Shown here in pieces: positions 1 through 64,000 of a stretch of 64,000 nucleotides of DNA; the stretch's first letter is position 1, and each line of letters starts with the position of its first letter. This stretch comes from Vicinamibacterales bacterium (GTDB lineage: Bacteria; Acidobacteriota; Vicinamibacteria; Vicinamibacterales; UBA8438): contig CBDEVO010000003.1 in the NCBI GenBank assembly GCA_965243615.1, positions 5,594,471 through 5,658,470 of the forward strand. The letters run 5' to 3'. The notes beneath the pieces are model-generated. The model worked only from the letters and a program-made list of their open reading frames with translations. It was not told where the DNA came from and made no database searches. The translations under genes were made by a program, and so were the position numbers.

Positions 1-1745
1 AGGTTGGGGATGAGCATGCGGTAGTCGGGGTCCCCGGTGCCCAGGTACATGTCGAGGAACCCGTCGTTGTCGAGGTCGCCGAAGTTCGACCCCATGCCCA
101 CCATGATCCGGTCGAGGCCCACCGCCGCGGTGACGTCGGTGAACGTGCCGTCGCGGTCGTTGCGGTAGAGGCGCGGCAACTGGCCCTGGTGCGGCTGGCC
201 GAGGCGCTCGAGAACGACGTCGGCCAGCCCCCCGCTGAACCCGCTGACGAAGAGGTCCTCCCACCCGTCGTTGTCGTAGTCGAAGAACCACGTCGGAAAG
301 CTCACCGGGGGCCCCTCGACCCCCGCCTCGGCCGCCGTGTCGCGGAACGACCACGCGCCGCCGGGGCCGGGCCCCTCGTTGTGGAAGAGCAGGTTGGGCT
401 CGTCGGGGCGGAGCCGCGTCACGTAGAGATCGAGGCGGCCGTCGTTGTCGTAGTCGCCCCAGACGACGCCCTTGACGAACCCCACCACCGCCACCCCGGC
501 CTCGGCCGCGACGTCGGTGAACGTGCCGTCGCCGTTGTTGCGGAACAGGCGGGAGGGATACACCGAGCCACCGCCGGACGCCCCGGCCCCGGCACCGCCG
601 GGGGGGACCCGGGACTCGTTGCCGATGAACAGGTCGATCCACCCGTCGTTGTCGTAGTCGCCCCACGCCGCGGCCTGCGTCGGGGCCGGCATGAGCAGGC
701 CCGCCGCCTCGGTGACGTCGGTGAACGTGCCGTCGCCGTCGTTCCGCAGGAGCGAGTTCGGATGTCCGGTGTCGAGCCACGCCCCGCGCAGCACCAGCAG
801 ATCGAGGAACCCGTCGTTGTCGTAATCGGCGTGGATGACGTGGAGGCCGCTGACGAGCCCGTCGAGCCCGGCCTCGGTGGTCCGCTCCGTGAAGGTGCCG
901 TCGCCCTCGTTCCGGAAGTACCGCAACTGGTTGGCGCTCTCCCCCTCCGCCACCGCGAACAGGCCGGCCGACGACGCGACGATGTCGAGGCGCCCGTCGC
1001 CGTCGAAGTCGTCCATGACGCTGCCGCCCTTCCGGCCCGCGTCGTCGAGGCCGAGCCACCCCGCCACGTCGGGGAACCGGCCCGGGTCGTGCTCGGCGCG
1101 AAACGCCTCGGGCGGCACCAGCCACGGCTCCGGCACGTGGAACGGGTACTCGCCGACCATCATGTAGGCGAGATTGAGCAGCCATTGCGCCGCCAGCGCG
1201 GTCGAGTCGTCGGGAGGATCGCCCAGGACGCGGGCGTACTCCTCGATGGCCCGTCGCGCCGCGCCGTCGTCCGGGTGCACCGCCTCGCGGCCGACCGGCA
1301 CCGAGCAACGGGCGGCGGCGGGCCCGGAGACGCAGTTGCCCTGCATGGCCACCCGCAGGTGGGACAGGGCGAGGAGCTGCCGCACCGCGCTGACGAACGT
1401 GGGCGAGATCGACGGGTCCGCGGCCGCCTCGCGGAGGACGTCATCGAACGCTGCCGCCGCCTCTTCGCTCCGGCCGGCGTAGAGCAGGTACCGCGCGATC
1501 TCGGAGCGGTAGCGCAGGAGGTCCGACAGCGCGGCGGGCGGGGCGACCGCGCTCAGGGCCCGCGCCCGCATCGAGCCGGCGTAGGGGTTCGTCCGCGCCG
1601 CGGCGGCGGCCATCGCCTCGAGCCGCGCCACCATGGCGTCGGTGCCGGGCCGGCTCCCGTCCTGCTGCCCGGCCGCACCCTGAACCGCCGCAAGGACGAA
1701 GGCGGCAACCGCGAGCCCCGTCCCGCCGACGCCTCGCCCCGTCAT
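1..1745 (-). CDS. FG-GAP/VCBS-repeat (CRTAC1-like) secreted protein, partial (3' end beyond window edge)
   Basis: My own reverse-strand translation from ATG at 1745 (GAGGGA RBS upstream) gives MTGRGVGGTGLAVAAFVLAAVQG... It is followed by at least 6 repeats of FRNxGDGTFTDVxxxAG and GDYDNDGxxDL. It is absent from the ORF track because its stop lies left of the window. The 189..1883 + ORF is its antisense shadow. Confidence 0.75.
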   Translation of the reverse strand, partial: MTGRGVGGTGLAVAAFVLAAVQGAAGQQDGSRPGTDAMVARLEAMAAAAARTNPYAGSMRARALSAVAPPAALSDLLRYRSEIARYLLYAGRSEEAAAAFDDVLREAAADPSISPTFVSAVRQLLALSHLRVAMQGNCVSGPAAARCSVPVGREAVHPDDGAARRAIEEYARVLGDPPDDSTALAAQWLLNLAYMMVGEYPFHVPEPWLVPPEAFRAEHDPGRFPDVAGWLGLDDAGRKGGSVMDDFDGDGRLDIVASSAGLFAVAEGESANQLRYFRNEGDGTFTERTTEAGLDGLVSGLHVIHADYDNDGFLDLLVLRGAWLDTGHPNSLLRNDGDGTFTDVTEAAGLLMPAPTQAAAWGDYDNDGWIDLFIGNESRVPPGGAGAGASGGGSVYPSRLFRNNGDGTFTDVAAEAGVAVVGFVKGVVWGDYDNDGRLDLYVTRLRPDEPNLLFHNEGPGPGGAWSFRDTAAEAGVEGPPVSFPTWFFDYDNDGWEDLFVSGFSGGLADVVLERLGQPHQGQLPRLYRNDRDGTFTDVTAAVGLDRIMVGMGSNFGDLDNDGFLDMYLGTGDPDYRMLIPN

Positions 1746-1762
1746 TCGTCCCTCACCACCCG

Positions 1763-3121
1763 TCACCGCAGCCGCGCCCGCAGGCCGGTCAACTGCGGAT
1801 GGCCGGGGAGAATCGAGAGCGCCTCGCCGAGCCGCTCCCGCGCGTCCTCGACGCGGCCGAGGCCGGCGAGGGCCATCACGTAACCCGTCCACGCGTCCGC
1901 GAACCGCGGATCCGCCACCACCACCTGACGGTAGTGGGCGAGGGCCGCCTCCGCCCGCCCCGTCACCCGCAACGCGTCGGCGAGGCCGACCCGCGCCTCA
2001 AGATAGTCGGGCTGATGCTCCACCGCATCCCCGAACCGCTCCGCCGCCTCGGGATGGCGGCCATCGATCATCGCGATCATGCCGAGGCCGAAGTGCGCCC
2101 TCGCGAAGTCCGGAGATCGGCGGATGGTCTCCTCGAACTGTTCCACGGCGCCCCCCGGGTCCCCCGCCATCATCAAGGCCGTGCCCAGCCGGTGCCGCAG
2201 GGCGGGGTCGTCCGGGGCCAGCTCCAGCCCCCGGCGAAACAGGTCCTCCGCCGCCGCCAGCTCGCCGTTCTGCAGGGCCCGCATCCCGCGCGTCTCGTAG
2301 GTGAGCGCGCTTTCCAGCACCTCCGAATAGGCGTCCATCAGCGGATCCGGCACCGCCGCGACGCCGCCGCCGCGCCGGCGCAGGTGCGCCTGGGCCGCGC
2401 CGAGGTCGCCGAGCTGCCGATAGGCCATCGCCAGCGGATAGTGCAGGCTCGTCGCCCGCTCGTCGGCGGACAGCGCACGCGTCAGGTAGTCCGTCGCGCG
2501 CGCCGCCTCCCCCTTCGCCAGTGCCGCGCGCCCCATGCCCGCGAGCGCCGGAGCCAGGGCGGAATCGAGGGTCAGCGCCCGCATGAACGCCTCCTCGGCC
2601 GCATCGGGCCGGCTCTGGTCGAGCAGGGTGTCGCCGAGCCGGACCAGCGCGGCCGGATCCGTCGGCCGCAGCTCGTGCGCGCGCGCGAAGAGCCCGGCCG
2701 CCGCCGCCCGGTCGCCCTCGACGGCGTGGAGATGGCCGAGATAGTACGGCCAGCGCACCTCGTCGGGCGCGAGGTCCATCGCACTCGCGAAGCAGTCGGC
2801 GGCGGCGTCGTGGTACTCGGTGGCCATCAGCACGAGCCCGAGGTCGCCGAAGGCGCCGGCGAGCTCGACCGGCGGCGTGCCGGGCTCGGCAAGCCTCGCG
2901 GCGAGGCGCTCGTGACGCTCACGCACCTGACGCTGCACCGAAACGGCGACGCCGGAGAGGTCCGGCAGGGCGATCGGCTGCCGCGGGCCGCCCGCCCGCA
3001 TCGCGCGCCCGTCACCCGGCAGACGCGATACCAGGGCGCTCTCCTCCGGCGCAGCGGCGCAACCGGCCGCGAAAGCCGCTGCGCATGCCAGCAACGCGGT
3101 CCCGGTCCGGTGTCCCGTCAT
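1763..3121 (-). CDS. TPR-repeat lipoprotein
   Basis: 452-aa ORF. The N-terminus MTGHRTGTALLACAAAFAAGCAA is lipobox-like and the body is made of repeated TPR-like helices. It is tightly packed between two FG-GAP genes (1-nt and 17-nt gaps), which suggests an operon. Confidence 0.75.
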   Translation of the reverse strand: MTGHRTGTALLACAAAFAAGCAAAPEESALVSRLPGDGRAMRAGGPRQPIALPDLSGVAVSVQRQVRERHERLAARLAEPGTPPVELAGAFGDLGLVLMATEYHDAAADCFASAMDLAPDEVRWPYYLGHLHAVEGDRAAAAGLFARAHELRPTDPAALVRLGDTLLDQSRPDAAEEAFMRALTLDSALAPALAGMGRAALAKGEAARATDYLTRALSADERATSLHYPLAMAYRQLGDLGAAQAHLRRRGGGVAAVPDPLMDAYSEVLESALTYETRGMRALQNGELAAAEDLFRRGLELAPDDPALRHRLGTALMMAGDPGGAVEQFEETIRRSPDFARAHFGLGMIAMIDGRHPEAAERFGDAVEHQPDYLEARVGLADALRVTGRAEAALAHYRQVVVADPRFADAWTGYVMALAGLGRVEDARERLGEALSILPGHPQLTGLRARLR

Positions 3122-3122
3122 G

Positions 3123-4979
3123 TCAGCCGCCCTCGCCTTCCCGCAGCGTCGTGTAGCGGCCGGGAGGCACGTTGCGCCACGTCTCCGTGCTCCCGCTCGG
3201 CCACGTGACCCGCACCTCGACCGGAGCCGGCGACGCCCCGAGCCCGACCAGGACGCGCGGATCCTGCGCGGAGGCGTAGCTGCCGTCGGAGCGTGCGCGG
3301 CGCCACACCCGCGAGCCGTCCTCGAGCACCACCTCGACCCGGGCGCCGATCATGTCCCGCGGCGCATCGCCGCCGACGAGCCGCAGGCCCACCCACCGGT
3401 TGTCCTCGCCGATTCGGTTCACGAGCAGCCGCACCGGGCCGGCCCCGTTGCCGACCAGCACGTCGACATCGCCGTCGTTGTCGACGTCGCCGAACGCCGC
3501 GCCCCGGCTCACCTCCGACAAGCGGAACACCTCGCCGGCGCGGTCCGTCACGTCCTCAAAGCGCCCGTCGCCCCGGTTGCGGAACAACAGGTTGCGCTGC
3601 TGCAGCGGAAACGGGTTGTCCGGCCCCAGCGCGTCCATGTCGCGGGTGACGTGGCCGTTGACCGAGAACAGATCCAGCCAGCCGTCGTTGTCGAAGTCGA
3701 ACCACGCGGTCCCGAAACCGGTATAGGGCAGGCTGGGCAGGCGTATGAACGCCTGCATGCTCCGCTCCTCGAACAGGCCGGAACCGTCGTTGACGTAGAG
3801 GGTGCTGCCCTGACCGATGAGCTCGGTGACGAACAGATCCTCGTCACCGTCGTTGTCGAAGTCGCCGGCATCGACCCCCATGTCCGCCTTGGCTTCGCCG
3901 CCCGCCCCCAACGCTGCCCCCCACAATGGGGCCCGGTTGACGAAGGTGCCGTCGCGCCGGTTGATCCACAGTTGGTTCTCCTGCTGATCGTTGGCGACGA
4001 AGATGTCCATCCAGCCGTCGTTGTCGAAGTCCGCCGTCGACACCCCGAGGGCCGGGCCGAACTCATGGGCGACGCCGGCCTCCGCCGTCACGTCGGCGAA
4101 GGTGCCGTCGCCGCGATTGCGATACAGGCGATCCGGCTGGGCGCGATAGACCTCGGGCGGGCAGTAGTCCGGCGGTCCCGAGCGGTTGAAGCACGGGATG
4201 TGGGTGTCGAGGCTGAAGCTCAGGTAGTTGCCGACGAAGAGGTCCAGCCACCCGTCGCGATCGTAGTCGAGGAAGGAGGCCGACACCCCCCAACGATCGG
4301 GAGCGTGGGTGCCGCTCTCTTCGGACACGTCCGAGAACGTCCCGTCGCCGTTGTTCCGGAACATCCGGTTGCGCTCGAACCCCGTCAGATAGAGGTCGAC
4401 CCAGCCGTCGTTGTCGTAGTCGCCGGCCGCGACCCCCATGCCGTGCCCCCCCGCGTGCAGCCCGCTCCCGGCCGACACGTCCGTGAACCGCAGCCGGGGG
4501 CCGTCCGGCGACGGCTCGAGATCGTTGCGGTAGAGGCGGTCGGTGAGCGGGCCCTCCGGCCGGGGGATCAGCGGGGTGCCGCTTCCCAGCGTGCGCCCCT
4601 GCGCCACGTAGGCGTCGAGATCGCCGTCGTTGTCGTAGTCGAGCAACGCCACGCCGGGGCCCATGATCTCGGTCTGATGGAAGTCGCCCGTCATGCCGTT
4701 GAAGTGCACGAAGTCGAGCCCCGCCGCCGCGCCCTCCGTGAACCACTCGCCGGGAGCGGGACCGACGACGCCGTCCGCTTCCGCCGGCGCCCCGCCGGCG
4801 GTGGAGTCCGACGGAGGGGCGCAGCTTCCCGCCACGCACGCCGCCGCCAGGCACAACAGCCGCGCGACGGCAGCGGTACGGGTCGATTGTCGGAGCGTCA
4901 CGAGTGTCGCACCCACGTCGGACGAGCAGGAATCACGGGCCAAGGGCCGATTATCCCACCGCCGGCCGGACCCCTGCAA
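3123..4979 (-). CDS. CRTAC1-family protein (FG-GAP repeats + ASPIC/UnbV C-terminal domain)
   Basis: 618-aa ORF with repeated DYDNDGxxD / FRNxGDGTFxDV motifs. The C-terminus WVGLRLVGG..RDMIGARVEV...SYASAQDPRVLVGLG is typical of ASPIC/UnbV. A lipoprotein-like LLCLAAACVAGSC is present. The true start may be an internal GTG near 4900. Confidence 0.85.
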   Translation of the reverse strand: MQGSGRRWDNRPLARDSCSSDVGATLVTLRQSTRTAAVARLLCLAAACVAGSCAPPSDSTAGGAPAEADGVVGPAPGEWFTEGAAAGLDFVHFNGMTGDFHQTEIMGPGVALLDYDNDGDLDAYVAQGRTLGSGTPLIPRPEGPLTDRLYRNDLEPSPDGPRLRFTDVSAGSGLHAGGHGMGVAAGDYDNDGWVDLYLTGFERNRMFRNNGDGTFSDVSEESGTHAPDRWGVSASFLDYDRDGWLDLFVGNYLSFSLDTHIPCFNRSGPPDYCPPEVYRAQPDRLYRNRGDGTFADVTAEAGVAHEFGPALGVSTADFDNDGWMDIFVANDQQENQLWINRRDGTFVNRAPLWGAALGAGGEAKADMGVDAGDFDNDGDEDLFVTELIGQGSTLYVNDGSGLFEERSMQAFIRLPSLPYTGFGTAWFDFDNDGWLDLFSVNGHVTRDMDALGPDNPFPLQQRNLLFRNRGDGRFEDVTDRAGEVFRLSEVSRGAAFGDVDNDGDVDVLVGNGAGPVRLLVNRIGEDNRWVGLRLVGGDAPRDMIGARVEVVLEDGSRVWRRARSDGSYASAQDPRVLVGLGASPAPVEVRVTWPSGSTETWRNVPPGRYTTLREGEGG

Positions 4980-5096
4980 TCAGGCCCGCGGCGGCGGTGG
5001 GTCGGGTTGCAGGACGGGAGAGGGAACGGCCCGGCGGCGGCGTGCCCGCGGCCACCGGCCGGCGGTCCTGTAACATGAGAAGCACAGGAGGCGGAC

Positions 5097-6383
5097 TTGA
5101 CCACGACGACGCTCGACCGTTGCGATTTGGAGGCCCTGCGTGCCCGCGAAAGGGAGTTGACCGCCGCTCACGACGAATTCCGCTCCGCCCGCCTCGCCCT
5201 GGACCTGACCCGCGGCAAGCCGAGCCCGGCCCAGCTCGCACTGTCCGACGACCTCGACGCGGAGAGCGGGCCGTTCACGGCCGCCGACGGGACCGACGTC
5301 CGGAACTACGGCGGACTCGACGGCCTGCCGGAGGCCCGGCAACTGGGCGCGGAATGGCTCGGCGTGCGTCCCGACGAGGTGATTGCCGGCGGCAACAGCA
5401 GCCTCACCCTGATGTACCTGTACCTGCTGAACGCGTGGCTTCACGGTCCGGCCGGGCCGGACGGCGCATGGAGAAGGTCCGGAACGGCGCGGTTTCTCTG
5501 TCCGGTGCCCGGGTACGACCGCCACTTCGCGATTCTCGAGGATCTCGGCATCGAGATGGTCAACGTGCCGATGCGGGACGACGGCCCCGACATGGATCAG
5601 GTCGAGGCGTGCGTGCGCTCCGACGCCTCCATCCGGGGCATCTGGTGCGTGCCGAAGTACTCCAATCCCGGCGGGCAGGTCTATTCGGAGGCCACCGTGG
5701 ACCGGCTCGCCAGACTCGCCGCCGTCGCCGGCCCGCACTTCCGCATCCTGTGCGACAACGCCTATGCCGTCCACGATCTCGACGACGAGCCGCCGCCGCT
5801 GGCCAACGTCATGGACGCGTGCCGGCGCCACGGCACGGAAGACAGCCTGGTGCTCTTCGCGTCGACTTCCAAGGTCACGCGCGCCGGCGCCGGCATCAGC
5901 TTCATGGGCGGTTCACCGGCCACCCTCGGCTGGTTTCGGCGTCGGATGCAGGTGTTGACCATCGGACCGGACAAGGTCAACCAGTTGCGGCACGTCCGGT
6001 TCCTGCGCGACATGGATCACGTGCGCGTGCACATGCGGAAGCACGCTTCGATCCTCCGCCCCAAGTTCGGGCTGGTGTTCCGACGGCTGTCGGAGGCATT
6101 GGACGGAACCGGGACCGGTTCCTGGACGAGGCCGCGCGGAGGCTATTTTCTTTCGTTCGACGCCCGTCCCGGCCTCGCCGGCGAGATCGTTCGCCTCGCG
6201 GCCCGCGCCGGCGTGAAGCTCACCCCGGCCGGAGCCACTTTTCCCTATGGGCGGGATCCCGACGATTCCAACATTCGGCTCGCGCCGACGTTTCCGGAAC
6301 TCGCCGATCTCGATCAGGCGATGCGGGTATTCGTGGCGTGCGTCGAGCTCGCCTCGGTGAGACAGGCACTGGATAGCCGGTAG
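5097..6383 (+). CDS. PLP-dependent aminotransferase (class I/II fold)
   Basis: 428-aa ORF. It has a TSKVTRAGAGISF segment with a PLP-lysine-like context and conserved NPGG and NAY motifs. Overall it resembles aspartate/aromatic-type aminotransferases. Confidence 0.8.
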   Translation: MTTTTLDRCDLEALRARERELTAAHDEFRSARLALDLTRGKPSPAQLALSDDLDAESGPFTAADGTDVRNYGGLDGLPEARQLGAEWLGVRPDEVIAGGNSSLTLMYLYLLNAWLHGPAGPDGAWRRSGTARFLCPVPGYDRHFAILEDLGIEMVNVPMRDDGPDMDQVEACVRSDASIRGIWCVPKYSNPGGQVYSEATVDRLARLAAVAGPHFRILCDNAYAVHDLDDEPPPLANVMDACRRHGTEDSLVLFASTSKVTRAGAGISFMGGSPATLGWFRRRMQVLTIGPDKVNQLRHVRFLRDMDHVRVHMRKHASILRPKFGLVFRRLSEALDGTGTGSWTRPRGGYFLSFDARPGLAGEIVRLAARAGVKLTPAGATFPYGRDPDDSNIRLAPTFPELADLDQAMRVFVACVELASVRQALDSR

Positions 6384-6449
6384 CACGCGTGCGCCGCTCG
6401 CGCGGAGCCATCAGGCCCAGCGGCGGAATCGGAGCGGCAGGGAACCCCC

Positions 6450-6472
6450 GGGGGACGCCTCCACCGTCCCCC
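6450..6472. terminator. GC hairpin between convergent genes (possible bidirectional terminator, no U-run)
   Basis: GGGGGACG-N7-CGTCCCCC is a perfect 8-bp stem. It lies between the aminotransferase stop (6383) and the stop of the small minus-strand gene (6503). Confidence 0.25.
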
Positions 6473-6502
6473 CTGGAAGGCGTTCCTGAAGCCAGCCGAG
6501 AA

Positions 6503-6814
6503 CTACTTCCCGGCCTTTTTTCTCCGGGCCGCCCAATACGCGGTCATCCGCTCGGACACCGCCTTCTTTTCTTCGGCCGTCATCTGACGGCGCTTTCTCC
6601 TCGGCTTGGCCGCGGGCGCGGCATCCGCGGCCGGGGCCGGGGCCGGGGCGGGAGCCGCCGGCTTCCTCGGCGAAGAGGACCGCCGGGCTCTCCGCCTGGG
6701 TTGCGGGGCAGAGTCTCCCAGCATCTTCTCGACATCGCTCAACGCCTTGATCTCGGCCTGCAGGCGCTCGATCTGACTCTGCCGCTCGGCAATTGCGTCG
6801 GTTATGACACTCAT
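6503..6814 (-). CDS. small basic coiled-coil protein (possible nucleoid-associated/DNA-binding), 103 aa
   Basis: This is the C-terminal part of track ORF 6503..7621, starting at ATG 6814. The sequence is MSVITDAIAERQSQIERLQAEIKAL (coiled coil), then an AP-rich linker, then the basic tail KPRRKRRQMTAEEKKAVSERMTAYWAARRKKAGK. The upstream part of the long ORF runs through the tRNA and is not coding. Confidence 0.55.
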   Translation of the reverse strand: MSVITDAIAERQSQIERLQAEIKALSDVEKMLGDSAPQPRRRARRSSSPRKPAAPAPAPAPAADAAPAAKPRRKRRQMTAEEKKAVSERMTAYWAARRKKAGK

Positions 6815-6968
6815 GAGGCTAGAGAATAGTGGCACACAACACGGATTGTCAAACGCATTTGCGGTCGGCGGCGAACGGGACACGGGCGGACAGCCCCGTG
6901 CCGCGAGAACGGAACGGGTGGGAAACCGCCGTGTGTGTGGTAACTTAGTCTCGTGCCGCGGCGGCCGT

Positions 6969-7045
6969 CGGGGCGTGGCGCAGCCTGGTAGCGCGCCTGC
7001 TTTGGGAGCAGGAGGCCCCCGGTTCGAACCCGGGCGCCCCGACCA
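6969..7045 (+). tRNA. tRNA-Pro: tRNA-Pro (anticodon UGG), CCA encoded
   Basis: Manual cloverleaf: acceptor CGGGGCG/CGCCCCG, D stem GCGC/GCGC, anticodon stem CCTGC/GCAGG with loop TTTGGGA (TGG at positions 34-36, G37), T stem CCCGG/CCGGG with loop TTCGAAC, discriminator A, then CCA. Total 77 nt. Confidence 0.92.
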
Positions 7046-7088
7046 GTTTTCGACCGCCGCACTCCGCTCGGCGCCCAACCAACCCGCC

Positions 7089-7119
7089 GGAGTCCGCGCC
7101 GCTGCACCGCGCAGACCCC
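7089..7119. repeat. degenerate copy of the GGAGTCYGCGCC-N7-GGCGCRGACTCC palindromic repeat family
   Basis: The sequence is GGAGTCCGCGCC GCTGCAC CGCGCAGACCCC. The left arm is identical to the family consensus and the right arm matches 9 of 12. It lies immediately 3' of the last ilv-operon gene. Confidence 0.4.
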
Positions 7120-7614
7120 CTACCCGAAGAACGCCGCGCCGTGCCACGAATCGGAGGCCGGCAGCTCCCATCGGCCGGCCCGGACCTGCTCGACCTTCGT
7201 CAGCGTATTGTCGAAGACCACCGTCCGCGGACCCACGTCGCCGCTTTCGGCCAGATCGGCGAACCGCTCCCGGGACACTCTGGCGATGCCGGCCTCGTCG
7301 CGATAGAGCACCGGCGCATGGTTCACGAGCTCGACGCCCAGGTCGGCCTGCAGCACCTTCATGCGTCGCACGAGGGCGTCGACGGAGCAGCCGGACGCGC
7401 CGGCCGCCCGCTCGTCGACGGCCACGAAGATGAACTGCTCGTACCGCACGTCGCGGGCCGCCCTCAGGGGAACGTCGTGGGCGGTCCACTGGTCGATGAA
7501 GGCGTCCACCTCGCGGGTCACGCGGGTGCGCTCGCCGGCGACCAACGGACGCTCGGCCGCGAAGATCCACAGGCGCGCTTCCGGCGGCAGCTCGTCGAAG
7601 GTGACTCGTGGCAT
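7120..7614 (-). CDS. conserved hypothetical protein (last gene of ilv operon)
   Basis: 164-aa ORF with normal amino-acid composition (W, F, Y, D, E all present), lying 10 nt downstream of ilvC on the same strand. I could not assign a family with confidence. Confidence 0.6.
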   Translation of the reverse strand: MPRVTFDELPPEARLWIFAAERPLVAGERTRVTREVDAFIDQWTAHDVPLRAARDVRYEQFIFVAVDERAAGASGCSVDALVRRMKVLQADLGVELVNHAPVLYRDEAGIARVSRERFADLAESGDVGPRTVVFDNTLTKVEQVRAGRWELPASDSWHGAAFFG

Positions 7615-7624
7615 GTGGCAACTC

Positions 7625-8638
7625 CTAGACTGGCTCCTTCACCGTGACCGCGTCGAGGAACGGCATCATCCCCCTGAGCTCGGCCCCTACCTTCTCGATC
7701 CGGTGCTCCTGCTCGGCCCGCCGCTGCGCCATGAACCAGGGCCGGCCGGCCTTGTCCTCGGCGATCCACTTGTCGGCGTAGACCCCGTCCTGGATGTCCT
7801 TCAGGATGCCCCGCATCGCCTCGCGGGTGGCGTCGGTCACGACCCGCGGGCCGCCGGTGTAGTCGCCGTGCTCGGCGGTGTCGCTGACCGAGTAGCGCAT
7901 GTAGTTGAGGCCGCCCCGGTAGATGAGGTCCACGATGAGCTTCAGCTCGTGCATGCACTCGAAGTATGCCACCTCCGGCTGGTAGCCGGCCTCCACCAGC
8001 GTCTCGAAGCTCGCCTTGATGAGCGCGCTGACCCCTCCGCAGAGGACCGTCTGCTCGCCGAACAGGTCGGTCTCGGTCTCCTCCGCGAACGTCGTCTCGA
8101 TGACGCCGGCCCTCGTGAGACCGAGGCCCTTCGCATAGGACAGGGCCAGGGGCTGCGCGCTCCCCGTCGCATCCTGCTCGACCGCGACCAGGGCCGGCGT
8201 GCCCCCGCCCTCGAGGAAGACCTCGCGTACGCGGTGACCCGGGGCCTTGGGCGCGATCAGCGTGACGTCGACGTCGGACGGCGGGGTGATGGTCTTGAAC
8301 CGGATGTTGAAGCCGTGGGCGAACATCAGCATGTCGCCCGGCGCGAGATTGGAAGCGATGGACTGATCATAGATGGCCCGCTGCTTCGTATCGGGCGCGA
8401 GGATCATGACCACGTCGGCCCACGCCGCCGCCTCGGCGCCGCTCTTCACGGTCAGCCCGTCCGCTTCCGCGCGGGCGCGGGAGCGGCTGCCCTCCGCCAG
8501 CGCCACCTGCACCGGAACCCCGCTGTCCTTCAGGTTCAGCGCATGCGCATGCCCCTGGGAGCCGTAGCCGAAGACGGCGACCTTCCTGCCCTGAATGAGA
8601 GAGAGATCCGCCGAGTCGTCGTAGTGAATCGTTGCCAT
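7625..8638 (-). CDS. ilvC: ketol-acid reductoisomerase
   Basis: 337 aa. Motifs: [40 protein letters not shown] (NADP Rossmann motif), then LMFAHGFNI and [11 protein letters not shown]. Confidence 0.96.
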
Positions 8639-8704
8639 TCTGATTTCCGCCTCGTCAGTCGGGATGTTCCCGAGGGCTTCGGGATGGGGCTTCGGCTTGC
8701 GCCG

Positions 8705-9253
8705 TTACACGGAATAGGAAACCTGATCGCCGGCCTCGACCTCGGCGGGGGCGTCGACGGGCTCCGTCGCCACGCTCTGCTGCCCTCGCGCCATGGCCAC
8801 GCGCCCGGTCCGCACTATCTCGAGCACGCCGTAGGGCTGCAGGACACCCAGCAGCCCGTCGATCTTGTCCTCGGTGCCGGTCGCCTCGACAATCAGGGAG
8901 TCGGGCGCCACGTCGACGACGCGGCCTCGAAACGTATCCACGATCTGCATCACCTGCGTGCGGGTCTCCTGGTTCGCCTCGACCCTGATGAGGGTGAGGT
9001 CCCGGATGACGGCCGCGTCGCCGGTCAGGTCCGTCACCCGCAGAACGTTCACGAGCTTGTACAGGTTCGCTTCGAGCCGCCTCGCGCCGTTGTCGTCGGT
9101 ATCGACGACGATCGTCATGCGGGACACGCCGGCGACCTCGGTGCGGCCCACCGTCAGCGACTCGATGTTGAACGCGCGGCGGCGAAACAGCGACGCCACC
9201 CGGTTCAGGACTCCCGGCTTGTCCTCGACGTGCACGACAAAGGTACGTCGCAT
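8705..9253 (-). CDS. ilvN: acetolactate synthase small (regulatory) subunit
   Basis: 182 aa from ATG 9253. MRRTFVVHVEDKPGVLNRVASLFRRRAFNIESLTVG is an ACT domain. The longer track ORF 8705..9802 overlaps ilvB out of frame. Confidence 0.9.
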   Translation of the reverse strand: MRRTFVVHVEDKPGVLNRVASLFRRRAFNIESLTVGRTEVAGVSRMTIVVDTDDNGARRLEANLYKLVNVLRVTDLTGDAAVIRDLTLIRVEANQETRTQVMQIVDTFRGRVVDVAPDSLIVEATGTEDKIDGLLGVLQPYGVLEIVRTGRVAMARGQQSVATEPVDAPAEVEAGDQVSYSV

Positions 9254-9267
9254 GGTCCTGTCAGATC

Positions 9268-10986
9268 CTAGTCGTCCGCCGTCTCGACGATGGGACTGGG
9301 GCTCGGCCGGCGGATCATCTTGTGCAGGTCGGCGCCGGCCGGCACCATCGGATAGACGGTGTCCTCCTGCTCGACCCGGAAGTCGATGACCACCGCACCG
9401 GGCTCGGCCCGCGCCATCGCCACCGTCGGCTCGACCTCCTGCCGGCGCGAGACCGTCGCGCTGCGGAGGCCGAAGGCCTCGCCCAGCTTCGCGAAGTCGG
9501 GGCTGAGCAGCGGCGTGGCCGCGTAGCGCCGCTCGTAGAAGAACTCCTGCCACTGCCGCACCATGCCCAGATAGCCGTTGTTGATGATGGCCACGTTGAC
9601 CTTCACCTTCTCCTGCGCGATGGTGGCCAGCTCGCACATCGTCATCTGGAAGCCGCCGTCGCCCACGATCGCCCACACCTCGGCCTCGGGCCGCGCGAGC
9701 TTGGCGCCGATCGCGGCGGGCAGGGCGAACCCCATAGTCCCGAGGCCCCCCGACGTGATGAGCGACCGCGGCTCCTGGTGGTGGTAGTACTGCGCCTCCC
9801 ACATCTGGTGCTGGCCGACGTCGGTCACGACCACCGCCTTGCCGTCGGTCATGCGCCAGATGTCGTTGATGACGTGCGCGGCGTACAGGTGACCGCTGTC
9901 GGGCAGGTTCTGCACGTCACGGACGGCCGAGTCGCCCTTCATCTCCGCGATCGAGTCGAGCCACGCGCGGCGGTCGCCGTCCTCGATCCGCGGCAGCAGC
10001 TCCCGCAGCACGCCCGACAGGTCGCCGGCCAGGGTGACGTCGACGAGGACGTTCTTGTTGAATTCGGCCGGGTCGATGTCGACGTGGATCTTCCTCGCGT
10101 TCGGCGCGTACGTCCTGACGTTGCCGGTGACGCGGTCGTCGAACCGCATGCCGAAGGCGAGCAGGAGGTCGGCCTCCTGGATGGCCTGGTTCACCCACGC
10201 CTCCCCGTGCATCCCCATCATGCCCAGGTTCAGGGGGTGCAGGGCCGGGAACGACCCGATGCCGAGCAGGGTCATTGCGACCGGGATGTCGGCCCGCTCG
10301 GCGAACTCGCGCACCAGGTCCATGGCGCCCGACAACATCACGCCGTGCCCGGCGAAGATGACCGGCCGCTTGGCGCTGTTGATCAGGTCCACCGCCTGCC
10401 GGCGCTCGGCGTCCGACGCGCGAAGCTCGGGCCGGTAGCCGGGCAGGCGCACGGGGCTGCCGTCCCAGACGAACTCGGCCGAGGACTGCTGGGCGTCCTT
10501 GGTGATGTCCACCAGCACCGGTCCGGGGCGGCCGGAGCGCGCGACGTAGAACGCCTCGTGGATGGTCGGCGCCACCTCGGACACGTTCGACACCAGGTAG
10601 TTGTGCTTCGTGATGGGCAGGGTGACGCCGGTGACGTCGGTCTCCTGAAAGGCGTCCGACCCGATGAGCCGGCTGCCCACCTGACCCGTGATGCAGACGA
10701 TGGGCGAGGAATCGAGCATCGCGGTGGCGATGCCCGTGACCATGTTCGTGGCGCCGGGCCCCGACGTGGCCACCGCCACGCCGACCTCCCCGCTCGCCCG
10801 CGCGTAGCCGTCGGCCATGTGGGTCGCCCCCTGCTCGTGCCGCACCAGGACATGGCGGACGGGGTACTCCAGCATGGCGTCGTAGGCGGGCAGAATCGCG
10901 CCGCCAGGATAGCCGAACACCGTGGTCACCCCCTCGCGCACGAGGGATTCCCACAGGATCTGCGCGCCGGTTCTCATGTTCCCCAT
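9268..10986 (-). CDS. ilvB: acetolactate synthase large subunit (biosynthetic, ThDP-dependent)
   Basis: 572 aa with motifs GYPGGAILP, GPGATN and the ThDP motif GDGGFQMT...NNGYLGMVRQWQ. Confidence 0.96.
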   Translation of the reverse strand: MGNMRTGAQILWESLVREGVTTVFGYPGGAILPAYDAMLEYPVRHVLVRHEQGATHMADGYARASGEVGVAVATSGPGATNMVTGIATAMLDSSPIVCITGQVGSRLIGSDAFQETDVTGVTLPITKHNYLVSNVSEVAPTIHEAFYVARSGRPGPVLVDITKDAQQSSAEFVWDGSPVRLPGYRPELRASDAERRQAVDLINSAKRPVIFAGHGVMLSGAMDLVREFAERADIPVAMTLLGIGSFPALHPLNLGMMGMHGEAWVNQAIQEADLLLAFGMRFDDRVTGNVRTYAPNARKIHVDIDPAEFNKNVLVDVTLAGDLSGVLRELLPRIEDGDRRAWLDSIAEMKGDSAVRDVQNLPDSGHLYAAHVINDIWRMTDGKAVVVTDVGQHQMWEAQYYHHQEPRSLITSGGLGTMGFALPAAIGAKLARPEAEVWAIVGDGGFQMTMCELATIAQEKVKVNVAIINNGYLGMVRQWQEFFYERRYAATPLLSPDFAKLGEAFGLRSATVSRRQEVEPTVAMARAEPGAVVIDFRVEQEDTVYPMVPAGADLHKMIRRPSPSPIVETADD

Positions 10987-11026
10987 TGACCCGTACCCGT
11001 CGGCGGCGGAAGCGGCCTCCGCGCCC

Positions 11027-12709
11027 TCACGCCGTCGTCACCGCACCCTCGGCCGCCGACCCCACGAGACGGCAGTACTTCGCCATCACGCCGGTCGCGA
11101 AGCGCGGCGCCGGGGCCTCCCAGCCGCGCATGCGCTCGGCGATCTCCGCCTCGTCGACCTCTACCCGCAGCTCCCGCGCCTGCAGGTCGAAGACGATGAT
11201 ATCGCCGTCGCGCACCGCCGCGATCGGCCCTCCCCGCGCCGCCTCCGGCGCCACGTGCCCCGCCATGAGGCCGCGGGTCGCGCCCGAGAACCGGCCGTCG
11301 GTCAGCAACGCCACCGAGTCGCCGAGGCCGGCCCCGACGATCGCCGCGGTGACCGCCAGCATCTCGCGCATGCCGGGACCGCCGCGCGGCCCCTCGTAGC
11401 GGATCACGACGACGTCCCCCGGCCGCAGCGCGCCCTTCTCGACCGCCTCGAAGCAGGCCTCCTCGCTGTCGAACACCCGCGCCGGGCCGCGGTGCCGCCG
11501 GGTGCCGTAGCCGCCGGCCACCTTCACCACGCACCCGTCCGGGGCCAGGTTGCCCTTCAGGATGATGAGCCCGCCTGTCGGAGTTATCGGCTCGGACACC
11601 GGCCGCACCACTTCCTGCCCCGGGGCCTCGGTCGCCGCCCGCGCCTCCTCTCCGATGGTGCGGCCGGTGACGGTGACCTCGTCGGACCGCAGCACCCCTG
11701 CCTCCTCGAGCCGCCGCGCCACCAGGCGGCTGCCGCCGGCCCGGTACAGGTCGGTCGCGACGAAGCGGCCGCCAGGCTTCAGATCGGCCAGCAACGGCGT
11801 CACGCCGCTGATGCGGTCGAAGTCGTCGATGGAGATCTCGACCCCCGCCTCGCGGGCGATGGCCAGCAGGTGCAGCACCGCGTTGGTCGACCCTCCCGTG
11901 GCGGCCACCGACGCGATGCCGTTCTCGAGCGCGGCCCGGGTCATGATCTGCCGCGGGCGCCGGTCCGACTCGACCAGGTCCATGATGAGCCGCCCCGACT
12001 CGCGGGCCACCACGTCCTTCTCGTCTTCCATCGCCGGCACCGCGTTGTGGCTCATCGGCGAGATGCCGATCAGCTCGCACACCGTCGCCATGGTGTTGGC
12101 GGTGAACTGGCCGCCGCACGCGCCGGGGCCGGGGCACGCCGCGTCCTCGAGCGCCTTCAACTGCGCGTCGCTCATCGTGCCCGCCGCGTGCGCCCCCACC
12201 GCCTCGAAGACGTCCTGGATGGTGACGTCGCGGTCCTCCCAGCGCCCCGGCGCGATGGAGCCGCCGTAGAGCACGAGGCCCGGGATGTCGAGCCGCGCCA
12301 CCGCCATCACCCCCCCGGGGATGGTCTTGTCGCAGCCCACCAGGACCACGAGCCCGTCGAAGAGGTTGCCGCGGGCGACGAGCTCGATGGAGTCGGCGAT
12401 CACCTCGCGGCTCACCAGGGAGGCGCGCATGCCGTCGCTGCCCATGGTGATGCCGTCGGAGATGGACACCGTGTTGAACTCCATCGGCGTGCCCCCGGCG
12501 GCGCGGATCCCGTCCTTGATCCGCTCCCCGAGCCGCCGCAGATGGAAGTTGCAGGGCCCGATCTCGATCCAGGTGTTGGCGACCCCGATGATCGGCCGGC
12601 CCAGCGCCTCGTCGTCGAACCCGACCGCCTTCAGCATCGATCGCGCCGGAGCGCGGGAGGGGCCGTCCGTGATCGCGCCGCTGCGGGTCTTGCCTGGCCT
12701 GGCCGTCAT
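11027..12709 (-). CDS. ilvD: dihydroxy-acid dehydratase
   Basis: Start taken at ATG 12709 ([31 protein letters not shown]...), giving about 560 aa. Motifs include CDKTIPG and TDGRFSG. The upstream 49 codons of the track ORF cover the leader/terminator region. Confidence 0.95.
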
Positions 12710-12727
12710 GTGCGTGAGCCTTCCGAC

Positions 12728-12764
12728 AAAAAAAGGGCCATCACCCGACCGTGGATGATGGCCC
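12728..12764 (-). terminator. intrinsic terminator of ilv attenuator (12-bp GC stem + U7) in the ilvD 5' leader
   Basis: Minus strand reads GGGCCATCATCC-ACGGTC-GGGTGATGGCCC-TTTTTTT, ending 18 nt before the ilvD ATG. Confidence 0.7.
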
Positions 12765-12791
12765 TCGAATCTGCTGTGTTCGTCGAGTACA

Positions 12792-12878
12792 TCATCCACT
12801 GGCCGCCGGCGCAATGATGACGCCGGCGCCGTGAACGCCGACCACGACAGAGCCACGGGACGCGCGAACCATGGACAT
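12792..12878 (-). CDS. candidate ilv leader peptide, 28 aa ([28 protein letters not shown])
   Basis: Hand-translated and verified codon by codon. It has 6 Val and 2 Ile in 28 residues. Its stop codon is embedded in the antiterminator arm GTGGATGATG. It is too short to appear in the ORF track. Confidence 0.5.
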
Positions 12879-12902
12879 TCGGGACTTCGGAAACGGGGCT
12901 CT

Positions 12903-12932
12903 ATTCTAGCGCGGTCGCGGAGGCGGGCTCAA
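12903..12932 (-). promoter_or_regulatory. candidate sigma70-type promoter of the ilv leader (TTGAGC - 18 nt - TAGAAT)
   Basis: AT-rich hexamers stand out in GC-rich DNA. The -10 TAGAAT lies 24 nt upstream of the leader ATG. Confidence 0.4.
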
Positions 12933-13011
12933 GGGCCGGTCGACCACCGTCCGTCATCGCCGTCCGGGGACTCGCCGGCCTCGCCGGCGCGGAAGCCCGC
13001 CTCGTCCCGAA

Positions 13012-13455
13012 TCACCGCTCCGGCAATGGCTCGCCCTCGGGGACGAAGCGGAGCGCGACGCCGTTGTTGCAGTACCGCTTTCCGGTGGGCCGCGGCCCGT
13101 CCGGAAAGACGTGCCCCTGGTGCCCCCCGCAGCGGGCGCAGTGATACTCGGTCCGCGGCAGGATCATCTTGAAATCGCGCTTCGTGCCGAGGCTGCCCTC
13201 GATCGGCGCGAAGAAGCTCGGCCATCCGGTGCCGCTCTCGTACTTCGCCGCCGACTCGAAGAGCGGCTGATAGCAGGCGGCGCAAACGAACGTCCCGGCG
13301 CGCTTCTCCCGGTTCAGCGGGCTCGACCCGGGCGGCTCGGTCGCCTCCCGGAACAGGACCGCGAACGACGCCGCCGGGAGCAGGGCGCGCCACTCCTCGG
13401 GCGTCTTCTTCTCGGTGGGGTTCGTCTCGGTCGACGCTGGGCTCGTCTCGATCAT
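13012..13455 (-). CDS. msrB: peptide-methionine (R)-S-oxide reductase
   Basis: Motifs: CAACYQPLF...GWPSF...HCARCGGHQGHVFPDGP...RYCNNGVAL. Start taken at ATG 13455, which is preceded by AGGAG 6 nt upstream. The track start at 13482 is a GTG without an RBS. Confidence 0.9.
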   Translation of the reverse strand: MIETSPASTETNPTEKKTPEEWRALLPAASFAVLFREATEPPGSSPLNREKRAGTFVCAACYQPLFESAAKYESGTGWPSFFAPIEGSLGTKRDFKMILPRTEYHCARCGGHQGHVFPDGPRPTGKRYCNNGVALRFVPEGEPLPER

Positions 13456-13955
13456 GACCGTCTCCTCTCGGGAGAATACCACCGCCGCCCGGGCGCCTCG
13501 ACGGCACGCCCCTCAACCGCCGCCCGCAGCGTCGATTGCCGCGGGGCGGCCCGGGGGGGGCCGCCGGGCTCGCGTCCCCACCCCGCGACGTGAGATCCCG
13601 GCGCGAGTCGGCGAGCGGCGACAGGCCGCCGCACGGCGTCGCCGGGAAACGGGCGGATTCCGGGTCAACCGGGGTTGACGACGGCAAGAAGACGCGATTG
13701 CCCCCGAGTCACGCGACATCGCTTGCGTCCGACCCGACCGGCGGGCCGGCGATCCCGACGCCGACGGTTGCCCGCCACCCAGGCCGCGCGCCGGCGGCCG
13801 ACCGGGCGCGAATCCGCCGACCTCCCGGTTCTTGCAGCGTTTCGCCCGCCAACTCCACGTGGCACGACCCTTGTAGTCATTTCGTGCACGGGCGGCCGAG
13901 CCGATTCGGCGCCCGGAAGCGGCATGACGCCGCGCCGAATCCAAGGAGGTTGACC

Positions 13956-14060
13956 ATGAAGACACGCAAGTCAGCGGCGGCGGCGACGCTGACGACGCGG
14001 CAGCTCGCCGCCGGAACCCGAGGTTCGAAGTACGCAACAATTGTGTTACAGATCACATAG
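13956..14060 (+). CDS. small ORF, 34 aa (MKTRKSAAAATLTTRQLAAGTRGSKYATIVLQIT), candidate peptide
   Basis: A near-perfect RBS AAGGAGG lies 6 nt upstream of the ATG. A 10-bp perfect hairpin (13903..13941) sits just 5' of the RBS. The ORF ends 14 nt before the next small gene. There is no homology evidence. Confidence 0.35.
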   Translation: MKTRKSAAAATLTTRQLAAGTRGSKYATIVLQIT

Positions 14061-14074
14061 CTCAGGAGAGAATC

Positions 14075-14362
14075 ATGCAGAAACGAACGCTGCTCGCCAT
14101 CTCGACGTTGACCGCCCTCCTGCTCTCGGTCGGAACCCTGCAGCCGGCCCCGATGGAGACAGGGGCGGAGCTCGCGCTGCACGGCCATCTGGTCGCACCG
14201 CAGGCACCGCCGTCGGTGGAGGAGCCGGTCGCCCCCCGGTGGGCATTCGCGTTGGGAATGAATCGCGAGGAGGCCCTGACATTCACCGTTCTCGGTGCCG
14301 TTACCTGCTCCCCGTTCATTTGGATCGGCTCCATTGCGTGCGGGGTCACCGGCGGGTTGTGA
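14075..14362 (+). CDS. small secreted/hydrophobic peptide precursor, 95 aa
   Basis: RBS AGGAGA lies upstream. The N-terminal signal-like segment is MQKRTLLAISTLTALLLSVGTLQPAP. The C-terminal Gly/Ala/Cys-rich hydrophobic segment is LTFTVLGAVTCSPFIWIGSIACGVTGGL (2 Cys). It sits in a locally lower-GC context. Confidence 0.55.
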   Translation: MQKRTLLAISTLTALLLSVGTLQPAPMETGAELALHGHLVAPQAPPSVEEPVAPRWAFALGMNREEALTFTVLGAVTCSPFIWIGSIACGVTGGL

Positions 14363-14415
14363 TCGTCGCGGGGAGACGCTGAGCGAGACGAGGACCGACG
14401 CGCACGGAGGCTGAA

Positions 14416-14988
14416 GTGGAGAGACTCGACAGATGGTCCCGCTCATTGGCGATTCTGCTAGTCGTCAACGTGCTGCTCTTCAGCCTCACCGTCTGCGCCG
14501 GTTGGCTCAGCGCCGAGCACCTGGGAGAACAGCTCCACGTCCGCCGGTCTGCTGCAGTCACCGGCGACCGCATCCACTCGGACGCCGCCTACATTCTGCG
14601 CGGCAACCTGCGGGTCGCGGCCGGACTGCTGGCGGGCGGGTGCACGCTGGGGCTGTTCACCCTCGTCGGACTGCTGTACAACGCGTTCCTGCTGGGCTAC
14701 GGCCTGTCCGCCCTGACCCGGAACGCCGCCGAGGTCTTGCCGTTCCTCGCCAGCTACGTACCCCTCGAGTTCCTCGCGTTCATCCTCGTCGCCACCGCCA
14801 CGCAGCATCTCTCTCTGGGGGTGGTCCGGTGCCTGGCGACGGGAGAGTCCTTACCACTCAAGGCCGGCGCCGTCAGTCTCGGGGGCGGGGGTGTGCTGCT
14901 CGTGGTCGCCGCCGTCGTCGAAGCGAGCGTGATGCCCGCCATCGCCGCAATCTCGGGGCAGACTCCGCCGCCAGGAGGCACGCCATGA
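14416..14988 (+). CDS. SpoIIM/DUF95-like integral membrane protein
   Basis: 190 aa with a GTG start after GGAGG. It has multiple TM segments. The pattern N-x...LLYNAFLLGYGL...YVPLEFLAFILVA resembles the NG...PHGxxELxA signature of the SpoIIM family, though the match is weak. Confidence 0.55.
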   Translation: MERLDRWSRSLAILLVVNVLLFSLTVCAGWLSAEHLGEQLHVRRSAAVTGDRIHSDAAYILRGNLRVAAGLLAGGCTLGLFTLVGLLYNAFLLGYGLSALTRNAAEVLPFLASYVPLEFLAFILVATATQHLSLGVVRCLATGESLPLKAGAVSLGGGGVLLVVAAVVEASVMPAIAAISGQTPPPGGTP

Positions 14989-15866
14989 AGGACATCGTCG
15001 TCGAGCTGAACGAGATTCGTCGGCGGTTCCCCGGCTTCGAGCTGGGTCCGCTGACGCTTAAGTTGCGCCCGGGCCGCGTCTACGGCCTGCTCGGGCCGAA
15101 CGGCGCCGGGAAAACGACGCTGCTCGACATCCTCGGGCTGCAGCTCAGGCCCACCGGCGGCGTCCTCCGGGCGGGCGACGAGCCGATCGGCTGGGGCTCG
15201 CTCCGCTGGAAGAAGCGACTCAGCTACGTACGGGAGGTCGTGCCGTTCTACGGCGAGCTCACCGTCGCCCAAACGCTCAGGTTCACGTCACGCGTCTACG
15301 ATGCCTGGGATCCGGCTCTGGCTGCCCGGCTCGTCGAGACGCTCGAGCTGCCGCTGGACAAGCCGGTCGGCAAGCTGTCGAAGGGCACGAAGGTCAAGCT
15401 GGGCATTGCGAGCGCGCTCGCCCACCACGCCGACCTCCTCCTGCTCGACGAACCCACCGCCGGTCTCGACCCCACGGTCCGGGCCGACGTCCAGGCAATC
15501 GTCCGGTCCCTGGTGCAGGAACAACCCCGCCTCTGCGTGGTCCTGTCGTCGCACATCTTCGAGGACATCGAAGAGACGGCCACCGACATCCTGATGCTGC
15601 GCGACGGCCGCTTCGTCTTCGAGATGGCGGCCGACATCCTGCAGGCCTCGACACTGTACCGCACCCGCGCCGCGGGCGCCGTGGAGCCTTCCCCGGACCT
15701 CCTGGCTCGCTGGATCCGCAAGGACGAGGAGTGGCTCCTCGTACTCGGGAACAGCGCGCTCGACACACACCTGCGGCAGAGTGCCGACCATGTCGAGGAT
15801 CGCCCGTCGAGCCTGCTCGCCGCCGTCTATCACGGCACGGGGCACCCCCCGGGAGCAAGACGATGA
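14985..15866 (+). CDS. ABC transporter ATP-binding protein
   Basis: Walker A GPNGAGKTT, signature LSKGTKVKL and Walker B LLLLDEPTAGLD. The ATG overlaps the upstream stop (ATGA) and has an AGGAGG RBS. Confidence 0.9.
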   Translation: MKDIVVELNEIRRRFPGFELGPLTLKLRPGRVYGLLGPNGAGKTTLLDILGLQLRPTGGVLRAGDEPIGWGSLRWKKRLSYVREVVPFYGELTVAQTLRFTSRVYDAWDPALAARLVETLELPLDKPVGKLSKGTKVKLGIASALAHHADLLLLDEPTAGLDPTVRADVQAIVRSLVQEQPRLCVVLSSHIFEDIEETATDILMLRDGRFVFEMAADILQASTLYRTRAAGAVEPSPDLLARWIRKDEEWLLVLGNSALDTHLRQSADHVEDRPSSLLAAVYHGTGHPPGARR

Positions 15867-16519
15867 GCACAAGAATGCTGTGGATCCTGATGGCCAAGGA
15901 CCTGCGACTGCACGGCCTGCCCCTGTTGCTGATGTTCGCCGCCGTCCTTTCCTTCCTCGGCTTGGTGATTCGCTTCGTCCCGAGCGAGGCCTCGCCGGTG
16001 GGGTTCGTGACCAACATCAACGTGTTCATCACCCTCGCTTTCAGCGAGTGGCTCATCGCGCGCGAGCGTTCCACGCGCTCCTTTGCCTGGCTGCGTTCCC
16101 TGCCCGTGGACGATCGGACCCTCGTCCTCGGCAAGTTCCTCCTTGCGTCCGCCTGCGGCACGACGCTGTGGACGGTGTCGACGGGACTGTTCGCGCGGCA
16201 GGTCTGGCAGTCCCGGGGCGAGCCGCTGGTCACGCTGTGCGCCCTGGCCGCCTTCGGCGCGCTCTGCGTCGCGACGAGATGGCGCGTCAACTGGCATCTG
16301 GCCCACATGGTTCCCATCGGCATCCTGGCCGCATTCCTGTTGCCGGGCCTGCTGCTCGCCCGGGAGGGCACACTGGCGCGCGCGGCGCTCATCGCCTTCT
16401 GGAACGCACCCTACGGCCCTCCCCTCATGGCGGCCGGCCTGCTGCTGATATACCTGGGCATCGTGTGGAACACGATCCGGTGGGCTAAGCGGGCCGACAC
16501 GTGGCAGCTCGTCGACTGA
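15863..16519 (+). CDS. ABC-2 type transporter permease (ABC2_membrane_5-like)
   Basis: 218 aa from ATG 15863, with an ATGA overlap onto the ATPase stop. The MSTRMLWILMAKDLRLHGLPLLL N-terminus is typical of small ABC-2 permeases. About 6 hydrophobic segments. Confidence 0.65.
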   Translation: MSTRMLWILMAKDLRLHGLPLLLMFAAVLSFLGLVIRFVPSEASPVGFVTNINVFITLAFSEWLIARERSTRSFAWLRSLPVDDRTLVLGKFLLASACGTTLWTVSTGLFARQVWQSRGEPLVTLCALAAFGALCVATRWRVNWHLAHMVPIGILAAFLLPGLLLAREGTLARAALIAFWNAPYGPPLMAAGLLLIYLGIVWNTIRWAKRADTWQLVD

Positions 16520-16535
16520 TTCGCAGGAACCCGCC

Positions 16536-17204
16536 ATGCACATGCTGTTGTGGAGTCCGATTCGCTTCTTCGAGACCCGGCGCGCCGGCAGCCCGCACTG
16601 GCTGGCAGCGGCCGGCGGGCCGGCCCTGTGCGCCGCGCTGCAAGCCGTCGCCGGCTCGATCTCCAGCGCCAGGATTCTCCCGGCGATGGAGGATGCAATC
16701 GCGGCCATCGACGTCCCGTTCGCCGAGTTCCCCATGCAGAGCATGGCGTTCGTCGCGGGCCTAGTGGGCTACCCGATGTTCTTCGGCGTGATGTTCCTGG
16801 CCGTGCTGGCCCTCGACGTCGTGGCCAGCGGGTCGGAACAGCCGCGTCTGCTGGCCAAGTTCACGGCGGTCAGCTTCTACACCCAGGTGCCGTGGTGCAT
16901 CGTGATGATCGCCATCGTCTGGCTCTGGGCGCCGGAGCCGATGCGCGTGCCGGTGGGCGCCTCGAACACGGAGATCATGGAAGCGCTGGCCGACCATCAA
17001 CGCAGCCTGCAGTCGGGACCGTTGCTGTCGACGGGACGGCTGCTCGGACACTACTCCAATCTCTGGCTCTCGGCGACGCTCGCGATCGCCCTCAAGGTGG
17101 TCGGATCGCTGTCCGTCCGCGCCACCGTCGCGGTCGGAACCGTTCTGTTCGTCATCTGCATGGCGGGGCCGATCTTCAACTTCGTGTTCGAGAGCCTGCG
17201 TTGA
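16536..17204 (+). CDS. multipass membrane protein (Yip1-like, tentative)
   Basis: 222 aa with 4-5 hydrophobic helices and a soluble insert (ASNTEIMEALADHQRSLQSG). It starts 16 nt after the permease. Confidence 0.5.
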   Translation: MHMLLWSPIRFFETRRAGSPHWLAAAGGPALCAALQAVAGSISSARILPAMEDAIAAIDVPFAEFPMQSMAFVAGLVGYPMFFGVMFLAVLALDVVASGSEQPRLLAKFTAVSFYTQVPWCIVMIAIVWLWAPEPMRVPVGASNTEIMEALADHQRSLQSGPLLSTGRLLGHYSNLWLSATLAIALKVVGSLSVRATVAVGTVLFVICMAGPIFNFVFESLR

Positions 17205-18457
17205 CCGACCTGCTCCGGCGCCACGCCGAACGCGCCGGGTTCGCCCTGGTCGAGGCCGACCTCGCCTTCGACGCCGAGCGCGAGCGCCCTCGACTCGTCC
17301 GCGCCGTCGAGCGCCGGTGCCCGCCGGTTCGCGCCATCCTGGCCGGGCTGCGGCGGCGGCTGCCCGTCGCCCCCCATGCCGGCGAGGGGACGACGGGGCA
17401 GTTCTACCGGCTGCCCGGCCACCACGGGCGCGTCTGTTGCGCCATCCCGGATGTGGGGGGACCGGAACAGCTCTGGGAAGGCGACGTCATCGCCTTCGAG
17501 GGCACCGAGCCGTTGATGGCCGATCTCGACGACTACCTGCGGTGGATGCTGACCACCCCGCCCGGGAACGGCGATCTCCCTATCGGGCTGCACCTCCCGC
17601 TCGTCGCCGACGTCCCGCCCGGCGCGATGCCGCTGGACGTTTGCGACCGGACCCAGCAGATGGCCGCGGCGTTGCACGAACGCCACCTGACCCGCTATGG
17701 CGAGCTGGCGCACGCGCCCGTTCCCCTCGCAGTGCATCGATGCTCGGCCGAGGACACGGCGCGCTACGTAGAGGCCCTGCGCTGGCGTCTTCCGGCTGCA
17801 GCCTTCGAACGCGCCGCGTCGCGCGCGCGCCGGGGATGCGGGGTCTCGGTGTGGTACTACCCCACGGCGCCCATCCGTGTCGATGACCTGCAGCTCCTGG
17901 CCGCCACCGACCCGCAACTGCGGGCGGCGCCGGAAGCCGGTGAGGAGACGGTCGCGGGCTGGTGCCGCCAGTTCGCGCGGTTGCTGCACATGGGGTTCAT
18001 GCCGTTCGCGCCATGGAACGCAGCTCGCGGGTCCTGCGTGGACCCGGCCGGCGCATGCATCGACGGCGGGTTCGCGGACCTCTCGACGCTCGTGCCGTTC
18101 GAGTCGATTCCCGACGACAGGTGGTTTCGGCGCAGCCTGGTCGACAGCATCGGGAAGCTCTCGCGGACGATCGCCGCCTTCACCGGCGCGCTCACCGCCC
18201 GGCCGGCCGCTTCGCGGGACCCGAGCCTCGACTGGTTGAGCCTGACGTTCCTGAGCCCCCGCCTGCTCGATCACCTTGAGCGCGAGGCGCCGGCCGGGGC
18301 CGTGCTCGACTGGCGAATCTCGTCCTGCTTCAGGCTCGACCGCCTCGAGGACCTGGTCGCCGCAACCGTGGGAACTCCGCCGCCGTTCCGGCCCTATCGA
18401 CCCGCCCCGGCCGCCGGCCGGCCGGGAGGCGCCCCTCCGACGAGCACGCGAGAGTGA
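17201..18457 (+). CDS. hypothetical protein, about 418 aa, no recognisable family
   Basis: The composition looks coding (W, Y, F, H, D, E well represented), unlike the shadow frames. The proposed TTG start at 17201 overlaps the upstream stop (TTGA). The start is uncertain and the first in-frame ATG is about 100 codons in. Confidence 0.5.
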   Translation: MTDLLRRHAERAGFALVEADLAFDAERERPRLVRAVERRCPPVRAILAGLRRRLPVAPHAGEGTTGQFYRLPGHHGRVCCAIPDVGGPEQLWEGDVIAFEGTEPLMADLDDYLRWMLTTPPGNGDLPIGLHLPLVADVPPGAMPLDVCDRTQQMAAALHERHLTRYGELAHAPVPLAVHRCSAEDTARYVEALRWRLPAAAFERAASRARRGCGVSVWYYPTAPIRVDDLQLLAATDPQLRAAPEAGEETVAGWCRQFARLLHMGFMPFAPWNAARGSCVDPAGACIDGGFADLSTLVPFESIPDDRWFRRSLVDSIGKLSRTIAAFTGALTARPAASRDPSLDWLSLTFLSPRLLDHLEREAPAGAVLDWRISSCFRLDRLEDLVAATVGTPPPFRPYRPAPAAGRPGGAPPTSTRE

Positions 18458-18544
18458 GGCGGTCGGGCAAGCGACCCCGAAGATTCGTCGACATCGGCGG
18501 GTCGCGGCACCGCGTCCGGCGCTCCATCTCCCCTTCTACCCGTG

Positions 18545-18553
18545 TGATAGGAT
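18545..18553 (+). promoter_or_regulatory. extended -10-like element TGATAGGAT (part of shared 11-mer GTGATAGGATG)
   Basis: It lies 12 nt upstream of the ATG at 18566. The same 11-mer is found upstream of the selenoprotein candidate at 41173..41183. Confidence 0.3.
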
Positions 18554-18565
18554 GGACACGCTCCG

Positions 18566-18730
18566 ATGCAGATCATGGATTTCGTCGCCGCCGTCGGTGC
18601 GGTCGCAGCGCTTCTGGCCGCAGTCTTCGGGTACGTCAACGGACGCGACATCAGAGAGCTAAAGGGACGCGTCGACGAGATCAGCCGCATCTTGACCAAG
18701 CACGTCAGCGCCCCCGGCCTTCATCGATAG
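18566..18730 (+). CDS. small single-TM protein, 54 aa (MQIMDFVAAVGAVAALLAAVFGYVNGRDIRELKGRVDEISRILTKHVSAPGLHR)
   Basis: Hand-translated, and below the track size cutoff. It has one hydrophobic helix followed by an amphipathic charged tail. It ends 29 nt before the TlpA-like gene. Confidence 0.35.
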   Translation: MQIMDFVAAVGAVAALLAAVFGYVNGRDIRELKGRVDEISRILTKHVSAPGLHR

Positions 18731-18759
18731 GGCGATTCTCGCCGCGGGGCCGGCCCGCC

Positions 18760-19485
18760 ATGGCTGCACGCGACACAGAAACCGGACCCGCTTTCCCTCT
18801 CGGTGATTCCCCGGGACCGGGGACCGGACCGGGCGGGCCCCGGCACCGTTCGATCGGCCTCTGGCTGGTCTTGTCCGCGCTCGGCCTGTGGCTCGGCGTG
18901 ATGCTGTTCATGGTGGGGCCGGAGGACCCGGCCGAGGCGCCGGCCGCCGGCTCTCCGGGGCCGGCCGGAGTGGCGCCCGGGCTCGCGGCCGCCCCCGGCG
19001 CTGCCGGCGTGGAGGACACGCCGCGGCGCCGGTCGGCCGAACCGCGCCTGATTCCCGCCTCCCGCCGCGACCCCGCCCCCGGATTCGCCCTGCCGGACAT
19101 GGACGGGGGCACCGCGACGCTGGCCGACTACTCCGGACAGGTCCTGCTGCTGAACTTCTGGGCGACCTGGTGCCTGCCCTGCCGGGCGGAGATGCCCTGG
19201 TTCGTGGACTTCCAGTCGCGGTTCGGGGACGACGGCTTCGCCGTGCTCGGCGTCTCGGTGGACGAGCCGGGGCGGGACATCGTCGGACCCTTCCTCGAGC
19301 GCTCCCCGGTCAACTACCGGATCGTGCTGGCCGACACCGTGGAGCTGCGCGCCCCCTTCGGTCCGAAGAACGTGCTGCCCACCACCTGGCTCATCGACCG
19401 GCAGGGCCGGATTGCGGCCGAGCACGTGGGCCTCGTGAGCCGCGAGGCGATCGAGGCCGAGATTCGGCTGCTGCTGGCCGAGTAG
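18760..19485 (+). CDS. TlpA-family thiol:disulfide oxidoreductase (membrane-anchored redoxin)
   Basis: 241 aa from ATG 18760. It has a TM anchor (LWLVLSALGLWLGVMLFMV) and the thioredoxin fold LLLNFWATWCLPCRAEMP with a CxxC. Confidence 0.85.
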   Translation: MAARDTETGPAFPLGDSPGPGTGPGGPRHRSIGLWLVLSALGLWLGVMLFMVGPEDPAEAPAAGSPGPAGVAPGLAAAPGAAGVEDTPRRRSAEPRLIPASRRDPAPGFALPDMDGGTATLADYSGQVLLLNFWATWCLPCRAEMPWFVDFQSRFGDDGFAVLGVSVDEPGRDIVGPFLERSPVNYRIVLADTVELRAPFGPKNVLPTTWLIDRQGRIAAEHVGLVSREAIEAEIRLLLAE

Positions 19486-19516
19486 CCGGCCGGCCCACCC
19501 CCTACGGCCTGGAACC

Positions 19517-20836
19517 GTGAGCTACCGCATCGTCAACGCCCGCATCGTCAACGAAGGCGCGGTCGTCGAGGGAGACCTGTCGATCGCCGGGGGACGCATC
19601 GCCGGGATCGGCGCGGGCGGCCCCGACGGGGCCGCCGTCATCGACGCCGAGGGCGCCTGGCTGCTGCCGGGCATGATCGACGACCAGGTGCACTTCCGCG
19701 AGCCGGGGCTGGAACACAAGGCCACCATCGCGACCGAATCGCGGGCCGCCGTCGCGGGCGGCGTCACCAGCTACCTGGAGATGCCCAACTGCCGGCCGCA
19801 GACGGTGACGGCCGGGGCGCTGGAGGACAAGCACGCCCGCGCCGCCGCCGGGTCGATGGCGAACTGGGGGTTCTACCTCGGCGCCACCAACGACAACCTC
19901 GAGGCGGTGAAGGCGGTCGACCGGCATCGGGCCTGCGGCGTCAAGGTGTTCATGGGCTCGAGCACGGGCAACATGCTGGTGGACGACGAGCGGACCCTCG
20001 AAGGCATCTTCGCCAACGCCCCTCTGCTCGTGGCCACCCACTGCGAGCACACGCCGACGATTCTCGCGAACGAGGCCCGGGCCCGGGAGAGATACGGAGA
20101 GGAGATACCCTTCAGCGAGCACCCGCGCATTCGCTCGGTCGAGGCCTGCCACCGCTCGTCGAGCCTCGCGGTCGAGCTGGCCCGGCGCCTCGGCACGCGC
20201 CTCCACGTGCTGCACCTCACCACCGCGCGTGAGCTCGCGCTCTTCGAGCCGGGGGACCTCGCCGGCAAGCGGATCACGGCCGAGGCCTGCGTCCACCACC
20301 TGTTCTTCGACGACTCCGCCTATCCGACGCTCGGGGCCCGCGTCAAGTGCAATCCCGCCATCAAGTCCGCGGCCGACCGCGACGCGCTGTGGACCGCGGT
20401 GAACGAGGGCCGCATCGACGTCATCGCCACCGACCACGCGCCCCACACCGTGGAAGAGAAGGCGCGCCCCTACGCCGCCTCCCCCGCCGGCCTGCCGCTC
20501 GTCCAGCACGCCCTGCTCGTCCTGTTCGAGCAGGTTCGCTCGGGCCGGTGCACGGTCGCGAAGGTGGTCGAGAAGACCGCCCACGCCCCGGCGCGCCTGT
20601 TCGACATCCGGGACCGCGGGTTCATCCGGGAGGGGTACTGGGCCGACCTGGTCCTCGTCGACCCGACCGCGGGAAGCCGCGACGAGCCGATCCACGCGAA
20701 GTGCGGATGGAGCCCGTTCAGCGGCTTCCGATTCGGCGCCCGGGTGCGGGCGACCTGGGTGAACGGCGAGTTGCGGTACCGCGATGGCCGGTTTCTCCCC
20801 GGCCCCGGCGGGCGCGCCCTCGAGTACGACCGGTGA
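19517..20836 (+). CDS. pyrC: dihydroorotase (cyclic amidohydrolase superfamily)
   Basis: 439 aa with a GTG start. Motifs PGMIDDQVHFREPG (HxH metal motif), KVFMGSSTG and IATDHAPH. Confidence 0.8.
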   Translation: MSYRIVNARIVNEGAVVEGDLSIAGGRIAGIGAGGPDGAAVIDAEGAWLLPGMIDDQVHFREPGLEHKATIATESRAAVAGGVTSYLEMPNCRPQTVTAGALEDKHARAAAGSMANWGFYLGATNDNLEAVKAVDRHRACGVKVFMGSSTGNMLVDDERTLEGIFANAPLLVATHCEHTPTILANEARARERYGEEIPFSEHPRIRSVEACHRSSSLAVELARRLGTRLHVLHLTTARELALFEPGDLAGKRITAEACVHHLFFDDSAYPTLGARVKCNPAIKSAADRDALWTAVNEGRIDVIATDHAPHTVEEKARPYAASPAGLPLVQHALLVLFEQVRSGRCTVAKVVEKTAHAPARLFDIRDRGFIREGYWADLVLVDPTAGSRDEPIHAKCGWSPFSGFRFGARVRATWVNGELRYRDGRFLPGPGGRALEYDR

Positions 20837-20898
20837 GGGCGGTCGGACGGCCGCCACCACGGCGGGCGGCTCCGCGCGACGACGCGGGACGGCCGCCC

Positions 20899-20941
20899 GG
20901 GCCAGGAGCCTGCGCCGTGGAATGGCGCGGACTCCCGGGCC
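20899..20941. repeat. palindromic intergenic repeat, copy 1 (GGAGCCTGCGCC-GTGGAAT-GGCGCGGACTCC core)
   Basis: The core is 20905..20935. It is near-identical to 46522..46552 and related to 42364..42408. It lies between convergent genes. Confidence 0.6.
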
Positions 20942-20983
20942 GGTCGGGGCACCCGGGCCGAGCCGAAGGCGACGGTCGGCAGG

Positions 20984-21484
20984 CTAGATGCCGTCTTCCA
21001 TGCGGACGACGATGGTGTCGCACAGCCCCTCGAGGGTGCGGTGCTCGTCATCGCCGATCTGCACGGTCAGGCGATACTCGCCACCCTCGAGCTGCATCTC
21101 CATGCCGTCCGAGCCGTCGCCGAAGTGCACCCAGGGATCGGCGGACGGGATGATCTCGCCGGCGGGCAGACAGTCGGTGTCGAGCGCGAGATGGTAGTGC
21201 CCCACGCCCTCCCGCACGGTGTTCACCTCTTCGGGAACGGCGCCGATCTCGAAGTTCTCTATGCCGAACGTGATGCCGAGCGGAATCTCGGTGGCGTGAT
21301 CGGTCTCGTTTATCGGAGCGACGAAGAACACCCGCGGCTCTCCCGACGACTCCTCGGCCGCGGCTTCCTCCATCGGCTCCGCCGCGCTCTCCGGCGCGGC
21401 CTCGTCCGACCCGCCCCCGCACGCCGCCACGCCGACCACGGCGAACGCCGCGACGGCCAGCATCCCCTTCCACCTCAGTGACAT
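20984..21484 (-). CDS. DUF4399-like lipoprotein
   Basis: MSLRWKGMLAVAAFAVVGVAACGGGS is a lipobox. The acidic linker is followed by GVGHYHLALD...HFGDG, typical of DUF4399. The track start at 21505 (GTG) is an alternative. Confidence 0.7.
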   Translation of the reverse strand: MSLRWKGMLAVAAFAVVGVAACGGGSDEAAPESAAEPMEEAAAEESSGEPRVFFVAPINETDHATEIPLGITFGIENFEIGAVPEEVNTVREGVGHYHLALDTDCLPAGEIIPSADPWVHFGDGSDGMEMQLEGGEYRLTVQIGDDEHRTLEGLCDTIVVRMEDGI

Positions 21485-21781
21485 GTCCACCTGCACGCTC
21501 TCCACCTCCCTGTCGATTGAAAGTCCTTTGGGGCGATCTTAACAGCCCGCCGCAAGAACCGTGCTCCACCGCGTCACTGCCGGCGGTCGAGCGGCCGTCG
21601 ACCGTCCCTACCGCCGCCCCCGCGGGAACCCCGTCCAAGGACCCCGGCCACTCCAGGAACCCGTGGCGAGAAACTCCCACCGCGGACCGCCAGCCGTCGG
21701 GCCGACGCGACGACGCTTCCCCCGGCCCGCCAATCGCCGCCCACGACTCCCCGCCGTTTCCACGGCACAGACTACTGGCCA

Positions 21782-22234
21782 TCAACTGGGGCGATAGGCG
21801 AGCACCAGCCCGGCGCCGACGGCAGCCATGACGAGCCCCAGGAAGAAGATCGGCGACGGGAGGTTCTCGGGCGGGTTGTACAGCATGGCTACGAACACGC
21901 TGACGACCGGCGCCCCCGCGAAGACGAGCGGCGGCACCACGGTGGGGCGGCCGCCGTTGACGAGCGCGAACACGATGCCGAGCGCCCCCATGGCGCCGAG
22001 CACCCCGGCCGCGAAGGTGAACCCGGCCCCGCCGGCCGTGAAGAGGTCCCAACTGCCGGCCCGGGCGATCAACGTCCCGGGAATGAGGATGGCGACGAGC
22101 AAGTAGGCCATGCCCACCATCAGGAAGGCGTGCACGCCGCTCCCGCCCAGGGCGACCTGACCCTTGTGCAACGTCGGAATGTAGGTACCCCAGCTCAGGA
22201 CGGTCAGCAACACGAACGGCAACCAGCTACGCAT
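21782..22234 (-). CDS. small integral membrane protein (about 4 TM, 150 aa)
   Basis: Only the C-terminal 150 codons of track ORF 21782..23644 look coding (MRSWLPFVLLTVLSWGTYIPTLHKG...). The upstream part is an Arg/Pro/Gly-rich shadow. Confidence 0.6.
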   Translation of the reverse strand: MRSWLPFVLLTVLSWGTYIPTLHKGQVALGGSGVHAFLMVGMAYLLVAILIPGTLIARAGSWDLFTAGGAGFTFAAGVLGAMGALGIVFALVNGGRPTVVPPLVFAGAPVVSVFVAMLYNPPENLPSPIFFLGLVMAAVGAGLVLAYRPS

Positions 22235-22333
22235 TCGGGAATCTCCTTGTACGGCGGGGCGGACCAGCCTCGGCGTCGGACAAACGTCGTATTCTATATT
22301 GGCCGCCCGCGACGGCGGACCCGGGGAACGCCC

Positions 22334-22843
22334 ATGAAACGACACCCGAGCCTGATCCCCCTGTCGCACGACCATCACGACACCCTGGTCGTCGCGCAGG
22401 GGCTCATCCGGGGACGCCCCATCGCGCCCCGGTCGGACTGGCCGACGGACCGGCGCGCCCAGGGTGACCGTCTGGTGGCCTTCTTCGAGAGCACGCTTCG
22501 GCCTCATTTCGCGGTTGAAGAGGCGGAGGTCTTTCCCCTGGCGGAACGCCTGCTCCCAGACCACGTCGACCTGGTGAAGACGCTGCGGAAGGACCACGAC
22601 GACCTGCGGGCCGAGATTCTCGGCCTGCCCGCCTGCCCCGACGCGGACCTCGCGGTGCGCCTGCCCGCGCTGGGAGCCCGGCTCGAGGCCCACGTCCGGA
22701 GCGAGGAGCGCGTGCTGTTCGAGGCCGTGCAGCAGGCCGCGGCACCGGCCGAGCTGGAGCGGCTCGGCGCGAAGCTCACGCAAGAGCGGCGACGGACCGT
22801 TGCCTGCACGACGCCGGACCGCAGCACTGCCCCGCAGCGTTGA
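22334..22843 (+). CDS. hemerythrin (HHE cation-binding) domain protein
   Basis: 169 aa from ATG 22334. Motifs LSHDHHDTL...HFAVEEAEVFP...DHDDL...LEAHVRSEERVLF, a His/Glu pattern typical of hemerythrin-like domains. Confidence 0.7.
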   Translation: MKRHPSLIPLSHDHHDTLVVAQGLIRGRPIAPRSDWPTDRRAQGDRLVAFFESTLRPHFAVEEAEVFPLAERLLPDHVDLVKTLRKDHDDLRAEILGLPACPDADLAVRLPALGARLEAHVRSEERVLFEAVQQAAAPAELERLGAKLTQERRRTVACTTPDRSTAPQR

Positions 22844-22914
22844 GGCCGCCCCCGCGCGCCGGGCCCCGCACGGCGGCCCGGAAAGAAAGCCGGACCGGTT
22901 GCACGCCGGACCCG

Positions 22915-25548
22915 TCACGCCCCGGGGCCGACGCCCCCGGTGACGATGGGCGCGGCCCGGAACAACAGGTCGGCCGACTGCAGGATCTTGGCACGCAGGC
23001 GGGGCGGATAGCCGAGGTCGAGCCCGTCGAGGAACCGGCGAACGACGTCGGCGGCAGCGCCGGAGTTGTGCCCGCCGAGGGTGGCGCCGAGCCAGCCCGC
23101 GGGAAAGAAGATGTCGCCGGTGCGCTGGACCTCGACCAGCAGATCGAGGGCAGGACCGATGAAGCGCCGGGAATGCTCGGCCCTCAGCGGGTGGTGCAGA
23201 TAGCCCAGCCCCGCCAGCACCCACGGCTCGCGCTCCCGGTTCGCGGCCTCGCGCAGGCCGGCGAAGAACCGCTCCCGTACCGCCGGGTCCGGGGAGAGCG
23301 CGGGCCGGAGGAACTCGAACCGGGCGAGCCGGTCCGGGTTCTCGATGCGGGCCGCCTGCAGGGCAATTATCTCCTCCGTTCCCGCCGCCCCGCGAACCGC
23401 GAGGGCGGCGGCAAGGGCGGTGAAGTCCCGCTCGGCGAGGATCACGCCCGGCACCGTCTCCTCCTCCGCCCAGATGCGCCGCAGCCGCGCCACGCCGTCG
23501 GGGGTCCGGACCAGACCGTGCCACGCGCGGAAGTAGGCGGCCTTGCGCGTGGACGCGGCGCCGCCCGTCACGCCGGCCCACAGGATCGCTTCGACCCGCG
23601 GAGCCGCCGCCAGGCGCGCGGCATCGCTCATGAGCGACCAGCACGTGGTCGAGAGGTAGCCGAGCAGCCGCTGGGCGTTCTGCTCGACGGACTCGGACTC
23701 AAGGCCGCGCAGCAGCAGCTCGAACCAGTCCGCGACGGGGACCTCTCCCTCCAGCACCGCGTCCCACAACGTGCCCCAGGCGATGCCGCGGGTCAGCGGG
23801 TCGGCGATATCCGGGAGCGCGGTCATCAGGAACCCGGCGCTGGCCTCGTCGAGCCGGAAGCGGCCGTACTCCACCCCGCTCGCGTTCGGCAGCACGAAGC
23901 GGGGCGCCGGCCGCTCCAGGTCGACCGACGCGGCGCCGCCGGAGAGCAGCAGGGGCATCCGCGCCTCGGCGTCGCCGTAGTCCAGCAACAGCTCGATCCG
24001 CTGCGGCCAGAGGCGCGAGCGGCCGGCCGGATCCGACTGCGCCAACGTGAGCCGGCCGCCCGGGGCGCCGTCTCCCGAGTCGCGGCGCACGGTGACGGTC
24101 GGGCGGCCGGGCTCTTCCACCCACACCGCGCTCCAGGACCGCAGATCGGTCTCGGTGCGCCGATCGAGGATGTCGATGAGCTCCGGCCATGTCGCGTTGC
24201 CGTACGCGAACGTCCGCAGGTACTCGCGCAGACCGTCGCGAAATCGCTCCTCGCCCACCAGGCGCTCCAGGTGGCGCATCACGATCGGCGCCTTCTGGTA
24301 GATGATCGGCCCGTAGAGCGCCCCCGCCTCCTTCAGGTTCTCCAGCGGCTGCCGAATGGGATTGGCCCCGGCGGTACGGTCGATCCCGTAGGCGGCCTGG
24401 TGATGCGCGAGGAAGAACCGGAGGTCGTGGTCCACCTCGGGGAACGAGGGGTGAACGATCTTGGCGGCGAGGAAGTTCGCGAACACCTCCTTCGTCCAGA
24501 CGTCGTCGAACCAGTTCATGGTGACGAGGTCGCCGAACCACATGTGAGCGGTCTCGTGGGCGATCAGGCTGGCCCGGCCCAGGTACGCGGCCTGGGTCGC
24601 CGACTCGTCCAGCATGAGGCTCGACGCGCGGTAGAAGATCGAGCCGGGATGCTCCATCCCCCCGTACTGGAAGGGCGGGACGAGCACGAAGTCGAACTTG
24701 CCGAACGGATAGGGAATACCCGTGTAGTCCTCGAGCCAGTCGAGGGCGGCGGCGTGCAGGTCGAAGATGGCGTCCCGGTTGCGCGTCACCTTCACGGCGT
24801 CCGTCTCGCGATGGAACATCCGCATCCTGCGGCCCGCCCGCTCCGCCGTCTCGACCTGGAAGCGGCCGGCCGCGAACGCGAACAGGTACGTCGGAATCGG
24901 CTCGGTCTCGGCGAAGCGCCACGAGACCGGCCCGTCCGCGCCCGCTCCGTCCGGCGCGTCGACGGTCGCTCCGTTGGCCACCGCGACCCACCCGGCCGGC
25001 GCCTCCAGGGTCAGCTCGAAGCGTGCCTTCAGGTTCGGCTGGTCGAAGAGGGGCAGCGAGAAGTGGGCCCGGTCGGGCACGAAGAGCGTGTAGAGAAAGT
25101 CGTCGTTCCGGTTGAGGGCCTCGTCGCCCGCCTCGAAGTCCAGCTCGACGCGGTTCTCGGCGTGGGGACGCAGGGCGGCGGCGGGAACGACGACGTGGTC
25201 GTGCCGCGGCGTCCAGCCGACGGCCGCGCCGTTGGCCCGCACGGCCGTGACCCGCCGGGACGGGTCCCTGAAGTCCAGCACCAGATCGCGGCCATCGGGA
25301 TCGGACCACGTGAAGGCAATCTCCACCGCGCCCGCGACGGGCCGGCTCCGCTCGCGGGGGACCCGCAGGTCGTAGCGGTAGCGCAGATCGGACAGCGTCG
25401 CGGCCCGATGCTCGGCCAGGGCCCAGGACACGCCCTCGTCGATCTCGATCGGCGGCATCGCCTGCCCCCCGGACACGCCGCGCACGGCGCACAGCCCCAA
25501 CGCCGCCGCGACCGCGAAACACCGGGCCGCACGCTTCGATGGCATCAT
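22915..25548 (-). CDS. M1-family zinc aminopeptidase (aminopeptidase N-like)
   Basis: 877 aa from ATG 25548 (MMPSKRAARCFAVAAALGLCAV signal). It has a GGMEHPG exopeptidase motif and HETAHMWFGDLVTMNWFDDVWTKE (HExxH-x18-E). Confidence 0.9.
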   Translation of the reverse strand: MMPSKRAARCFAVAAALGLCAVRGVSGGQAMPPIEIDEGVSWALAEHRAATLSDLRYRYDLRVPRERSRPVAGAVEIAFTWSDPDGRDLVLDFRDPSRRVTAVRANGAAVGWTPRHDHVVVPAAALRPHAENRVELDFEAGDEALNRNDDFLYTLFVPDRAHFSLPLFDQPNLKARFELTLEAPAGWVAVANGATVDAPDGAGADGPVSWRFAETEPIPTYLFAFAAGRFQVETAERAGRRMRMFHRETDAVKVTRNRDAIFDLHAAALDWLEDYTGIPYPFGKFDFVLVPPFQYGGMEHPGSIFYRASSLMLDESATQAAYLGRASLIAHETAHMWFGDLVTMNWFDDVWTKEVFANFLAAKIVHPSFPEVDHDLRFFLAHHQAAYGIDRTAGANPIRQPLENLKEAGALYGPIIYQKAPIVMRHLERLVGEERFRDGLREYLRTFAYGNATWPELIDILDRRTETDLRSWSAVWVEEPGRPTVTVRRDSGDGAPGGRLTLAQSDPAGRSRLWPQRIELLLDYGDAEARMPLLLSGGAASVDLERPAPRFVLPNASGVEYGRFRLDEASAGFLMTALPDIADPLTRGIAWGTLWDAVLEGEVPVADWFELLLRGLESESVEQNAQRLLGYLSTTCWSLMSDAARLAAAPRVEAILWAGVTGGAASTRKAAYFRAWHGLVRTPDGVARLRRIWAEEETVPGVILAERDFTALAAALAVRGAAGTEEIIALQAARIENPDRLARFEFLRPALSPDPAVRERFFAGLREAANREREPWVLAGLGYLHHPLRAEHSRRFIGPALDLLVEVQRTGDIFFPAGWLGATLGGHNSGAAADVVRRFLDGLDLGYPPRLRAKILQSADLLFRAAPIVTGGVGPGA

Positions 25549-25610
25549 CCCCGTTCTCCGGACTCGACGCTTCCCGGCCGCCGTGGCCGCTTCCCTTCGC
25601 GACCCGCGGG

Positions 25611-26072
25611 TCAGAACTCCACTGCGCAGTCGCCGACGTACTGCTCCGGCCGCGAGGTGAAGCCGACGAGCCGGGTGTCGGTGTACTCGTGTCGGGTGTG
25701 CACCGCCATCCGCCGCCCGTCCGCCGTCTCGCGGTCGATCACCGTCGTCGTGTACAGCGGCCCCACCGTGAACATCTGGACGAGATGGAGGTAGTCGCCG
25801 GTCTGTCGCACGATGATGTGCGAGGCGCCGTAGGGGCCGACGATCGCGGCGGTGGCGCCGTCGGCGTCGATCTCCTCGAAGCGCAGCGACAGCGTCGAGG
25901 GCTCGACGCTCGCGTCGGCCCCACCGTCGGACCAGTCCGCGGTGGCGATGACCGTGAAGGAGCAGTCGAGGGCGGTGGTGTCGTACAGGTCCTGCGCGAA
26001 GGCGCCCGGCGACGCGGCGAGGGCGGCAACGAGCAGCGCGGCGGCGGTCGCGCCGGGTCTGATGCGCGGCAT
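25611..26072 (-). CDS. secreted hypothetical protein
   Basis: 153 aa. It has the signal peptide MPRIRPGATAAALLVAALAASPGAFAQD and plausible composition. No family recognised. Confidence 0.5.
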   Translation of the reverse strand: MPRIRPGATAAALLVAALAASPGAFAQDLYDTTALDCSFTVIATADWSDGGADASVEPSTLSLRFEEIDADGATAAIVGPYGASHIIVRQTGDYLHLVQMFTVGPLYTTTVIDRETADGRRMAVHTRHEYTDTRLVGFTSRPEQYVGDCAVEF

Positions 26073-26107
26073 GGGTCCTCCCGTTGGGGTAAACTTCGGG
26101 CAATTCT

Positions 26108-26617
26108 ATGAGAATTCCCATCCTCGCGCTGCTGCTGGCCGGCGTCGTGGTCGTCGAGAGCCAGTCGCCCTTCGATCCGCTGCTGCAGGAGCAGCTCGGC
26201 AAGCTGTTCCCACGCGCCGCCTCCTTCTCGCCCAAGGAGGGGTCGCCGCCCCACTTCAAGGCGTTCGCGGCCAACGGCGACATCGTCGGCTTCGCCTTCT
26301 GGACCACCGAGCTCGAGCCGCTCGAGCGCGGCTACGACGGCCCCATCCAGGTGCTCGTCGGAGTCGATCTCGACGCCGAGCTCACCGGCATCATCGTCGC
26401 CCGGCATCACGAGCCCTACGGCTACTTCTCGATCGACACCCCCGAGTACGGCGCGCAGTTCGTCCGGAAGAGCGTGCGCGACCGGTTCCGGGTCGGCGCC
26501 GACATCGACTCGGTGGCCACCGCCACCATCACCGTCCGGAGCGCGACCCGGGCGGTGCGCAACGGGGCCCGGCGCATCGCGCGGCAGTTCCTGAGTCCCG
26601 ATGGGGGCCTGCGGTGA
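26108..26617 (+). CDS. FMN-binding domain protein (NosR/NirI N-terminal-like)
   Basis: 169 aa. It has a signal/anchor MRIPILALLLAGVVVV and DSVATATITVRSATRAV, which resembles the flavinylated (S/T)GAT(I/V)(T/S) motif. Confidence 0.65.
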   Translation: MRIPILALLLAGVVVVESQSPFDPLLQEQLGKLFPRAASFSPKEGSPPHFKAFAANGDIVGFAFWTTELEPLERGYDGPIQVLVGVDLDAELTGIIVARHHEPYGYFSIDTPEYGAQFVRKSVRDRFRVGADIDSVATATITVRSATRAVRNGARRIARQFLSPDGGLR

Positions 26618-27792
26618 CCCGGACGCCGGCCGGGCCGTCGACCCTCGGCGCCGCCGTCCCCCGGCGCTGGCTCGTCACCGTCGCCCTCGTGCTCGGGGGC
26701 CTCGGGGCGGCCACCCCGGCGGCGGCGCAGGGGGAGCCCGCGGCCGCCCCGGCGCCGGCGCTGCCCGAAGCGGCCGGGGTCGACGGGCAGCCGGCCGATG
26801 ACGGGTGGGACTTCGAGGAGGAAGACGACGGATGGGGCTTCGAAGACGAGGAGGAAGACGACGGATGGGGCTTCGAGGACGAGGAGGGGGGTGACGACGC
26901 CTGGAGCTTCGAGGACGACCAGGCGGAGACGGAGACCTGGGGCACCCTGCTCCGCGATCAGGCCGCCGATCTCGTGTTCTTCACCGGCTTCGCGGCGCTG
27001 GTCATGGTGGGCTTCTTCCGGAAGAGCGTCCCGCTCAAGTACGTGACCCTCGCCGCCGCCGTCGTCTACATGGGGTTCACGAAGAGCCAGCTCATCTCCG
27101 TCGTCAACGTCTACGGTCTGGTGACCGGCAACATGCCGGTCTTCCGCTACAGCCTCGCGTGGTACCTGTTCGCGGCGTTCACCGTCGTCACCACCGTGCT
27201 GTGGGGACGGCTCTATTGCGGGCGCGTCTGCGCCTTCGGCGCGCTCACCCAGCTCATGGACCGGGTGGTCCCGGCCCGGCTGCGGGTTGAGGTGCCGCAA
27301 TGGCTCGAGGAACGGGCGGCGTGGATCAAGTACGGCCTGCTGGGGGTGGTGCTGGTCTACTTCCTGGCGACGGCGGACATCCCCGCCTACCGCTGGGTCG
27401 AGCCGTTCTGGATGTTCACGCGGCGCGGGACGACCGCGATGTGGATCGCGCTGGCGGTGCTGCTCGTGGCCACGGTGTTCGTGCGCAACCTCTACTGCCG
27501 CTTCCTGTGCCCGGTGGGCGCGTTCCTGGGAATCCTGTCGAAGGCGACGGTGTTCCGGATCAAGCGGTGGAAGGAGTGCGACACCTGCAAGATCTGCGAG
27601 AAGGCCTGCGAATGGGGCGCCATCCGCGGGCCCGAGATCGTCATGACCGAGTGCGTCCGCTGCGACGACTGCGAGCGGCTCTACGCCGACGTGAAGAAGT
27701 GCCCGCACTGGCTGCTGCTGCTTCGCGCCAAGCGGAGGCAACGGCAGGCGGCGCCTTCGGTCATTCCCGTCCGACCGGTCGCGTCGATCTGA
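26614..27792 (+). CDS. NosR/NapH/MauN-like polytopic 4Fe-4S membrane protein with acidic Trp-repeat insert
   Basis: The GTG start overlaps the upstream stop (GTGA). Cys motifs: YCGRVCAFG, YCRFLCPVG (CX3CP), CDTCKICEKAC and CVRCDDCERLYADVKKCP (two ferredoxin-type clusters). Multiple TM helices. Confidence 0.8.
   Translation: MTRTPAGPSTLGAAVPRRWLVTVALVLGGLGAATPAAAQGEPAAAPAPALPEAAGVDGQPADDGWDFEEEDDGWGFEDEEEDDGWGFEDEEGGDDAWSFEDDQAETETWGTLLRDQAADLVFFTGFAALVMVGFFRKSVPLKYVTLAAAVVYMGFTKSQLISVVNVYGLVTGNMPVFRYSLAWYLFAAFTVVTTVLWGRLYCGRVCAFGALTQLMDRVVPARLRVEVPQWLEERAAWIKYGLLGVVLVYFLATADIPAYRWVEPFWMFTRRGTTAMWIALAVLLVATVFVRNLYCRFLCPVGAFLGILSKATVFRIKRWKECDTCKICEKACEWGAIRGPEIVMTECVRCDDCERLYADVKKCPHWLLLLRAKRRQRQAAPSVIPVRPVASI
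26797..26919 (+). repeat. in-frame tandem repeat encoding 4x DDGW(D/G/S)FE(D/E) acidic motif
   Basis: Two adjacent 33-bp units (26821..26853 and 26854..26886) differ at one base, and degenerate copies flank them. The peptide is DDGWDFEEEDDGWGFEDEEEDDGWGFEDEEGGDDAWSFEDD. Confidence 0.85.
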
Positions 27793-27812
27793 TTCGACGA
27801 AGCGAGGACACG

Positions 27813-28058
27813 ATGCCGATCTACGAGTACGAGTGCCGCGGCTGCCGGAACCAGTTCGAGCTGCTCATCCTGCCGGGCAACGCTCCCGCGTGCCCGACGT
27901 GCCGGGGCACCGACCTGGAGAAGCTGCTGTCGATCTCGTCGGTCAGCTCCGACGGGACCCGGCAGCGCAGCCTGGGCCTCGCCCGCCAGGCCGCCAAGAA
28001 GATCCAGCGCGACAAGGCGCACGCCGAGCACGAGGCGTACCTCAGTCATCACCACTGA
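27813..28058 (+). CDS. FmdB-family zinc-ribbon protein
   Basis: MPIYEYECRGCRNQFELLILPGNAPACPTCRG is the canonical CxxC...CxxC N-terminus. 81 aa. Confidence 0.8.
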   Translation: MPIYEYECRGCRNQFELLILPGNAPACPTCRGTDLEKLLSISSVSSDGTRQRSLGLARQAAKKIQRDKAHAEHEAYLSHHH

Positions 28059-28218
28059 GGGGGGCCAGTGGGGCCGCTCCGCCCACGCTGCCGATGCGCG
28101 GCAAGAAGCTTGCATGCCCGCCACCGAGCGGACAGCGCGCAAACGTGACGGCGGCGGGTGGGGGCTTGCCCGCCTCGACCCGCCGCCTGCAACTCTGAAA
28201 TCCGAATGTCCGGGACCG

Positions 28219-28247
28219 GGGAGCCCGGCGGCGAGGCCGCCGGGCTC
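28219..28247. terminator. perfect 13-bp GC hairpin between convergent genes (possible bidirectional terminator)
   Basis: GGAGCCCGGCGGC-GAG-GCCGCCGGGCTCC, with no clear U-run. Confidence 0.35.
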
Positions 28248-28262
28248 CGGGTGAGGCTCGTT

Positions 28263-29621
28263 CTACACGTCCGACAGGTGCTTCAGCTGACCGGTGCTGT
28301 CGCCGAGCTTCTCGGTCGGCACCCCGACCTTGTCGAGCAGGCTGAGCTGCAGGTTGGTCAGCGGCGTCTCGTCGGCCACGCGCACGTGGCGGCCGCCGCG
28401 CATGCGCCCGGCCGAGCCGCCGACGAGCACGATCGGCAGGTTCACGTGCAGGTGCTGGTTGCCGTCGCTGATGCCGCAGCCGTAGAGCATCATCATGTGG
28501 TCGAGGAGGCTGCCGTCGCCGTCCGGCGTCTCCGCGAGGCGCCCGACGAAGTACGCGAACTGCTCGATGTGGTGCCGGTTCAGCTTGGCCAGCTTCTCCA
28601 TCTGCACCGGGCGGTTCTGGTGGTGCGAGAGCCCGTGGTGCGGGTCGGGAATGCCCAGCTCGGGATAGGTCCGCGGGCTGACCTCACGCGACATCATGAA
28701 CGTGATGACCCGGGTCATGTCCGTCTGCAGGGCCAACAACTGCAGGTCGAACATCAGCCGCGCGTGCTCCGCGAAGGTGTCGGGGATGCCCCCGGTGGGC
28801 CGGGCCAGCTCCGGCAGCTCGACGTGGCTCTGCAGCTCGGCGAGCCGGATGCGCCGCTCGATGTCGCGGATCGCGTCGAGGTACTGGTTCACCTTGTCGC
28901 GATCGGCGGGCGCGAGGGTGTGGCGGAAGTCGTCGACCTCGTGCACCAGCGAGTCGAGGATGCTGCGGTCCTCGCGGATGCGGGCGAGCCGGGCCTCCTG
29001 ACTGGTGTCGTCGGTGTCGCCGAAGAGCCGCTCGAAGACCGCCCGCGGCTGGTTCTCCATCGGCAGCGGGGTGGTCGGGTTGCGCCACGACAGGGTGTTG
29101 GCGTAGGCGCAGCTCCAGCCCGCCTCGCACGCCCCGATCAGCTCGTTCGGGTCCAGCGCGAGCTCGAGCGACGTGAGCTGGGTGTCCTGCCCGATCCTCG
29201 CGGCCGCGATCTGGTCCATCGAGGTCCCGCCGCGGATGTCCGGCCCCTCGGTCTTCTTCGGGTGCACCCCGGTGAGGAACGCGGAGGCGGCGCGCACGTG
29301 GTCGCCGGTACCCTCGCCGGGCAGCGGGAACATCGGCTCGCTCTGGAGCCCGCTCACCACCGTGACCTGGTCCTGGAACGGGGCGAGGGGGGCGAGAGTC
29401 TGCGGCAGGATGAAGTCGCGCCCGTCAGCCGCCGGCGTCCACTGGTCCATGATGACGCCGTTGGGGACGTAGCCGACGTAGAGCCGCGCCTGCGGCCGCG
29501 CCGCGGTGTTGCGCATCGCCGACAGGGCCGGGACCATCCCGTCGAGCAGGGGCAGGGCCAGGGTGGCGCCGACGCCGCGCAGGAACGTCCGCCGGGGCAA
29601 CGCCATCTTGGTGATGATCAT
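28263..29621 (-). CDS. DUF1552 domain protein (Tat-signal)
   Basis: 452 aa from ATG 29621. MIITKMALPRRTFLRGVGATLALPLL is a twin-arginine-like signal. The HHxLSHH-like motif is HHGLSHHQN. It has a 4-nt overlap with the upstream DUF1592 gene. Confidence 0.85.
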   Translation of the reverse strand: MIITKMALPRRTFLRGVGATLALPLLDGMVPALSAMRNTAARPQARLYVGYVPNGVIMDQWTPAADGRDFILPQTLAPLAPFQDQVTVVSGLQSEPMFPLPGEGTGDHVRAASAFLTGVHPKKTEGPDIRGGTSMDQIAAARIGQDTQLTSLELALDPNELIGACEAGWSCAYANTLSWRNPTTPLPMENQPRAVFERLFGDTDDTSQEARLARIREDRSILDSLVHEVDDFRHTLAPADRDKVNQYLDAIRDIERRIRLAELQSHVELPELARPTGGIPDTFAEHARLMFDLQLLALQTDMTRVITFMMSREVSPRTYPELGIPDPHHGLSHHQNRPVQMEKLAKLNRHHIEQFAYFVGRLAETPDGDGSLLDHMMMLYGCGISDGNQHLHVNLPIVLVGGSAGRMRGGRHVRVADETPLTNLQLSLLDKVGVPTEKLGDSTGQLKHLSDV

Positions 29622-32053
29622 GACGCGGGACCTCTCCTCAGTTGAAACGGCACGCTGCGGGCGATGCCCGCCACGATCGCCGACCAGCGGTAGTCGTCGT
29701 CCGCGGCCTCGCGGACGACGCGGCGCACCGCCGGGGCGTCGTAATACTCTACACCGCGCCCGAGCCCGTAGGTCATCAGCTTCTCGGCCACGGTGGTCAC
29801 GAAGCTCTCCGGCCGCTTGAGCAGAGCCGCGGCCAGCGACTCGGGCCCGTCCACCGGGGTGCCGTCGACCAGCTCGCCGGCCGCGTCGACCGGGGTCCCC
29901 GCCTCGGTCACCGTCCGCCAGCGGCCGATGGCGTCGAAGTTCTCGAGCGCGAAGCCCAGGGGGTCCATGACCCGGTGGCAGCCCGCGCACGCGGGGCTCT
30001 GGCGGTGCACCTCGAGGCGCTCGCGCACCGAGCGGGGCGGCTCGCCGCTGTCGTCGTTCTCGGCCAGGGCGGGCACGTCGGCCGGGGGCGGCGGGGGCGG
30101 CGAGCCGAGGATGTTCTCGAGCAGCCACTTGCCGCGGACCACCGGCGACGTCCGGTGTGCGTACGAGGTCACCGTCAGCAGGCTGCCCTTGCCGAGCAGG
30201 CCCCGCCGCGGCGACAGCCCGCCGTCGAGGGCGACGGGCCGGAAATGGTTCCCGTAGACGTTGGGAATGCCGTAGTGCTCGGCCAGCCGCTGGTTGACGA
30301 ACGTCTCGTCCGACGTCAGGAGCTCGAGGACGCTGTGGTCCTGGCGAATCTGCCGGTCGAGGAACAGCTCCATCTCGCGGGCCATCGCCCCGCGGAGGTT
30401 GGCGTCGAAGTCGGCGAAGGCGTAGGGGTCGGGGGCCACCAGGGCCATGTTGCGCAGGTACAGCCACTGGCCGCCGAAGTTGTCGACGAGCGATGCGGCG
30501 CGGGGGTCGGCCAGCATCCGCTCCACCTGGGCCTCGAGCACGCCCGGCTCGCGCAGCGCGCCCCGGTCGGCGAGGTCGAGCAGCTCGTCGTCGGGAATGC
30601 TGCTCCACAGGAAGAACGACAGCCGCGCCGCGAGCTCGTGCTCGCCGACGAGGTACGGCGCTCCGGGGGCCGCCCCGTCGGGGTCGCGCTCGCGCCGGAA
30701 CAGGAAGTCGGGGCTCACGAGCACCCGGCGCAGGGCCATCTCGACGCCCGCGTCGAAGTCGCCGCTCTCGCGCCCGAGGTGGAAGAAGCGCAGCAGCATG
30801 TCGAGGTCGCCGTCGTCGAGCGGCCGGCGGAACGCGCGGCGTCCCAGCGCCCCGAGAATCTCCCGGGCGCAGGCCACTTCCTCGGGACCGGACGGCGCCG
30901 CGCCGGCCGGGGGCCGGCAGACGAAGATGGCGCGCCGGCTGGGGGTGTCGCCGCGGCCGGTGACGTCGTAGGGCCCCCGCAACTCGATGCGGCCGATACC
31001 CGGATCGTGGCTCTGGTCGCCCGCGTACTCGTAGCTGGTGACCGCGTAGTGCGGCCGGCGCATGCCCTCGAGCACCGCCGCCTGGTCGACGAAGGTCACC
31101 GCGAGCATGTGGGGGCCGGCGGGTACCGTGAAGCGCACCTCCTGCGCGTCGTCGACCGAGTTCCGGTAGTCGCGCCGCTGCTCGGCCCCCGAAGCGTCGA
31201 GGAGGGGGCCGCCCACGGTCAGGGTCTCGACGAGGGCCCCGTCGAGCCGCACCTCCATCTCGTGCCGGTTGGCGAGGCCGCGCAGCCGCCCGTCGTAGGT
31301 GCGGGCCAGGTAGATCCTGACGACGTACTCGCCGTCCACCGGGAAGGTGTGGCGGACCGCCAGCCCCCCCCGCGACCCGAACGGCAGGTCGTCGCTGACC
31401 CGGGCGTCCTGCTTCAGGTACTTGTCGACGGTGAATATCTCGGTCGACGGGGCGAGGTTCGGGTCGCCCACCGCGAGCCGGCTGATCTTCCGGGCCGCCG
31501 ACAGGTAGCGCTCGGTCAGCATGGGCGACACCGACAGCACGTCGGCGATGTTGTCGAAGCCGTAGCCGGAGTCGTCGGCCGGGAGCAGCGCCCTCGTGTC
31601 GACCTCCAGCGCGAGGAGGTCGCGGATGGCGTTGGCGTACTCGGCGCGGTTGAGGCGGTGGACGGCGGGTCGCCGGCCAGGGTTCGGGTCGGCCGCCGCG
31701 GCGGCGTCGATCGCCGTCTCGAGGCGGGCGACGACCCCCTCGTACTGCGCCTCGCTCGGGCGAGGCCGGCCGGCCGGGGGCATCGCGCGGGTGCGCAGCT
31801 TGCGGATGACCCTTTCCCAGAGCTCGGCTTCGCCGGCGTGCTCGCCGACCCGGTCGAAGTCGACGCCCTGCAGGGAGACGCCCGCGGTCAGGGTCCGGTC
31901 GTTGTGGCACCCCACGCAGTAACGCGTGAGGAGGGCCCGGTCGTCCGGCGCGGGCTGCGCCAGCGCGGCGCCGGCCCCGCCCCCGAGCAACGACAGCGCC
32001 GCCGCGGCCAGAATCGCCGGGACGCCGCGTGTACGCGCGTGACGGTGTGGCAT
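29618..32053 (-). CDS. DUF1592/DUF1588/DUF1587/DUF1595-type protein with N-terminal cytochrome c motif
   Basis: 811 aa from ATG 32053 (MPHRHARTRGVPAILAAAALSLL signal). It has a CVGCH heme-binding-like motif and a second CAGCH near the C-terminus. This architecture is classically paired with DUF1552. Confidence 0.85.
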   Translation of the reverse strand: MPHRHARTRGVPAILAAAALSLLGGGAGAALAQPAPDDRALLTRYCVGCHNDRTLTAGVSLQGVDFDRVGEHAGEAELWERVIRKLRTRAMPPAGRPRPSEAQYEGVVARLETAIDAAAAADPNPGRRPAVHRLNRAEYANAIRDLLALEVDTRALLPADDSGYGFDNIADVLSVSPMLTERYLSAARKISRLAVGDPNLAPSTEIFTVDKYLKQDARVSDDLPFGSRGGLAVRHTFPVDGEYVVRIYLARTYDGRLRGLANRHEMEVRLDGALVETLTVGGPLLDASGAEQRRDYRNSVDDAQEVRFTVPAGPHMLAVTFVDQAAVLEGMRRPHYAVTSYEYAGDQSHDPGIGRIELRGPYDVTGRGDTPSRRAIFVCRPPAGAAPSGPEEVACAREILGALGRRAFRRPLDDGDLDMLLRFFHLGRESGDFDAGVEMALRRVLVSPDFLFRRERDPDGAAPGAPYLVGEHELAARLSFFLWSSIPDDELLDLADRGALREPGVLEAQVERMLADPRAASLVDNFGGQWLYLRNMALVAPDPYAFADFDANLRGAMAREMELFLDRQIRQDHSVLELLTSDETFVNQRLAEHYGIPNVYGNHFRPVALDGGLSPRRGLLGKGSLLTVTSYAHRTSPVVRGKWLLENILGSPPPPPPADVPALAENDDSGEPPRSVRERLEVHRQSPACAGCHRVMDPLGFALENFDAIGRWRTVTEAGTPVDAAGELVDGTPVDGPESLAAALLKRPESFVTTVAEKLMTYGLGRGVEYYDAPAVRRVVREAADDDYRWSAIVAGIARSVPFQLRRGPAS

Positions 32054-32183
32054 GTTCGTCCGGTTGATGAAGTTGTCCCCAGAAACCCGCCGCTGCATTA
32101 TCATGAAGGCCACGGCGGCAGTCAAGCGACGGCGCGAGCGGGCGCGCGAGCATCCGCCCGCGGACGGCAACGAGACCGAGACC

Positions 32184-33716
32184 ATGAAGGCACACCAATC
32201 AGCGGCGGCCGCCATCGCGACCGCGCTCCTTGCCACGGCGCTCCCCGTCACATCCCACGCGCAGCCGGCCTTCGGTCTTCCGGACCTGGTGGCGGCGGCG
32301 AGAGGCAGCGACGACGAGGCGGTCCGGGATCTTCTCGAGGCGGGCGCGGACCCCGACGCGGCCTACGGGGACGGGACCACCGCCCTCCACTGGGCGGCGC
32401 ACCGCGACGCGCACGCCCTGGTCGTCGACCTGCTCGCGGCCGGCGCCGACGTGAACGCCGCCGACGACCACGGCGTCACGCCCCTGTCTCTGGCGTGCGT
32501 GAACGGCAACCGGCTCGTCGTCGACGTCCTGCTCGCGGCCGGCGCCGACCCCAACGGGGCACGCGGCAACGGCGAGACGCCGCTGATGACGGCGGCGCGG
32601 GTCGGCAATCTCGACGTGGCCCGAAGCCTGATCGCGGCGGGGGCCGATCCCGACGCCCGGGAGGCCACCCTCGGCCAGACGGCGCTGATGCTCGCCGTGG
32701 CCGAGAACCACACCCCGGTGGCGCGCCTCCTGCTCGAGACCGGCGCCGCGGCCACCGCCCGCTCGACGAACCGGTTCACCCCGCTGCTGTTCGCGGCGCA
32801 GCAGGGCAACCTCGAGGCGGCCGACCTGCTGCTCTCGGCCGGGGCCGACGTCGACGAGTCGGCGCCGGACGGCATCGGGGGCAACACCAACGCGCGCACG
32901 CGCTTCGTGCCCAACACCGACGCCGCCGCCCTGCTCGTGGCCATCGACAGCGGCCACGCCGAGATGGCGCGCTTCCTGCTGGCGCGGGGCGCTGACCCCG
33001 ATCACGACGGGGCGGGGCGCACCGCCCTGCACGCCGCCGTGCAGCGGAAGATGCCGGAGGTGGTGGCGGCTCTTCTCGAGCACGGCGCCGACCCCGACCC
33101 CAGGATGACGAAGCGGCTGCCGTTCGTGTCGCGGCGCATCACACAGAACAACGGGATGACCCCCTCCAACACCGGGGCCACGCCGTTCTTCCTGGCCGCG
33201 AGCTACAACGACCTCGAGAGCATGAAGATCCTCGTTGAGGGCGGCGCCGACCCCATGCTGCGGGCCGACGACGAGACCACCGCGCTGATGGTGGCGGCGG
33301 GCGGCGACTACGTGGAGGGCGCGGACAAGTACGGCGTCCGGTGGTTCGGCGACAACCTGGCCCTGCAGGAATCGGCCCTGGAAGCGGTGAAGTACCTGCT
33401 GGAGCTCGGCCTCGACGTCAACGCCAGGAACATCCACGAGCAGACCACGCTCCACGGCGCCGTCTACCTCGGCGGGACCCTGCTCGTGCCGTACCTCGTC
33501 GAGCAGGGGGCCGAGATCGACGTCGTCAACGTCCGCGGGCAGACGCCCTGGATGGTCGCGGCCGAGGGCGAGTACCGGTCCGGCTCGTTCTACACCCACA
33601 GGGAGACCGGCGAGATCCTGGAGCAGCTCGGGGCCGACACCACCCTGGGCGAGGACCTGGGACCGAACTTCCGCGAGGTCCTGGCCGCGCGCGAGCAGCA
33701 GCAGCAGCAGCAGTAG
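32184..33716 (+). CDS. secreted ankyrin-repeat protein with C-terminal poly-Gln
   Basis: 510 aa from ATG 32184. It has the signal MKAHQSAAAAIATALLATALPVTSHAQ and at least 9 repeats of G.TALH.A....h..v..LL..GADPN/VN. It ends in EQQQQQQ, encoded by (CAG)6 at 33696..33713. Confidence 0.85.
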   Translation: MKAHQSAAAAIATALLATALPVTSHAQPAFGLPDLVAAARGSDDEAVRDLLEAGADPDAAYGDGTTALHWAAHRDAHALVVDLLAAGADVNAADDHGVTPLSLACVNGNRLVVDVLLAAGADPNGARGNGETPLMTAARVGNLDVARSLIAAGADPDAREATLGQTALMLAVAENHTPVARLLLETGAAATARSTNRFTPLLFAAQQGNLEAADLLLSAGADVDESAPDGIGGNTNARTRFVPNTDAAALLVAIDSGHAEMARFLLARGADPDHDGAGRTALHAAVQRKMPEVVAALLEHGADPDPRMTKRLPFVSRRITQNNGMTPSNTGATPFFLAASYNDLESMKILVEGGADPMLRADDETTALMVAAGGDYVEGADKYGVRWFGDNLALQESALEAVKYLLELGLDVNARNIHEQTTLHGAVYLGGTLLVPYLVEQGAEIDVVNVRGQTPWMVAAEGEYRSGSFYTHRETGEILEQLGADTTLGEDLGPNFREVLAAREQQQQQQ

Positions 33717-33771
33717 TCCGCCAGCCCGGCAACAGGTCGCGGGGCGCCGCCTCCCGGTGGTGAAGGCCGGC

Positions 33772-34103
33772 TCAGCCCAGACTCGCCAGCAGGGCGTCCA
33801 CCCCGGCCTGGGCCACGACCTCGTCCTGGTCGGGGGTGCCCGAGCTGCAGCCGATGCCGGCCACGATCTCGTCGTTCACGAACACCGGCACGCCGCCGGC
33901 CACGATCATGAAGCGGCCCTGGTTGCTGACGTGGATGCCGAACGCCGGGCCTCCCGGTCCGCTCACCTCCCCGTAGGACCGCGTCGAGCGTCGCGCCGCA
34001 GCCGCCGTGAACGCATGTCGACGCCGATCTCGCGCGCCTTGGCCTCGGCCGCGGCCATCATGACCCGGGCGTCGTCGAGGGTCAGCTTCTGGGCTGTTCG
34101 CAT
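33772..34103 (-). pseudogene. GlcG/DUF336 (heme-binding-like) gene with internal out-of-frame deletion
   Basis: ATG 34103 with a GGAGG RBS gives MRTAQKLTLDDARVMMAAAEAKAREIGVDM, after which the frame breaks. A second frame continues AFTAAAARRSTRSYGEVSGPGGPAFGIHVSNQGRFMIVAGGVPVFVNDEIVAGIGCSSGTPDQDEVVAQAGVDALL. About 30 central residues of the family are missing. The length of 332 nt is not a multiple of 3. Confidence 0.6.
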
Positions 34104-34130
34104 GTGGTCTCATCCTCCCGCCGCGAATTA

Positions 34131-35910
34131 GTGTCGGCCAGAAAACCCCCCTCCGCCGGGTGGAAATTGCGGGCGATACGCCGCGCTCGTGACGTGGTTT
34201 CACCATTGGGGAGGCGCTGGGCGGTGTCGCGGGGGCATCCGGCCATCAATCAAGGCTGCCCGCGGGCGTTCAGAAGACAGGAAAACCTGCCGGCCCTCGA
34301 CCCGCAATCCGGAAGTCCGACACGCAAACGGTTCGTCAGGCAGCGCGTCGCAGTCGGTTGCGCTCCCGCTTCTGCAGGAGCAACCCGATGCGATGCAGGT
34401 TGGCGGCCAGTACCGACAGCGCAACCGCACGTGCAAAACCGTCAGCACCATGGCTGCGGACGCGGTCGAGCCCCCGATGCTCCAATCCGTTGATCGCCGA
34501 CTCGATCGCTGGATGCGCACGCCGCGCCGACACAAACGACTCTTCCGATTCCCGCTCCCGGTTCGCTTTCGAAAGATAGCCGCTGCCGGGCAGGGCGTTG
34601 ACGTCCAGCAAGGCGTCGAGTCGCACCCGGTTCGCGGGGCTGTGAAAACCCCGGTCGAAGCTGCAGGCCCGCAGCGCCGGATACAGGGCCTGCGCTTCCT
34701 CCACCATCGGCACCGCCACGTCCACGTCCTCACCCTGCCACAGGATCCGGTGGTGAAGGATGAACTGATGCTGGTCCTCGATGAGAGCGACAGGAACCCC
34801 GAGCTCGACCGGCGTGCCCGCCTTGCCCTTCGAAATCCAGCGCGTGTGTTCCTTGAAGATCGAGAAGACCTTCTCCCCGTGAGGAATCGTCTCATCCCGC
34901 AACAGGCGACGCTCGACCTGGTCGAGCTGCCGCCGGGCGTGCGCGATCAAGCCCCGGATGGATTGGCAGGTGCTTGCCGCGATGCCCTCGTCCCCAAGCG
35001 TGTCGACGGTCGCGACCGCCCGCTCGACCAGTCCACGGCAGCGCTCCACATACGCCTCAACCCGCTCCGGACGCCGCTTCGCCCGACGCGTGGAACGCAC
35101 CCCGTTGAACAGCTTCCGGACCTCCCTCGACAGATGACGCCACTGGCGCCAACCGCCGACCGCATGCTTCACCGCCGCCCGACCCGTCTCCCGAATCAGA
35201 CACCGCATCGCGTCCCACAACAGATTCACGTCCGTCGGGTAGTGCACGTCCGTCTCCACCACGAACGAGTCACACCGACCGCGCAATGGCTCGCCAGGCT
35301 TTTTTTTTGCGACCTTGTGGCCGCTCTCCACCACCAGTTGCCCCACCGCCGACAACAGCTCCGGCGTCAGCAACGACACGTTGTCCCGGATCGTCTGACA
35401 CTCGTAATGCGTCTCGTCGCCGAAGTCGCCGTGTCCCAGGAACGCCCGCACCTTCCCGTGATTGTTCGCGAGGTCGTGAAGACGGTCGAAGTCGCAGCCC
35501 AGACCCTGCTTGAGGACCCCCAACACCAGGACCGGCCACAAGGCCATCCCCGGACGCCCGACCGCATGGTCCACCTCCGGCTGAACATGCTCCTCCAGCA
35601 GCGCGAACAGCCGCGCCCGAAGCGCCTCGTCCGACCAGATGTGCTGAAGCCCCTTCAACACCGCCGGGATGTCGTCCCGCGACTTGGGGTCGAGCCAGAT
35701 CTGTTCAATGGCCACCTCGCCGAGCCGGAACTGTCGTCTGTGAACTTCTCTCATGGCGGTCGATGTCGCGAAGATCTCACTCGAAGGCGGCCGGCAGCGC
35801 GAGATCACCGGCAAGATCACCGGCAAGAATACGACTTTTCGGCAATCTTCGCCACTTGAATCAAGCACAAGTCCCGTAGAATGAAGTGGTTACGGTTTTC
35901 TGGCGGACAC
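34131..35910 (-). mobile_element. complete IS element (about 1780 bp) with 17-bp imperfect IRs and 6-bp target duplication GAATTA
   Basis: Left IR GTGTCGGCCAGAAAACC (34131..34147). Right IR GGTTTTCTGGCGGACAC (35894..35910), a 16/17 complement. Direct repeats GAATTA lie at 34125..34130 and 35911..35916. A single transposase ORF lies inside. Confidence 0.8.
34336..35754 (-). CDS. DDE transposase (resembles those annotated ISNCY-family; family call from memory, tentative)
   Basis: 472 aa from ATG 35754. Sequence features: MREVHRRQFRLGEVAIEQIWLDPKSRDDIPAVLKGLQHIW..., CDSFVVETDVHYPTDVNLLWD, HGEKVFSIFKEHTRWISKGKAG and FDRGFHS. Confidence 0.85.
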   Translation of the reverse strand: MREVHRRQFRLGEVAIEQIWLDPKSRDDIPAVLKGLQHIWSDEALRARLFALLEEHVQPEVDHAVGRPGMALWPVLVLGVLKQGLGCDFDRLHDLANNHGKVRAFLGHGDFGDETHYECQTIRDNVSLLTPELLSAVGQLVVESGHKVAKKKPGEPLRGRCDSFVVETDVHYPTDVNLLWDAMRCLIRETGRAAVKHAVGGWRQWRHLSREVRKLFNGVRSTRRAKRRPERVEAYVERCRGLVERAVATVDTLGDEGIAASTCQSIRGLIAHARRQLDQVERRLLRDETIPHGEKVFSIFKEHTRWISKGKAGTPVELGVPVALIEDQHQFILHHRILWQGEDVDVAVPMVEEAQALYPALRACSFDRGFHSPANRVRLDALLDVNALPGSGYLSKANRERESEESFVSARRAHPAIESAINGLEHRGLDRVRSHGADGFARAVALSVLAANLHRIGLLLQKRERNRLRRAA

Positions 35911-36323
35911 GAATTATCCCCTGAAGCGGGTTATGGGATAGCCGTGGGCGTGGTCGCAGACGAACGCGAAGGACGGCCGCCGAGGAACGGAGACTCTGAG
36001 AATCTCGGAGAAACGGCTGCCGGAGCCAGACGCCGTCGCGCGCCAAGGGCGGGGCCGGGCCGTGACGCCCTCGCGCTCATCCGGAAGGCACCGGCTCAGC
36101 ATGACCGGCCTGGACGCTCCCTCGCGCGCCGACCGCGGCCGTGACCGCGGAAGGCGTGCTCGAAACGCAAAAGCCAGGACCGGCTATCCGCGAGATGCAA
36201 ACCACCCCGTTCGGGAAGATCGCGCGCTGCGCAGCCGCCCACGTGTGCGTACGCCGATCGCCCGGCCGCAACTGAACGTCGCCGGCGACCACGATCCAGT
36301 CGGACGAGCAGGCGTTTGCCGGA

Positions 36324-37496
36324 TCAGGATCCCGGCGCGGACCTGCCGAGCTCCCCTGCCAGCTCGACGAACGCGGTTTCTGCCGCCCGCATCGAGCCCT
36401 CGTTCGTCGCGAACGCCAACACCGTGTTCTTCGCGGGCAGCAGCATGAGCAGCGCGTACCAAAACGTATTGCTGCCGTTGTGCCAGAGCACGGGACCGCC
36501 CGCCCAGTCGCGTTCGTAGCGGACCCAGCCGCGCGCGTAGTCGTCGAGAACCGGCGTGTGCAGCCGCTCCCACGCCGCGGGCGGCAGCAGGGCTGGCGAG
36601 GGGGCGGATTCTCTTTCCAGGTGGGCCGCGCCGTAGCGCGCCAAGTCGAGGATTGTCATGTGCGCCGCGCCCGCAGGAGCCATCACCGGCGAGTTGTCGG
36701 CGCGTGTCTCGAACGGGTCCATGCCCAGTCGAAAACCCAGCGCGACCTGATGCCCGATCGGCTCCTGGTCCGGGGCATCGCCCTGCGGCGGACCGAAACC
36801 GGCGCTGGCGAGGCCGAGCGGTTCGAACACGTGCTCGCGCAGCAGCGATTCGTAGGGCTCGTCGGCCACCGTCTCGGCGATATGGCCGGCGATCGTGTAG
36901 CCGACGTTGGAATAGGCAAAGCGCTCGCCGCAGGGCGAGGCGGGCTCCCTGGCGAGAACGGGGGCGATGAAGCGGCGCCGCGCCGCGACCGTTTCCCCGG
37001 GTGTCTCCGGCCAGACGCTCTGCACGCTCCTCGGAAAGTTCGCCGGGGCGCCCGCGGTGTGGGTGAGCAGATGGTCCAGCGTGCAGGCGGCCCAGCCGGC
37101 GCTCACTTCGAACTCCGGCAGCAGCGCCGCCACCGTGTCGTCGGCCGAGAGCAGTCCTGCGGATTCCAGCACGGCGAGCAGCGTGGCCATCATCGACTTG
37201 GTGACCGAGCCGACGTGCCAGCGATCGTCAACGGTCACCGGGATGCCGGAGCCCCGCTGGCGCTCGCCACTGGCGGCCGCAGCGACAAGCCGTCCGTCGG
37301 TCATCACGGCGGCAGCCACCCCGGTGAGCCCCGTGTCGTACTGCAGCCGGGCGAGGTGGGCCTCGAGATACCCCTGATAGCCCTCCCCCACCTCACCTAT
37401 TGTCACGTAGGGCCGACTGGAACACGCGGTCAGGACCGCCGCGAGCGATGCCGCGGCCACACGTATCCGGACGCTCTCCCCACACCATCCCGCCAT
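36324..37496 (-). CDS. serine hydrolase (beta-lactamase/PBP4-like family) lipoprotein
   Basis: 390 aa from ATG 37496. It has the lipobox AAVLTACSS and an active-site S-x-x-K (GSVTKSMMA). YSNVGY is the second motif. Confidence 0.85.
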   Translation of the reverse strand: MAGWCGESVRIRVAAASLAAVLTACSSRPYVTIGEVGEGYQGYLEAHLARLQYDTGLTGVAAAVMTDGRLVAAAASGERQRGSGIPVTVDDRWHVGSVTKSMMATLLAVLESAGLLSADDTVAALLPEFEVSAGWAACTLDHLLTHTAGAPANFPRSVQSVWPETPGETVAARRRFIAPVLAREPASPCGERFAYSNVGYTIAGHIAETVADEPYESLLREHVFEPLGLASAGFGPPQGDAPDQEPIGHQVALGFRLGMDPFETRADNSPVMAPAGAAHMTILDLARYGAAHLERESAPSPALLPPAAWERLHTPVLDDYARGWVRYERDWAGGPVLWHNGSNTFWYALLMLLPAKNTVLAFATNEGSMRAAETAFVELAGELGRSAPGS

Positions 37497-37605
37497 GCCA
37501 TCCCTCCCCCTGACGCATCTCTTGCCGCGCCGTTGCCGGCTCACGCCGGCAAGTGCTGGCGAACGCCCCCGCGACATGGGCAGCCTTTGTCCGGGGGACG
37601 GTCCA

Positions 37606-40283
37606 TCAGCCCGCCCTCAAGGCAGCCATCGGATCGAGCCGGGCGGCCCGGCGGGCCGGAATCGCCGTGGTCGCCAGCGCGGCGAAGACGACGGCGGCGG
37701 CCGCCACCGCGAACGTCGCCGGGTCGTAGGGACCGACGCCGTACAGCAGGGAGGCGAGGCCGCGGCCGGCCGCGGCCGCGGCCAGCAGCCCCGCCACCAG
37801 CCCGGTTCCGGTGACGGCGAGGGCGCTCCCCACGACGAGCCGGACGAGCTGGCCGGGCGACGCCCCGACGGCAGCGCGGATGGCCAGCTCCTGGCGTCGC
37901 TCGGCGACCGCCCGGGCGAGGGCGCCGAAGAGGCCGACCATCGCCACGGCGAGAGCGAGCCCCGCGAAGCCCGCCGCCGGCAGCACGCGAAGCCTCCGCT
38001 CGGCGATCGTGCCGACGACATGATCCGTGAGCGTACGCACCTCGGGGACCGGCAGCGACGGGTTCAGCGTCCGGATGAGGTCGCGAATCGCCGGGGCCAG
38101 CGCCAGCGGATCGCCGGTGGTCCGCACCACGAGGTGCGCCACGCCGGTGGGCACCCGCGGCCACGGGACGTATATCGAGCCCGCGCGCGGGGCGGCGAGC
38201 CCCTGGTACTTCATGTCGTCGACGATGGCGACGACAGGCGCGCGAGGCTCGAGCTCGAGCAAGGCTTGGAGCAGCGCAGCACCGGCGATGGCGACGCCAG
38301 CCGCGCGAGGCCCGAGGTCGAGGGCATCGATGTAGTCGTAGTGCAGCGGGCGGCCGACCGCGTCCTCGTCCGGGTAGACGAAACGCGCGGCGGTATCGCT
38401 CAGCATCACGGGACCCGGGTCGGCGAGGTTGTCGGCGGCCTCGAACCGCCGCCCGCCCCGCAGCCGCGCGCCGAGCGCCTCGAAGTACCCGCGGGTGACC
38501 GCGGCGAACGAGAGAAAGAGCTCGCGCCTCGACGAGTGACCACTGTCGTCCTCATAGACGAAGTGAATCGACATGGGCTCATCGTCGGGAGGCAGTACGC
38601 TGCCCACCCCGGCCGACTGCACGCCCGGCATTCCGCGCACCCGCTCGAGCAACGTCTCCACGAAGGCGTTGTGGTCGTCGCCTCCGACGAGAGGCCTGTC
38701 GGCGAGCATCAGCCGCGCCGTCAGCGCCTGCCGCGGCTCGAGGCCGGCGTCTTCGTCGAGCAAACGATCGACGGTCAGGAACAGCAGTCCGGCGCCGGTC
38801 AGCAGCACGATCGACAGCGCGATCTGGGCGGCCACCAGCGCCGCCCGCAGGCGTCGCGTGGTCCGCGAGCCGGTCGACGCCGTGCCCCCGCGCAGGACGG
38901 CGCCGTCGCCTCGCACCGCACCGGCCGCCGAGGCGCCGCCGCAGGCCGCGCCGGCCAGCAGGGTCAAGACGAGGCCGGCCGACACGATCGGCAGATCGAG
39001 GACGACGGCGTCCAACCGCGGCATCACGCCGACGGTCATGGCCGCGAACAGCCGCAGACCGGCCCAGGCCGCCGCGAGGCCCAGCATCAGTCCGCCGGCG
39101 GCCATTGCCAGACCCTCGACGAGGGCGGCCCGGACCAGCCGGGCCAGGCCCGAGCCGAGGGCGATGCGGATGGCGAACTCGCGGCTCCGCACCACCGAGC
39201 GGCCGATGAGGAGCGTCGCCGCGTTCGCGCACGCGACCACCAGCACGAGCAGCGCCGCCGCGATCGACAGCCGCAGCACGGGCCGGAGCTCGCCGCGCAA
39301 CATCTCGTCGACCGACCGGACCGCCGCGCTGTGCACGTCGCCCCGGTACTCGAGGGTCTCGCGGACGATCCGCGTCACGTCGTCGCGGGCCTGGGCGAGG
39401 GTCGAGCCGTCCCGCAGCCGGCCCACGAGCTGATTGATCCCCAATTGCGCCCGTGGGGTCCCCGGCGGGACAAGCCACACGTCGACATCGGCCGATGGAA
39501 ACCCGAACCCGGCGGGCATGACGGCCGCGACCTAGTAGCGGCGGTCGCCGACCGTCATCGTCCGACCGAGGGCGGACCCGCCGCTCTCGTCCTCGAGCGT
39601 CCGGGCCAGCGACGCGCTGATGACGGCCCGGCCGTCGGCGGCCGCGAGCCGGGGCGCGACGCCCTGCACGGCCGGTACCCCGAGCACTTCGAAGAAGTTC
39701 CCGGTGACGCTGGCCACCTCCATCACGCGGGTCGGACCCGCGCCGCGCACCACGCGTTCACGCGCGTTGTGAGCGGCCACCCGCATCGTCCTGAAACGGC
39801 GGTTCCACTCGTCGATCCCGACGAGCCGTAGACCGGTTTCCGAGCCGTTCTCCGCGTACACCCGGGCGACCGTGACCGGTCCGCGTCCGGGTACGGCAAC
39901 GGCCGCCAGAGCACGCCGTAGGCGACGGCGAGCACCGCGGTGTTGACGCCCAGGCCCAGGGCGAGGATGCCGACGGCCAGCGCGGTCGTCCCCGGCTGCC
40001 GCACCAGCGAGCGGGCGGCGTACCGCACGTCGTGGAGGATCGATTCGAGCATCGGGAATCCCGCCTGGTCCCTCAGCGACTCCCGGACCTGGGTGACTCC
40101 GCCGAACTTCGCGCGGGCCAGCCGGCGGGCTTCGGCGGGGGTGTTCCCCGCGCGGGCGAACCGCGCGGCGAGCAGGTCGAGATGCATCTCCATCTCCTGC
40201 TCCGCCTCCCGCGCAAGGCGGCGTCGCCCGCACAGGTCCCGCACGCGCGACACGAACGCGACGACGCGTCGCCAGGGGCTCAT
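37606..40283 (-). pseudogene. ADOP-type duplicated FtsX/MacB-like permease, disrupted (1-nt frameshift near 39876 and in-frame TAG at 39532..39534)
   Basis: Three track ORFs (39723..40283, 39532..40434 and 37606..39519) together give a colinear permease: the prefix MSPWRRVVAFVSRVRDL...HDVRYAARSL, then the ...LPYPDADR | VTVARVY junction, which needs one extra base, then ...TVGDRRY-TAG-VAAVMPAGFGFP in one frame. The total of 2678 nt is 3n-1. Confidence 0.75.
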
Positions 40284-40633
40284 GGGTCCGGAGACAACCG
40301 CAGGAGGCGCGCCATGACCCCGGCGATGCGCTCCGAGTCTTCCGTCTGGGCCGCGAGCCGCCGACGGCCCGCCGCAGTGATGGTGTAGAACCGGGCGCGC
40401 CGGTTGTTTTCCGAGCGCCCCCAGCTCGCCGCAATCCAGCCCTGCCGCCGTAGCCGCAGGAGCGACGCGTACACCGTACCCTCGTTCAGGTGCAGCAGGT
40501 CGTCGCTGACCTGCTCGATGCGCCGGGCGATGCCGTAGCCGTGCCGCGGCCCCATGACGTCGAGCGTCTTGAGCACCATCAGGTCCAGCGTGCCCTTGAG
40601 CACGTCGACCCGGCTTTCTCCTATGGTCATCAC
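40280..40633 (-). CDS. PadR-family transcriptional regulator
   Basis: 117 aa. The winged helix is LKGTLDLMVLKTLDVMGPRHGYGIARRIEQVSDDLLHLNEGTVYASLLRLRRQGWI. It has an ATGA overlap with the permease gene. Confidence 0.9.
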   Translation of the reverse strand: MMTIGESRVDVLKGTLDLMVLKTLDVMGPRHGYGIARRIEQVSDDLLHLNEGTVYASLLRLRRQGWIAASWGRSENNRRARFYTITAAGRRRLAAQTEDSERIAGVMARLLRLSPDP

Positions 40634-40899
40634 ATAGGAGTATGAGGCCAGGACCCGTGGCCTGTCAAAGCGTGGAGGCCGTCACCCGTGAAGTCAAGTT
40701 GACGTAGCCCCCGTTAATCCGACCCAAGGGCGGGCCGGGAGCGCGGTGGAGCTCGCCGGGCGTCTGGGCATCCGCGAAGCCGCCGGACGCACCCTGGTCG
40801 TCGAGGATCGGGCCGCCTGACGCCCGGACGGCCCCACTCGCGGCCCCGCCGTGGGCGGCGACCGAGGGGCCCCGGATGTCGAAGCGGGAGCCGGCCGGC

Positions 40900-41155
40900 C
40901 GGGCGTCGGGCGTCGAGACGGGGCTCGTGGCCTCGCGGTCGATGAAGACGCGGCCCTGGTGCGAACTCGACGGTCTCGCCGGGAAGGCCGATGACTCCGC
41001 TCGATCAAGTCACGCTCGGAGTCTTCGGGGAACTTGAAGACGAGGACGTCGCCGCGCGTGACGTCGTCCATGGACAGGAGCGCCCGCACCAAGCCCACGG
41101 TCGCGGACGGCGCGCAAGCAGGAACTCGCTCGCCCGATGGCGTTTCGAACTCAAG
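40900..41155 (-). pseudogene. signal peptidase I-like remnant (multiple frame breaks, catalytic Ser motif lost)
   Basis: Frame 1 reads FETPSGERVPAC...TRGDVLVFKFPEDSERDLIER. Shifted frames read VIGLPGETVEF and GRVFIDRE. This order matches LepB boxes, but SGSM has become SGER and there is no downstream GDNR/SxDSR box. Confidence 0.3.
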
Positions 41156-41174
41156 GCCGGGTGCCGTACACCCG

Positions 41175-41183
41175 TGATAGGAT
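41175..41183 (+). promoter_or_regulatory. extended -10-like element TGATAGGAT, 8 nt before ATG (possible leaderless transcript)
   Basis: It is part of the 11-mer GTGATAGGATG, which is shared with 18543..18553. Confidence 0.3.
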
Positions 41184-41191
41184 GCCGCGTC

Positions 41192-42334
41192 ATGAAGCGA
41201 ATACTGCGTCACGCTGCTCTCGCGGGGGCGCTCTGCGCCCTCCCGCTCGCCGCTCCGACCGAGGCCGCGCAGGAGAGAGAACCGGTGGAAGTCGCAAACC
41301 TGGGACCGCAGATCGGAGAGAGAGTGCCCGACTTCGCGCTGACGGACCAGAACGGCCGCGTCCGGACGCGCGACTCAATTCTGGGGCCCAACGGCGCGAT
41401 CCTGCTGTTCCACCGCTCGGCCGACTGGTGACCGTACTGCAAAGCGCAGCTCGTGGAGCTGCAAGACCGTCTGGAAGAGCTTCGGGGGCGCGGCCTCGGC
41501 GTCGCCGCCATCAGCTACGACTCGCAGGAGGTGCTCGCGGACTTCAGCCGGCGGCGGGGCGTCACCTTCCCGCTGCTCGCCGATGACGACTCCGCCGTCA
41601 TCACCGACTTCGGCATCCTGAACACCGTCGCCATCGAGGCCCACGGCCCCAACGGCGACCACCCCGACGTGGTGGCCGACGTGGCGAAGTACGTCTCCGT
41701 GTTCGGGGCGGGCTCGAACATCATCGGCACGCCGTTCCCGGGCACCTTCATGCTCGACGGCGAGGGCCGCGTGACCGCGCGCTTCTTCGAGGAGTTCTAC
41801 CGCGAGCGGAACACCACCGCGAACGTGATGCTCCGGCTCGGCGAGGGGCTGTCGCCCATCGAGGCCATCGAAGGGTCGACCGCGCACCTGAAGTTCACCG
41901 CCTACGCCAGCGATCCGGCCATCACCGTCGGGACCCGTTTCTCGGTGGCGGTGGAGATCGAGCCGAACCCCGGCATGCACCTCTACGCCCCGGGAGCCGA
42001 CGAGCTCGGCTATCGCGTGCTCGGGCTGTCCCTGTCACCGCTGCCGCACACCCGGTTCGAGCCGGTGGCGTACCCGGCGTCCGAGATCTACCACTTCGAG
42101 CCGCTCGACGAGCGGGTGCCGGTGTACCAGGCCCCGTTCACCCTGCTCCAGGAGGCAGTGGTGTCCGGCGCCCCGGGGGTGGAGGACGCCCTCGCCGAGA
42201 TCGACGCGGTGACGCTGTCGGGCACCCTCGACTACCAGGCGTGCGACGACCGGCTCTGCTACGACCCGGTGTCGGTGCCGCTGTCGTTCACCTTCGAGGT
42301 GGACCTGCTCGACCGGCAGCGGGCCAACCGGTAG
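41192..42334 (+). CDS. candidate selenoprotein: secreted PRX-like/AhpC-TSA thioredoxin-fold domain (U-P-Y-C) fused to DsbD-N-terminal-like domain; Sec at codon 80 (TGA 41429..41431)
   Basis: Track ORFs 40991..41431 and 41453..42334 are in the same frame, interrupted only by the TGA. Read-through gives LLFHRSADW-U-PYCKAQLVELQDRLEELRGRGLGVAAISYDS. The C-terminus has LDYQACDDRLCYDP. The signal peptide is MKRILRHAALAGALCALPLAAPTEAAQ. Confidence 0.7.
41446..41462 (+). promoter_or_regulatory. SECIS-like hairpin GCAGCUC-GUG-GAGCUGC, 14 nt 3' of the in-frame UGA
   Basis: A perfect 7-bp stem in a 17-nt element with G/U in the apical loop. Its position and size are compatible with bacterial SECIS minimal elements. 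Confidence 0.5.
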
Positions 42335-42363
42335 CCTGACAGCCGGCCCTTCTCAAGAGACTG

Positions 42364-42408
42364 AAGGCCAGGAATCTGCACCGTTCCGCAACGCAGATTC
42401 CTGGCCTT
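42364..42408. repeat. palindromic intergenic repeat, extended covarying copy (16-bp perfect stem)
   Basis: AAGGCCAGGAATCTGC-N13-GCAGATTCCTGGCCTT. Its reverse complement aligns at 24 of 31 positions with the 46522..46552 core, with paired (compensatory) changes. It lies between convergent genes. Confidence 0.6.
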
Positions 42409-42527
42409 GTCGCCGTCCGGCAGCCCGCGGCGCCCGCCCGCCACCATCCACCGGCGTCACGCGAGTCGGCGCCGGCCCGACGCTACCGGTGTTCGTCCCC
42501 CCGCTTCGACGTCGGACGCATGAGGCG

Positions 42528-43826
42528 CTAGCGGGCGCCCAGGTCCAGGGCAACGATGCGCGCCCGGTCGCGGGCATAGAGGGTGGTCCCGACGAGGGTC
42601 GGCACCGTCCATGACCGCGTGTCGAAGAGCTGGGTGGTGGCGAGCCGCTCGAGGCCGCTCGGGCTCAGCCGGACGAGCGAGAGGTCGCCGTCCTCCTCGA
42701 GGACGATCGCCTTCCCGTCCCCGTAGACCATCGTCGCGCGGCTGAAGCCGCGCTCGCGCCACGCGGTCTCCCCCGTCTCCAGGTGGGTGGCGGTGAGAAT
42801 GGCGGCCGCGCCCTGGCCGCTCGTGCCGTAGATGAAGCCGCCGAGCCTGAGCACGTTGAGGAACGTGAACCGCAGGCGGCGATCCTCCCACAGCAGCTCC
42901 GTGTGCACGATGTCCCCATCAGGCACGAGCCGAATCGCCTGGCTGCCCCCGATGTAGCCGGACGAGAAGAAGAGCACGCCGGTCTCGGGGTCGTAGTGGG
43001 GAATCTGGAAGTTGAAGTCGTTGCCGGCGTCGTGGGGGTGGGCCCAGAGCACGGCGCCGGTCTCGGGGTCCATGCCGACCACCGCCTGGCCCGCGAAGAC
43101 CACCGCGTGGGTCCGTCCGCCGACCGGGATCAGCCCCACCGGGGCGTGCGACACGAGGAAGCTGCCGCTCCGCCAGACCACCTCGCCGTCGCTCTGCCGC
43201 AGGGCCATCACCGCCTGGCCGGGGCCGCCGACCTGCAGCAGGATCGTGTCGTTGTAGGGCGTAGGGCTCATCCCCGACCCCGGCTTGATCATCGAGCGGA
43301 TGAGCAGCGGCGGCGCCCCGAAGTCGGTGATGAGGTTCCGCGACCACAGCAGCTCGCCGGTATCGGGATCCAAGGCGTGCAGCTCCTTGTTGCTGCCGAC
43401 GGTGAAGAGGCGGCCGCCGGCGAGGAGCGGCGTCGCGTGCGGCCCCGCCCCTTGGCCGAAGTCCTGGTTCTTCGAGGCGTACTCGTACTCCCAAAGCGTC
43501 GCGCCCGTCGCCGCGTCCATGGCGATGACCGCCTCGCGCGGCGTCCACGGGGCGCGGCCGCCCTCGCCGTGAGAGACGCGGTACATGGTGAACAGCCGTC
43601 CGCCGGAGACGAGGATGGAGGAATGCCCGGCGCCCAGCGGCCGGCTCCAGAGCTCGGGCGGACCCGAGGCCGGCCAGCGCTCGGCAAGCCCGGTCGACTC
43701 GGCCGTGAAGTCGCGGTTCCGCCCCGCCCACTGGCGCCACTCCCCTTCCTGCGCACCCGCCGTCCCGGCGGCGAGGCATAGGACCGCGGCCAGGGCCAGC
43801 CGGATCGGTGTCTCGCATCTCGTCAT
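42528..43826 (-). CDS. PQQ-like/BamB-like beta-propeller repeat protein, secreted
   Basis: 432 aa from ATG 43826. It has the signal MTRCETPIRLALAAVLCLAAGTAGAQ and repeated ...G.l.a.D..tG..lW... blades. Confidence 0.8.
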   Translation of the reverse strand: MTRCETPIRLALAAVLCLAAGTAGAQEGEWRQWAGRNRDFTAESTGLAERWPASGPPELWSRPLGAGHSSILVSGGRLFTMYRVSHGEGGRAPWTPREAVIAMDAATGATLWEYEYASKNQDFGQGAGPHATPLLAGGRLFTVGSNKELHALDPDTGELLWSRNLITDFGAPPLLIRSMIKPGSGMSPTPYNDTILLQVGGPGQAVMALRQSDGEVVWRSGSFLVSHAPVGLIPVGGRTHAVVFAGQAVVGMDPETGAVLWAHPHDAGNDFNFQIPHYDPETGVLFFSSGYIGGSQAIRLVPDGDIVHTELLWEDRRLRFTFLNVLRLGGFIYGTSGQGAAAILTATHLETGETAWRERGFSRATMVYGDGKAIVLEEDGDLSLVRLSPSGLERLATTQLFDTRSWTVPTLVGTTLYARDRARIVALDLGAR

Positions 43827-44392
43827 CGCGGCGACCCCTCGCGCGTCGCAGCCGAACCGGCGGCCGCGGGCACGTCCTGCGGAAACTCCCTGCACGGCAT
43901 CGCCCAGGTCTCGCACCCGCCGACGGGACGGCCCGACCGGTAGACGAGCCGGTTGCGGGTCTCCCCCTCCGGCGTCCCCGTGGTCACCTCAATGGTCAGG
44001 GTCCCGCCGTCCGGGGTCAGCGACATCACCTCGTGCATGGTCATGTCGCCCCGCGTCCCCTCCGCCACCAGCCGCTCGCCCTCCCACCGCGACGCGACCT
44101 CCATCGTCGTGTCGCGGCCGACCGGGATGGTCAGCTCGCGTCCGGGCGTGAACGACCAGGCCTTGAGGCCGTTGGTCTCGGCGCCGACGACGATCGTGCC
44201 GTTGGCGGCATGGGTGATGAACAGGCGGCCGATGTCGTCGCCGCCGCGCCCGCCGCTGAACGCGGGGGCCGTGAAGTCGCTCGCCTCGCGGTCGAGCGTC
44301 CACATCCCCGAGAAGTCGGGACCCTGCGCGGACGCCAGCCCCGCGACCAGGAGCAGCCCCGCTACCGAACCTACGCATCTCGCACCGTTCAC
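43823..44392 (-). CDS. secreted hypothetical protein
   Basis: 189 aa with the signal MNGARCVGSVAGLLLVAGLASAQG. It has a 4-nt overlap with the downstream propeller gene. Confidence 0.55.
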   Translation of the reverse strand: MNGARCVGSVAGLLLVAGLASAQGPDFSGMWTLDREASDFTAPAFSGGRGGDDIGRLFITHAANGTIVVGAETNGLKAWSFTPGRELTIPVGRDTTMEVASRWEGERLVAEGTRGDMTMHEVMSLTPDGGTLTIEVTTGTPEGETRNRLVYRSGRPVGGCETWAMPCREFPQDVPAAAGSAATREGSPR

Positions 44393-44452
44393 GCGCGTCC
44401 TCCTCCGGCCCTCAGGTCGGTCTCGTCCCTTCGGCGCCCTTCCGCAAGCGCA

Positions 44453-44458
44453 CTATAA
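44453..44458 (+). promoter_or_regulatory. perfect TATAAT hexamer upstream of recQ (candidate -10; weak -35)
   Basis: It is the only perfect TATAAT I noticed in an intergenic region. It lies 63 nt upstream of the recQ GTG. Confidence 0.25.
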
Positions 44459-44520
44459 TCGGTGCGGCGACGAACTGGCGAGGGTTCGACCGGCGACCGG
44501 CCATCGGCCGGTGGACGGTC

Positions 44521-46461
44521 GTGCCGCCGACGACCCCGTCCGCGGGCCGCCCCGGCCCGCTCCTTGCATCCCTTTCAGGCGTGCCGATTCCGCCCGAGAC
44601 CGCCCGCCCCGCAACCCTGGAGGTCGACGAGTCGGTCCTGCTCGGGACCCTCGAGCGGTATTGGGGCTACCGCGAGTTCCGCCCCCTGCAGCGGGAAGCG
44701 ATCGCGGCCAACCTGCAGGGCCGCGACAGCGTCGTCGTGCTGCCCACGGGAGGCGGCAAGTCGCTGTGCTTCCAGATGCCGGCCCTCGTCGAGCCCCGCG
44801 GCGGGGTGGGCCTCGTCGTGTCTCCCCTCATCTCGCTGATGAAGGACCAGGTGGACGGCCTGGTGGCGAGCGGGGTGTCGGCCGGCGCCCTCAACGCCTC
44901 GATCCCGCCCGACGAACGGCGCCGGGTCTACGCCGACCTCGACGAGGGGCGGTGCCGGCTGCTGTACGTGACGCCGGAGCGCCTCGTCGGCGAGGGCGGC
45001 GAGGGCTTCCGAGCCCGGCTCCGGGCCTGGGGCGTCCGCTTCGTCGCGGTCGACGAGGCGCACTGCATCAGCCAGTGGGGGCACGAGTTCCGCCCCGAGT
45101 ACCGGCAGCTCGCCAGGGTCCGGGACGACTTCCCCGGGGCCGCCCTGCACGCGTTCACCGCAACCGCCACCCGGCGCGTGCGCGAGGACATCGTCGCGCA
45201 GCTCGCACTCCAGAATCCCGAGGTGCTCGTCGGCTCGTTCGACCGGCCCAACCTCATCTACCGGGTGCGCACCCGCACCGGCCTCAGGGACCAGATCCGC
45301 AAGGTGCTGGACCGCCACGCCGGAGAGGCGGGCATCGTCTACTGCCTCTCGCGGCGGGAGGTGGAGTCACTTGCGGAATGGCTGGAAAGGCAGGGCCATC
45401 GCGCCCGCCCGTATCACGCCGGCCTGGCCGACGAAACGCGGCGGCGGCACCAGGAGGAGTTCCTCCAGGAGCGCGTGGACGTCATGGTCGCGACGGTGGC
45501 CTTCGGCATGGGCATCGATCGCTCGAACATCCGCTTCGTCATTCACGCCGGCTCGCCGCGGTCGCTCGAGCACTACCAGCAGGAATCGGGCCGCGCGGGG
45601 CGGGACGGCCTCGAGGCGGAGTGCATCCTGTTCTACTCGGGCGCCGACTTCGCGCGATGGCGGCAGATGCTCGAGCAGAGCGGGGAGCTGACGGACACCG
45701 CGCGGCGGCTGCTGAACGGCATGTCGCGGTACGCCGCCGGCACCCGCTGCCGGCACCGCACCCTCGTCGAGTACTTCGACCAGCCCTACGAGCGCGATGC
45801 CTGCGGCGCGTGCGACTGGTGCCTCAGGGAGCTCGAGCGGGTGGACGACGAGCGAGTCCTCTGCCAGAAGATCCTGTCGGCGGTGGCCCGCCTCGGCCAG
45901 CGGTGGGGCGTCGGCCACGTCATCGACGTGCTGCGCGGGCGGACCACCGACGCCGTGGGCCGGGCCCGCCATCAGGCGCTGAGCACGTTCGGCCTGCTCG
46001 CCGACGTCCCCATCGCCGAGCTGCGCGGCTATCTCGACCAGCTCACCGAGCAGGAGCTGCTGCTGCGCACGGCCGGCCAATTCCCCGTTCTCCAGCTCAC
46101 GGACCGCGGGGTGGCGGCCCTGAAGGGCCAGACCGAGGTGGAGCTCTACCGCCAGCCGCGGCCCGCCCCCGGCCAGCGTGCGTCCCGGCCCGCGGTCGAC
46201 CCGGCGGCGTGGGACGGGGTCGATCGCGAGCTGTTCGAAGCGCTGCGGCAGTGCCGCCTCGAGGTCGCGCGGGCCCGCGGCGTCCCGCCCTACGTCGTCT
46301 TCCACGACAACACGCTACGCGACCTCGCGCGGCGGCGGCCGACCACGCCGGAAGAGTTGCTGCAGGTCTACGGCATCGGCGCCCGGAAGGCCGAGGACCT
46401 CGGGCCCATCGTGCTCGACGTGATCCGGCAGCATCGCGGGGAGCCCGCCGACCCCGTATGA
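44521..46461 (+). CDS. recQ: ATP-dependent DNA helicase RecQ
   Basis: Motifs FRPLQREAI, LPTGGGKSLCFQ, DEAHCISQWGHEFRPEY, the Zn-finger Cys cluster CRHRTLVEYF...CGACDWC, and an HRDC-like C-terminus. The exact start is uncertain. Confidence 0.92.
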   Translation: MPPTTPSAGRPGPLLASLSGVPIPPETARPATLEVDESVLLGTLERYWGYREFRPLQREAIAANLQGRDSVVVLPTGGGKSLCFQMPALVEPRGGVGLVVSPLISLMKDQVDGLVASGVSAGALNASIPPDERRRVYADLDEGRCRLLYVTPERLVGEGGEGFRARLRAWGVRFVAVDEAHCISQWGHEFRPEYRQLARVRDDFPGAALHAFTATATRRVREDIVAQLALQNPEVLVGSFDRPNLIYRVRTRTGLRDQIRKVLDRHAGEAGIVYCLSRREVESLAEWLERQGHRARPYHAGLADETRRRHQEEFLQERVDVMVATVAFGMGIDRSNIRFVIHAGSPRSLEHYQQESGRAGRDGLEAECILFYSGADFARWRQMLEQSGELTDTARRLLNGMSRYAAGTRCRHRTLVEYFDQPYERDACGACDWCLRELERVDDERVLCQKILSAVARLGQRWGVGHVIDVLRGRTTDAVGRARHQALSTFGLLADVPIAELRGYLDQLTEQELLLRTAGQFPVLQLTDRGVAALKGQTEVELYRQPRPAPGQRASRPAVDPAAWDGVDRELFEALRQCRLEVARARGVPPYVVFHDNTLRDLARRRPTTPEELLQVYGIGARKAEDLGPIVLDVIRQHRGEPADPV

Positions 46462-46521
46462 GGCCGATCGCGGCGCCCCCTGGCCGCCAAGGCAGAGCCG
46501 CAGGCGACGATTGGCGGGCGA

Positions 46522-46552
46522 GGAGTCTGCGCCGTGGAACGGCGCGGACTCC
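46522..46552. repeat. palindromic intergenic repeat, copy 2 (GGAGTCTGCGCC-GTGGAAC-GGCGCGGACTCC)
   Basis: A 12-bp stem with one G-U pair. It lies between the convergent recQ and ompA-like genes. Confidence 0.6.
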
Positions 46553-46625
46553 TGGAGAGCTGGAAGGCGGAACCGCGACGCAAGCGGGAGACGGGGCTCG
46601 TCGGCCTCGTCCCCACGCGCTGCGA

Positions 46626-47294
46626 TCACGTCCGCACGCGGATGACCACGCGGCGGTTCTGGGCCCGCCCCTGGGCGGTGTCGTTCGGCGCCGCGGGACG
46701 CTCCTCCCCGTAGCTGTACACGCTCATCTTGTGGAGCGGCACGTTGTGCTGCTCGTAGAGGTACCGCTGCACCGCCTCGGCCCGGCGCATGCCCAGCCCG
46801 AGGTTGAAGTTGGCGCCGCCGATGTTATCGGTGTGCCCCTCGATCTCGATGAACTCGTTCTGGCCGTCGGCGGCGAGCTGACCGATCAACTGGTCGATCC
46901 TGGCCCGCGCCGCATCCGGCAGGTCGTCCTGGCCGATGGCGAAGTTCCCCTGGTCCTCGCTCAGGGTGACCTCGAGGATCAGACGGCCGGCCGCCGCCGC
47001 CATCTCGTCGACGCGGACGCCGACCTCCCCCCCCGCCGCCGCCGCTCCGTCCGCCGACGCCTGCGCCATCTGGGCCGACTGACCGGCCGCCATCGCACGC
47101 TGGTCGACCTCACCGATGCGCTCCTCGTTCTGGAGGGCCCGCTCCTGGGCCTCCTCGACCGATACCGCCACCGAATCGATCTTGGCATCGACGACGGCGG
47201 TCTCGGTGCGTACGAAACCCCGGGTCGCGCAGGCCGGCGCCACCAGCGCGACAAGCGCCGCCAACGTCACCACCTTCAACATCGTCACTCGCAT
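46626..47294 (-). CDS. OmpA-family (Pal-like) lipoprotein
   Basis: 222 aa from ATG 47294. It has the lipobox LVAPACAT and the C-terminal OmpA motif GHTDNIGGANFNLGLGMRRAEAVQRYL...NRRVVI. Confidence 0.85.
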   Translation of the reverse strand: MRVTMLKVVTLAALVALVAPACATRGFVRTETAVVDAKIDSVAVSVEEAQERALQNEERIGEVDQRAMAAGQSAQMAQASADGAAAAGGEVGVRVDEMAAAAGRLILEVTLSEDQGNFAIGQDDLPDAARARIDQLIGQLAADGQNEFIEIEGHTDNIGGANFNLGLGMRRAEAVQRYLYEQHNVPLHKMSVYSYGEERPAAPNDTAQGRAQNRRVVIRVRT

Positions 47295-48271
47295 GGTCTC
47301 TCCCTCGCTGCAGGTCGTCTGTCCAGTTTTGCCCTTCCCGCCACGTACCCGCGGCGGGCATTCACCGCCAGCCGATCGTCCAACGTCTGAAGCTCTATGG
47401 GGTGCCACCCCCGCCGAAAGCCGGGCCTGAACGTCACCACGTACTGGTAGCGCAGCCCCGGCAGCAACTCTCCCACGGCTTCAAGCATATCCTCTTCGGT
47501 GCCGGTCGCGCGTACGCTCCCTCCGGTCCAGCTCGCGAGGTCCGCGAGGGTGGCCGACAGCGCGGCGCTGTCGGACCCGCCCGCGCCCCCCGGCCCGTCG
47601 CGCCGGTCCAGGGCGCCGCCGACGGTGAGCAGATGCACCTGCACGGCGATGGCGCTCGCGGCCCCCGAAACTTCTTCCACCGTGCGACGGCTCCCGGTGT
47701 CCACGCCATCGGTCACCACGAGCAGTGCGCCATGTCGCTCGCCGCTCGTGCCCACGAGGGTCGCGGTGTCGGCCACCGCGTCATAGAGCGACGTCCTGCC
47801 GTACGGCCGCTCCGTCAGCTCCACCGCGTCGAACCGCCCCAGGTCCCGCGTGAACGGCACGATCTCCCGCAACGCGCTGTCGAAGGTGAAGAGCGCCGCC
47901 TCGTCCCGACCCGACTGCAGCGCGCCGACGAGGGTCCTCACCGCCCTCCGGGCGCGGGTGATGTTGCCGTCGATCGCCATGCTGCCGCTCATGTCGAGCA
48001 GCACGGCGATGCGAAGCGGCGCATCGCTCTCGAAGACGCTGCGGATGGGACGTCCGAACCCGCTGTCGATGAGGCGGAAATCCCGGCACGCCAGCCCCCG
48101 CACGATGCGCCCCCGGGGGTCGCGCACCGAGACGTTGACGGTCACCATGTCGACGCCGGAGCTGAATACCGGGGCCGCGTCGCGCGTCACCGGGCCGACC
48201 GGGCGCTGGCCGGCCAAGGCCGGGGCCGACAGCAACAGCAGGCCGAGGATGGAGAGCTTCACGCCGGACAT
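47285..48271 (-). CDS. VWA domain protein (acidobacterial VWFA-related type)
   Basis: 328 aa from ATG 48271, with a signal peptide. The MIDAS-like segment is AVLLDMSGSM...TSLYDAV...LLVVTDGVDT. Confidence 0.85.
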   Translation of the reverse strand: MSGVKLSILGLLLLSAPALAGQRPVGPVTRDAAPVFSSGVDMVTVNVSVRDPRGRIVRGLACRDFRLIDSGFGRPIRSVFESDAPLRIAVLLDMSGSMAIDGNITRARRAVRTLVGALQSGRDEAALFTFDSALREIVPFTRDLGRFDAVELTERPYGRTSLYDAVADTATLVGTSGERHGALLVVTDGVDTGSRRTVEEVSGAASAIAVQVHLLTVGGALDRRDGPGGAGGSDSAALSATLADLASWTGGSVRATGTEEDMLEAVGELLPGLRYQYVVTFRPGFRRGWHPIELQTLDDRLAVNARRGYVAGRAKLDRRPAARERPCE

Positions 48272-48328
48272 GTGCGCAACCGGTTCAGGAAGACGCCGCG
48301 GCCACCGCGCCCGCAACGCTCGCCTACG

Positions 48329-48357
48329 ATTCTACGGGTTTTTGCGCCGGTTGTGCA
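48329..48357 (-). promoter_or_regulatory. candidate promoter of VWA-OmpA operon (TGCACA - 17 nt - TAGAAT)
   Basis: Hexamers read on the minus strand. The -10 lies 58 nt upstream of ATG 48271. Confidence 0.3.
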
Positions 48358-48507
48358 CGTCCCGCGCGGTCCGCGGGCCGGGGACGGCGGAGAGGCAGCC
48401 GGGCCGTCAGGCGGGAACCACCAGGTCCGGACGGGGAGGCCGCGGCGCCTCCATCGACCGCGGGATCGGGCGGCAGGTGTCACCGGGCGGCGCAAGGCGC
48501 GGGAACG

Positions 48508-49239
48508 TCAGACAGGTGCGGCCGGGTCCAGGAACCGCGCCGTCTCGCGGGCCGCCGCGCGGACCGCCGGGGGAATCGCGCACGGCGCGATGTCGCCGGC
48601 CGCTCCGTACACGTCCAGGCGCCGGAGCTCCGCCACCAACCGTGCCGCGAAGTCGGCCCGGCTCCGGTCCAGGTGCTCGAGAAGCGATCCGCCGGGGGGA
48701 CACCCCCGCACCCGCACGCCGGGATGCTGGCCGGCGAAGGTCGCGAGGCAACGCCGCATCGCGAACGCCTTGGCCACCAGCAGCGCGGACCGCGGTCCGT
48801 GTCCCGCCGCCTCGAGAACGGTCATGCCGAACCGCACGTTCTCGAGGGTGTTGCCGGCGTCGACCTCGGTGACGACGGCCGAGGCGGGCACGCCCCGGCG
48901 CACCAGCTCGTCCTTGAAGACGAGTGCCTCCGGCCTGTCGAAGACGTGCTCGGTCATCGGGCCGGCCCGTCCCGACACGAGCACGCGCGGCGCCCATCCC
49001 GCCGCGAAGAGTTGCGCCGCCCGGCGGGGCACCTCGAGTCCCCGGCTGCCGAACACGAAGATGACGTCGCTCTGCGCCGGCGGCTCGCTCGGGCACAGGT
49101 AGGCCCAGATCGGCCGCAGCAGCCGTTCGTACTCGTCCACGTCGAGGCTCTCGATCCGCACCGCCCGTACGCTATGATGCCTGAACGACCTTCGACGGCT
49201 CGCAATCCACACCCGCCGAAACCATGCCCGCGTCGCCAC
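48508..49239 (-). CDS. YdcF/DUF218 family protein
   Basis: Motifs SDVIFVFGSRG...RVLVSGR...AGNTLENV... are typical of DUF218. The annotated GTG start overlaps the divergent amidase start by 16 nt, so the true start is probably an internal GTG near 49161. Confidence 0.7.
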   Translation of the reverse strand: MATRAWFRRVWIASRRRSFRHHSVRAVRIESLDVDEYERLLRPIWAYLCPSEPPAQSDVIFVFGSRGLEVPRRAAQLFAAGWAPRVLVSGRAGPMTEHVFDRPEALVFKDELVRRGVPASAVVTEVDAGNTLENVRFGMTVLEAAGHGPRSALLVAKAFAMRRCLATFAGQHPGVRVRGCPPGGSLLEHLDRSRADFAARLVAELRRLDVYGAAGDIAPCAIPPAVRAAARETARFLDPAAPV

Positions 49240-50885
49240 GCGCCCTGTCCCCGGTCGAGCGACGGACGGCCGTCCGGGCGAGGCGTGCGCGCCGCATCGG
49301 ATGGGTGCTGGGCATTCTGCTCGCCACCGCCCTGACGGGCGGCGGTCAGCCCGTCCCCGACGGCCTGACGGTCATCTCGCGCGACGGCCGGCGAACCCTG
49401 CCCACGGTCGACGTCGGCGGCCGCACCATGGTCGCGTTGTCCGAGCTCATCGGACCCTTCGGCCTTCGCCTGGGGGACGACCGGCAGCCCGGGCGCCTGA
49501 CGCTCGTGCGGGGAGCGGCGGTGATGGTGCTGACGGCGGGAGACGGGATCGTGTCGGTGGCGGGGCGCCTCGAGTCGCTGAGCTCCCCCCCGGTGGAGCA
49601 GGGAGGCGTCTGGTACGTGCCGACCGACTTCATCGGCCGGGCACTCCCCCTCATCTCGGATCAACCGGTCGAGCTGAGGTCCCGCTCGGGGCTGGTGATC
49701 GTCGGCGACGTGCGCGTCCCGCAGGTGGTGGCCCGCTATCAGCGCATCGGGCGGCGGTCGCGGCTGCGCCTCATGGTGACCCCGAACGTCGAACCCCGCA
49801 TCGAACGGGCGGCCGGTCGGCTCCTCGTCACCTTCGAGGCCGATGCCGTGGACCTCGTCATGCGCGACTTCGCGCCCGACGATCTGCTCCGGCGGGTGAC
49901 GGTCGACGACCGCCGCGCCCGGCTCGAGGTCGTGGTGGGCGACGCTTTCGGCAGCTTCGCCGCCAACAGCTCGCCCGCGCTCGGCGGCAGCCTGGAGGTG
50001 GCCATCGACCTCGGACCGGCGGCGGAGGCCCGCGCCGCCCCCCCGCCGGCGCCGGACCCGCGCCCCGTCGTGGAGACGGAAGCGGGTTTCGAAGTGGAGG
50101 ATGCCGGGCTGCCGGCGCTTGCGGATTTCGCGGAGCCGTCGACGGTCAGCGCCATCGCCATCGATGCGGGACACGGCGGGGCCGATGTGGGGACCCTCGG
50201 TCCCGAGGGCACGCTGGAGAAGGACGTCACCCTCGGCGTGGCCCGTCGGCTGCAGGCCGCCATCCAGCGACGGCTCGGGCTGCGCGTCGTCCTGACCCGC
50301 TCCGGCGACGTCGACGTGACCCTCGACGAGCGCGCGGCCATCGCCAACAACAACCGCGCCGACCTGTTCATCAGCCTTCACGCCAACGCGTCGATGCGGG
50401 AGACCGCGACCGGGGCCGAGGTCTTCCATCTCAGTCCCGTCGAGTACGAGGATCCGGGCGACGCGCGGCCCGGGGGCGAATGGGTGCCGGTGGTGAGCGG
50501 CGGCGCGCGGCGGCTCGACATCGTGCCCTGGGAACGGGCTCAGCTCCGTTTCGTCGACCGGTCCGCGGTCTGGGCGCGGACGCTGGCCGAGGAGTTGCGC
50601 GCCCGGGTGCCGATGAGCCCGCGGGGCGTCCAGCACGCGCCGCTCCGGGTGCTGGTGGGAGCCAACATGCCGGCGGCCCTGGTGGAGATGGGATTCATCT
50701 CGAATCCCGGGCAGGAGGTCCAGCTCGCCTCCCCCGCGTTTCAGGACGCCTTCGTCGACGCGGTGCTGCAGAGCATCATCCGTTTCCGCGACATGGTCGA
50801 GCAGGGCTTCCCCGAGGAAGACGATCCGCTCGTCGAGGACCCGCCCGCGGACGGCCCGGCGGAACCCCGGGGGCCGCGGCCGTGA
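49224..50885 (+). CDS. N-acetylmuramoyl-L-alanine amidase (Amidase_3) with N-terminal anchor/targeting domains
   Basis: The catalytic block is IAIDAGHGGADVG...EKDVTLGVARRL...DERAAIANNNRADLFISLHANAS...ALVEMGFISN. Confidence 0.85.
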   Translation: MPASPRALSPVERRTAVRARRARRIGWVLGILLATALTGGGQPVPDGLTVISRDGRRTLPTVDVGGRTMVALSELIGPFGLRLGDDRQPGRLTLVRGAAVMVLTAGDGIVSVAGRLESLSSPPVEQGGVWYVPTDFIGRALPLISDQPVELRSRSGLVIVGDVRVPQVVARYQRIGRRSRLRLMVTPNVEPRIERAAGRLLVTFEADAVDLVMRDFAPDDLLRRVTVDDRRARLEVVVGDAFGSFAANSSPALGGSLEVAIDLGPAAEARAAPPPAPDPRPVVETEAGFEVEDAGLPALADFAEPSTVSAIAIDAGHGGADVGTLGPEGTLEKDVTLGVARRLQAAIQRRLGLRVVLTRSGDVDVTLDERAAIANNNRADLFISLHANASMRETATGAEVFHLSPVEYEDPGDARPGGEWVPVVSGGARRLDIVPWERAQLRFVDRSAVWARTLAEELRARVPMSPRGVQHAPLRVLVGANMPAALVEMGFISNPGQEVQLASPAFQDAFVDAVLQSIIRFRDMVEQGFPEEDDPLVEDPPADGPAEPRGPRP

Positions 50886-51511
50886 GCGGTCGGGGCTGGC
50901 CGGCTCGAATCGTGTTCGCGGCCGTCGCGCTCGGTGGGGCCTGGGTGATCTTCGTCGGGCTTCCCCGCTGGTATCCCGCCGAGGGCCCGGCGGTCTCGAC
51001 CGGTGGCGAGAACAGGTCCGCGGGGGGCGCGCAGACGGTCTCGACGCTGTACTACGTTTCCGGCGACGGCATGCGGCTCGTCGGCGTGCCGCGCCAACTG
51101 GCGCGCCGGGCGAACGCCACCGCCCAGGCCCGCGCCATTCTCGAGCAGCAGCTCGCGGATCCGCCGGCGCCGCTGACCTCGGCCATCCCGCCCGGCACCC
51201 GCCTGCGCGCGGTCTATCTCACCGGCGACGGCGACGCGTTCGTCGACCTCACCGAGGAGGTCGCCCTCGGCCATTCCGGCGGGTCGCGGGAGGAGCTGTT
51301 CACGGTGTACGCCATCGTGAACGCACTGGCCACGAACCTCGCGGCCGTCGACGCCGTGCAGATTCTGGTCGACGGCGTCGAGGTCGACACGCTGGTCGGC
51401 CACGTGGACCTGCAACGTCCCCTGAGACAGAACCTCGACCTGCTGGAAGCCCCCAGCGATGACTGGATGCCGGCCGACGATGCGCCGGCCGACCCGGATC
51501 GTTCGTCATGA
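50882..51511 (+). CDS. GerMN domain protein
   Basis: GTG start with a GTGA overlap, followed by a TM anchor. The [19 protein letters not shown]...[23 protein letters not shown]...[15 protein letters not shown] pattern resembles GerM N-terminal repeats. Confidence 0.7.
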
Positions 51512-52245
51512 TCGCAACCGCCCGCGGCGATGCCCGGCCCCCGGACGAGCTTCGTCCCACTCGCCTCACCCCGCACTATCTCGAACACCCCGAGGGGTCC
51601 GTCCTCATCGAGGCCGGACGTACCCGGGTCATCTGCACCGCGAGCGTCGAGGACAAGGTGCCGGTGTTCCTCCGCGGCGCCGGCAAGGGCTGGGTGACGG
51701 CCGAGTACGGGATGCTGCCGCGCGCCACGTCCACGCGCACCGCCCGCGAGGCGAGCCGGGGACGGCCGAGCGGCCGCACCCAGGAGATTCAACGGCTGAT
51801 CGGCCGCTCGCTGCGCGCGGTCACGCGCCTCGAGGCGCTCGGAGAGCGCACCGTCTGGATCGACTGCGACGTCATCCAGGCGGACGGAGGCACCCGCACC
51901 GCGTCGATCACCGGGGGCTTCGTGGCCCTCGCCTTCGCGCTGCGCCGGCTCCACGAGCGCGGCGCGATCGCGCGCATGCCCCTGACCGACCACGTCGCCG
52001 CGACCAGCGTCGGGGTCGTCGGCGGCAGCCCCCTCCTCGACCTCGCCTACGAGGAGGACTCGAACGCGGAAGTCGACATGAACGTGGTCATGACCGGGGA
52101 CGGCCGCTTCATCGAGGTGCAGGGAACGGCCGAGGGCGCGCCTTTCTCCCGCGCGTCGCACGACGCCCTGCTCGCGTTGGCCGAGACCGGCATCCGACGC
52201 CTCGTCGAGATGCAGCGCGAGCTGGTCGGGGCCCTGACCGCGTGA
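51508..52245 (+). CDS. rph: ribonuclease PH
   Basis: Motifs RPDGR-like [36 protein letters not shown] and [16 protein letters not shown]. Confidence 0.95.
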
Positions 52246-52856
52246 CCGGCGCCGCGCCGCCGCGGTTGCTCGTGGCCACCACCAACCGCGGCAAGCTCGC
52301 CGAGATCCGGGACATCCTCGGCGGTACGCCGACCACCCTCGCCACTCTCGACGACCATCCCGGAATCGCGGAGCCGGAGGAGACCGGGACGACGTTCGCC
52401 GCCAACGCCCGCCTGAAGGCGCGCTACTACGCGGGGGCGACCGGCGAGCTCACCGTCGCCGAGGACTCGGGGCTCGAGATCGACGCGCTAGACGGGGAGC
52501 CGGGAGTGCGCTCGGCGAGATTCAACGGGGAGTCCTACGCGGACAAGTTCGCGGCCATCAGGCGCATGCTCGCCGAACGGGGCGCCGGCGGCAGCACCGC
52601 CCGCTTCGTGTGCGCGCTCGCCGTCGCGCGCCCCGGCGCCGTTCTCTGGGAGGCCGCGGGCGTCGTCGAGGGCCGCGTGCAACTGCCTCCCCGCGGCGAA
52701 GGGGGCTTCGGATACGACCCCATCTTCCACTACCCCCCCTACGGCCGCACGCTGGCCGAGGTGACCCCGGACGAGAAGGCCGCCGTCAGCCATCGGGGGC
52801 GGGCGTTCCGACAGCTTCGCCGCCATCTGACCGCGGGTGAGGCAGCTCGATGGTGA
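52242..52856 (+). CDS. rdgB: non-canonical purine NTP pyrophosphatase (RdgB/HAM1)
   Basis: GTG start with a GTGA overlap. Motifs [43 protein letters not shown] and SHRGRA. Confidence 0.9.
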
Positions 52857-54207
52857 AGACCGTGCCGCCGCCCTCCCGGTTGGCGGCCCGGACCGAGCCC
52901 GCGTGGAGACCGATCAGGTGCTTGACGATCGCGAGCCCGAGGCCGGTGCCGCCGGGGTCGCGGGGCCTCGCGACGTCCACGCGATAGAACCGCTCGAAGA
53001 TCCGGGTCAGGTCCGTATCCGGGATGCCCGGGCCGCGGTCGGCGACGGTGATGCGGACGATGCCCTCCTCGCCGGCGGCGCCGAGCTCGATGGTGCTGTC
53101 GGCCGGGGCGTAGTTGACGGCGTTCTCGACGAGGTTGCGGACGGCGTCGTGGAGCTTGACGGGGTCCGCCAGGACCGTGCCCGCTTCCGGGGCGACGACG
53201 GTCCTGATGTCGAGGTCCTTGCTCTCCGCCAGCGGCGCCAGCTCGCCGGCTACCGAGCCGAACGCCGCCTCCAGCGCGCACGGGGTCAGCGTCAGATGCT
53301 CCTGGCCCGCGTCGAGGCGGGCCAGACGCAGCAGGTCGCTGACCAGCCGCTCCATCCTCGCGCTGTTCCGGGCGATGATGGCGACGAAGCGGCGTTCCTC
53401 GGGACGGTCCTCGTCGACGAGGGCCTCGACCCCGCCCCGGATCGCGGTGAGCGGCGTCCGCAGCTCGTGAGAGACGTTGGCGACGAAGTCCTGCCGGACC
53501 TGGTCCGCCCGCCGATACTCGGTGACGTCGTGGAGCACCAGGGCCACCCCCCGCTCCCCGTTGGCGGCGAAGGGCCGGGCGTTGGCGAGAAGCACCTTGG
53601 GGGGATCGGTGTTCAACCGCACCTCGTTCCCCCGTCCCGCGTCGCCGGCCACCGCCGCCGCGATGATCCGGGTCACGTCCGGATGCCGGATCAGCTCGAC
53701 GTGGAAGCGTCCCGTCGGATCGCTGTCGATGCCGAGCATGCGCTGCACCGACTCGTTGGCAATCTGCACCCGGCCCTGGTCGTCGATCACCAGGACCCCT
53801 TCGACCATGCCCCCCATGATGGCGTCGACCCGCGTCTGCTGGCCGGAGAGGTCCTTCACCTGGCGGGCCAGCTCGCGCGCCGTCTGATCGAGCGCGCGCG
53901 CCATCACCCCCAGCTCGTCGTCGCCGTGGTCGAGTCCGACGGGGAAGGGCGGCCCCGCCGTATATCGCCCGGCCATCTCGGTCAGCGCCCGGACGCGGCG
54001 GTGGAGTCGGATCGAGGCGAACCAGGCGATGGCGAGGGCGGCCCCGAGCGCCGCCAGGAACCCGGCGGCGAGCGTGTAGGCCGGCGGATCGAACCCGTCC
54101 CCGACGCTTCCCGGCGGGGCGCCCGCCGAGCCGACGAGCGCAACCGTGACCAGGGCCGCGGCGGCGACCGCAATCGAGGACAGGAACAGACGGGTCGGCA
54201 GCCTCAC
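52786..54207 (-). CDS. phoR: phosphate-regulon-type sensor histidine kinase
   Basis: Two TM helices, then HAMP, PAS, HisKA (VSHELRTPLTAI) and HATPase (GTGLGLAIVKH). It lies adjacent to phoB/phoU/pst. Confidence 0.85.
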   Translation of the reverse strand: MRLPTRLFLSSIAVAAAALVTVALVGSAGAPPGSVGDGFDPPAYTLAAGFLAALGAALAIAWFASIRLHRRVRALTEMAGRYTAGPPFPVGLDHGDDELGVMARALDQTARELARQVKDLSGQQTRVDAIMGGMVEGVLVIDDQGRVQIANESVQRMLGIDSDPTGRFHVELIRHPDVTRIIAAAVAGDAGRGNEVRLNTDPPKVLLANARPFAANGERGVALVLHDVTEYRRADQVRQDFVANVSHELRTPLTAIRGGVEALVDEDRPEERRFVAIIARNSARMERLVSDLLRLARLDAGQEHLTLTPCALEAAFGSVAGELAPLAESKDLDIRTVVAPEAGTVLADPVKLHDAVRNLVENAVNYAPADSTIELGAAGEEGIVRITVADRGPGIPDTDLTRIFERFYRVDVARPRDPGGTGLGLAIVKHLIGLHAGSVRAANREGGGTVFTIELPHPRSDGGEAVGTPAPDG

Positions 54208-54884
54208 GTGCTCTCGACGAACTTGTACCCGAACTGCTTGATGGTCACGATGTGCTCGACCAGCGTGGGGAGCTTCTCGCGCAGCCGCCGGATGTGCACG
54301 TCGACGGTGCGGGTGCCTCCGGTGTACTGGTAGCCCCAGACGTCGGAGAGCAGGAGATCGCGCGACAACACCCGGCCGGCGTGCTCGATCAGGTACTTCA
54401 GCAGCAGGAACTCCTTGGCCGTCAACCGGACCGGCCGCCCGTCGTCGCTCACCTCGTGCCGGTCGAGGTCGACGACCAGCGAGCCGAACCGGAGGATCTT
54501 GGCCGGCCCGAAGGGCTGCGTGCGGCGCAGGACGGCGCGGAGCCGCGCCACCAGCTCCCTCGGGCTGAACGGCTTGGTCACGTAGTCGTCGGCGCCGAGC
54601 TCGAGGCCCTCCACCCGGGCCTCCTCTTCGGCCCGCGCCGTCAGCATGATGATCGGCACTGCCGCGGTCTGCGGATCGCTGCGCATCAGCCGGCAGATCT
54701 CCAGGCCGCTGAGCCCGGGCAGCATCAGGTCGAGGACGACGAGGTCGGGGCGCTGACGAATCTGCTCCAGGGCGTCGTTGCCGGTCGCCACGACGCTGGT
54801 CTCGTAGCCGGCCCGCGAGAGGTGGTGCTCGACCAGCTCCGCGATGTCCGGATCGTCCTCGACGACGAGTATGCGGCTAGGCAT
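54204..54884 (-). CDS. phoB: OmpR/PhoB-family response regulator
   Basis: The receiver is ILVVEDDPDI...DLVVLDLMLPG. The winged helix is LTAKEFLLLKYL...RTVDVHIRRLREKL. Confidence 0.9.
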   Translation of the reverse strand: MPSRILVVEDDPDIAELVEHHLSRAGYETSVVATGNDALEQIRQRPDLVVLDLMLPGLSGLEICRLMRSDPQTAAVPIIMLTARAEEEARVEGLELGADDYVTKPFSPRELVARLRAVLRRTQPFGPAKILRFGSLVVDLDRHEVSDDGRPVRLTAKEFLLLKYLIEHAGRVLSRDLLLSDVWGYQYTGGTRTVDVHIRRLREKLPTLVEHIVTIKQFGYKFVEST

Positions 54885-54917
54885 CGGCAGGTGGCTCTCG
54901 GACGACCAACGGCTCGC

Positions 54918-55616
54918 TCACTGCTCCCCGCGCGGCGGCGCGTCGGCGCCGCCGGCTCCGCCCTCCCGTCCGTGATGGCGGACGTCGCGCCCCGATACGA
55001 TGAAGATGGCTTCCTCGGCGATGTTCGTGGCGTGGTCGCCGATGCGCTCGAGGTGCCGCGAGATGAGCAGGAGCTCGAGGGCGGGCTGGGTCACCGCGGC
55101 ATCCGTGCACATGACCCCGATCAGCTCGCGGAACACGCGGTCCTTGAGCCGGTCCACGGAATCGTCCCGGTCGAGGACCTCCCTGGCGAGGCGGATGTCC
55201 TGCCCCACGAACGCGTTCAGGGAATCGCGGAGCATGCCCTGGGCGATGTCCGCCATCCGGGGAACGTCGATCAGCGGCTTGACCGCGGCATGCTCCAGGT
55301 ACCGCAGGGTCGCCTCGGCGACGTTGATGGCGAAGTCGCCGATGCGTTCCAGGTCGCTGTTGATCTTGACGCCGGACACGACCACCCGCAGGTCCGTCGC
55401 CACCGGCTGATGCAGGGCGAGGAGCTGGAAGCAGCGCTCGTCGATCTCGATGTGCAACCGGTTGATCGCGTCGTCGCCGGTCAGCACCCGCTCGGCCAGC
55501 CCGTGGTCGCGGTCGACCAGCGACTGCACCGACGCGCGCACCTGCTCCTCGACGGCGCCGGCCATCACCAGCAGCCGCTCCTTGAGGTGGTCGAGGTCGT
55601 CCTGGAGGTGCGGCAT
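54918..55616 (-). CDS. phoU: phosphate signalling complex protein PhoU
   Basis: A duplicated PhoU domain, with D..IN..H and LERIGDHATNIAE motifs. Confidence 0.92.
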   Translation of the reverse strand: MPHLQDDLDHLKERLLVMAGAVEEQVRASVQSLVDRDHGLAERVLTGDDAINRLHIEIDERCFQLLALHQPVATDLRVVVSGVKINSDLERIGDFAINVAEATLRYLEHAAVKPLIDVPRMADIAQGMLRDSLNAFVGQDIRLAREVLDRDDSVDRLKDRVFRELIGVMCTDAAVTQPALELLLISRHLERIGDHATNIAEEAIFIVSGRDVRHHGREGGAGGADAPPRGEQ

Positions 55617-55621
55617 CGCCC

Positions 55622-56455
55622 CTAGCCGAGCCGGCCGGTGACGTAGTCCTCGGTGAGCCTCCGGGCCGGCGCCGTGAAGATGCGGCTCGTCAGGTCATGC
55701 TCCACGAGCTTGCCCAGCCAGAAGAACGCGGTGCCGTCCGAGACGCGGGCGGCCTGCTGCATGTTGTGGGTCACGATGACGATCGTGTAGCGGCGCTTCA
55801 GTTGATACACCAGCTCCTCGATGCGCTGGGTCGCGATGGGGTCGAGCGCCGACGCGGGCTCGTCCATCAGCAGGACGTCCGGGTCGACGGCCAGGGCCCG
55901 CGCGATGCACAGCCGCTGCTGCTGGCCGACGGACAGGGCGAGGGCCGACTCCCGCAGGCGGCCCTGCACCTCGTCCCACAGGGCGGCCGTCTTCAGGCTG
56001 GCCTCGACGCGGTCCTCCAGCTCCGCCCGCGATCCGGCGAGGCCGTTGATGCGCAGCCCGTAGGCGACGTTCTCGAACACCGACTTGGGAAACGGGTTGG
56101 ACTTCTGGAACACCATGCCGACCCGGCGGCGCACCTCGACGGGGTCGGCTTCCGGCGCGTAGATGTCCTCGCCGTCGATGAAGACGGATCCCGTCACGCG
56201 TGTCGAGGGAATGACCTCGTTCATCCGGTTCAACGCCCGGAGAAACGTGCTCTTGCCGCATCCCGAGGGGCCGACGCATGCGGTGACCCGATGAGCGGGA
56301 ATGCGCATCGACACGTTGTCGAGGGCCCGCGTCTCGCCATAGAAGCAGCTCAGGTCCCTGACGTCGACCTTCGTCCCGGTATCGACGACCTCGGCCTCGC
56401 GGCCGCGTGCCGCGACGTCGGCCAGGGACGGTATCGCCATGCTGCGTGAGGCCAT
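55622..56455 (-). CDS. pstB: phosphate ABC transporter ATP-binding protein
   Basis: Motifs [26 protein letters not shown] and [12 protein letters not shown]. Start at ATG 56455, with 56440 as an alternative. Confidence 0.95.
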
Positions 56456-56520
56456 CGTCGAGGAGCCTGCCGGGAGCGCGTGGCGAAGACCCCCGCCGCG
56501 TTCGACCGGCGGCGCGACAG

Positions 56521-57366
56521 TCACCCCTGGCATCGGTCCCGCAGCCAGGCGGCGAATCCGTTCATCCCGAGCAGCAGGACCAGCAACACCATGATACCGG
56601 CAGCCGCGTTCTCCAGGAACGCTTCCTGCGGCCGCGACATCCAGTTGAACACCTGCATCGGCAGCACCGTGAACGGCGACCAGATGCCGTCGGGCGCGAA
56701 CGGGACGTAGGTCAGGGCGCCGATCGCGAGCAGGGGCGCGGTCTCCCCGATCGCCCGCGACAGGGCCAGTATCGTCCCCGTGAGCATGCCGGGCAAGGCG
56801 ACCGGCAGCACCTGGTGCCAGACCGTCTGCCACCGCGTCGCCCCCAGGGCGTACGACGCCTCCCGCAGGGACGGCGGCACCGCCCGCAGCGCCTCGCGGG
56901 AGGCCAGGATGACCACCGGCAGCACCAGCAGGGCCAGGGTCGCGGCGCCGGCCAGCACGCTCCGGCCGAACCCCAGCGTGCGCACGAAGAGCCCCAACGC
57001 CAGGAGCCCGTAGATCACCGACGGCACCCCCGCGAGATTGGCGATGTTGATCTCGATCAGCCGGGCCCACCACCCGCGGTCGCCGTACTCTTCCAGGTAG
57101 ATCGCCGCCCCGATCCCGATCGGTACCGCCAGCACGGTGGTCACGGCGATCACCCACACCGTGCCCGCCAGCGCCGGGAAGATGCCGGCGTTCTCGGCCC
57201 GGCGCGAGGGCAGGCCCGTGAGGAAGTCCCAGGACAGCCGCCCCAGCCCGTCGCGAAGGATGTCGGCGAGCAGGATCGCGAGCACCAGGAGCCCGAGCAG
57301 GGTCGCGCCCAGCCCCAGCCCGTGCAGGGCCAGATCGGACAGCCGGCTCCGCAGCCGCGCATTCAC
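56521..57366 (-). CDS. pstA: phosphate ABC transporter permease PstA
   Basis: GTG 57366 overlaps the pstC stop (GTGA). The EAA-like loop is [16 protein letters not shown]. Confidence 0.9.
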
Positions 57367-58253
57367 GGATACGCCTCCCGGTACCGCCCCCGCAGCCAGG
57401 TGCTGACGAGATTGAGAGAGAACGTGCTGATGAACAACAACATGCCGACCGCGAAGATCGTCCGGTAGGCGAGGGTCCCGGTCGGGGCGTCGCCGAGGCT
57501 GATCTGCACGATGTAGGCGGTCATCGTCTCGATCGGCACCAGCGGATTGAGGGTCAACCGCGGCTGCTGCCCAGCCGCGATGGCCACGATCATCGTCTCG
57601 CCGATGGCCCGCGAGACGGCGAGGACGGCGGCGGCCGAGATGCCCGACGCGGCCGCCGGGAGGACCACGCCCAGCGTCGTCTGCGCCCGGGTGGCTCCCA
57701 GCGCCTTGGACGCGTCCCGGAGACCGCGCGGAACCCCCTGCAGGGCGTCTTCCGAGAGGGACGACACCAGCGGCAGGATCATGACGCCCATGACCAGGCC
57801 GGGACTGAGCGCGTTGAATCCGGAGAGGCCGGGAATGAACTGCTGCAGGAACGGGGTGACGGCGAGCAGCGCGAAGTAGCCGTACACGACCGTGGGCAGC
57901 CCGGCCAGGACCTCCAGCACCGGCTTGACGCTCCGGCGCACCCTCGGGGGCGCGTACTCGCTGAGATAGACGGCGGTCAGCAGCCCGGCGGGAAGGGCGA
58001 CCGCGAGAGCGATGGCCGACACCAGCAGGGTGCCCGCCACCAGCGGCAGCACGCCGAAGGACTCCTGGAAGAACAGGGGCGTCCACACCGTGCCGAACAG
58101 GAACTCGAACGGCGACACCTCGCGGAAGAACCGAAGGGTCTCGATGGACAGGATCGACAGGATGCCGACGGTGACGAGGACCGAGGCCCCCGCGCAGGCG
58201 CGGAGCGCCCACTCGATGACGCCCTCGATGCGGTCCTGTCGTGTCCGCGCCAT
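57363..58253 (-). CDS. pstC: phosphate ABC transporter permease PstC
   Basis: 296 aa. Motifs [15 protein letters not shown] and RAIGETM. Confidence 0.9.
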
Positions 58254-58378
58254 GCTGCGGTTCCTGTGAGGCGGTCCGGGACGCGGCCACGCGACCCGCG
58301 GCCGCGTCGGGAGTCTCGATGACGCGAAACGCCCGCGGCGCAGCCGCCAGGGTCATTCGGGGATGCACGCGGTGCGGC

Positions 58379-59449
58379 TCAGCAGTATCCGGGTCGGCTC
58401 AGCAACGCTTCCAGCGACGCGACCTCGCCGTCGCTCCTGCCCGGCCCGCAGTACATCGTGCCGACGACCCGGTCTTCCAGCCGGTGCCGCACCAGGGCAT
58501 GCTCGCGGTCCGTCAGGGACACGTACCCCACCTCCCTCACGAGCTCGGCGCCGGCCGACAGGAAGTAGCGGACGAACCCGGCGACGTCGGGCCGGTCGAG
58601 GGCTCCCGGGTTGACGTAGAGGAAGACCGGCCGGGAAAGCGGCCGGTAGGTTCCGTCCCGCACGGTGTCGGGCGACGGGCGGATCGCTCCGGCGCCGTTG
58701 GTGTCGTCCTCGTCGTCGATGGCCGACAACCCGAGCCGGTCCCGGTTCTCCTCGTAGTGGGCGTAGCCGAAGAACCCCAGCGCCAGCTCGTCGTTGGACA
58801 CGCCCTGCACGAGCACGTTGTCGTCCTCGCTCGAGGTGAAGTCGCCCCGCCCCGCCCCGGGCTCGCCGACGATGGCCCCGGTGAAGTAGTCGAACGTGCC
58901 CGAGTCGACGCCGGGGCCGAACAGGTGCAGCTCGCGATCCGGCCACTCGGGCCGGACCTGGTTCCAGCGGGTCACGGTCCCCTGCGCGGCCGGTTCCCAC
59001 ATCCGCCTCAAGTCGTCCGGCGTGAGGGTCCCGACCCAGTCGTTGTCCGCGTGCACCACGACGGCGATGCCGTCGTGCGCGATCGGCAGCTCGACGAACT
59101 CGATCCCGGCCGCCGCGCACGCCTCCATCTCCAGGGGCCGGATGGGGCGGGAGGCGCTCGAGATGTCGGTCTCCCCCGCGCAGAACTTCTCGAAGCCCCC
59201 GCCGGTGCCGGACACGCCGACCGTCACCCGGGCCTCCGGGTCCACCCGCCGGTACTCCTCCGCCACCGCCTCGGCAATCGGAAAGACGGTGCTCGAGCCG
59301 TCGACGGTGACGACCCGCGCGGCGCCGTCGATCCATCCGCGACACGCGGCCGTCCCCGCGAGCGCGGCCAGGATTCCGCAGCCCGCGAGCGACAGGGCCG
59401 GGAGCAGCCGCGGCCGGTACGACACACGACGACGGGCCACGCCTGCCAT
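58379..59449 (-). CDS. pstS: phosphate ABC transporter substrate-binding protein (PstS family)
   Basis: It has a lipoprotein/signal N-terminus. Motifs [24 protein letters not shown] and [11 protein letters not shown]. Confidence 0.9.
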
Positions 59450-59506
59450 TTCCGTACACTAGCGCCAGTCGGGCCCGGCGCGGTCAAGGGAAATGTAAAT
59501 TCTGGG

Positions 59507-59715
59507 TTACAGGTTCCCGGCGATGCGATAGCCGAGACCGAATACCGTCTCGACCCGGCTGCCGGCCGGCCCCGGCTTCGCCCGCAACCGGCCGAGGTGC
59601 ATGTCGACGGTACGGGCGTCGACGGTGTCTCCGCTCCCCCGGACGCGGTCCGGCAGGCGGTCGCGCGACAGCGCCCGATCCCGTGCTCGACCCGTAAACA
59701 GTGCGTTAATTGCCC
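59507..59715 (-). pseudogene. C-terminal remnant of an OmpR/PhoB-type response regulator (winged-helix only)
   Basis: Hand translation gives ...ALSRDRLPDRVRGSGDTVDARTVDMHLGRLRAKPGPAGSRVETVFGLGYRIAGNL*. There is no receiver domain, and an in-frame TAA lies immediately upstream of the fragment. Confidence 0.5.
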
Positions 59716-59726
59716 CGAATTAACGC
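59703..59726. promoter_or_regulatory. AT-rich perfect palindrome GCGTTAATT-N6-AATTAACGC
   Basis: 9-bp arms. It is located at the truncation point of the response-regulator remnant, between pstS and the TonB-dependent receptor gene. Confidence 0.3.
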
Positions 59727-59942
59727 GGGCGCAATCGTCCCGTAACACGCCTCAGCCTCGAGTCGGCGACAATCGGGACTCGTTTTGAGATGCTCCGGCG
59801 ACAGGGTTGGTCGCTCGTCGTCGATCGTCGCACCGGTCGGACGGTCCCGCCCCACCATCCCGCCAGACCTTCATGGCCGCGCTGTGGGCCGGCCACGCTC
59901 GGGCTTCCACTTTCTCCAATCCACGTCCCCTTGGAACAACAC

Positions 59943-62711
59943 ATGTCGACACGGCTTGCACGATCAATGCGGTTCCCGATCCGGTTGGCGGCGGCCCTGC
60001 TCGCGGCCGCCGTCCCCGCCGCGGCGCAGGACACGGGGCGGGTGGCCGGGGTGGTCATCGACCAGACCAACGCCATCCCGCTGCCCGGCGTGCCGGTCGA
60101 AGCGGTCGGCACCACCTTCGTCACCTACACCGACCTCGACGGCCGCTATGACCTCGAGCTGCCGGTCGGCGAGCACCAGCTCCGGATCGCGCTCGGCGGG
60201 TACGCCGAGCAGCTCGTCAATATCGAGATCGTCCCCGGGGCGGTCACCGAGGTGCAGGTGGCGCTGACGACCAACGTCTTCGCGGAAGAGGTGGCGGTCG
60301 TCGCCCCCACCCTCGAGGCGCAGAGCTCCACCGCGGCGGCGCAGATGATGCTGCGGATGCGCGCCCCCGGGGTGCAGGACAACATCGGCGGGTCGGAGAT
60401 GCGCTCGAACAACGACTCGGACGCGGCGGACGCCATGAGCCGGGTGACCGGGGTCTCGGTCGTCGACAGCCAGTCGGTCTTCGTCCGGGGCCTCGGCGAG
60501 CGCTACAGCAACACGACCCTGAACGGCGCGACCCTGCCCACCACCGAGCCCGACCGCCGGGTGGTGCCGCTCGACCTGTTCCCGAGCGGCCTCATCGACA
60601 GCGTCCAGGTCAGCAAGACCTACACCCCCGACAAACCGTCGCAGTTCGCGGGCGGCCTCGTCGAGATCATTCCGCTGAAGCTCCCGGCCGAGACCGCCTA
60701 CGAGTTCTCGCTCGGCGGCGCCCACAACTCCGCCACCACCGGCAAGAGCGGCCTCGGCTATGGCGGGGGCAGGCCCTGGAACGGGTTCGACGGCGGCTCC
60801 CGCGCGCTGCCCGCCGGCTTCCCCGACCGCAAGGTCATCCGCGGCGGCCGGTTCACCAGCGACGAGCTCGGGTTCCTTCGCAGCGACCTCGAGCGGCTGG
60901 GCGAGTCCTTCAGCAACGTCTGGGACCCGGTGCGGCAGGACCAGCCGATGAACCAGTCCTACAGCGGGCTGTTCGGCGGCCGCTTCGGCAAGCTGGGGGC
61001 CGTCGCCACGCTGAGGCACTCGCAGAGCTCGCAGATCACCAACGAGGAGCGCACGTTCTACAAGGTCGGCGCCGGCGGCGTCGAGCGGTTCAACGGCCCC
61101 TACGACTTCGACGAAACCCAGTTCGTATCGACGGTGGGCGGCGTCGGCAACCTCGCCTACCAGTTCAGCCCGAACCACCGGCTGTCGGTCGACAACTTCT
61201 ACACGCACGTCGGCACCGACGAGACCCGCGTCTTCCAGGGGTTCAACACCGACGCCGACGCCGACATCCGCAACCAGCGGCTCTTCTTCGTCGAGGAGCA
61301 GATCCGAACCCACCACGTGGGCGGCGACCACCTGTTCCCCAACGCCTCGAACAGCCGGCTCGACTGGAAGATCGCCGTCTCGCAGGCGGACCGGGCCGAG
61401 CCCGACCTGCGCGAGGTGCTGTACGAGTTCGACCCCGCGCGCGAGGCGTTCGTGCTCGCCGACGAGTCGCAGAGCGGGCTGCGCCAGTTCAACGACCTCG
61501 TCGACGACAGCGTGGAGCTCAGCGCGAACTGGTCGACGCTGGTGGAGAACTGGGCGGGGCTGCCGACCCAGTTCAAGTTCGGGACCAGCTACATCGACCG
61601 CACCCGCGACTTCCTGTCGCGCCGGCTCCGGTTCGTCCCGACGAACACGCGCGGCCTCGACCTCTCGCGGCCGGCCGAGGAGCTGTTCACGTCGAGCTTC
61701 ATCGGCCCCAACTTCCAGCTCAAGGAGGAGACGCGGCCGACCGACCAGTACGACGCGGCCCAGGAGACCCTGTCCGCCTACGGCATGGTCGACGTGCCCC
61801 TGGCGGTGCGGCTCCGCCTCGTGGCGGGGGCCCGGGTCGAGAACTTCCGGCAGCAGGTCGACACCAAGGATCCCTTCGCGCGCGCCGTCTTCGGCACCAC
61901 CGGCGTCATCAGGGCCAACCTCGACGAGACCAACGTCTTCCCCGCCATCAACCTCGTGTACTCGATCCGGAACAACCAGAACCTCCGGGTCGGGGTCAGC
62001 CAGACCGTCAACCGCCCCGAGTTCCGGGAACTCGCGCCGTTCGAGTTCACCGACGTGGTCGGCGGCCGAGCCACCGTCGGCAACCCCGACCTGCGGCAGT
62101 CGCTGATCCAGAACGTCGACGTGCGCTGGGAGCTCTTCCCCGGCTCCGGTGAGGAAGTGGTCGCGGCGAGCTTCTTCTACAAGAACTTCGACAACCCCAT
62201 CGAGCGCATCGTCGAGCCGACGGCCCAGCTCCGGACCTCGTTCACCAACGCCGGCTCGGCCCGCAACGCCGGCTTCGAGATCGAGGGCCGCAAGGCGCTC
62301 GGCCAGTACCTGTTCCTCGGCGCCAACTACACCTGGGTCGACTCCGAGGTCACCCTCGACGCCGCCGCGCGCCAGGTGCAGACGTCGCTGGTGCGCCCCC
62401 TCGCCGGCACGTCGAAGAACCTCTTCAACTCCATGATCGAGGTGAGCAACGCCGGCTACTCGGGCCGCCTGCTGCTCAACTTCTTCGACGACCGCATCAG
62501 CGACGTCGGGTCGCTCGGCCTCCCCGACATCATCCAGGACGCGCGGAGCTCGCTCGACCTCGTCTTCGCCAAGCGCTTCCGGCAGGTCAGCTTCCGATTC
62601 GCCATCTCGAACCTGACCGACGCACCGTACGTCTTCCGGCAGGGCGGGCTCGACCAGCGGGTCTACAGGCTCGGCCGCACCATGGCGTTCGGCCTCTCGG
62701 TGCACCCGTAG
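59943..62711 (+). CDS. TonB-dependent receptor with N-terminal carboxypeptidase-regulatory-like domain
   Basis: 922 aa from ATG 59943, with a signal peptide. It has GRVAGVVIDQTNAIPLPGVPVE...DLDGRYDLELP (CarbopepD_reg-like), a plug (VRGLGERYSNTTLNG) and a C-terminal beta-barrel ending ...AFGLSVHP. Confidence 0.9.
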   Translation: MSTRLARSMRFPIRLAAALLAAAVPAAAQDTGRVAGVVIDQTNAIPLPGVPVEAVGTTFVTYTDLDGRYDLELPVGEHQLRIALGGYAEQLVNIEIVPGAVTEVQVALTTNVFAEEVAVVAPTLEAQSSTAAAQMMLRMRAPGVQDNIGGSEMRSNNDSDAADAMSRVTGVSVVDSQSVFVRGLGERYSNTTLNGATLPTTEPDRRVVPLDLFPSGLIDSVQVSKTYTPDKPSQFAGGLVEIIPLKLPAETAYEFSLGGAHNSATTGKSGLGYGGGRPWNGFDGGSRALPAGFPDRKVIRGGRFTSDELGFLRSDLERLGESFSNVWDPVRQDQPMNQSYSGLFGGRFGKLGAVATLRHSQSSQITNEERTFYKVGAGGVERFNGPYDFDETQFVSTVGGVGNLAYQFSPNHRLSVDNFYTHVGTDETRVFQGFNTDADADIRNQRLFFVEEQIRTHHVGGDHLFPNASNSRLDWKIAVSQADRAEPDLREVLYEFDPAREAFVLADESQSGLRQFNDLVDDSVELSANWSTLVENWAGLPTQFKFGTSYIDRTRDFLSRRLRFVPTNTRGLDLSRPAEELFTSSFIGPNFQLKEETRPTDQYDAAQETLSAYGMVDVPLAVRLRLVAGARVENFRQQVDTKDPFARAVFGTTGVIRANLDETNVFPAINLVYSIRNNQNLRVGVSQTVNRPEFRELAPFEFTDVVGGRATVGNPDLRQSLIQNVDVRWELFPGSGEEVVAASFFYKNFDNPIERIVEPTAQLRTSFTNAGSARNAGFEIEGRKALGQYLFLGANYTWVDSEVTLDAAARQVQTSLVRPLAGTSKNLFNSMIEVSNAGYSGRLLLNFFDDRISDVGSLGLPDIIQDARSSLDLVFAKRFRQVSFRFAISNLTDAPYVFRQGGLDQRVYRLGRTMAFGLSVHP

Positions 62712-62771
62712 CCGCGACCAGGGCGCGAGAAGGCCAGAGATTCAGAATCATCCGAACCAGGACAGACGAGC

Positions 62772-64000
62772 ATGTGGACCGATACGCACAGCAAGACCAT
62801 GGGCCGCGCCGCGGCGGCGCTGCTGCTCGCCGGGGCGGGAATCCTGCTGACCAGCGGGCCGGCCCTCACCCAGTCGACGACCAACTGCGGCAGCGTCGAC
62901 GGGATCGACAAGCCGGTCTGCGTCGTCAGCGGGCGCATCGCCGGCGACACGACCTGGGACAGCAACAGCTACTGGGTGCTGCGGGGCGCGGTCTTCGTCG
63001 ACCCGCCGGCCCGGCTCACCATCGACGCGGGCACCGAGATCTTCGGAGAGTTCGCCACCAACGGCACCCTCATCGTCGCCCGCGGCGCCCAGATCCTCGC
63101 CAACGGCACGGCGAGCGCCCCCATCGTGTTCAGCAGCGACCAGCCCATCGGCGAGCGGGGGCGGGCCGACTGGGGCGGGCTCATCATCAACGGCCGCGCG
63201 CCCCTCAACGTCCCGGGCGGCGAGGCCGTCGGCGAGGGCGACACCGGCACCTACGGCGGCAACGACCCGGCCGACGACAGCGGGCACCTGCGCTACGTCC
63301 GCGTGGAGTTCGCCGGCACCGAGTTCAGCCCCGACAACGAGCTGAACGGCATCGCCTTCCAGGGCGTGGGCAGCAACACCGAGGTCGACCACGTCATGGT
63401 CAAGTACAACAAGGACGACGGCCTCGAGTTCTTCGGCGGCACCGTCCAGGTGAAGCACGTCGTGCTGCAGGGCATCGCCGACGACAGCGTCGACTGGACC
63501 GACGGCTGGACCGGCAAGGGGCAGTTCATCATCGTCATGCAGAGCGGCGACGACGCCGACCAGGGCATCGAGGGGGACAACAACGGCGACAACAACAACC
63601 TGACGCCGCGCTCGAACCCGATCCTCTACAACCTGACCCTGATCGGCGACCCGGACACCGACGACGGCAGCGAGAGCGACATCGGCATGCTGCTGCGCGA
63701 GGGCACCTCCGCCACCATCCGGAACTTCATCGTCCTCGGATTCAAGGAGGCCTCCGTCGACATCGACCACACCGCGACGTACGATCAGGTCGACAACGGG
63801 AGCCTGACCCTCGGGAGCGGCATCATCCACGACAACTGCTCGGTGAGCGGCTGCGACGGCCAGTTCCGGCCCGACAGCGACGACGCCGCGGCGACGACCC
63901 CGACGAAGGACTTCGTCACGGGCAGCTCCAACGTCTCGTTCGTCGACCCGGTGCTGGCGGCCCCCTACGACCTGTCGAGCCCCGACTTCCGCCCGGCCGC
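62772..64000 (+). CDS. secreted repetitive (beta-helix-like?) hypothetical protein, partial (3' end beyond window)
   Basis: My own translation gives MWTDTHSKTMGRAAAALLLAGAGILLTSGPALTQ..., GRADWGGLIINGRAPLN, HLRYVRVEFAG, DGLEFFGGTV and DDSVDWTDGW. The frame stays open to the window end, so it is not in the ORF track. The 62748..63830 minus ORF is its antisense shadow. Confidence 0.6.
   Translation, partial: MWTDTHSKTMGRAAAALLLAGAGILLTSGPALTQSTTNCGSVDGIDKPVCVVSGRIAGDTTWDSNSYWVLRGAVFVDPPARLTIDAGTEIFGEFATNGTLIVARGAQILANGTASAPIVFSSDQPIGERGRADWGGLIINGRAPLNVPGGEAVGEGDTGTYGGNDPADDSGHLRYVRVEFAGTEFSPDNELNGIAFQGVGSNTEVDHVMVKYNKDDGLEFFGGTVQVKHVVLQGIADDSVDWTDGWTGKGQFIIVMQSGDDADQGIEGDNNGDNNNLTPRSNPILYNLTLIGDPDTDDGSESDIGMLLREGTSATIRNFIVLGFKEASVDIDHTATYDQVDNGSLTLGSGIIHDNCSVSGCDGQFRPDSDDAAATTPTKDFVTGSSNVSFVDPVLAAPYDLSSPDFRPA

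Follow-up and report, generated by a model that had tools for sequence, protein, structure and literature searches.

In a 6.75-Mb MAG of the Vicinamibacterales (Acidobacteriota), a 300-nt intergenic gap separates ilvD, the head of an ilvD-ilvBNC operon, from the gene upstream. The question raised by this gap is whether it holds a leader that attenuates transcription into the operon and, if so, which amino acids that leader senses. Leader-peptide attenuation is a textbook mechanism in Proteobacteria and is documented in Actinobacteria and in a few Firmicutes. A preliminary description of the DNA had read a Val/Ile-sensing attenuator upstream of ilvD, in a context that it took to be of acidobacterial type, and the source does belong to that phylum. 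The window is the whole stretch of 64,000 nucleotides that was analysed (G000:C3:5594471-5658470). Positions are counted from its first letter, and (-) marks features of the minus strand, on which the operon and its leader lie.

Gene order around the leader

The first structural gene is ilvD, coding for dihydroxy-acid dehydratase (11027-12709 (-); NCBIfam TIGR00110, E = 5.7e-206), which is preceded by the Shine-Dalgarno sequence GGAAGG at 12724-12719 (-). It is followed by ilvB (9268-10986 (-)), ilvN (8705-9253 (-)) and ilvC (7625-8638 (-)), each identified by an NCBIfam match and with its start and stop codons checked. These matches return the order ilvD-ilvB-ilvN-ilvC, with ilvD first, that had been given earlier. 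All four genes are on one strand, with gaps of 40, 14, and 66 nt between ilvD/ilvB, ilvB/ilvN, and ilvN/ilvC, respectively. The gene upstream of the leader, on the same strand as ilvD, is msrB (SelR domain, 13012-13482 (-)), and the attenuator occupies the gap between msrB and ilvD.

At the other end of the operon, a 164-aa ORF (MPRVTFDELPPEARLWIFAAERPL..., 7120-7614 (-)) begins 10 nt past the ilvC stop. Neither Pfam nor NCBIfam gave a match for it, and it may be a fifth gene of the ilvD operon. A promoter-like site was also observed at 6823-6852 (-), consisting of TTGACA, 18 nt, and TATTCT, just upstream of the gene for a small basic-tail protein (6503-6814).

Promoter-like site and Val/Ile-rich leader ORF

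The leader begins with a promoter-like site at 12932-12903 (-), made up of the -35 hexamer TTGAGC (12932-12927), an 18-nt spacer and the -10 hexamer TAGAAT (12908-12903). Shuffles predict 0.3 promoter-like sites in 8.5 kb, and two were found, the only other one within 6000-14500 being the site at 6823-6852 mentioned above. The hexamers TTGAG[ACG] and TA[GC]AAT are kept at a spacing of 17-18 nt in 22/23 family-level loci, with a spacer that varies in sequence. The single exception is L023, where the -35 hexamer is TTGCCA. The promoter-like site of the preliminary description is confirmed, and transcription is predicted to start near 12896, some 18 nt 5' of the leader ORF.

The leader ORF (12878-12792 (-)) was found as it had been described, with 28 codons from the ATG at 12878 to a TGA stop at 12794-12792. 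The encoded peptide has 6 Val and 2 Ile, including the runs VVV-G-V and V-I-I, and its branched-chain codons are for Val and Ile only, with no Leu codons. Two regulatory clusters were distinguished. The first is Val11-Val12-Val13-Gly14-Val15 (GTC GTG GTC GGC GTT) at 12848-12834 (-). The second, Val20-Ile21-Ile22 (GTC ATC ATT), is found at 12821-12813 (-) and corresponds to segment 1 of the earlier reading (GTCATCATT), as well as to the loop of the hairpin P1 discussed below.

In the 21 genus members, the frame is open in every case with an identical stop, the sole indel being of 3 nt. One refinement concerns the start codon. A second in-frame ATG at 12872, giving 26 codons, is present in 20/21 genus members vs 14/21 for the ATG at 12878, and on the aligned sequences the ATG at 12872 is the better conserved start. 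Val is retained at codons 11-13 in 17-20 of the 21 and at codon 15 in all of them, and codons 20-22 read V/A, I/L/M/V, and I/V, respectively. In 4-5 of the 21 members, the Val run has decayed (e.g., SPAAGV in L022). V/I runs are found in ilvD-linked leaders throughout the order.

At the leader start there is no clear Shine-Dalgarno sequence; a conserved CGAAG-like stretch is found 8-12 nt upstream instead. Substitutions in the leader within the genus have no 3-nt periodicity (0.155, 0.164, and 0.143 by codon position), and periodicity therefore gives no independent support for translation of the leader. From the amino acid composition of the leader family, presented below, we infer that the ORF of the ilvD leader is translated.

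Terminator, antiterminator and P1 hairpin

Segment 2 (GTGGATGATG, 12799-12790 (-)) is the 5' strand of the antiterminator and, as stated in the preliminary description, contains the TGA stop of the leader (12794-12792). Its perfect 10-bp complement is segment 3 (CATCATCCAC, 12760-12751 (-)), for which segment 4 is the alternative partner. The pairing of segments 3 and 4 makes the terminator, whose stem GGGCCATCATCC / loop ACGGTC / GGGTGATGGCCC spans 12764-12735 (-), with 12 bp including one G-U. In its extended form (GA-GGGCCATCATCC / ACGGTC / GGGTGATGGCCC-TT + T7, 12766-12728 (-)), the terminator scan counts 14 pairs. Between the end of the T7 run (12734-12728) and the ilvD ATG (12709) there are 18 nt. 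Both the 10-bp 2:3 helix and the terminator agree with those first proposed, the scan giving 14 bp where 12 had been read.

The computed energies are -26.2 kcal/mol for the terminator, -21.4 kcal/mol for the antiterminator stem-loop and -23.8 kcal/mol for the extended P1. The 191-nt leader as a whole folds at -91.5 kcal/mol vs -71.6 +/- 4.5 kcal/mol for 200 dinucleotide shuffles (z = -4.4), all of which are weaker. RNAalifold, applied to 26 sequences, gave two consensus hairpins, namely the terminator and, upstream of it, P1. The latter has a 7-bp core, CCGGCGU / GCGCCGG, at 12826-12806 (-), and its extended form spans 12833-12797.

In the 26 relatives, terminator pairing holds in 100% of the cells, and the P1 helices are 80.8-89.5% paired, with both sides changed at 4 pairs. 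The antiterminator 2:3 helix is paired in 96.2% of the cells and has compensatory changes. Its covariation score was reached by 0/500 shuffles, and all slid registers were far worse. Examples of compensatory changes in the helices are GCGG/CCGC, CCGG/CCGG, and GGGTGA/TCACCC. The cmsearch alignment A3 was left out of the pair counts because of its reverse-strand matches to the palindromic terminator.

The pairing of segments 1 and 2 (CATCAT/ATGATG), put forward earlier as a further possibility, did not hold up as well. It is weakly conserved, with 86.5% of the cells paired and the central pair broken in 9/26 sequences, and it was dropped as a part of the mechanism; the conserved structure is P1. 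With only 3 nt shared between it and segment 2, P1 is unlikely to be an anti-antiterminator of the trp type and is probably a pause or timing hairpin for RNA polymerase. A hairpin placed just before segment 2, as P1 is, is also found in the hom leader described below.

Conservation and distribution of the leader

The ilvD loci of 40 relatives were compared. All 21 of the other genus members sampled have the arrangement upstream of ilvD, as do another genus of the family and members of three further families. The leader stays with ilvD even at loci with another gene on its upstream side. An alignment of the ilvD upstream regions of relatives had been suggested as a check in the preliminary description; it shows the peptide frame and the helices to be conserved (21/21 in the genus) and the helices to covary.

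A covariance model named R1, which comprises P1 and the terminator over 124 positions, matched 156/301 sampled genomes and 77/120 genera of the order. Among the family genomes listed, the matches were 30/30. In a phylum-wide sample, R1 was found in 27/401 genomes, and only 9 of these 27 are outside the order. An Rfam scan of 12000-13500 (cmscan, E <= 10) returned no leader, T-box or riboswitch family, and the covariance models Leu_leader, Thr_leader, His_leader, Trp_leader, and T-box had no match there. Only chance-level, unrelated matches were obtained, the best overlapping one scoring 15-16.5 bits vs gathering scores of 35-40.

Pattern matches in Streptomyces, Actinoplanes, Alphaproteobacteria and others mostly have no T-tail and were treated as chance palindromes. 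Two pattern matches with a T-tail and with leaders of acidobacterial type were found on Gemmatimonadaceae and Udaeobacter MAG contigs, which may be mis-binned. In addition, identical R1 matches were observed near both ends of a one-contig genome (G231:C1:33300-33423 and 6346650-6346773). Rather than a true duplication, they are probably the result of overlapping ends in the assembly of a circular chromosome.

Ribosome position and the proposed switch

When the full-length leader was folded at equilibrium with ribosome masks, the terminator was favoured at every position. The switch must hence be kinetic, as it is in every attenuator, and for this reason a transcript cut just before segment 4 was folded instead, by partition function, with the ribosome-covered nucleotides masked for each A-site position. 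In this model, the antiterminator forms with a probability of 0.91 when no ribosome is present. Placing the A site at Val11-13 gives at least 0.85, or at least 0.95 if the ribosome is given a longer reach, and placing it at Val20, Ile21 or Ile22 gives 0.97 or more. At codons 25-29, including the stop, the probability is 0.00. The modelled probability also falls at codons 17-19, at which the 3' arm of P1 is released and becomes a competing partner. Translation to the end of the leader is thus predicted to block the antiterminator, and a ribosome stalled at either Val/Ile cluster to permit it. The same contrast between a permissive stall and a blocking stop was seen in 59/71 family representatives folded with masks.

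Because the overlap between P1 and segment 2 is so short, untranslated RNA is predicted to read through. Such a default-ON state in the absence of translation, as predicted by the folding model, would be a departure from the E. coli trp leader. A 1:2 anti-antiterminator is dispensable for amino-acid sensing.

We consider it very probable that the ilvD-ilvBNC leader is a ribosome-mediated transcription attenuator that senses how much charged Val- and Ile-tRNA is available. Transcription would begin about 18 nt before the leader ORF of 26-28 codons. With Val and Ile plentiful, the ribosome would reach the TGA inside segment 2 (GUGGAUGAUG) and cover that segment, segment 3 would then pair with segment 4 in a hairpin of 12-14 bp followed by U7, and RNA polymerase would stop 18 nt short of ilvD. 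With Val or Ile scarce, the ribosome would stall at Val11-13/Val15 or at Val20-Ile21-Ile22, and either site would leave segment 2 free to pair with segment 3 once the latter emerges. The terminator could then not form, and the operon would be transcribed. P1, which lies between the codon clusters, probably pauses the polymerase and would keep translation and transcription coupled. In vivo, the attenuator would be expected to respond to the Val/Ile supply. Conservation, compensatory changes and the pathway-matched composition of the leaders, to which we now turn, all support the Val/Ile attenuation originally read at this locus.

The same cassette before other operons

Many genomes contain 2-5 matches to R1. 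A family set was assembled from 60 further R1 matches from the order and 120 pattern matches in public genomes, with gene identities assigned by Pfam. The same cassette precedes ilvD, pheA-ilvD, ilvB, ilvE, ilvA, and leuA, as well as genes for a LysR-type regulator, hom, aspartokinase, and a HAD-like hydrolase; some copies are found in Terriglobia. The core of the cassette, GGATGATGTAG, offers stops in two frames (GGA TGA; ATG ATG TAG), both of which are used.

In the genome from which the window is taken, a cassette-specific scan found exactly two copies, before ilvD and before hom, and a stricter general attenuator scan gave only 4 matches. The second copy (L062 1501-1615 (-), equivalent to G000:C3:4051567-4051681) has a Thr/Met-rich leader, MTENMTAPVAMTTMAPAPRGHSG, which ends at its stop codon. 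It consists of GTGGGTGATG / CATCATCCAC / GGATGGTGG + T9 directly upstream of homoserine dehydrogenase, with the promoter TTGACG / TAGAAT.

Leader composition was compared over clusters at 60% identity (n = 106), leaving out the last four residues, whose identity the RNA constrains, and taking at most 24 of those before them. The ORF taken was the longest one ending in or near segment 2, whatever its composition, and the test is therefore not circular. In ilvD-linked leaders, the fraction of V+I is 0.30, with 0.09 for T+M and 0.05 for L. The corresponding values are 0.10, 0.28, and 0.04 for hom-linked leaders, and 0.19, 0.04, and 0.26 for leuA/LysR-linked leaders. The contrasts in V+I (ilvD vs hom), in T+M (hom vs ilvD), and in L (leuA/LysR vs ilvD) each gave a permutation p <= 5e-5. 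In pheA-first operons the excess of Phe is modest (0.04 vs 0.02, p = 0.012), an example being SFFVTVVVTVTG. Leader composition thus tracks the downstream pathway, which ties the ORF to amino-acid sensing. Among the lines of evidence that the short ORFs are translated sensors, and not chance reading frames, this pathway-matched composition is the strongest.

The helices of the family are diverse, with 58 distinct 2:3 helix types among 167 distinct elements. Examples include GTGG...CCAC, GCGG...CCGC, CCGG...CCGG, CGGG...CCCG, CTGG...CCAG, GCGAATGATG/CATCATTCGC, and GGGCGGGTGAT/ATCACCCGCTC. Segment 3 scores a mean of 9.28 with its own upstream region vs 8.48 +/- 0.06 when cross-paired (maximum 8.56 in 20 permutations).

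On balance, we favour the view that these elements form a modular cassette of conserved sequence, largely confined to Acidobacteriota, that was copied before about nine operons (ilvD, pheA-ilvD, ilvB, ilvE, ilvA, leuA, LysR-type regulator, hom, and aspartokinase) and whose leader was re-coded each time for the amino acid concerned. Such a cassette would be default-ON and would have no anti-antiterminator, its layout being P1, GGRUGAUG(UAG) with the two-frame stops, CCAUCAYCC, GGRUGAUGG, and the U-run.

Several individual groups of copies were observed besides. In other genera of the order, pheA (prephenate dehydratase) is located between the leader and ilvD at seven loci (L030/L238, L216, L220, L221, L224, L226, and L229), five of which are from genus g10. 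The leaders of these loci read SFFVTVVVTVTG..., with Phe codons ahead of a Val/Thr run. Very Leu-rich leaders (ILALVLGVLLLSLGLLLGS...) are found upstream of a LysR-type regulator at L116, L160, L180, and L097, all from Vicinamibacterales. In an arrangement of this kind, attenuation would act on a transcription factor and not on an enzyme gene. In public Acidobacteriota contigs (L094, L148, L173, and L183), the cassette is located before a HAD-like hydrolase (Pfam HAD_2/Hydrolase); the leaders of these copies end in ...W(I/V)DLAPPGSFG followed by the stop and have no obvious amino-acid bias.

Other candidate leaders in the genome

Two further candidates were observed in the same genome. Near G000:C3 position 910730 (-), a His-rich leader (MMLRHGHHTAQPTVHRGGAADLHVR, followed by its stop) is accompanied by an antiterminator, GGCGGGGC/GCCCCGCC, and by a terminator with T9. 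Its promoter is TTGACA / TAGGGT, and it is located upstream of a hisI-like gene (MDFSKLDGLIPAVIQ...). Near G000:C3 position 3952556 (+), a candidate aromatic leader, rich in Trp/Tyr/Phe, was found in a TTG-started frame ending in ...ARAWWGYWFTRPGEVRLPA and a stop, with the alternative pairing CCGGAGAGG/CCTCTCCGG and a terminator with T7. The gene downstream of it, which begins MNRARLCATVTAG, may be aroD-like. The terminator sequences of the His-rich and Trp/Tyr/Phe-rich candidates differ from that of the ilv/hom cassette, and a single scaffold is therefore indicated only for the branched-chain, threonine, and Phe-linked set.

Comparison with known attenuators

The enterobacterial leaders of ilvGMEDA (ilvL) and ilvBN (ivbL) likewise combine a short, branched-chain-rich leader ORF with an exclusive choice between antiterminator and terminator, a U-run, and control by the position of the ribosome. 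The preliminary description had equated the logic of the ilvD leader with that of the enterobacterial ilv leaders. This stands for the ribosome-set choice between antiterminator and terminator, but not for superattenuation of the trp/ilv style, which is not predicted with a P1 that overlaps segment 2 by 3 nt. The acidobacterial leader differs from ilvL and ivbL in other respects as well: it has Val and Ile codons only, with no Leu, its stop codon is placed in the middle of segment 2, it precedes an operon that starts with ilvD and continues with ilvBNC, it belongs to the phylum Acidobacteriota, and no Rfam family resembles it in sequence or by covariance model.

In Corynebacterium glutamicum, ilvBNC is preceded by an Ile/Val/Leu leader peptide and three hairpins, and the function of the terminator was confirmed by mutation (PMC11857589). 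The combination of a leader peptide and three hairpins upstream of the operon is shared, and the logic matches. The third hairpin of C. glutamicum is described as an anti-antiterminator, whereas the acidobacterial P1 overlaps the antiterminator strand by 3 nt. Moreover, the first gene is ilvB in C. glutamicum and ilvD here, and no sequence similarity was detected between the two leaders.

Candidate ilvB leaders of Streptomyces and Mycobacterium, in which short ORFs with Ile/Val/Leu runs overlap poly-U terminator hairpins (PMC1262725), resemble the acidobacterial leader in having a short ORF of branched-chain codons and a terminator. Mutating the candidate regulatory codons of the S. coelicolor ilvB leader was without effect (as reported in PMC1262725), an indication that the prediction of an attenuator can mislead when taken alone. 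Outside the Proteobacteria, Staphylococcus aureus is likewise reported to have a leader-peptide attenuator of a branched-chain operon, ilv-leu (PMC5794164). That leader is Leu-rich and not Val/Ile-rich, acts together with CodY, and is unrelated in sequence.

In a survey from 2010, almost none of the attenuators predicted in Acidobacteria had a function assigned (PMC2965389), and our literature searches found no paper on leader-peptide attenuation in Acidobacteriota or Vicinamibacterales. The evidence supports the ilvD leader as a conserved Val/Ile leader-peptide attenuator, of a kind that is well known, in a phylum that is under-studied.

Alternative explanations

Copies of the cassette before ilvD, hom, and leuA differ sharply, and fittingly, in leader composition, which is hard to explain without codon-specific sensing. 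For this reason we regard as improbable the explanation that survives best beside the Val/Ile attenuator, namely that the switch is real and depends on translation but is not specific for amino acids, so that it reports general translation or coupling and the Val/Ile codons are incidental. Several observations are in keeping with such a sensor: any failure of translation would derepress the operon if untranslated RNA reads through as predicted, some genus members have lost part of the Val run, some HAD-type hydrolase copies have leaders that lack an obvious bias, and changes to the codons of the S. coelicolor ilvB leader reportedly had no effect (PMC1262725).

Less probable again is the binding of a trans-acting factor (an RNA-binding protein, an uncharged tRNA or a metabolite) to a cassette whose short ORF is untranslated. 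The motifs GGRUGAUG / CCAUCAYCC / GGRUGAUGG are conserved in sequence more than pairing requires, as this explanation would have it; part of that conservation follows if segment 2 has to hold a stop codon, since segment 3 must then carry its complement and segment 4 a copy. The weak Shine-Dalgarno sequence of the leader and the lack of codon periodicity fit an untranslated ORF. They are set against an ORF that ends in segment 2 in nearly all copies, with a codon content matched to the pathway, and against the lack of any T-box or riboswitch family match in the region at E <= 10.

Finally, the hairpin and U7 are found downstream of msrB on the same strand, but we rejected as barely credible their reading as the msrB terminator, or as a constitutive partial terminator without a regulatory alternative structure, since the hairpin is separated from the msrB stop by ~280 nt that include a conserved promoter, keeps its linkage to ilvD where the upstream gene differs, and has an antiterminator that covaries with it.

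Implications

The Val/Ile attenuator upstream of ilvD, together with its paralogues, provides a testable account of branched-chain and threonine-family regulation in soil Acidobacteriota, which are abundant and mostly uncultured. The covariance model could be used to annotate hundreds of 5' leaders that are at present unannotated. The most interesting extension is that the cassette is common to many operons. One RNA scaffold carrying different codon "sensors" constitutes a natural series in which the copying and re-targeting of attenuators can be studied. The modular cassette, if true, would be a T-box-like family for ribosome-sensed attenuation, with one scaffold and many specificities.

Follow-up and report, generated by a model that had tools for sequence, protein, structure and literature searches.

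A candidate bacteriocin-like peptide locus with the architecture of circular bacteriocin clusters in a soil acidobacterium

Positions 13956-18457 of the window (the whole 64,000-nucleotide stretch of Vicinamibacterales DNA analysed here) may encode a system that makes and handles bacteriocin-like peptides, with an architecture resembling that of circular bacteriocin clusters. We hold this reading with middling confidence, because of four observations. Firstly, the gene set is the one by which such clusters are recognised in the literature, namely SpoIIM/DUF95, an ABC ATPase, a membrane component and a precursor, with Yip1 as a frequent extra (PMC6131525, PMC8534725, PMC8659200); the locus also fits the minimal gene set given in a review (PMC6131525), and both Yip1 and multiple precursor copies are known from such clusters (PMC8659200). 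Secondly, the module of peptide, SpoIIM, ABC ATPase and ABC-2 permease, usually with Yip1, is conserved. Thirdly, the peptides behave as variable cargo, with one to four paralogs, variable C-termini and the highest dN and dN/dS. Finally, a conserved sigma-54-type motif heads each peptide-led unit. The bacteriocin or RiPP export-immunity logic seen in the original prediction remains the best reading, and the case for it is stronger than was recognised there.

All features described below are on the plus strand, except where stated. The sequence reads as seven same-strand ORFs followed by a 54-aa ORF and a TlpA-like ORF, with start/stop overlaps ATGA at 14985 and 15863 and TTGA at 17201. The products of 418, 95, 190, 222, 218 and 54 aa are identical to called genes in a 6.6-Mb NCBI genome, and about 50 related loci keep the gene order of the cassette. 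The ORFs are thus genuine genes of a cassette that is conserved and lies on one strand. Co-transcription is predicted, and no terminator-like sites were found on the plus strand between 13400 and 21000. The ORFs, ribosome-binding sites, overlapping junctions and domain calls of the original prediction were all recovered at their positions. Its view of the seven ORFs as a single functional unit was too strict, since otherwise complete cassettes lack the gene for the 418-aa protein in three loci (L045, L046, L052).

Between the msrB start (13482, minus strand) and 13956 there are 473 bp, in agreement with the "470-bp non-coding gap" noted earlier, but this region is not empty. It contains a candidate sigma-54-type promoter core TGGCAC-N5-TTGT (-24/-12 elements, 13860..13874), identified by motif match and conservation, and a structured leader. 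The pattern TGGCACNNNNNTTGY has a single match across the 64 kb window (0.1 expected). TGGCA and TG at the same spacing are invariant among 18 aligned upstream regions; the -12 element is GT, the canonical one being GC. The motif precedes 41 of the 74 detected peptide-gene starts by 93-99 nt, or by 71-74 nt in two loci, and in nearly every case the peptide gene behind it is the first gene of its unit. Matches before peptide genes make up 41 of the 67 found in 1.76 Mb. It is the motif that is identified here, promoter activity being predicted.

The 5' leader (13889..13933) may fold into two hairpins, at approximately 13889-13915 and 13919-13933, and the ribosome-binding site AAGGAGG (13943-13949) lies 3' of them. 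The same layout is seen in the lowest-energy fold of about 14 of 18 homologous leaders, despite differing stem sequences. Hairpin 2 is recovered by RNAalifold, with compensatory changes in three of its five pairs. The z-scores of the leader fold are weak, the DNA here being GC-rich, and a search of the leader against Rfam gave no match.

The first ORF behind this site (34 aa, 13956..14060) starts 96 nt past the promoter motif, where relatives start their first intact paralog. Its N-terminus MKTRKSAAAATL resembles the peptide leader MKTRKxLAAATLAAL, and it is confined to the closest relatives (L011, L012, L016, L049). In L016 the homolog matches positions 1-26 of the peptide profile, and its reading frame continues into the main peptide gene. 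The ORF is thus most likely what is left of a decayed first paralog, rather than the second of two small peptide products assumed originally.

The next gene (14075..14362), preceded by a good ribosome-binding site, encodes a precursor-like peptide of 95 aa. It consists of a signal-like leader (about 1-24), a Pro/Ala-rich linker, a P-x-W motif (W56) and a hydrophobic, Gly-rich C-terminal part of approximately 39 aa containing Cys78 and Cys89. The hydrophobic segments are at 5-23 and 67-85. W56 is invariant, and C78, F81, G85, C89 and G90 are nearly invariant (alignments A2 and A4). The structural model is poor (pLDDT 56), showing only a helix-turn-helix. Related loci contain one to four paralogous peptide genes with a common signal-like leader and a GP(Q/R)W motif. 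The C-termini of the paralogs are very variable, with two cysteines in most of them and no conserved Ser/Thr in the variable part of the paralog alignments. The copy number differs between close relatives, and one copy in the window is decayed. Neither Pfam nor NCBIfam assigns the precursors to a known bacteriocin family, and the 34-aa, 95-aa, 54-aa and 418-aa proteins have no significant match in these libraries at E <= 1. A single match of the 54-aa protein (E 0.15) is at chance level.

The 95-aa peptide gene evolves faster than any other gene of the locus, with dN of 0.18, 0.36 and 0.50 for the signal, linker and core, respectively. Its dN/dS of 0.57-0.69 is the highest in the locus and, being below 1, does not demonstrate positive selection. 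The values are 0.28-0.30 for SpoIIM, the ATPase and the 418-aa protein, and 0.17-0.18 for msrB and DHOase.

Wherever a locus is long enough for both, the peptide gene is directly followed by that of a SpoIIM/DUF95 membrane protein (14416..14988, 190 aa, about four TM segments; PF01944, E 2.8e-13, 50.6 bits at a curated cut-off of 26.9). The earlier statement that no known maturase is recognisable has to be amended here: SpoIIM/DUF95 is a recognisable maturation-associated family with a presumed role in circularization or secretion. The start of the ABC transporter ATPase (14985..15866, 293 aa; PF00005, ABC_tran, E 1.3e-23) overlaps the SpoIIM stop. The ATPase stop is in turn overlapped by the start of a small ABC-2-type permease (15863..16519, 218 aa), which matches four ABC2_membrane Pfam families at 1e-4 to 2e-3, every one below cut-off, and has four hydrophobic segments above a simple hydropathy threshold. 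Then follows a Yip1-like multipass membrane protein (16536..17204, 222 aa; PF04893, E 1.5e-5), whose 25.4 bits are just below the cut-off of 28.6. The peptide, SpoIIM, ABC ATPase and ABC-2 genes occur together in all loci that are long enough to contain them, and stay together in a clade with reshuffled gene order. Nearly all cassettes have Yip1, also those without the 418-aa protein, and the ABC-2 permease is duplicated in the L001 clade.

Downstream, the 54-aa protein (18566..18730) has a single TM segment at 3-21 and a net charge of about +2. It is 76-98% identical within the close clade and belongs to a 40-member cluster; tblastn did not detect it in more distant cassettes. It may serve in immunity or as an accessory protein. 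Next to it is a membrane-anchored TlpA/ResA-like thiol-disulfide oxidoreductase (18760..19485, 241 aa; AhpC-TSA 5e-22, Redoxin 1e-16, NCBIfam ResA and TlpA below cut-offs), found 3' of the cassette in nearly all loci. The suggestion that it serves the cysteines of the peptide is plausible: the two cysteines are nearly invariant, and in L006 and L007, two distant loci with a homolog of the 418-aa protein, Cys-rich secreted peptides are accompanied by CxxC membrane proteins. Only one of the latter has a Pfam match, to Thioredoxin_8, which is weak and below cut-off (E 0.0037). The locus occupies one fixed site, from ilvD/msrB to TlpA/DHOase, in about 50 loci, and the named loci are all from Acidobacteriota, mostly Vicinamibacterales. 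It is chromosomal and vertically inherited.

This strictly vertical mode of inheritance, at a site fixed between msrB and TlpA/DHOase in all loci, is also what an envelope-homeostasis or stress module without antagonism would display, although the shared synteny may merely reflect common ancestry. The Cys-containing small proteins would then be membrane-resident subunits, sensors or substrates, and SpoIIM, Yip1 and the ABC proteins a sigma-54-induced membrane-remodelling or quality-control complex with a redox tie via msrB and TlpA. Sigma-54-type promoters often serve stress or membrane regulons, and one is predicted here. A role in membrane remodelling has been proposed for SpoIIM and Yip1 homologs of archaea and bacteria (PMC5898192). 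The absence of an outer-membrane export component and the dN/dS below 1 point the same way. On the other hand, one to four copies in close relatives and very variable C-termini would be odd for structural subunits, and DUF95, an ABC ATPase, a permease and Yip1 next to a small hydrophobic peptide are otherwise documented for bacteriocin clusters. We consider this explanation rather unlikely.

The last gene of the cassette (17201..18457), whose TTG start overlaps the Yip1 stop, encodes a soluble 418-aa protein of an unnamed family with no TM segments. It had been described as family-less; this holds for curated libraries (no match in Pfam, NCBIfam or PADLOC) but not in general, as 351 clusters of homologs were found at E <= 1e-3. 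Its AF2 model is confident (pLDDT 84, pTM 0.84), and the best 50 Foldseek matches listed against the PDB are kinase-fold or related proteins, headed by YdiU/SelO (E 1.1e-3, TM 0.37). The TM-scores across the kinase-fold matches are 0.2-0.37 and the E-values no better than 1e-3, so the protein possibly has a protein kinase-like fold, the resemblance being weak. No match was obtained with the SelO profile or PDB sequences, and we identified neither a canonical Gly-rich loop nor a conserved Lys. However, there is an invariant Asp-rich motif C279-x-D281-x-x-N-x-C-I-D288-G-G-x-x-D293, and in the model the conserved Asp/Asn/Asp lies between two long helices, apparently placed as a catalytic loop and a DFG-like motif would be.

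These features could be those of a RiPP maturase that phosphorylates, AMPylates or adenylates the precursor, with the membrane proteins only exporting it. The SelO/YdiU, WaaP and SidJ-type folds among the best structural matches, the Asp-rich motif, the overlap with Yip1 and the surroundings of the distant homologs in L006 and L007, which also include a PLP decarboxylase and a methyltransferase, would agree with such a role. However, the fold similarity is weak, the variable part of the peptides offers no conserved Ser/Thr, and the protein is missing from the three complete cassettes mentioned above. Moreover, its homologs occur without nearby peptide genes in L004 and L035-L044, and those without peptide or ABC-2 genes stand beside Hanks-type kinases, GNAT/FemAB genes or a phosphonate importer. 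The expected tie between this protein and ABC-2 or peptide genes was not borne out, unlike that within the membrane module. Since the cassette exists without it and its homologs also turn up in unrelated surroundings, it is an accessory, dispensable member, and a maturase role seems improbable. Still less credible, and disfavoured, is a generic ABC-2 drug or lipid exporter accompanied by unrelated or untranslated small ORFs: DrrA, NodI and GldA-type exporters are among the best NCBIfam matches of the ATPase, but all are far below the family cut-offs, the conserved peptide gene with its good ribosome-binding site is always directly upstream of SpoIIM, and the promoter precedes peptide genes, not transporter genes.

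Returning to the bacteriocin reading, the closest counterparts are the circular bacteriocin clusters of Firmicutes (enterocin AS-48, leucocyclicin Q, garvicin ML, cerecyclin). There, too, the precursor gene adjoins SpoIIM/DUF95, an ABC ATPase and a membrane component, further hydrophobic proteins are often of the Yip1 family, and multiple precursor copies are possible; the small cationic hydrophobic protein of the present locus is a possible immunity factor. However, several features differ. The acidobacterial host is surrounded by two membranes, and the operon contains no component for export across the outer one. Its precursors have no homology to those already known. They begin with a Sec-signal-like leader which, counted with the long Pro/Ala-rich linker behind it, exceeds the reported 2-48 residues. 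At approximately 26-40 aa, usually with two cysteines, the hydrophobic part is short, whereas circular bacteriocins are described as having a cationic or neutral saposin fold of four to five helices. The sigma-54-type promoter, the kinase-fold-like accessory and the TlpA-like oxidoreductase are further differences, and cyclization is putative in the present locus. Bacteriocin clusters are often patchy or mobile, whereas this one is fixed and vertical. SpoIIM-family proteins also have unrelated roles (PMC5898192).

In favour of the bacteriocin reading, a Yip1 protein and an ABC pump guard Bacillus against a 42-aa disulfide peptide toxin (PMC4887032). The B. subtilis SDP/YknWXYZ system resembles the present locus in combining a Yip1-family protein and an ABC transporter with a small hydrophobic disulfide-containing peptide (PMC4887032), the disulfide being inferred in our case. 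However, YknYZ belongs to the MacB/FtsX-type pumps and has a membrane fusion protein. Neither is present here, where an ABC-2-type permease and SpoIIM are found instead, and the peptide genes of the two systems are not similar in sequence. Processing of a precursor with a signal peptide yields the SDP toxin. As for Pmt (phenol-soluble modulins), LanFEG and DrrAB, the ATPase has its best NCBIfam matches to PmtA, DrrA, GldA and the lantibiotic-protection ATPase and is paired with a small ABC-2-type permease; as every score falls well short of its family cut-off, this is a resemblance of class, not membership, and the locus has no lanthipeptide or modulin genes. SelO/YdiU, WaaP and SidJ are relevant to the 418-aa protein only, as the best Foldseek matches of its model; it has no sequence or profile similarity to SelO/YdiU, and nucleotide binding is putative.

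The following scheme can be proposed. The sigma-54-type promoter would drive a transcript with the two-hairpin leader, which encodes a single intact 95-aa precursor besides the decayed first paralog. Guided by its signal-like leader, the precursor would reach the inner membrane, where removal of this leader could be followed by release of the hydrophobic Gly/aromatic-rich C-terminal part of approximately 26-40 aa. A Cys-Cys disulfide is probable in most peptide types, and the neighbouring TlpA-like oxidoreductase might service it. Maturation, export and self-protection would fall to SpoIIM/DUF95, the ABC ATPase, the ABC-2 permease and Yip1, in parallel to circular bacteriocin clusters and to YknWXYZ, which protects against the SDP peptide. 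The 418-aa kinase-fold-like protein, whose gene overlaps that of Yip1, would be a lineage-specific cytoplasmic accessory, regulatory or nucleotide-dependent.

Previous genome mining predicted circular bacteriocin clusters in Firmicutes only, plus two Actinobacteria and one Thermotogae (PMC8534725). In the present reading, a circular-bacteriocin gene set of Gram-positive bacteria, predicted almost only in Firmicutes, would occur in a soil acidobacterium of the Vicinamibacterales.

All same-strand open reading frames described in the original prediction were found in the window at the coordinates given there, and the three start/stop overlaps, ATGA at 14985, ATGA at 15863 and TTGA at 17201, were read in the sequence. 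The gene at 14416-14988 encodes a SpoIIM/DUF95 protein (PF01944, E = 2.8e-13, 50.6 bits with the cut-off of 26.9). It is followed by the genes of an ABC ATPase (14985-15866; Pfam ABC_tran, E = 1.3e-23), a 218-aa membrane protein (15863-16519) whose start overlaps the ATPase stop and whose ABC-2 matches are weak and below the cut-off, and a Yip1 protein (16536-17204) with a Pfam match near the threshold (E = 1.5e-5). The TlpA-like product of 18760-19485 matches Redoxin/AhpC in Pfam. No significant matches to Pfam or NCBIfam were observed for the 34-aa ORF (13956-14060), the 95-aa main peptide (14075-14362), the 418-aa protein of an unnamed family (17201-18457, called the orphan), and the 54-aa protein (18566-18730), the sole match of the latter being at the chance level (E = 0.15). 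Exactly the same products are encoded by called, nameless genes in a 6.6-Mb NCBI genome. The G+C content of the window is about 71%. Its lowest value, 0.648 against approximately 0.71 elsewhere, is seen in segment 34001-36000, which has negative GC skew and could be of foreign origin or otherwise unusual.

Starting from homologs of the 418-aa protein, 37 genome loci were collected. All are from Acidobacteriota, and nearly all from metagenome-assembled genomes of Vicinamibacterales. According to a tblastn survey, the conserved gene order is peptide, SpoIIM, ABC ATPase, ABC-2, Yip1, orphan, 54-aa protein, TlpA. The chromosomal site, established in the same way, is identical in every locus with flanks present: ilvD and msrB on the opposite strand at one side, and a dihydroorotase-like amidohydrolase gene at the other. 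One clade (loci L001-L003 and L029-L031) is reshuffled, with the order peptide, Yip1-orphan, peptide, ABC ATPase, peptide, SpoIIM, ABC-2, ABC-2 and a fourth peptide gene upstream of msrB; it keeps the same components together. Given the same site and the retained components across the loci, the cassette is inherited vertically and does not belong to a mobile island. No match to SpoIIM was found in plasmids by tblastn.

Several individual loci deviate from this arrangement. In L047 (7525-11892) a transposase of the IS110 family separates SpoIIM from the ABC ATPase, the Yip1 gene is broken into two ORFs of 76 and 149 aa, and there is no orphan; the cassette appears to be decaying in this locus. 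In the 6.43-Mb chromosome record OZ253576.1 the entire locus is present twice in near-identical form, close to either end of the record (L030, 18917-40128, and L031, 6332267-6353478), and the third peptide gene differs slightly between the two. The locus may have been truly duplicated, or the ends of a circular assembly may overlap without having been resolved. Gene content varies around the Yip1-orphan pair: in L058 (9446-10667) a truncated ABC-2 match is followed immediately by the 418-aa homolog, and Yip1 is absent. A clade with 62-65% identity has approximately 800 bp between the orphan and the TlpA-like gene (L025:6957-7762, L027:11128-12004, L032:9083-9945). No 54-aa homolog was found by tblastn in this stretch, whereas in the window the 54-aa gene is the only one there.

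The 95-aa main peptide has 21 homologs, all from the same kind of locus, and its gene immediately precedes SpoIIM wherever the locus is long enough to contain both. The proteins begin with a signal-like segment, followed by a Pro/Ala-rich linker and a GP(Q/R)W motif with an invariant Trp. The C-terminus is hydrophobic, variable and rich in Gly and aromatic residues, and its two Cys, ten residues apart, are nearly invariant. Further copies were sought with a profile in six-frame translations. In many relatives, tandem arrays of up to four paralogs were found upstream of SpoIIM. The paralogs fall into four types: type A lacks Cys, types B and C are short peptides with two Cys each, and type D is the ortholog of the window gene. 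The leader and the GP(Q/R)W motif are common to all types, and the last 26-40 residues are almost wholly different. The copy number varies from one to four among close relatives.

Substitution rates were estimated by the Nei-Gojobori method (NG86) and are rough, the genome being GC3-biased. In the peptide, dN is 0.18, 0.36 and 0.50 in the signal, linker and core respectively, with dN/dS of 0.69, 0.63 and 0.57. The respective dN and dN/dS values are 0.16 and 0.54 for Yip1, 0.29 and 0.47 for ABC-2, 0.14 and 0.37 for TlpA, 0.11 and 0.30 for the orphan, 0.14 and 0.29 for the ABC ATPase, 0.13 and 0.28 for SpoIIM, and 0.09 and 0.23 for the 54-aa protein. In the flanking genes they are 0.06 and 0.18 (msrB) and 0.05 and 0.17 (DHOase-like). 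The ilvD ratio of 2.0 was disregarded as an artefact of the choice of the alignment segment. The peptides evolve fastest and vary most, the rest of the machine being conserved. As dN/dS exceeds 1 for no gene, positive selection is not demonstrated.

The region upstream of the cassette, originally described as a non-coding gap, is not empty and contains a conserved sigma-54-type promoter and a leader with two hairpins. The pattern TGGCA-N7-TG is invariant in 18 aligned regions upstream of the first peptide genes and corresponds to -24/-12 elements of the sigma-54 type (the reference being -24 GG and -12 GC at a fixed spacing, TGGCAC-N5-TTGC). In the window the promoter, TGGCACGACCCTTGT, occupies positions 13860-13874; the spacing is correct, and the -12 element reads GT, not GC. 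Among the loci this element is TGT, TGC or TGA, where TGC is canonical. The motif has a single match in the 64-kb window versus 0.1 expected. It precedes 41 of the 74 detected peptide-gene starts, at a distance of 93-99 nt in all but two cases, and 41 of its 67 occurrences in all fetched loci (1.76 Mb) are upstream of a peptide-gene start. Within a tandem array the motif stands before the first gene alone. The reshuffled clade has one motif per peptide-led unit, apart from the fourth unit of L001, where it has been lost. No GAFTGA-type motif of an activator gene was observed in any frame of the 64-kb window, and a scan of the plus strand for sigma-70 promoters and terminators gave no useful result.

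The two hairpins lie between the promoter and the ribosome-binding site. The lowest-energy fold keeps them in approximately 14 of the 18 leaders, with differing stem sequences. The leader has no match in Rfam, searched with both the region and the whole window; the sole Rfam/ARAGORN match is tRNA-Pro with anticodon TGG (6969-7045). Inverted repeats upstream of the promoter are GC-rich palindromes only and could not be interpreted. In nearly every locus msrB (13012-13482 on the minus strand of the window) is divergent from the peptide operon, and the sigma-54-type promoter resides in the intergenic region between them.

The 34-aa ORF was initially considered to encode a second product. It is probably a decayed remnant of the first array member instead. 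Firstly, its start is 96 nt downstream of the promoter motif, exactly the position at which the first intact paralog starts in the relatives. Secondly, its N-terminus, MKTRKSAAAATL, is similar to the shared peptide leader. Thirdly, it is restricted to the closest relatives (L011, L012, L016, L049). Finally, the homolog in L016 matches profile positions 1-26 and continues in frame into the main peptide gene; this fusion accounts for the annotated 135-aa forms among the homologs of the 95-aa peptide. The ribosome-binding site of the 34-aa ORF is retained, and it may still be translated.

The orphan is a soluble protein with no transmembrane segments, and its family comprises 351 clusters at 50% identity. 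No domain was found by Pfam in ten distant homologs. The AlphaFold model is confident (pLDDT 84, pTM 0.84). Foldseek against PDB produced no strong match, and the best 50 matches listed are kinase-fold or related proteins. The best one is YdiU/SelO (probability 1.0, E = 1.1e-3, TM 0.37), followed by WaaP, RNase L pseudokinase, VRK and SidJ. The Asp-rich motif C279-x-D281-x-x-N-x-C-I-D288-G-G-x-x-D293 is invariant and is flanked by two long helices; judging by the model, the catalytic loop and a DFG-like motif would sit there. The profile search of PDB sequences with the orphan alignment yielded only chance matches (E > 1), the orphan profile showed no similarity to E. coli SelO in hhalign (probability 0.2%), and there were no Pfam or NCBIfam matches to kinase-like families. 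As these sequence-level tests were negative, the kinase-fold idea is carried by Foldseek alone, and an atypical kinase-like fold of the orphan is best treated as a lead.

The original prediction asked whether the orphan always accompanies ABC-2 and the peptides. This is not the case: complete cassettes at the same site lack it in L045, L046 and L052, and its distant homologs adjoin a phosphonate importer, GNAT/FemAB genes, or Ser/Thr kinases of the Hanks type with PD40 repeats. The existence of complete orphan-less cassettes and the unrelated contexts of the homologs show that the orphan is accessory to the cassette. Immediately downstream of the most distant homologs, which have 30-33% identity, is a Hanks-type Ser/Thr kinase gene (L037:5281-9338, L038:1946-5420, L042:9992-13355); the L037 kinase has PD40 beta-propeller repeats. 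Genes of the GNAT/FemAB type are upstream of the homologs in L038, L042 and L043. Homologs with 36-38% identity were observed in a different cluster (L006:6689-10483, L007:1841-7819), which encodes a Cys-rich small protein with a signal peptide (75 or 95 aa), one or two CxxC membrane proteins, one of them with a weak thioredoxin-like Pfam match, and a PLP decarboxylase of the Orn/DAP/Arg type; L007 adds a methyltransferase and a sulfotransferase. These genes may form a peptide-modification cluster of a kind not yet described.

A full-text literature search linked the combination of SpoIIM, ABC transporter and Yip1 to circular bacteriocins. All known circular bacteriocin clusters encode a SpoIIM/DUF95 protein, and a minimal cluster has the precursor, DUF95, an ABC ATPase with a membrane protein, and an immunity protein that is small, cationic and hydrophobic (PMC6131525). 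Precursor, DUF95 and an ATP-binding protein served as the genome-mining criterion, with predictions confined to Firmicutes apart from two Actinobacteria and one Thermotogae (PMC8534725). Circular clusters commonly include Yip1 proteins and several copies of the precursor, and the cyclizing enzyme is unknown (PMC8659200).

The core of the window cassette is similar to these clusters in having SpoIIM/DUF95, an ABC ATPase with a membrane component, and an adjacent small precursor with a leader and a hydrophobic C-terminal part. The 54-aa protein, which is small, cationic and hydrophobic with a single transmembrane segment, fits the description of the immunity proteins; no homologs of it were detected by tblastn in more distant cassettes. 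However, the precursors are homologous to no known bacteriocin family, and the 95-aa precursor has no Pfam or NCBIfam match at E <= 1, known circular bacteriocin families included. The leader is Sec-signal-like and followed by a long, probably disordered linker, and the hydrophobic part is short and contains Cys. Characterized circular cores have a compact saposin fold of four to five helices, whereas the low-confidence AF2 model of the peptide (pLDDT 56) is disordered at 20-54 and has only a helix-turn-helix in approximately the last 40 residues. This weak model and the paralog cores of 26-40 aa would point away from the saposin fold. Other differences are the two-membraned host, with no outer-membrane export component encoded in the locus, the sigma-54-type promoter, and the fixed position in the chromosome.

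The original observation is confirmed, and the bacteriocin-like logic inferred from it holds for the core module but not for the orphan as an integral part. Since the conserved core matches the published architecture of circular clusters, the best explanation of the locus is production of a bacteriocin-like peptide and self-protection in the manner of circular bacteriocins; the phylum and the precursor family would both be new. We would put the chances of this at about even. The serious rival is a non-antagonistic envelope function, as SpoIIM-family proteins have unrelated roles too (PMC5898192). The Yip1 protein YknW together with an ABC pump protects Bacillus from SDP, a 42-aa disulfide peptide (PMC4887032). 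Unlike the four-component YknWXYZ pump, the nine products of 13956-19485 include no match to MacB/FtsX or membrane-fusion proteins, and the permease matches ABC-2 families only. The same nine products have no Pfam or NCBIfam match to a lanthipeptide or classical RiPP maturase (LanB/C/M, radical SAM, YcaO, leader peptidase). The lanthipeptide reading was dropped, as there are no conserved Ser/Thr near the Cys residues. A C-terminal sorting signal (PEP-CTERM or GlyGly-CTERM) was also dropped on direct reading of the sequence, as the hydrophobic segment has no basic tail. Finally, this is not a known defence system, since PADLOC gave only generic ABC ATPase matches.

The circular-bacteriocin-type reading can be extended to a far more speculative scheme. 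A whole two-membrane soil order would keep the SpoIIM/ABC/Yip1 machine for a novel class of very short peptides, approximately 26-40 aa, disulfide-bridged and possibly cyclized head-to-tail, made from Sec-like precursors; the kinase-fold orphan, where present, would be a nucleotide-dependent activating factor, e.g. adenylating or phosphorylating the C-terminus. We consider this scheme a long shot.

To our knowledge, the mechanism of cleavage, cyclization and export of circular bacteriocins is still unknown. If the circular-bacteriocin-type reading is correct, such machinery would also occur in Acidobacteriota, where the precursor family is quite different. The locus offers a comparative system in which the machinery is conserved and the cargo varies between one and four paralogs, and this could help to separate the roles of SpoIIM, the ABC pump and Yip1. 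The two-membrane setting raises the question of the destination of the product. By-products of the analysis are a conserved sigma-54-type promoter with a structured leader and an unnamed family of approximately 350 clusters, possibly of the kinase fold. For Vicinamibacterales, which are common in soil and poorly cultured, the locus provides a concrete candidate antimicrobial or signalling peptide.
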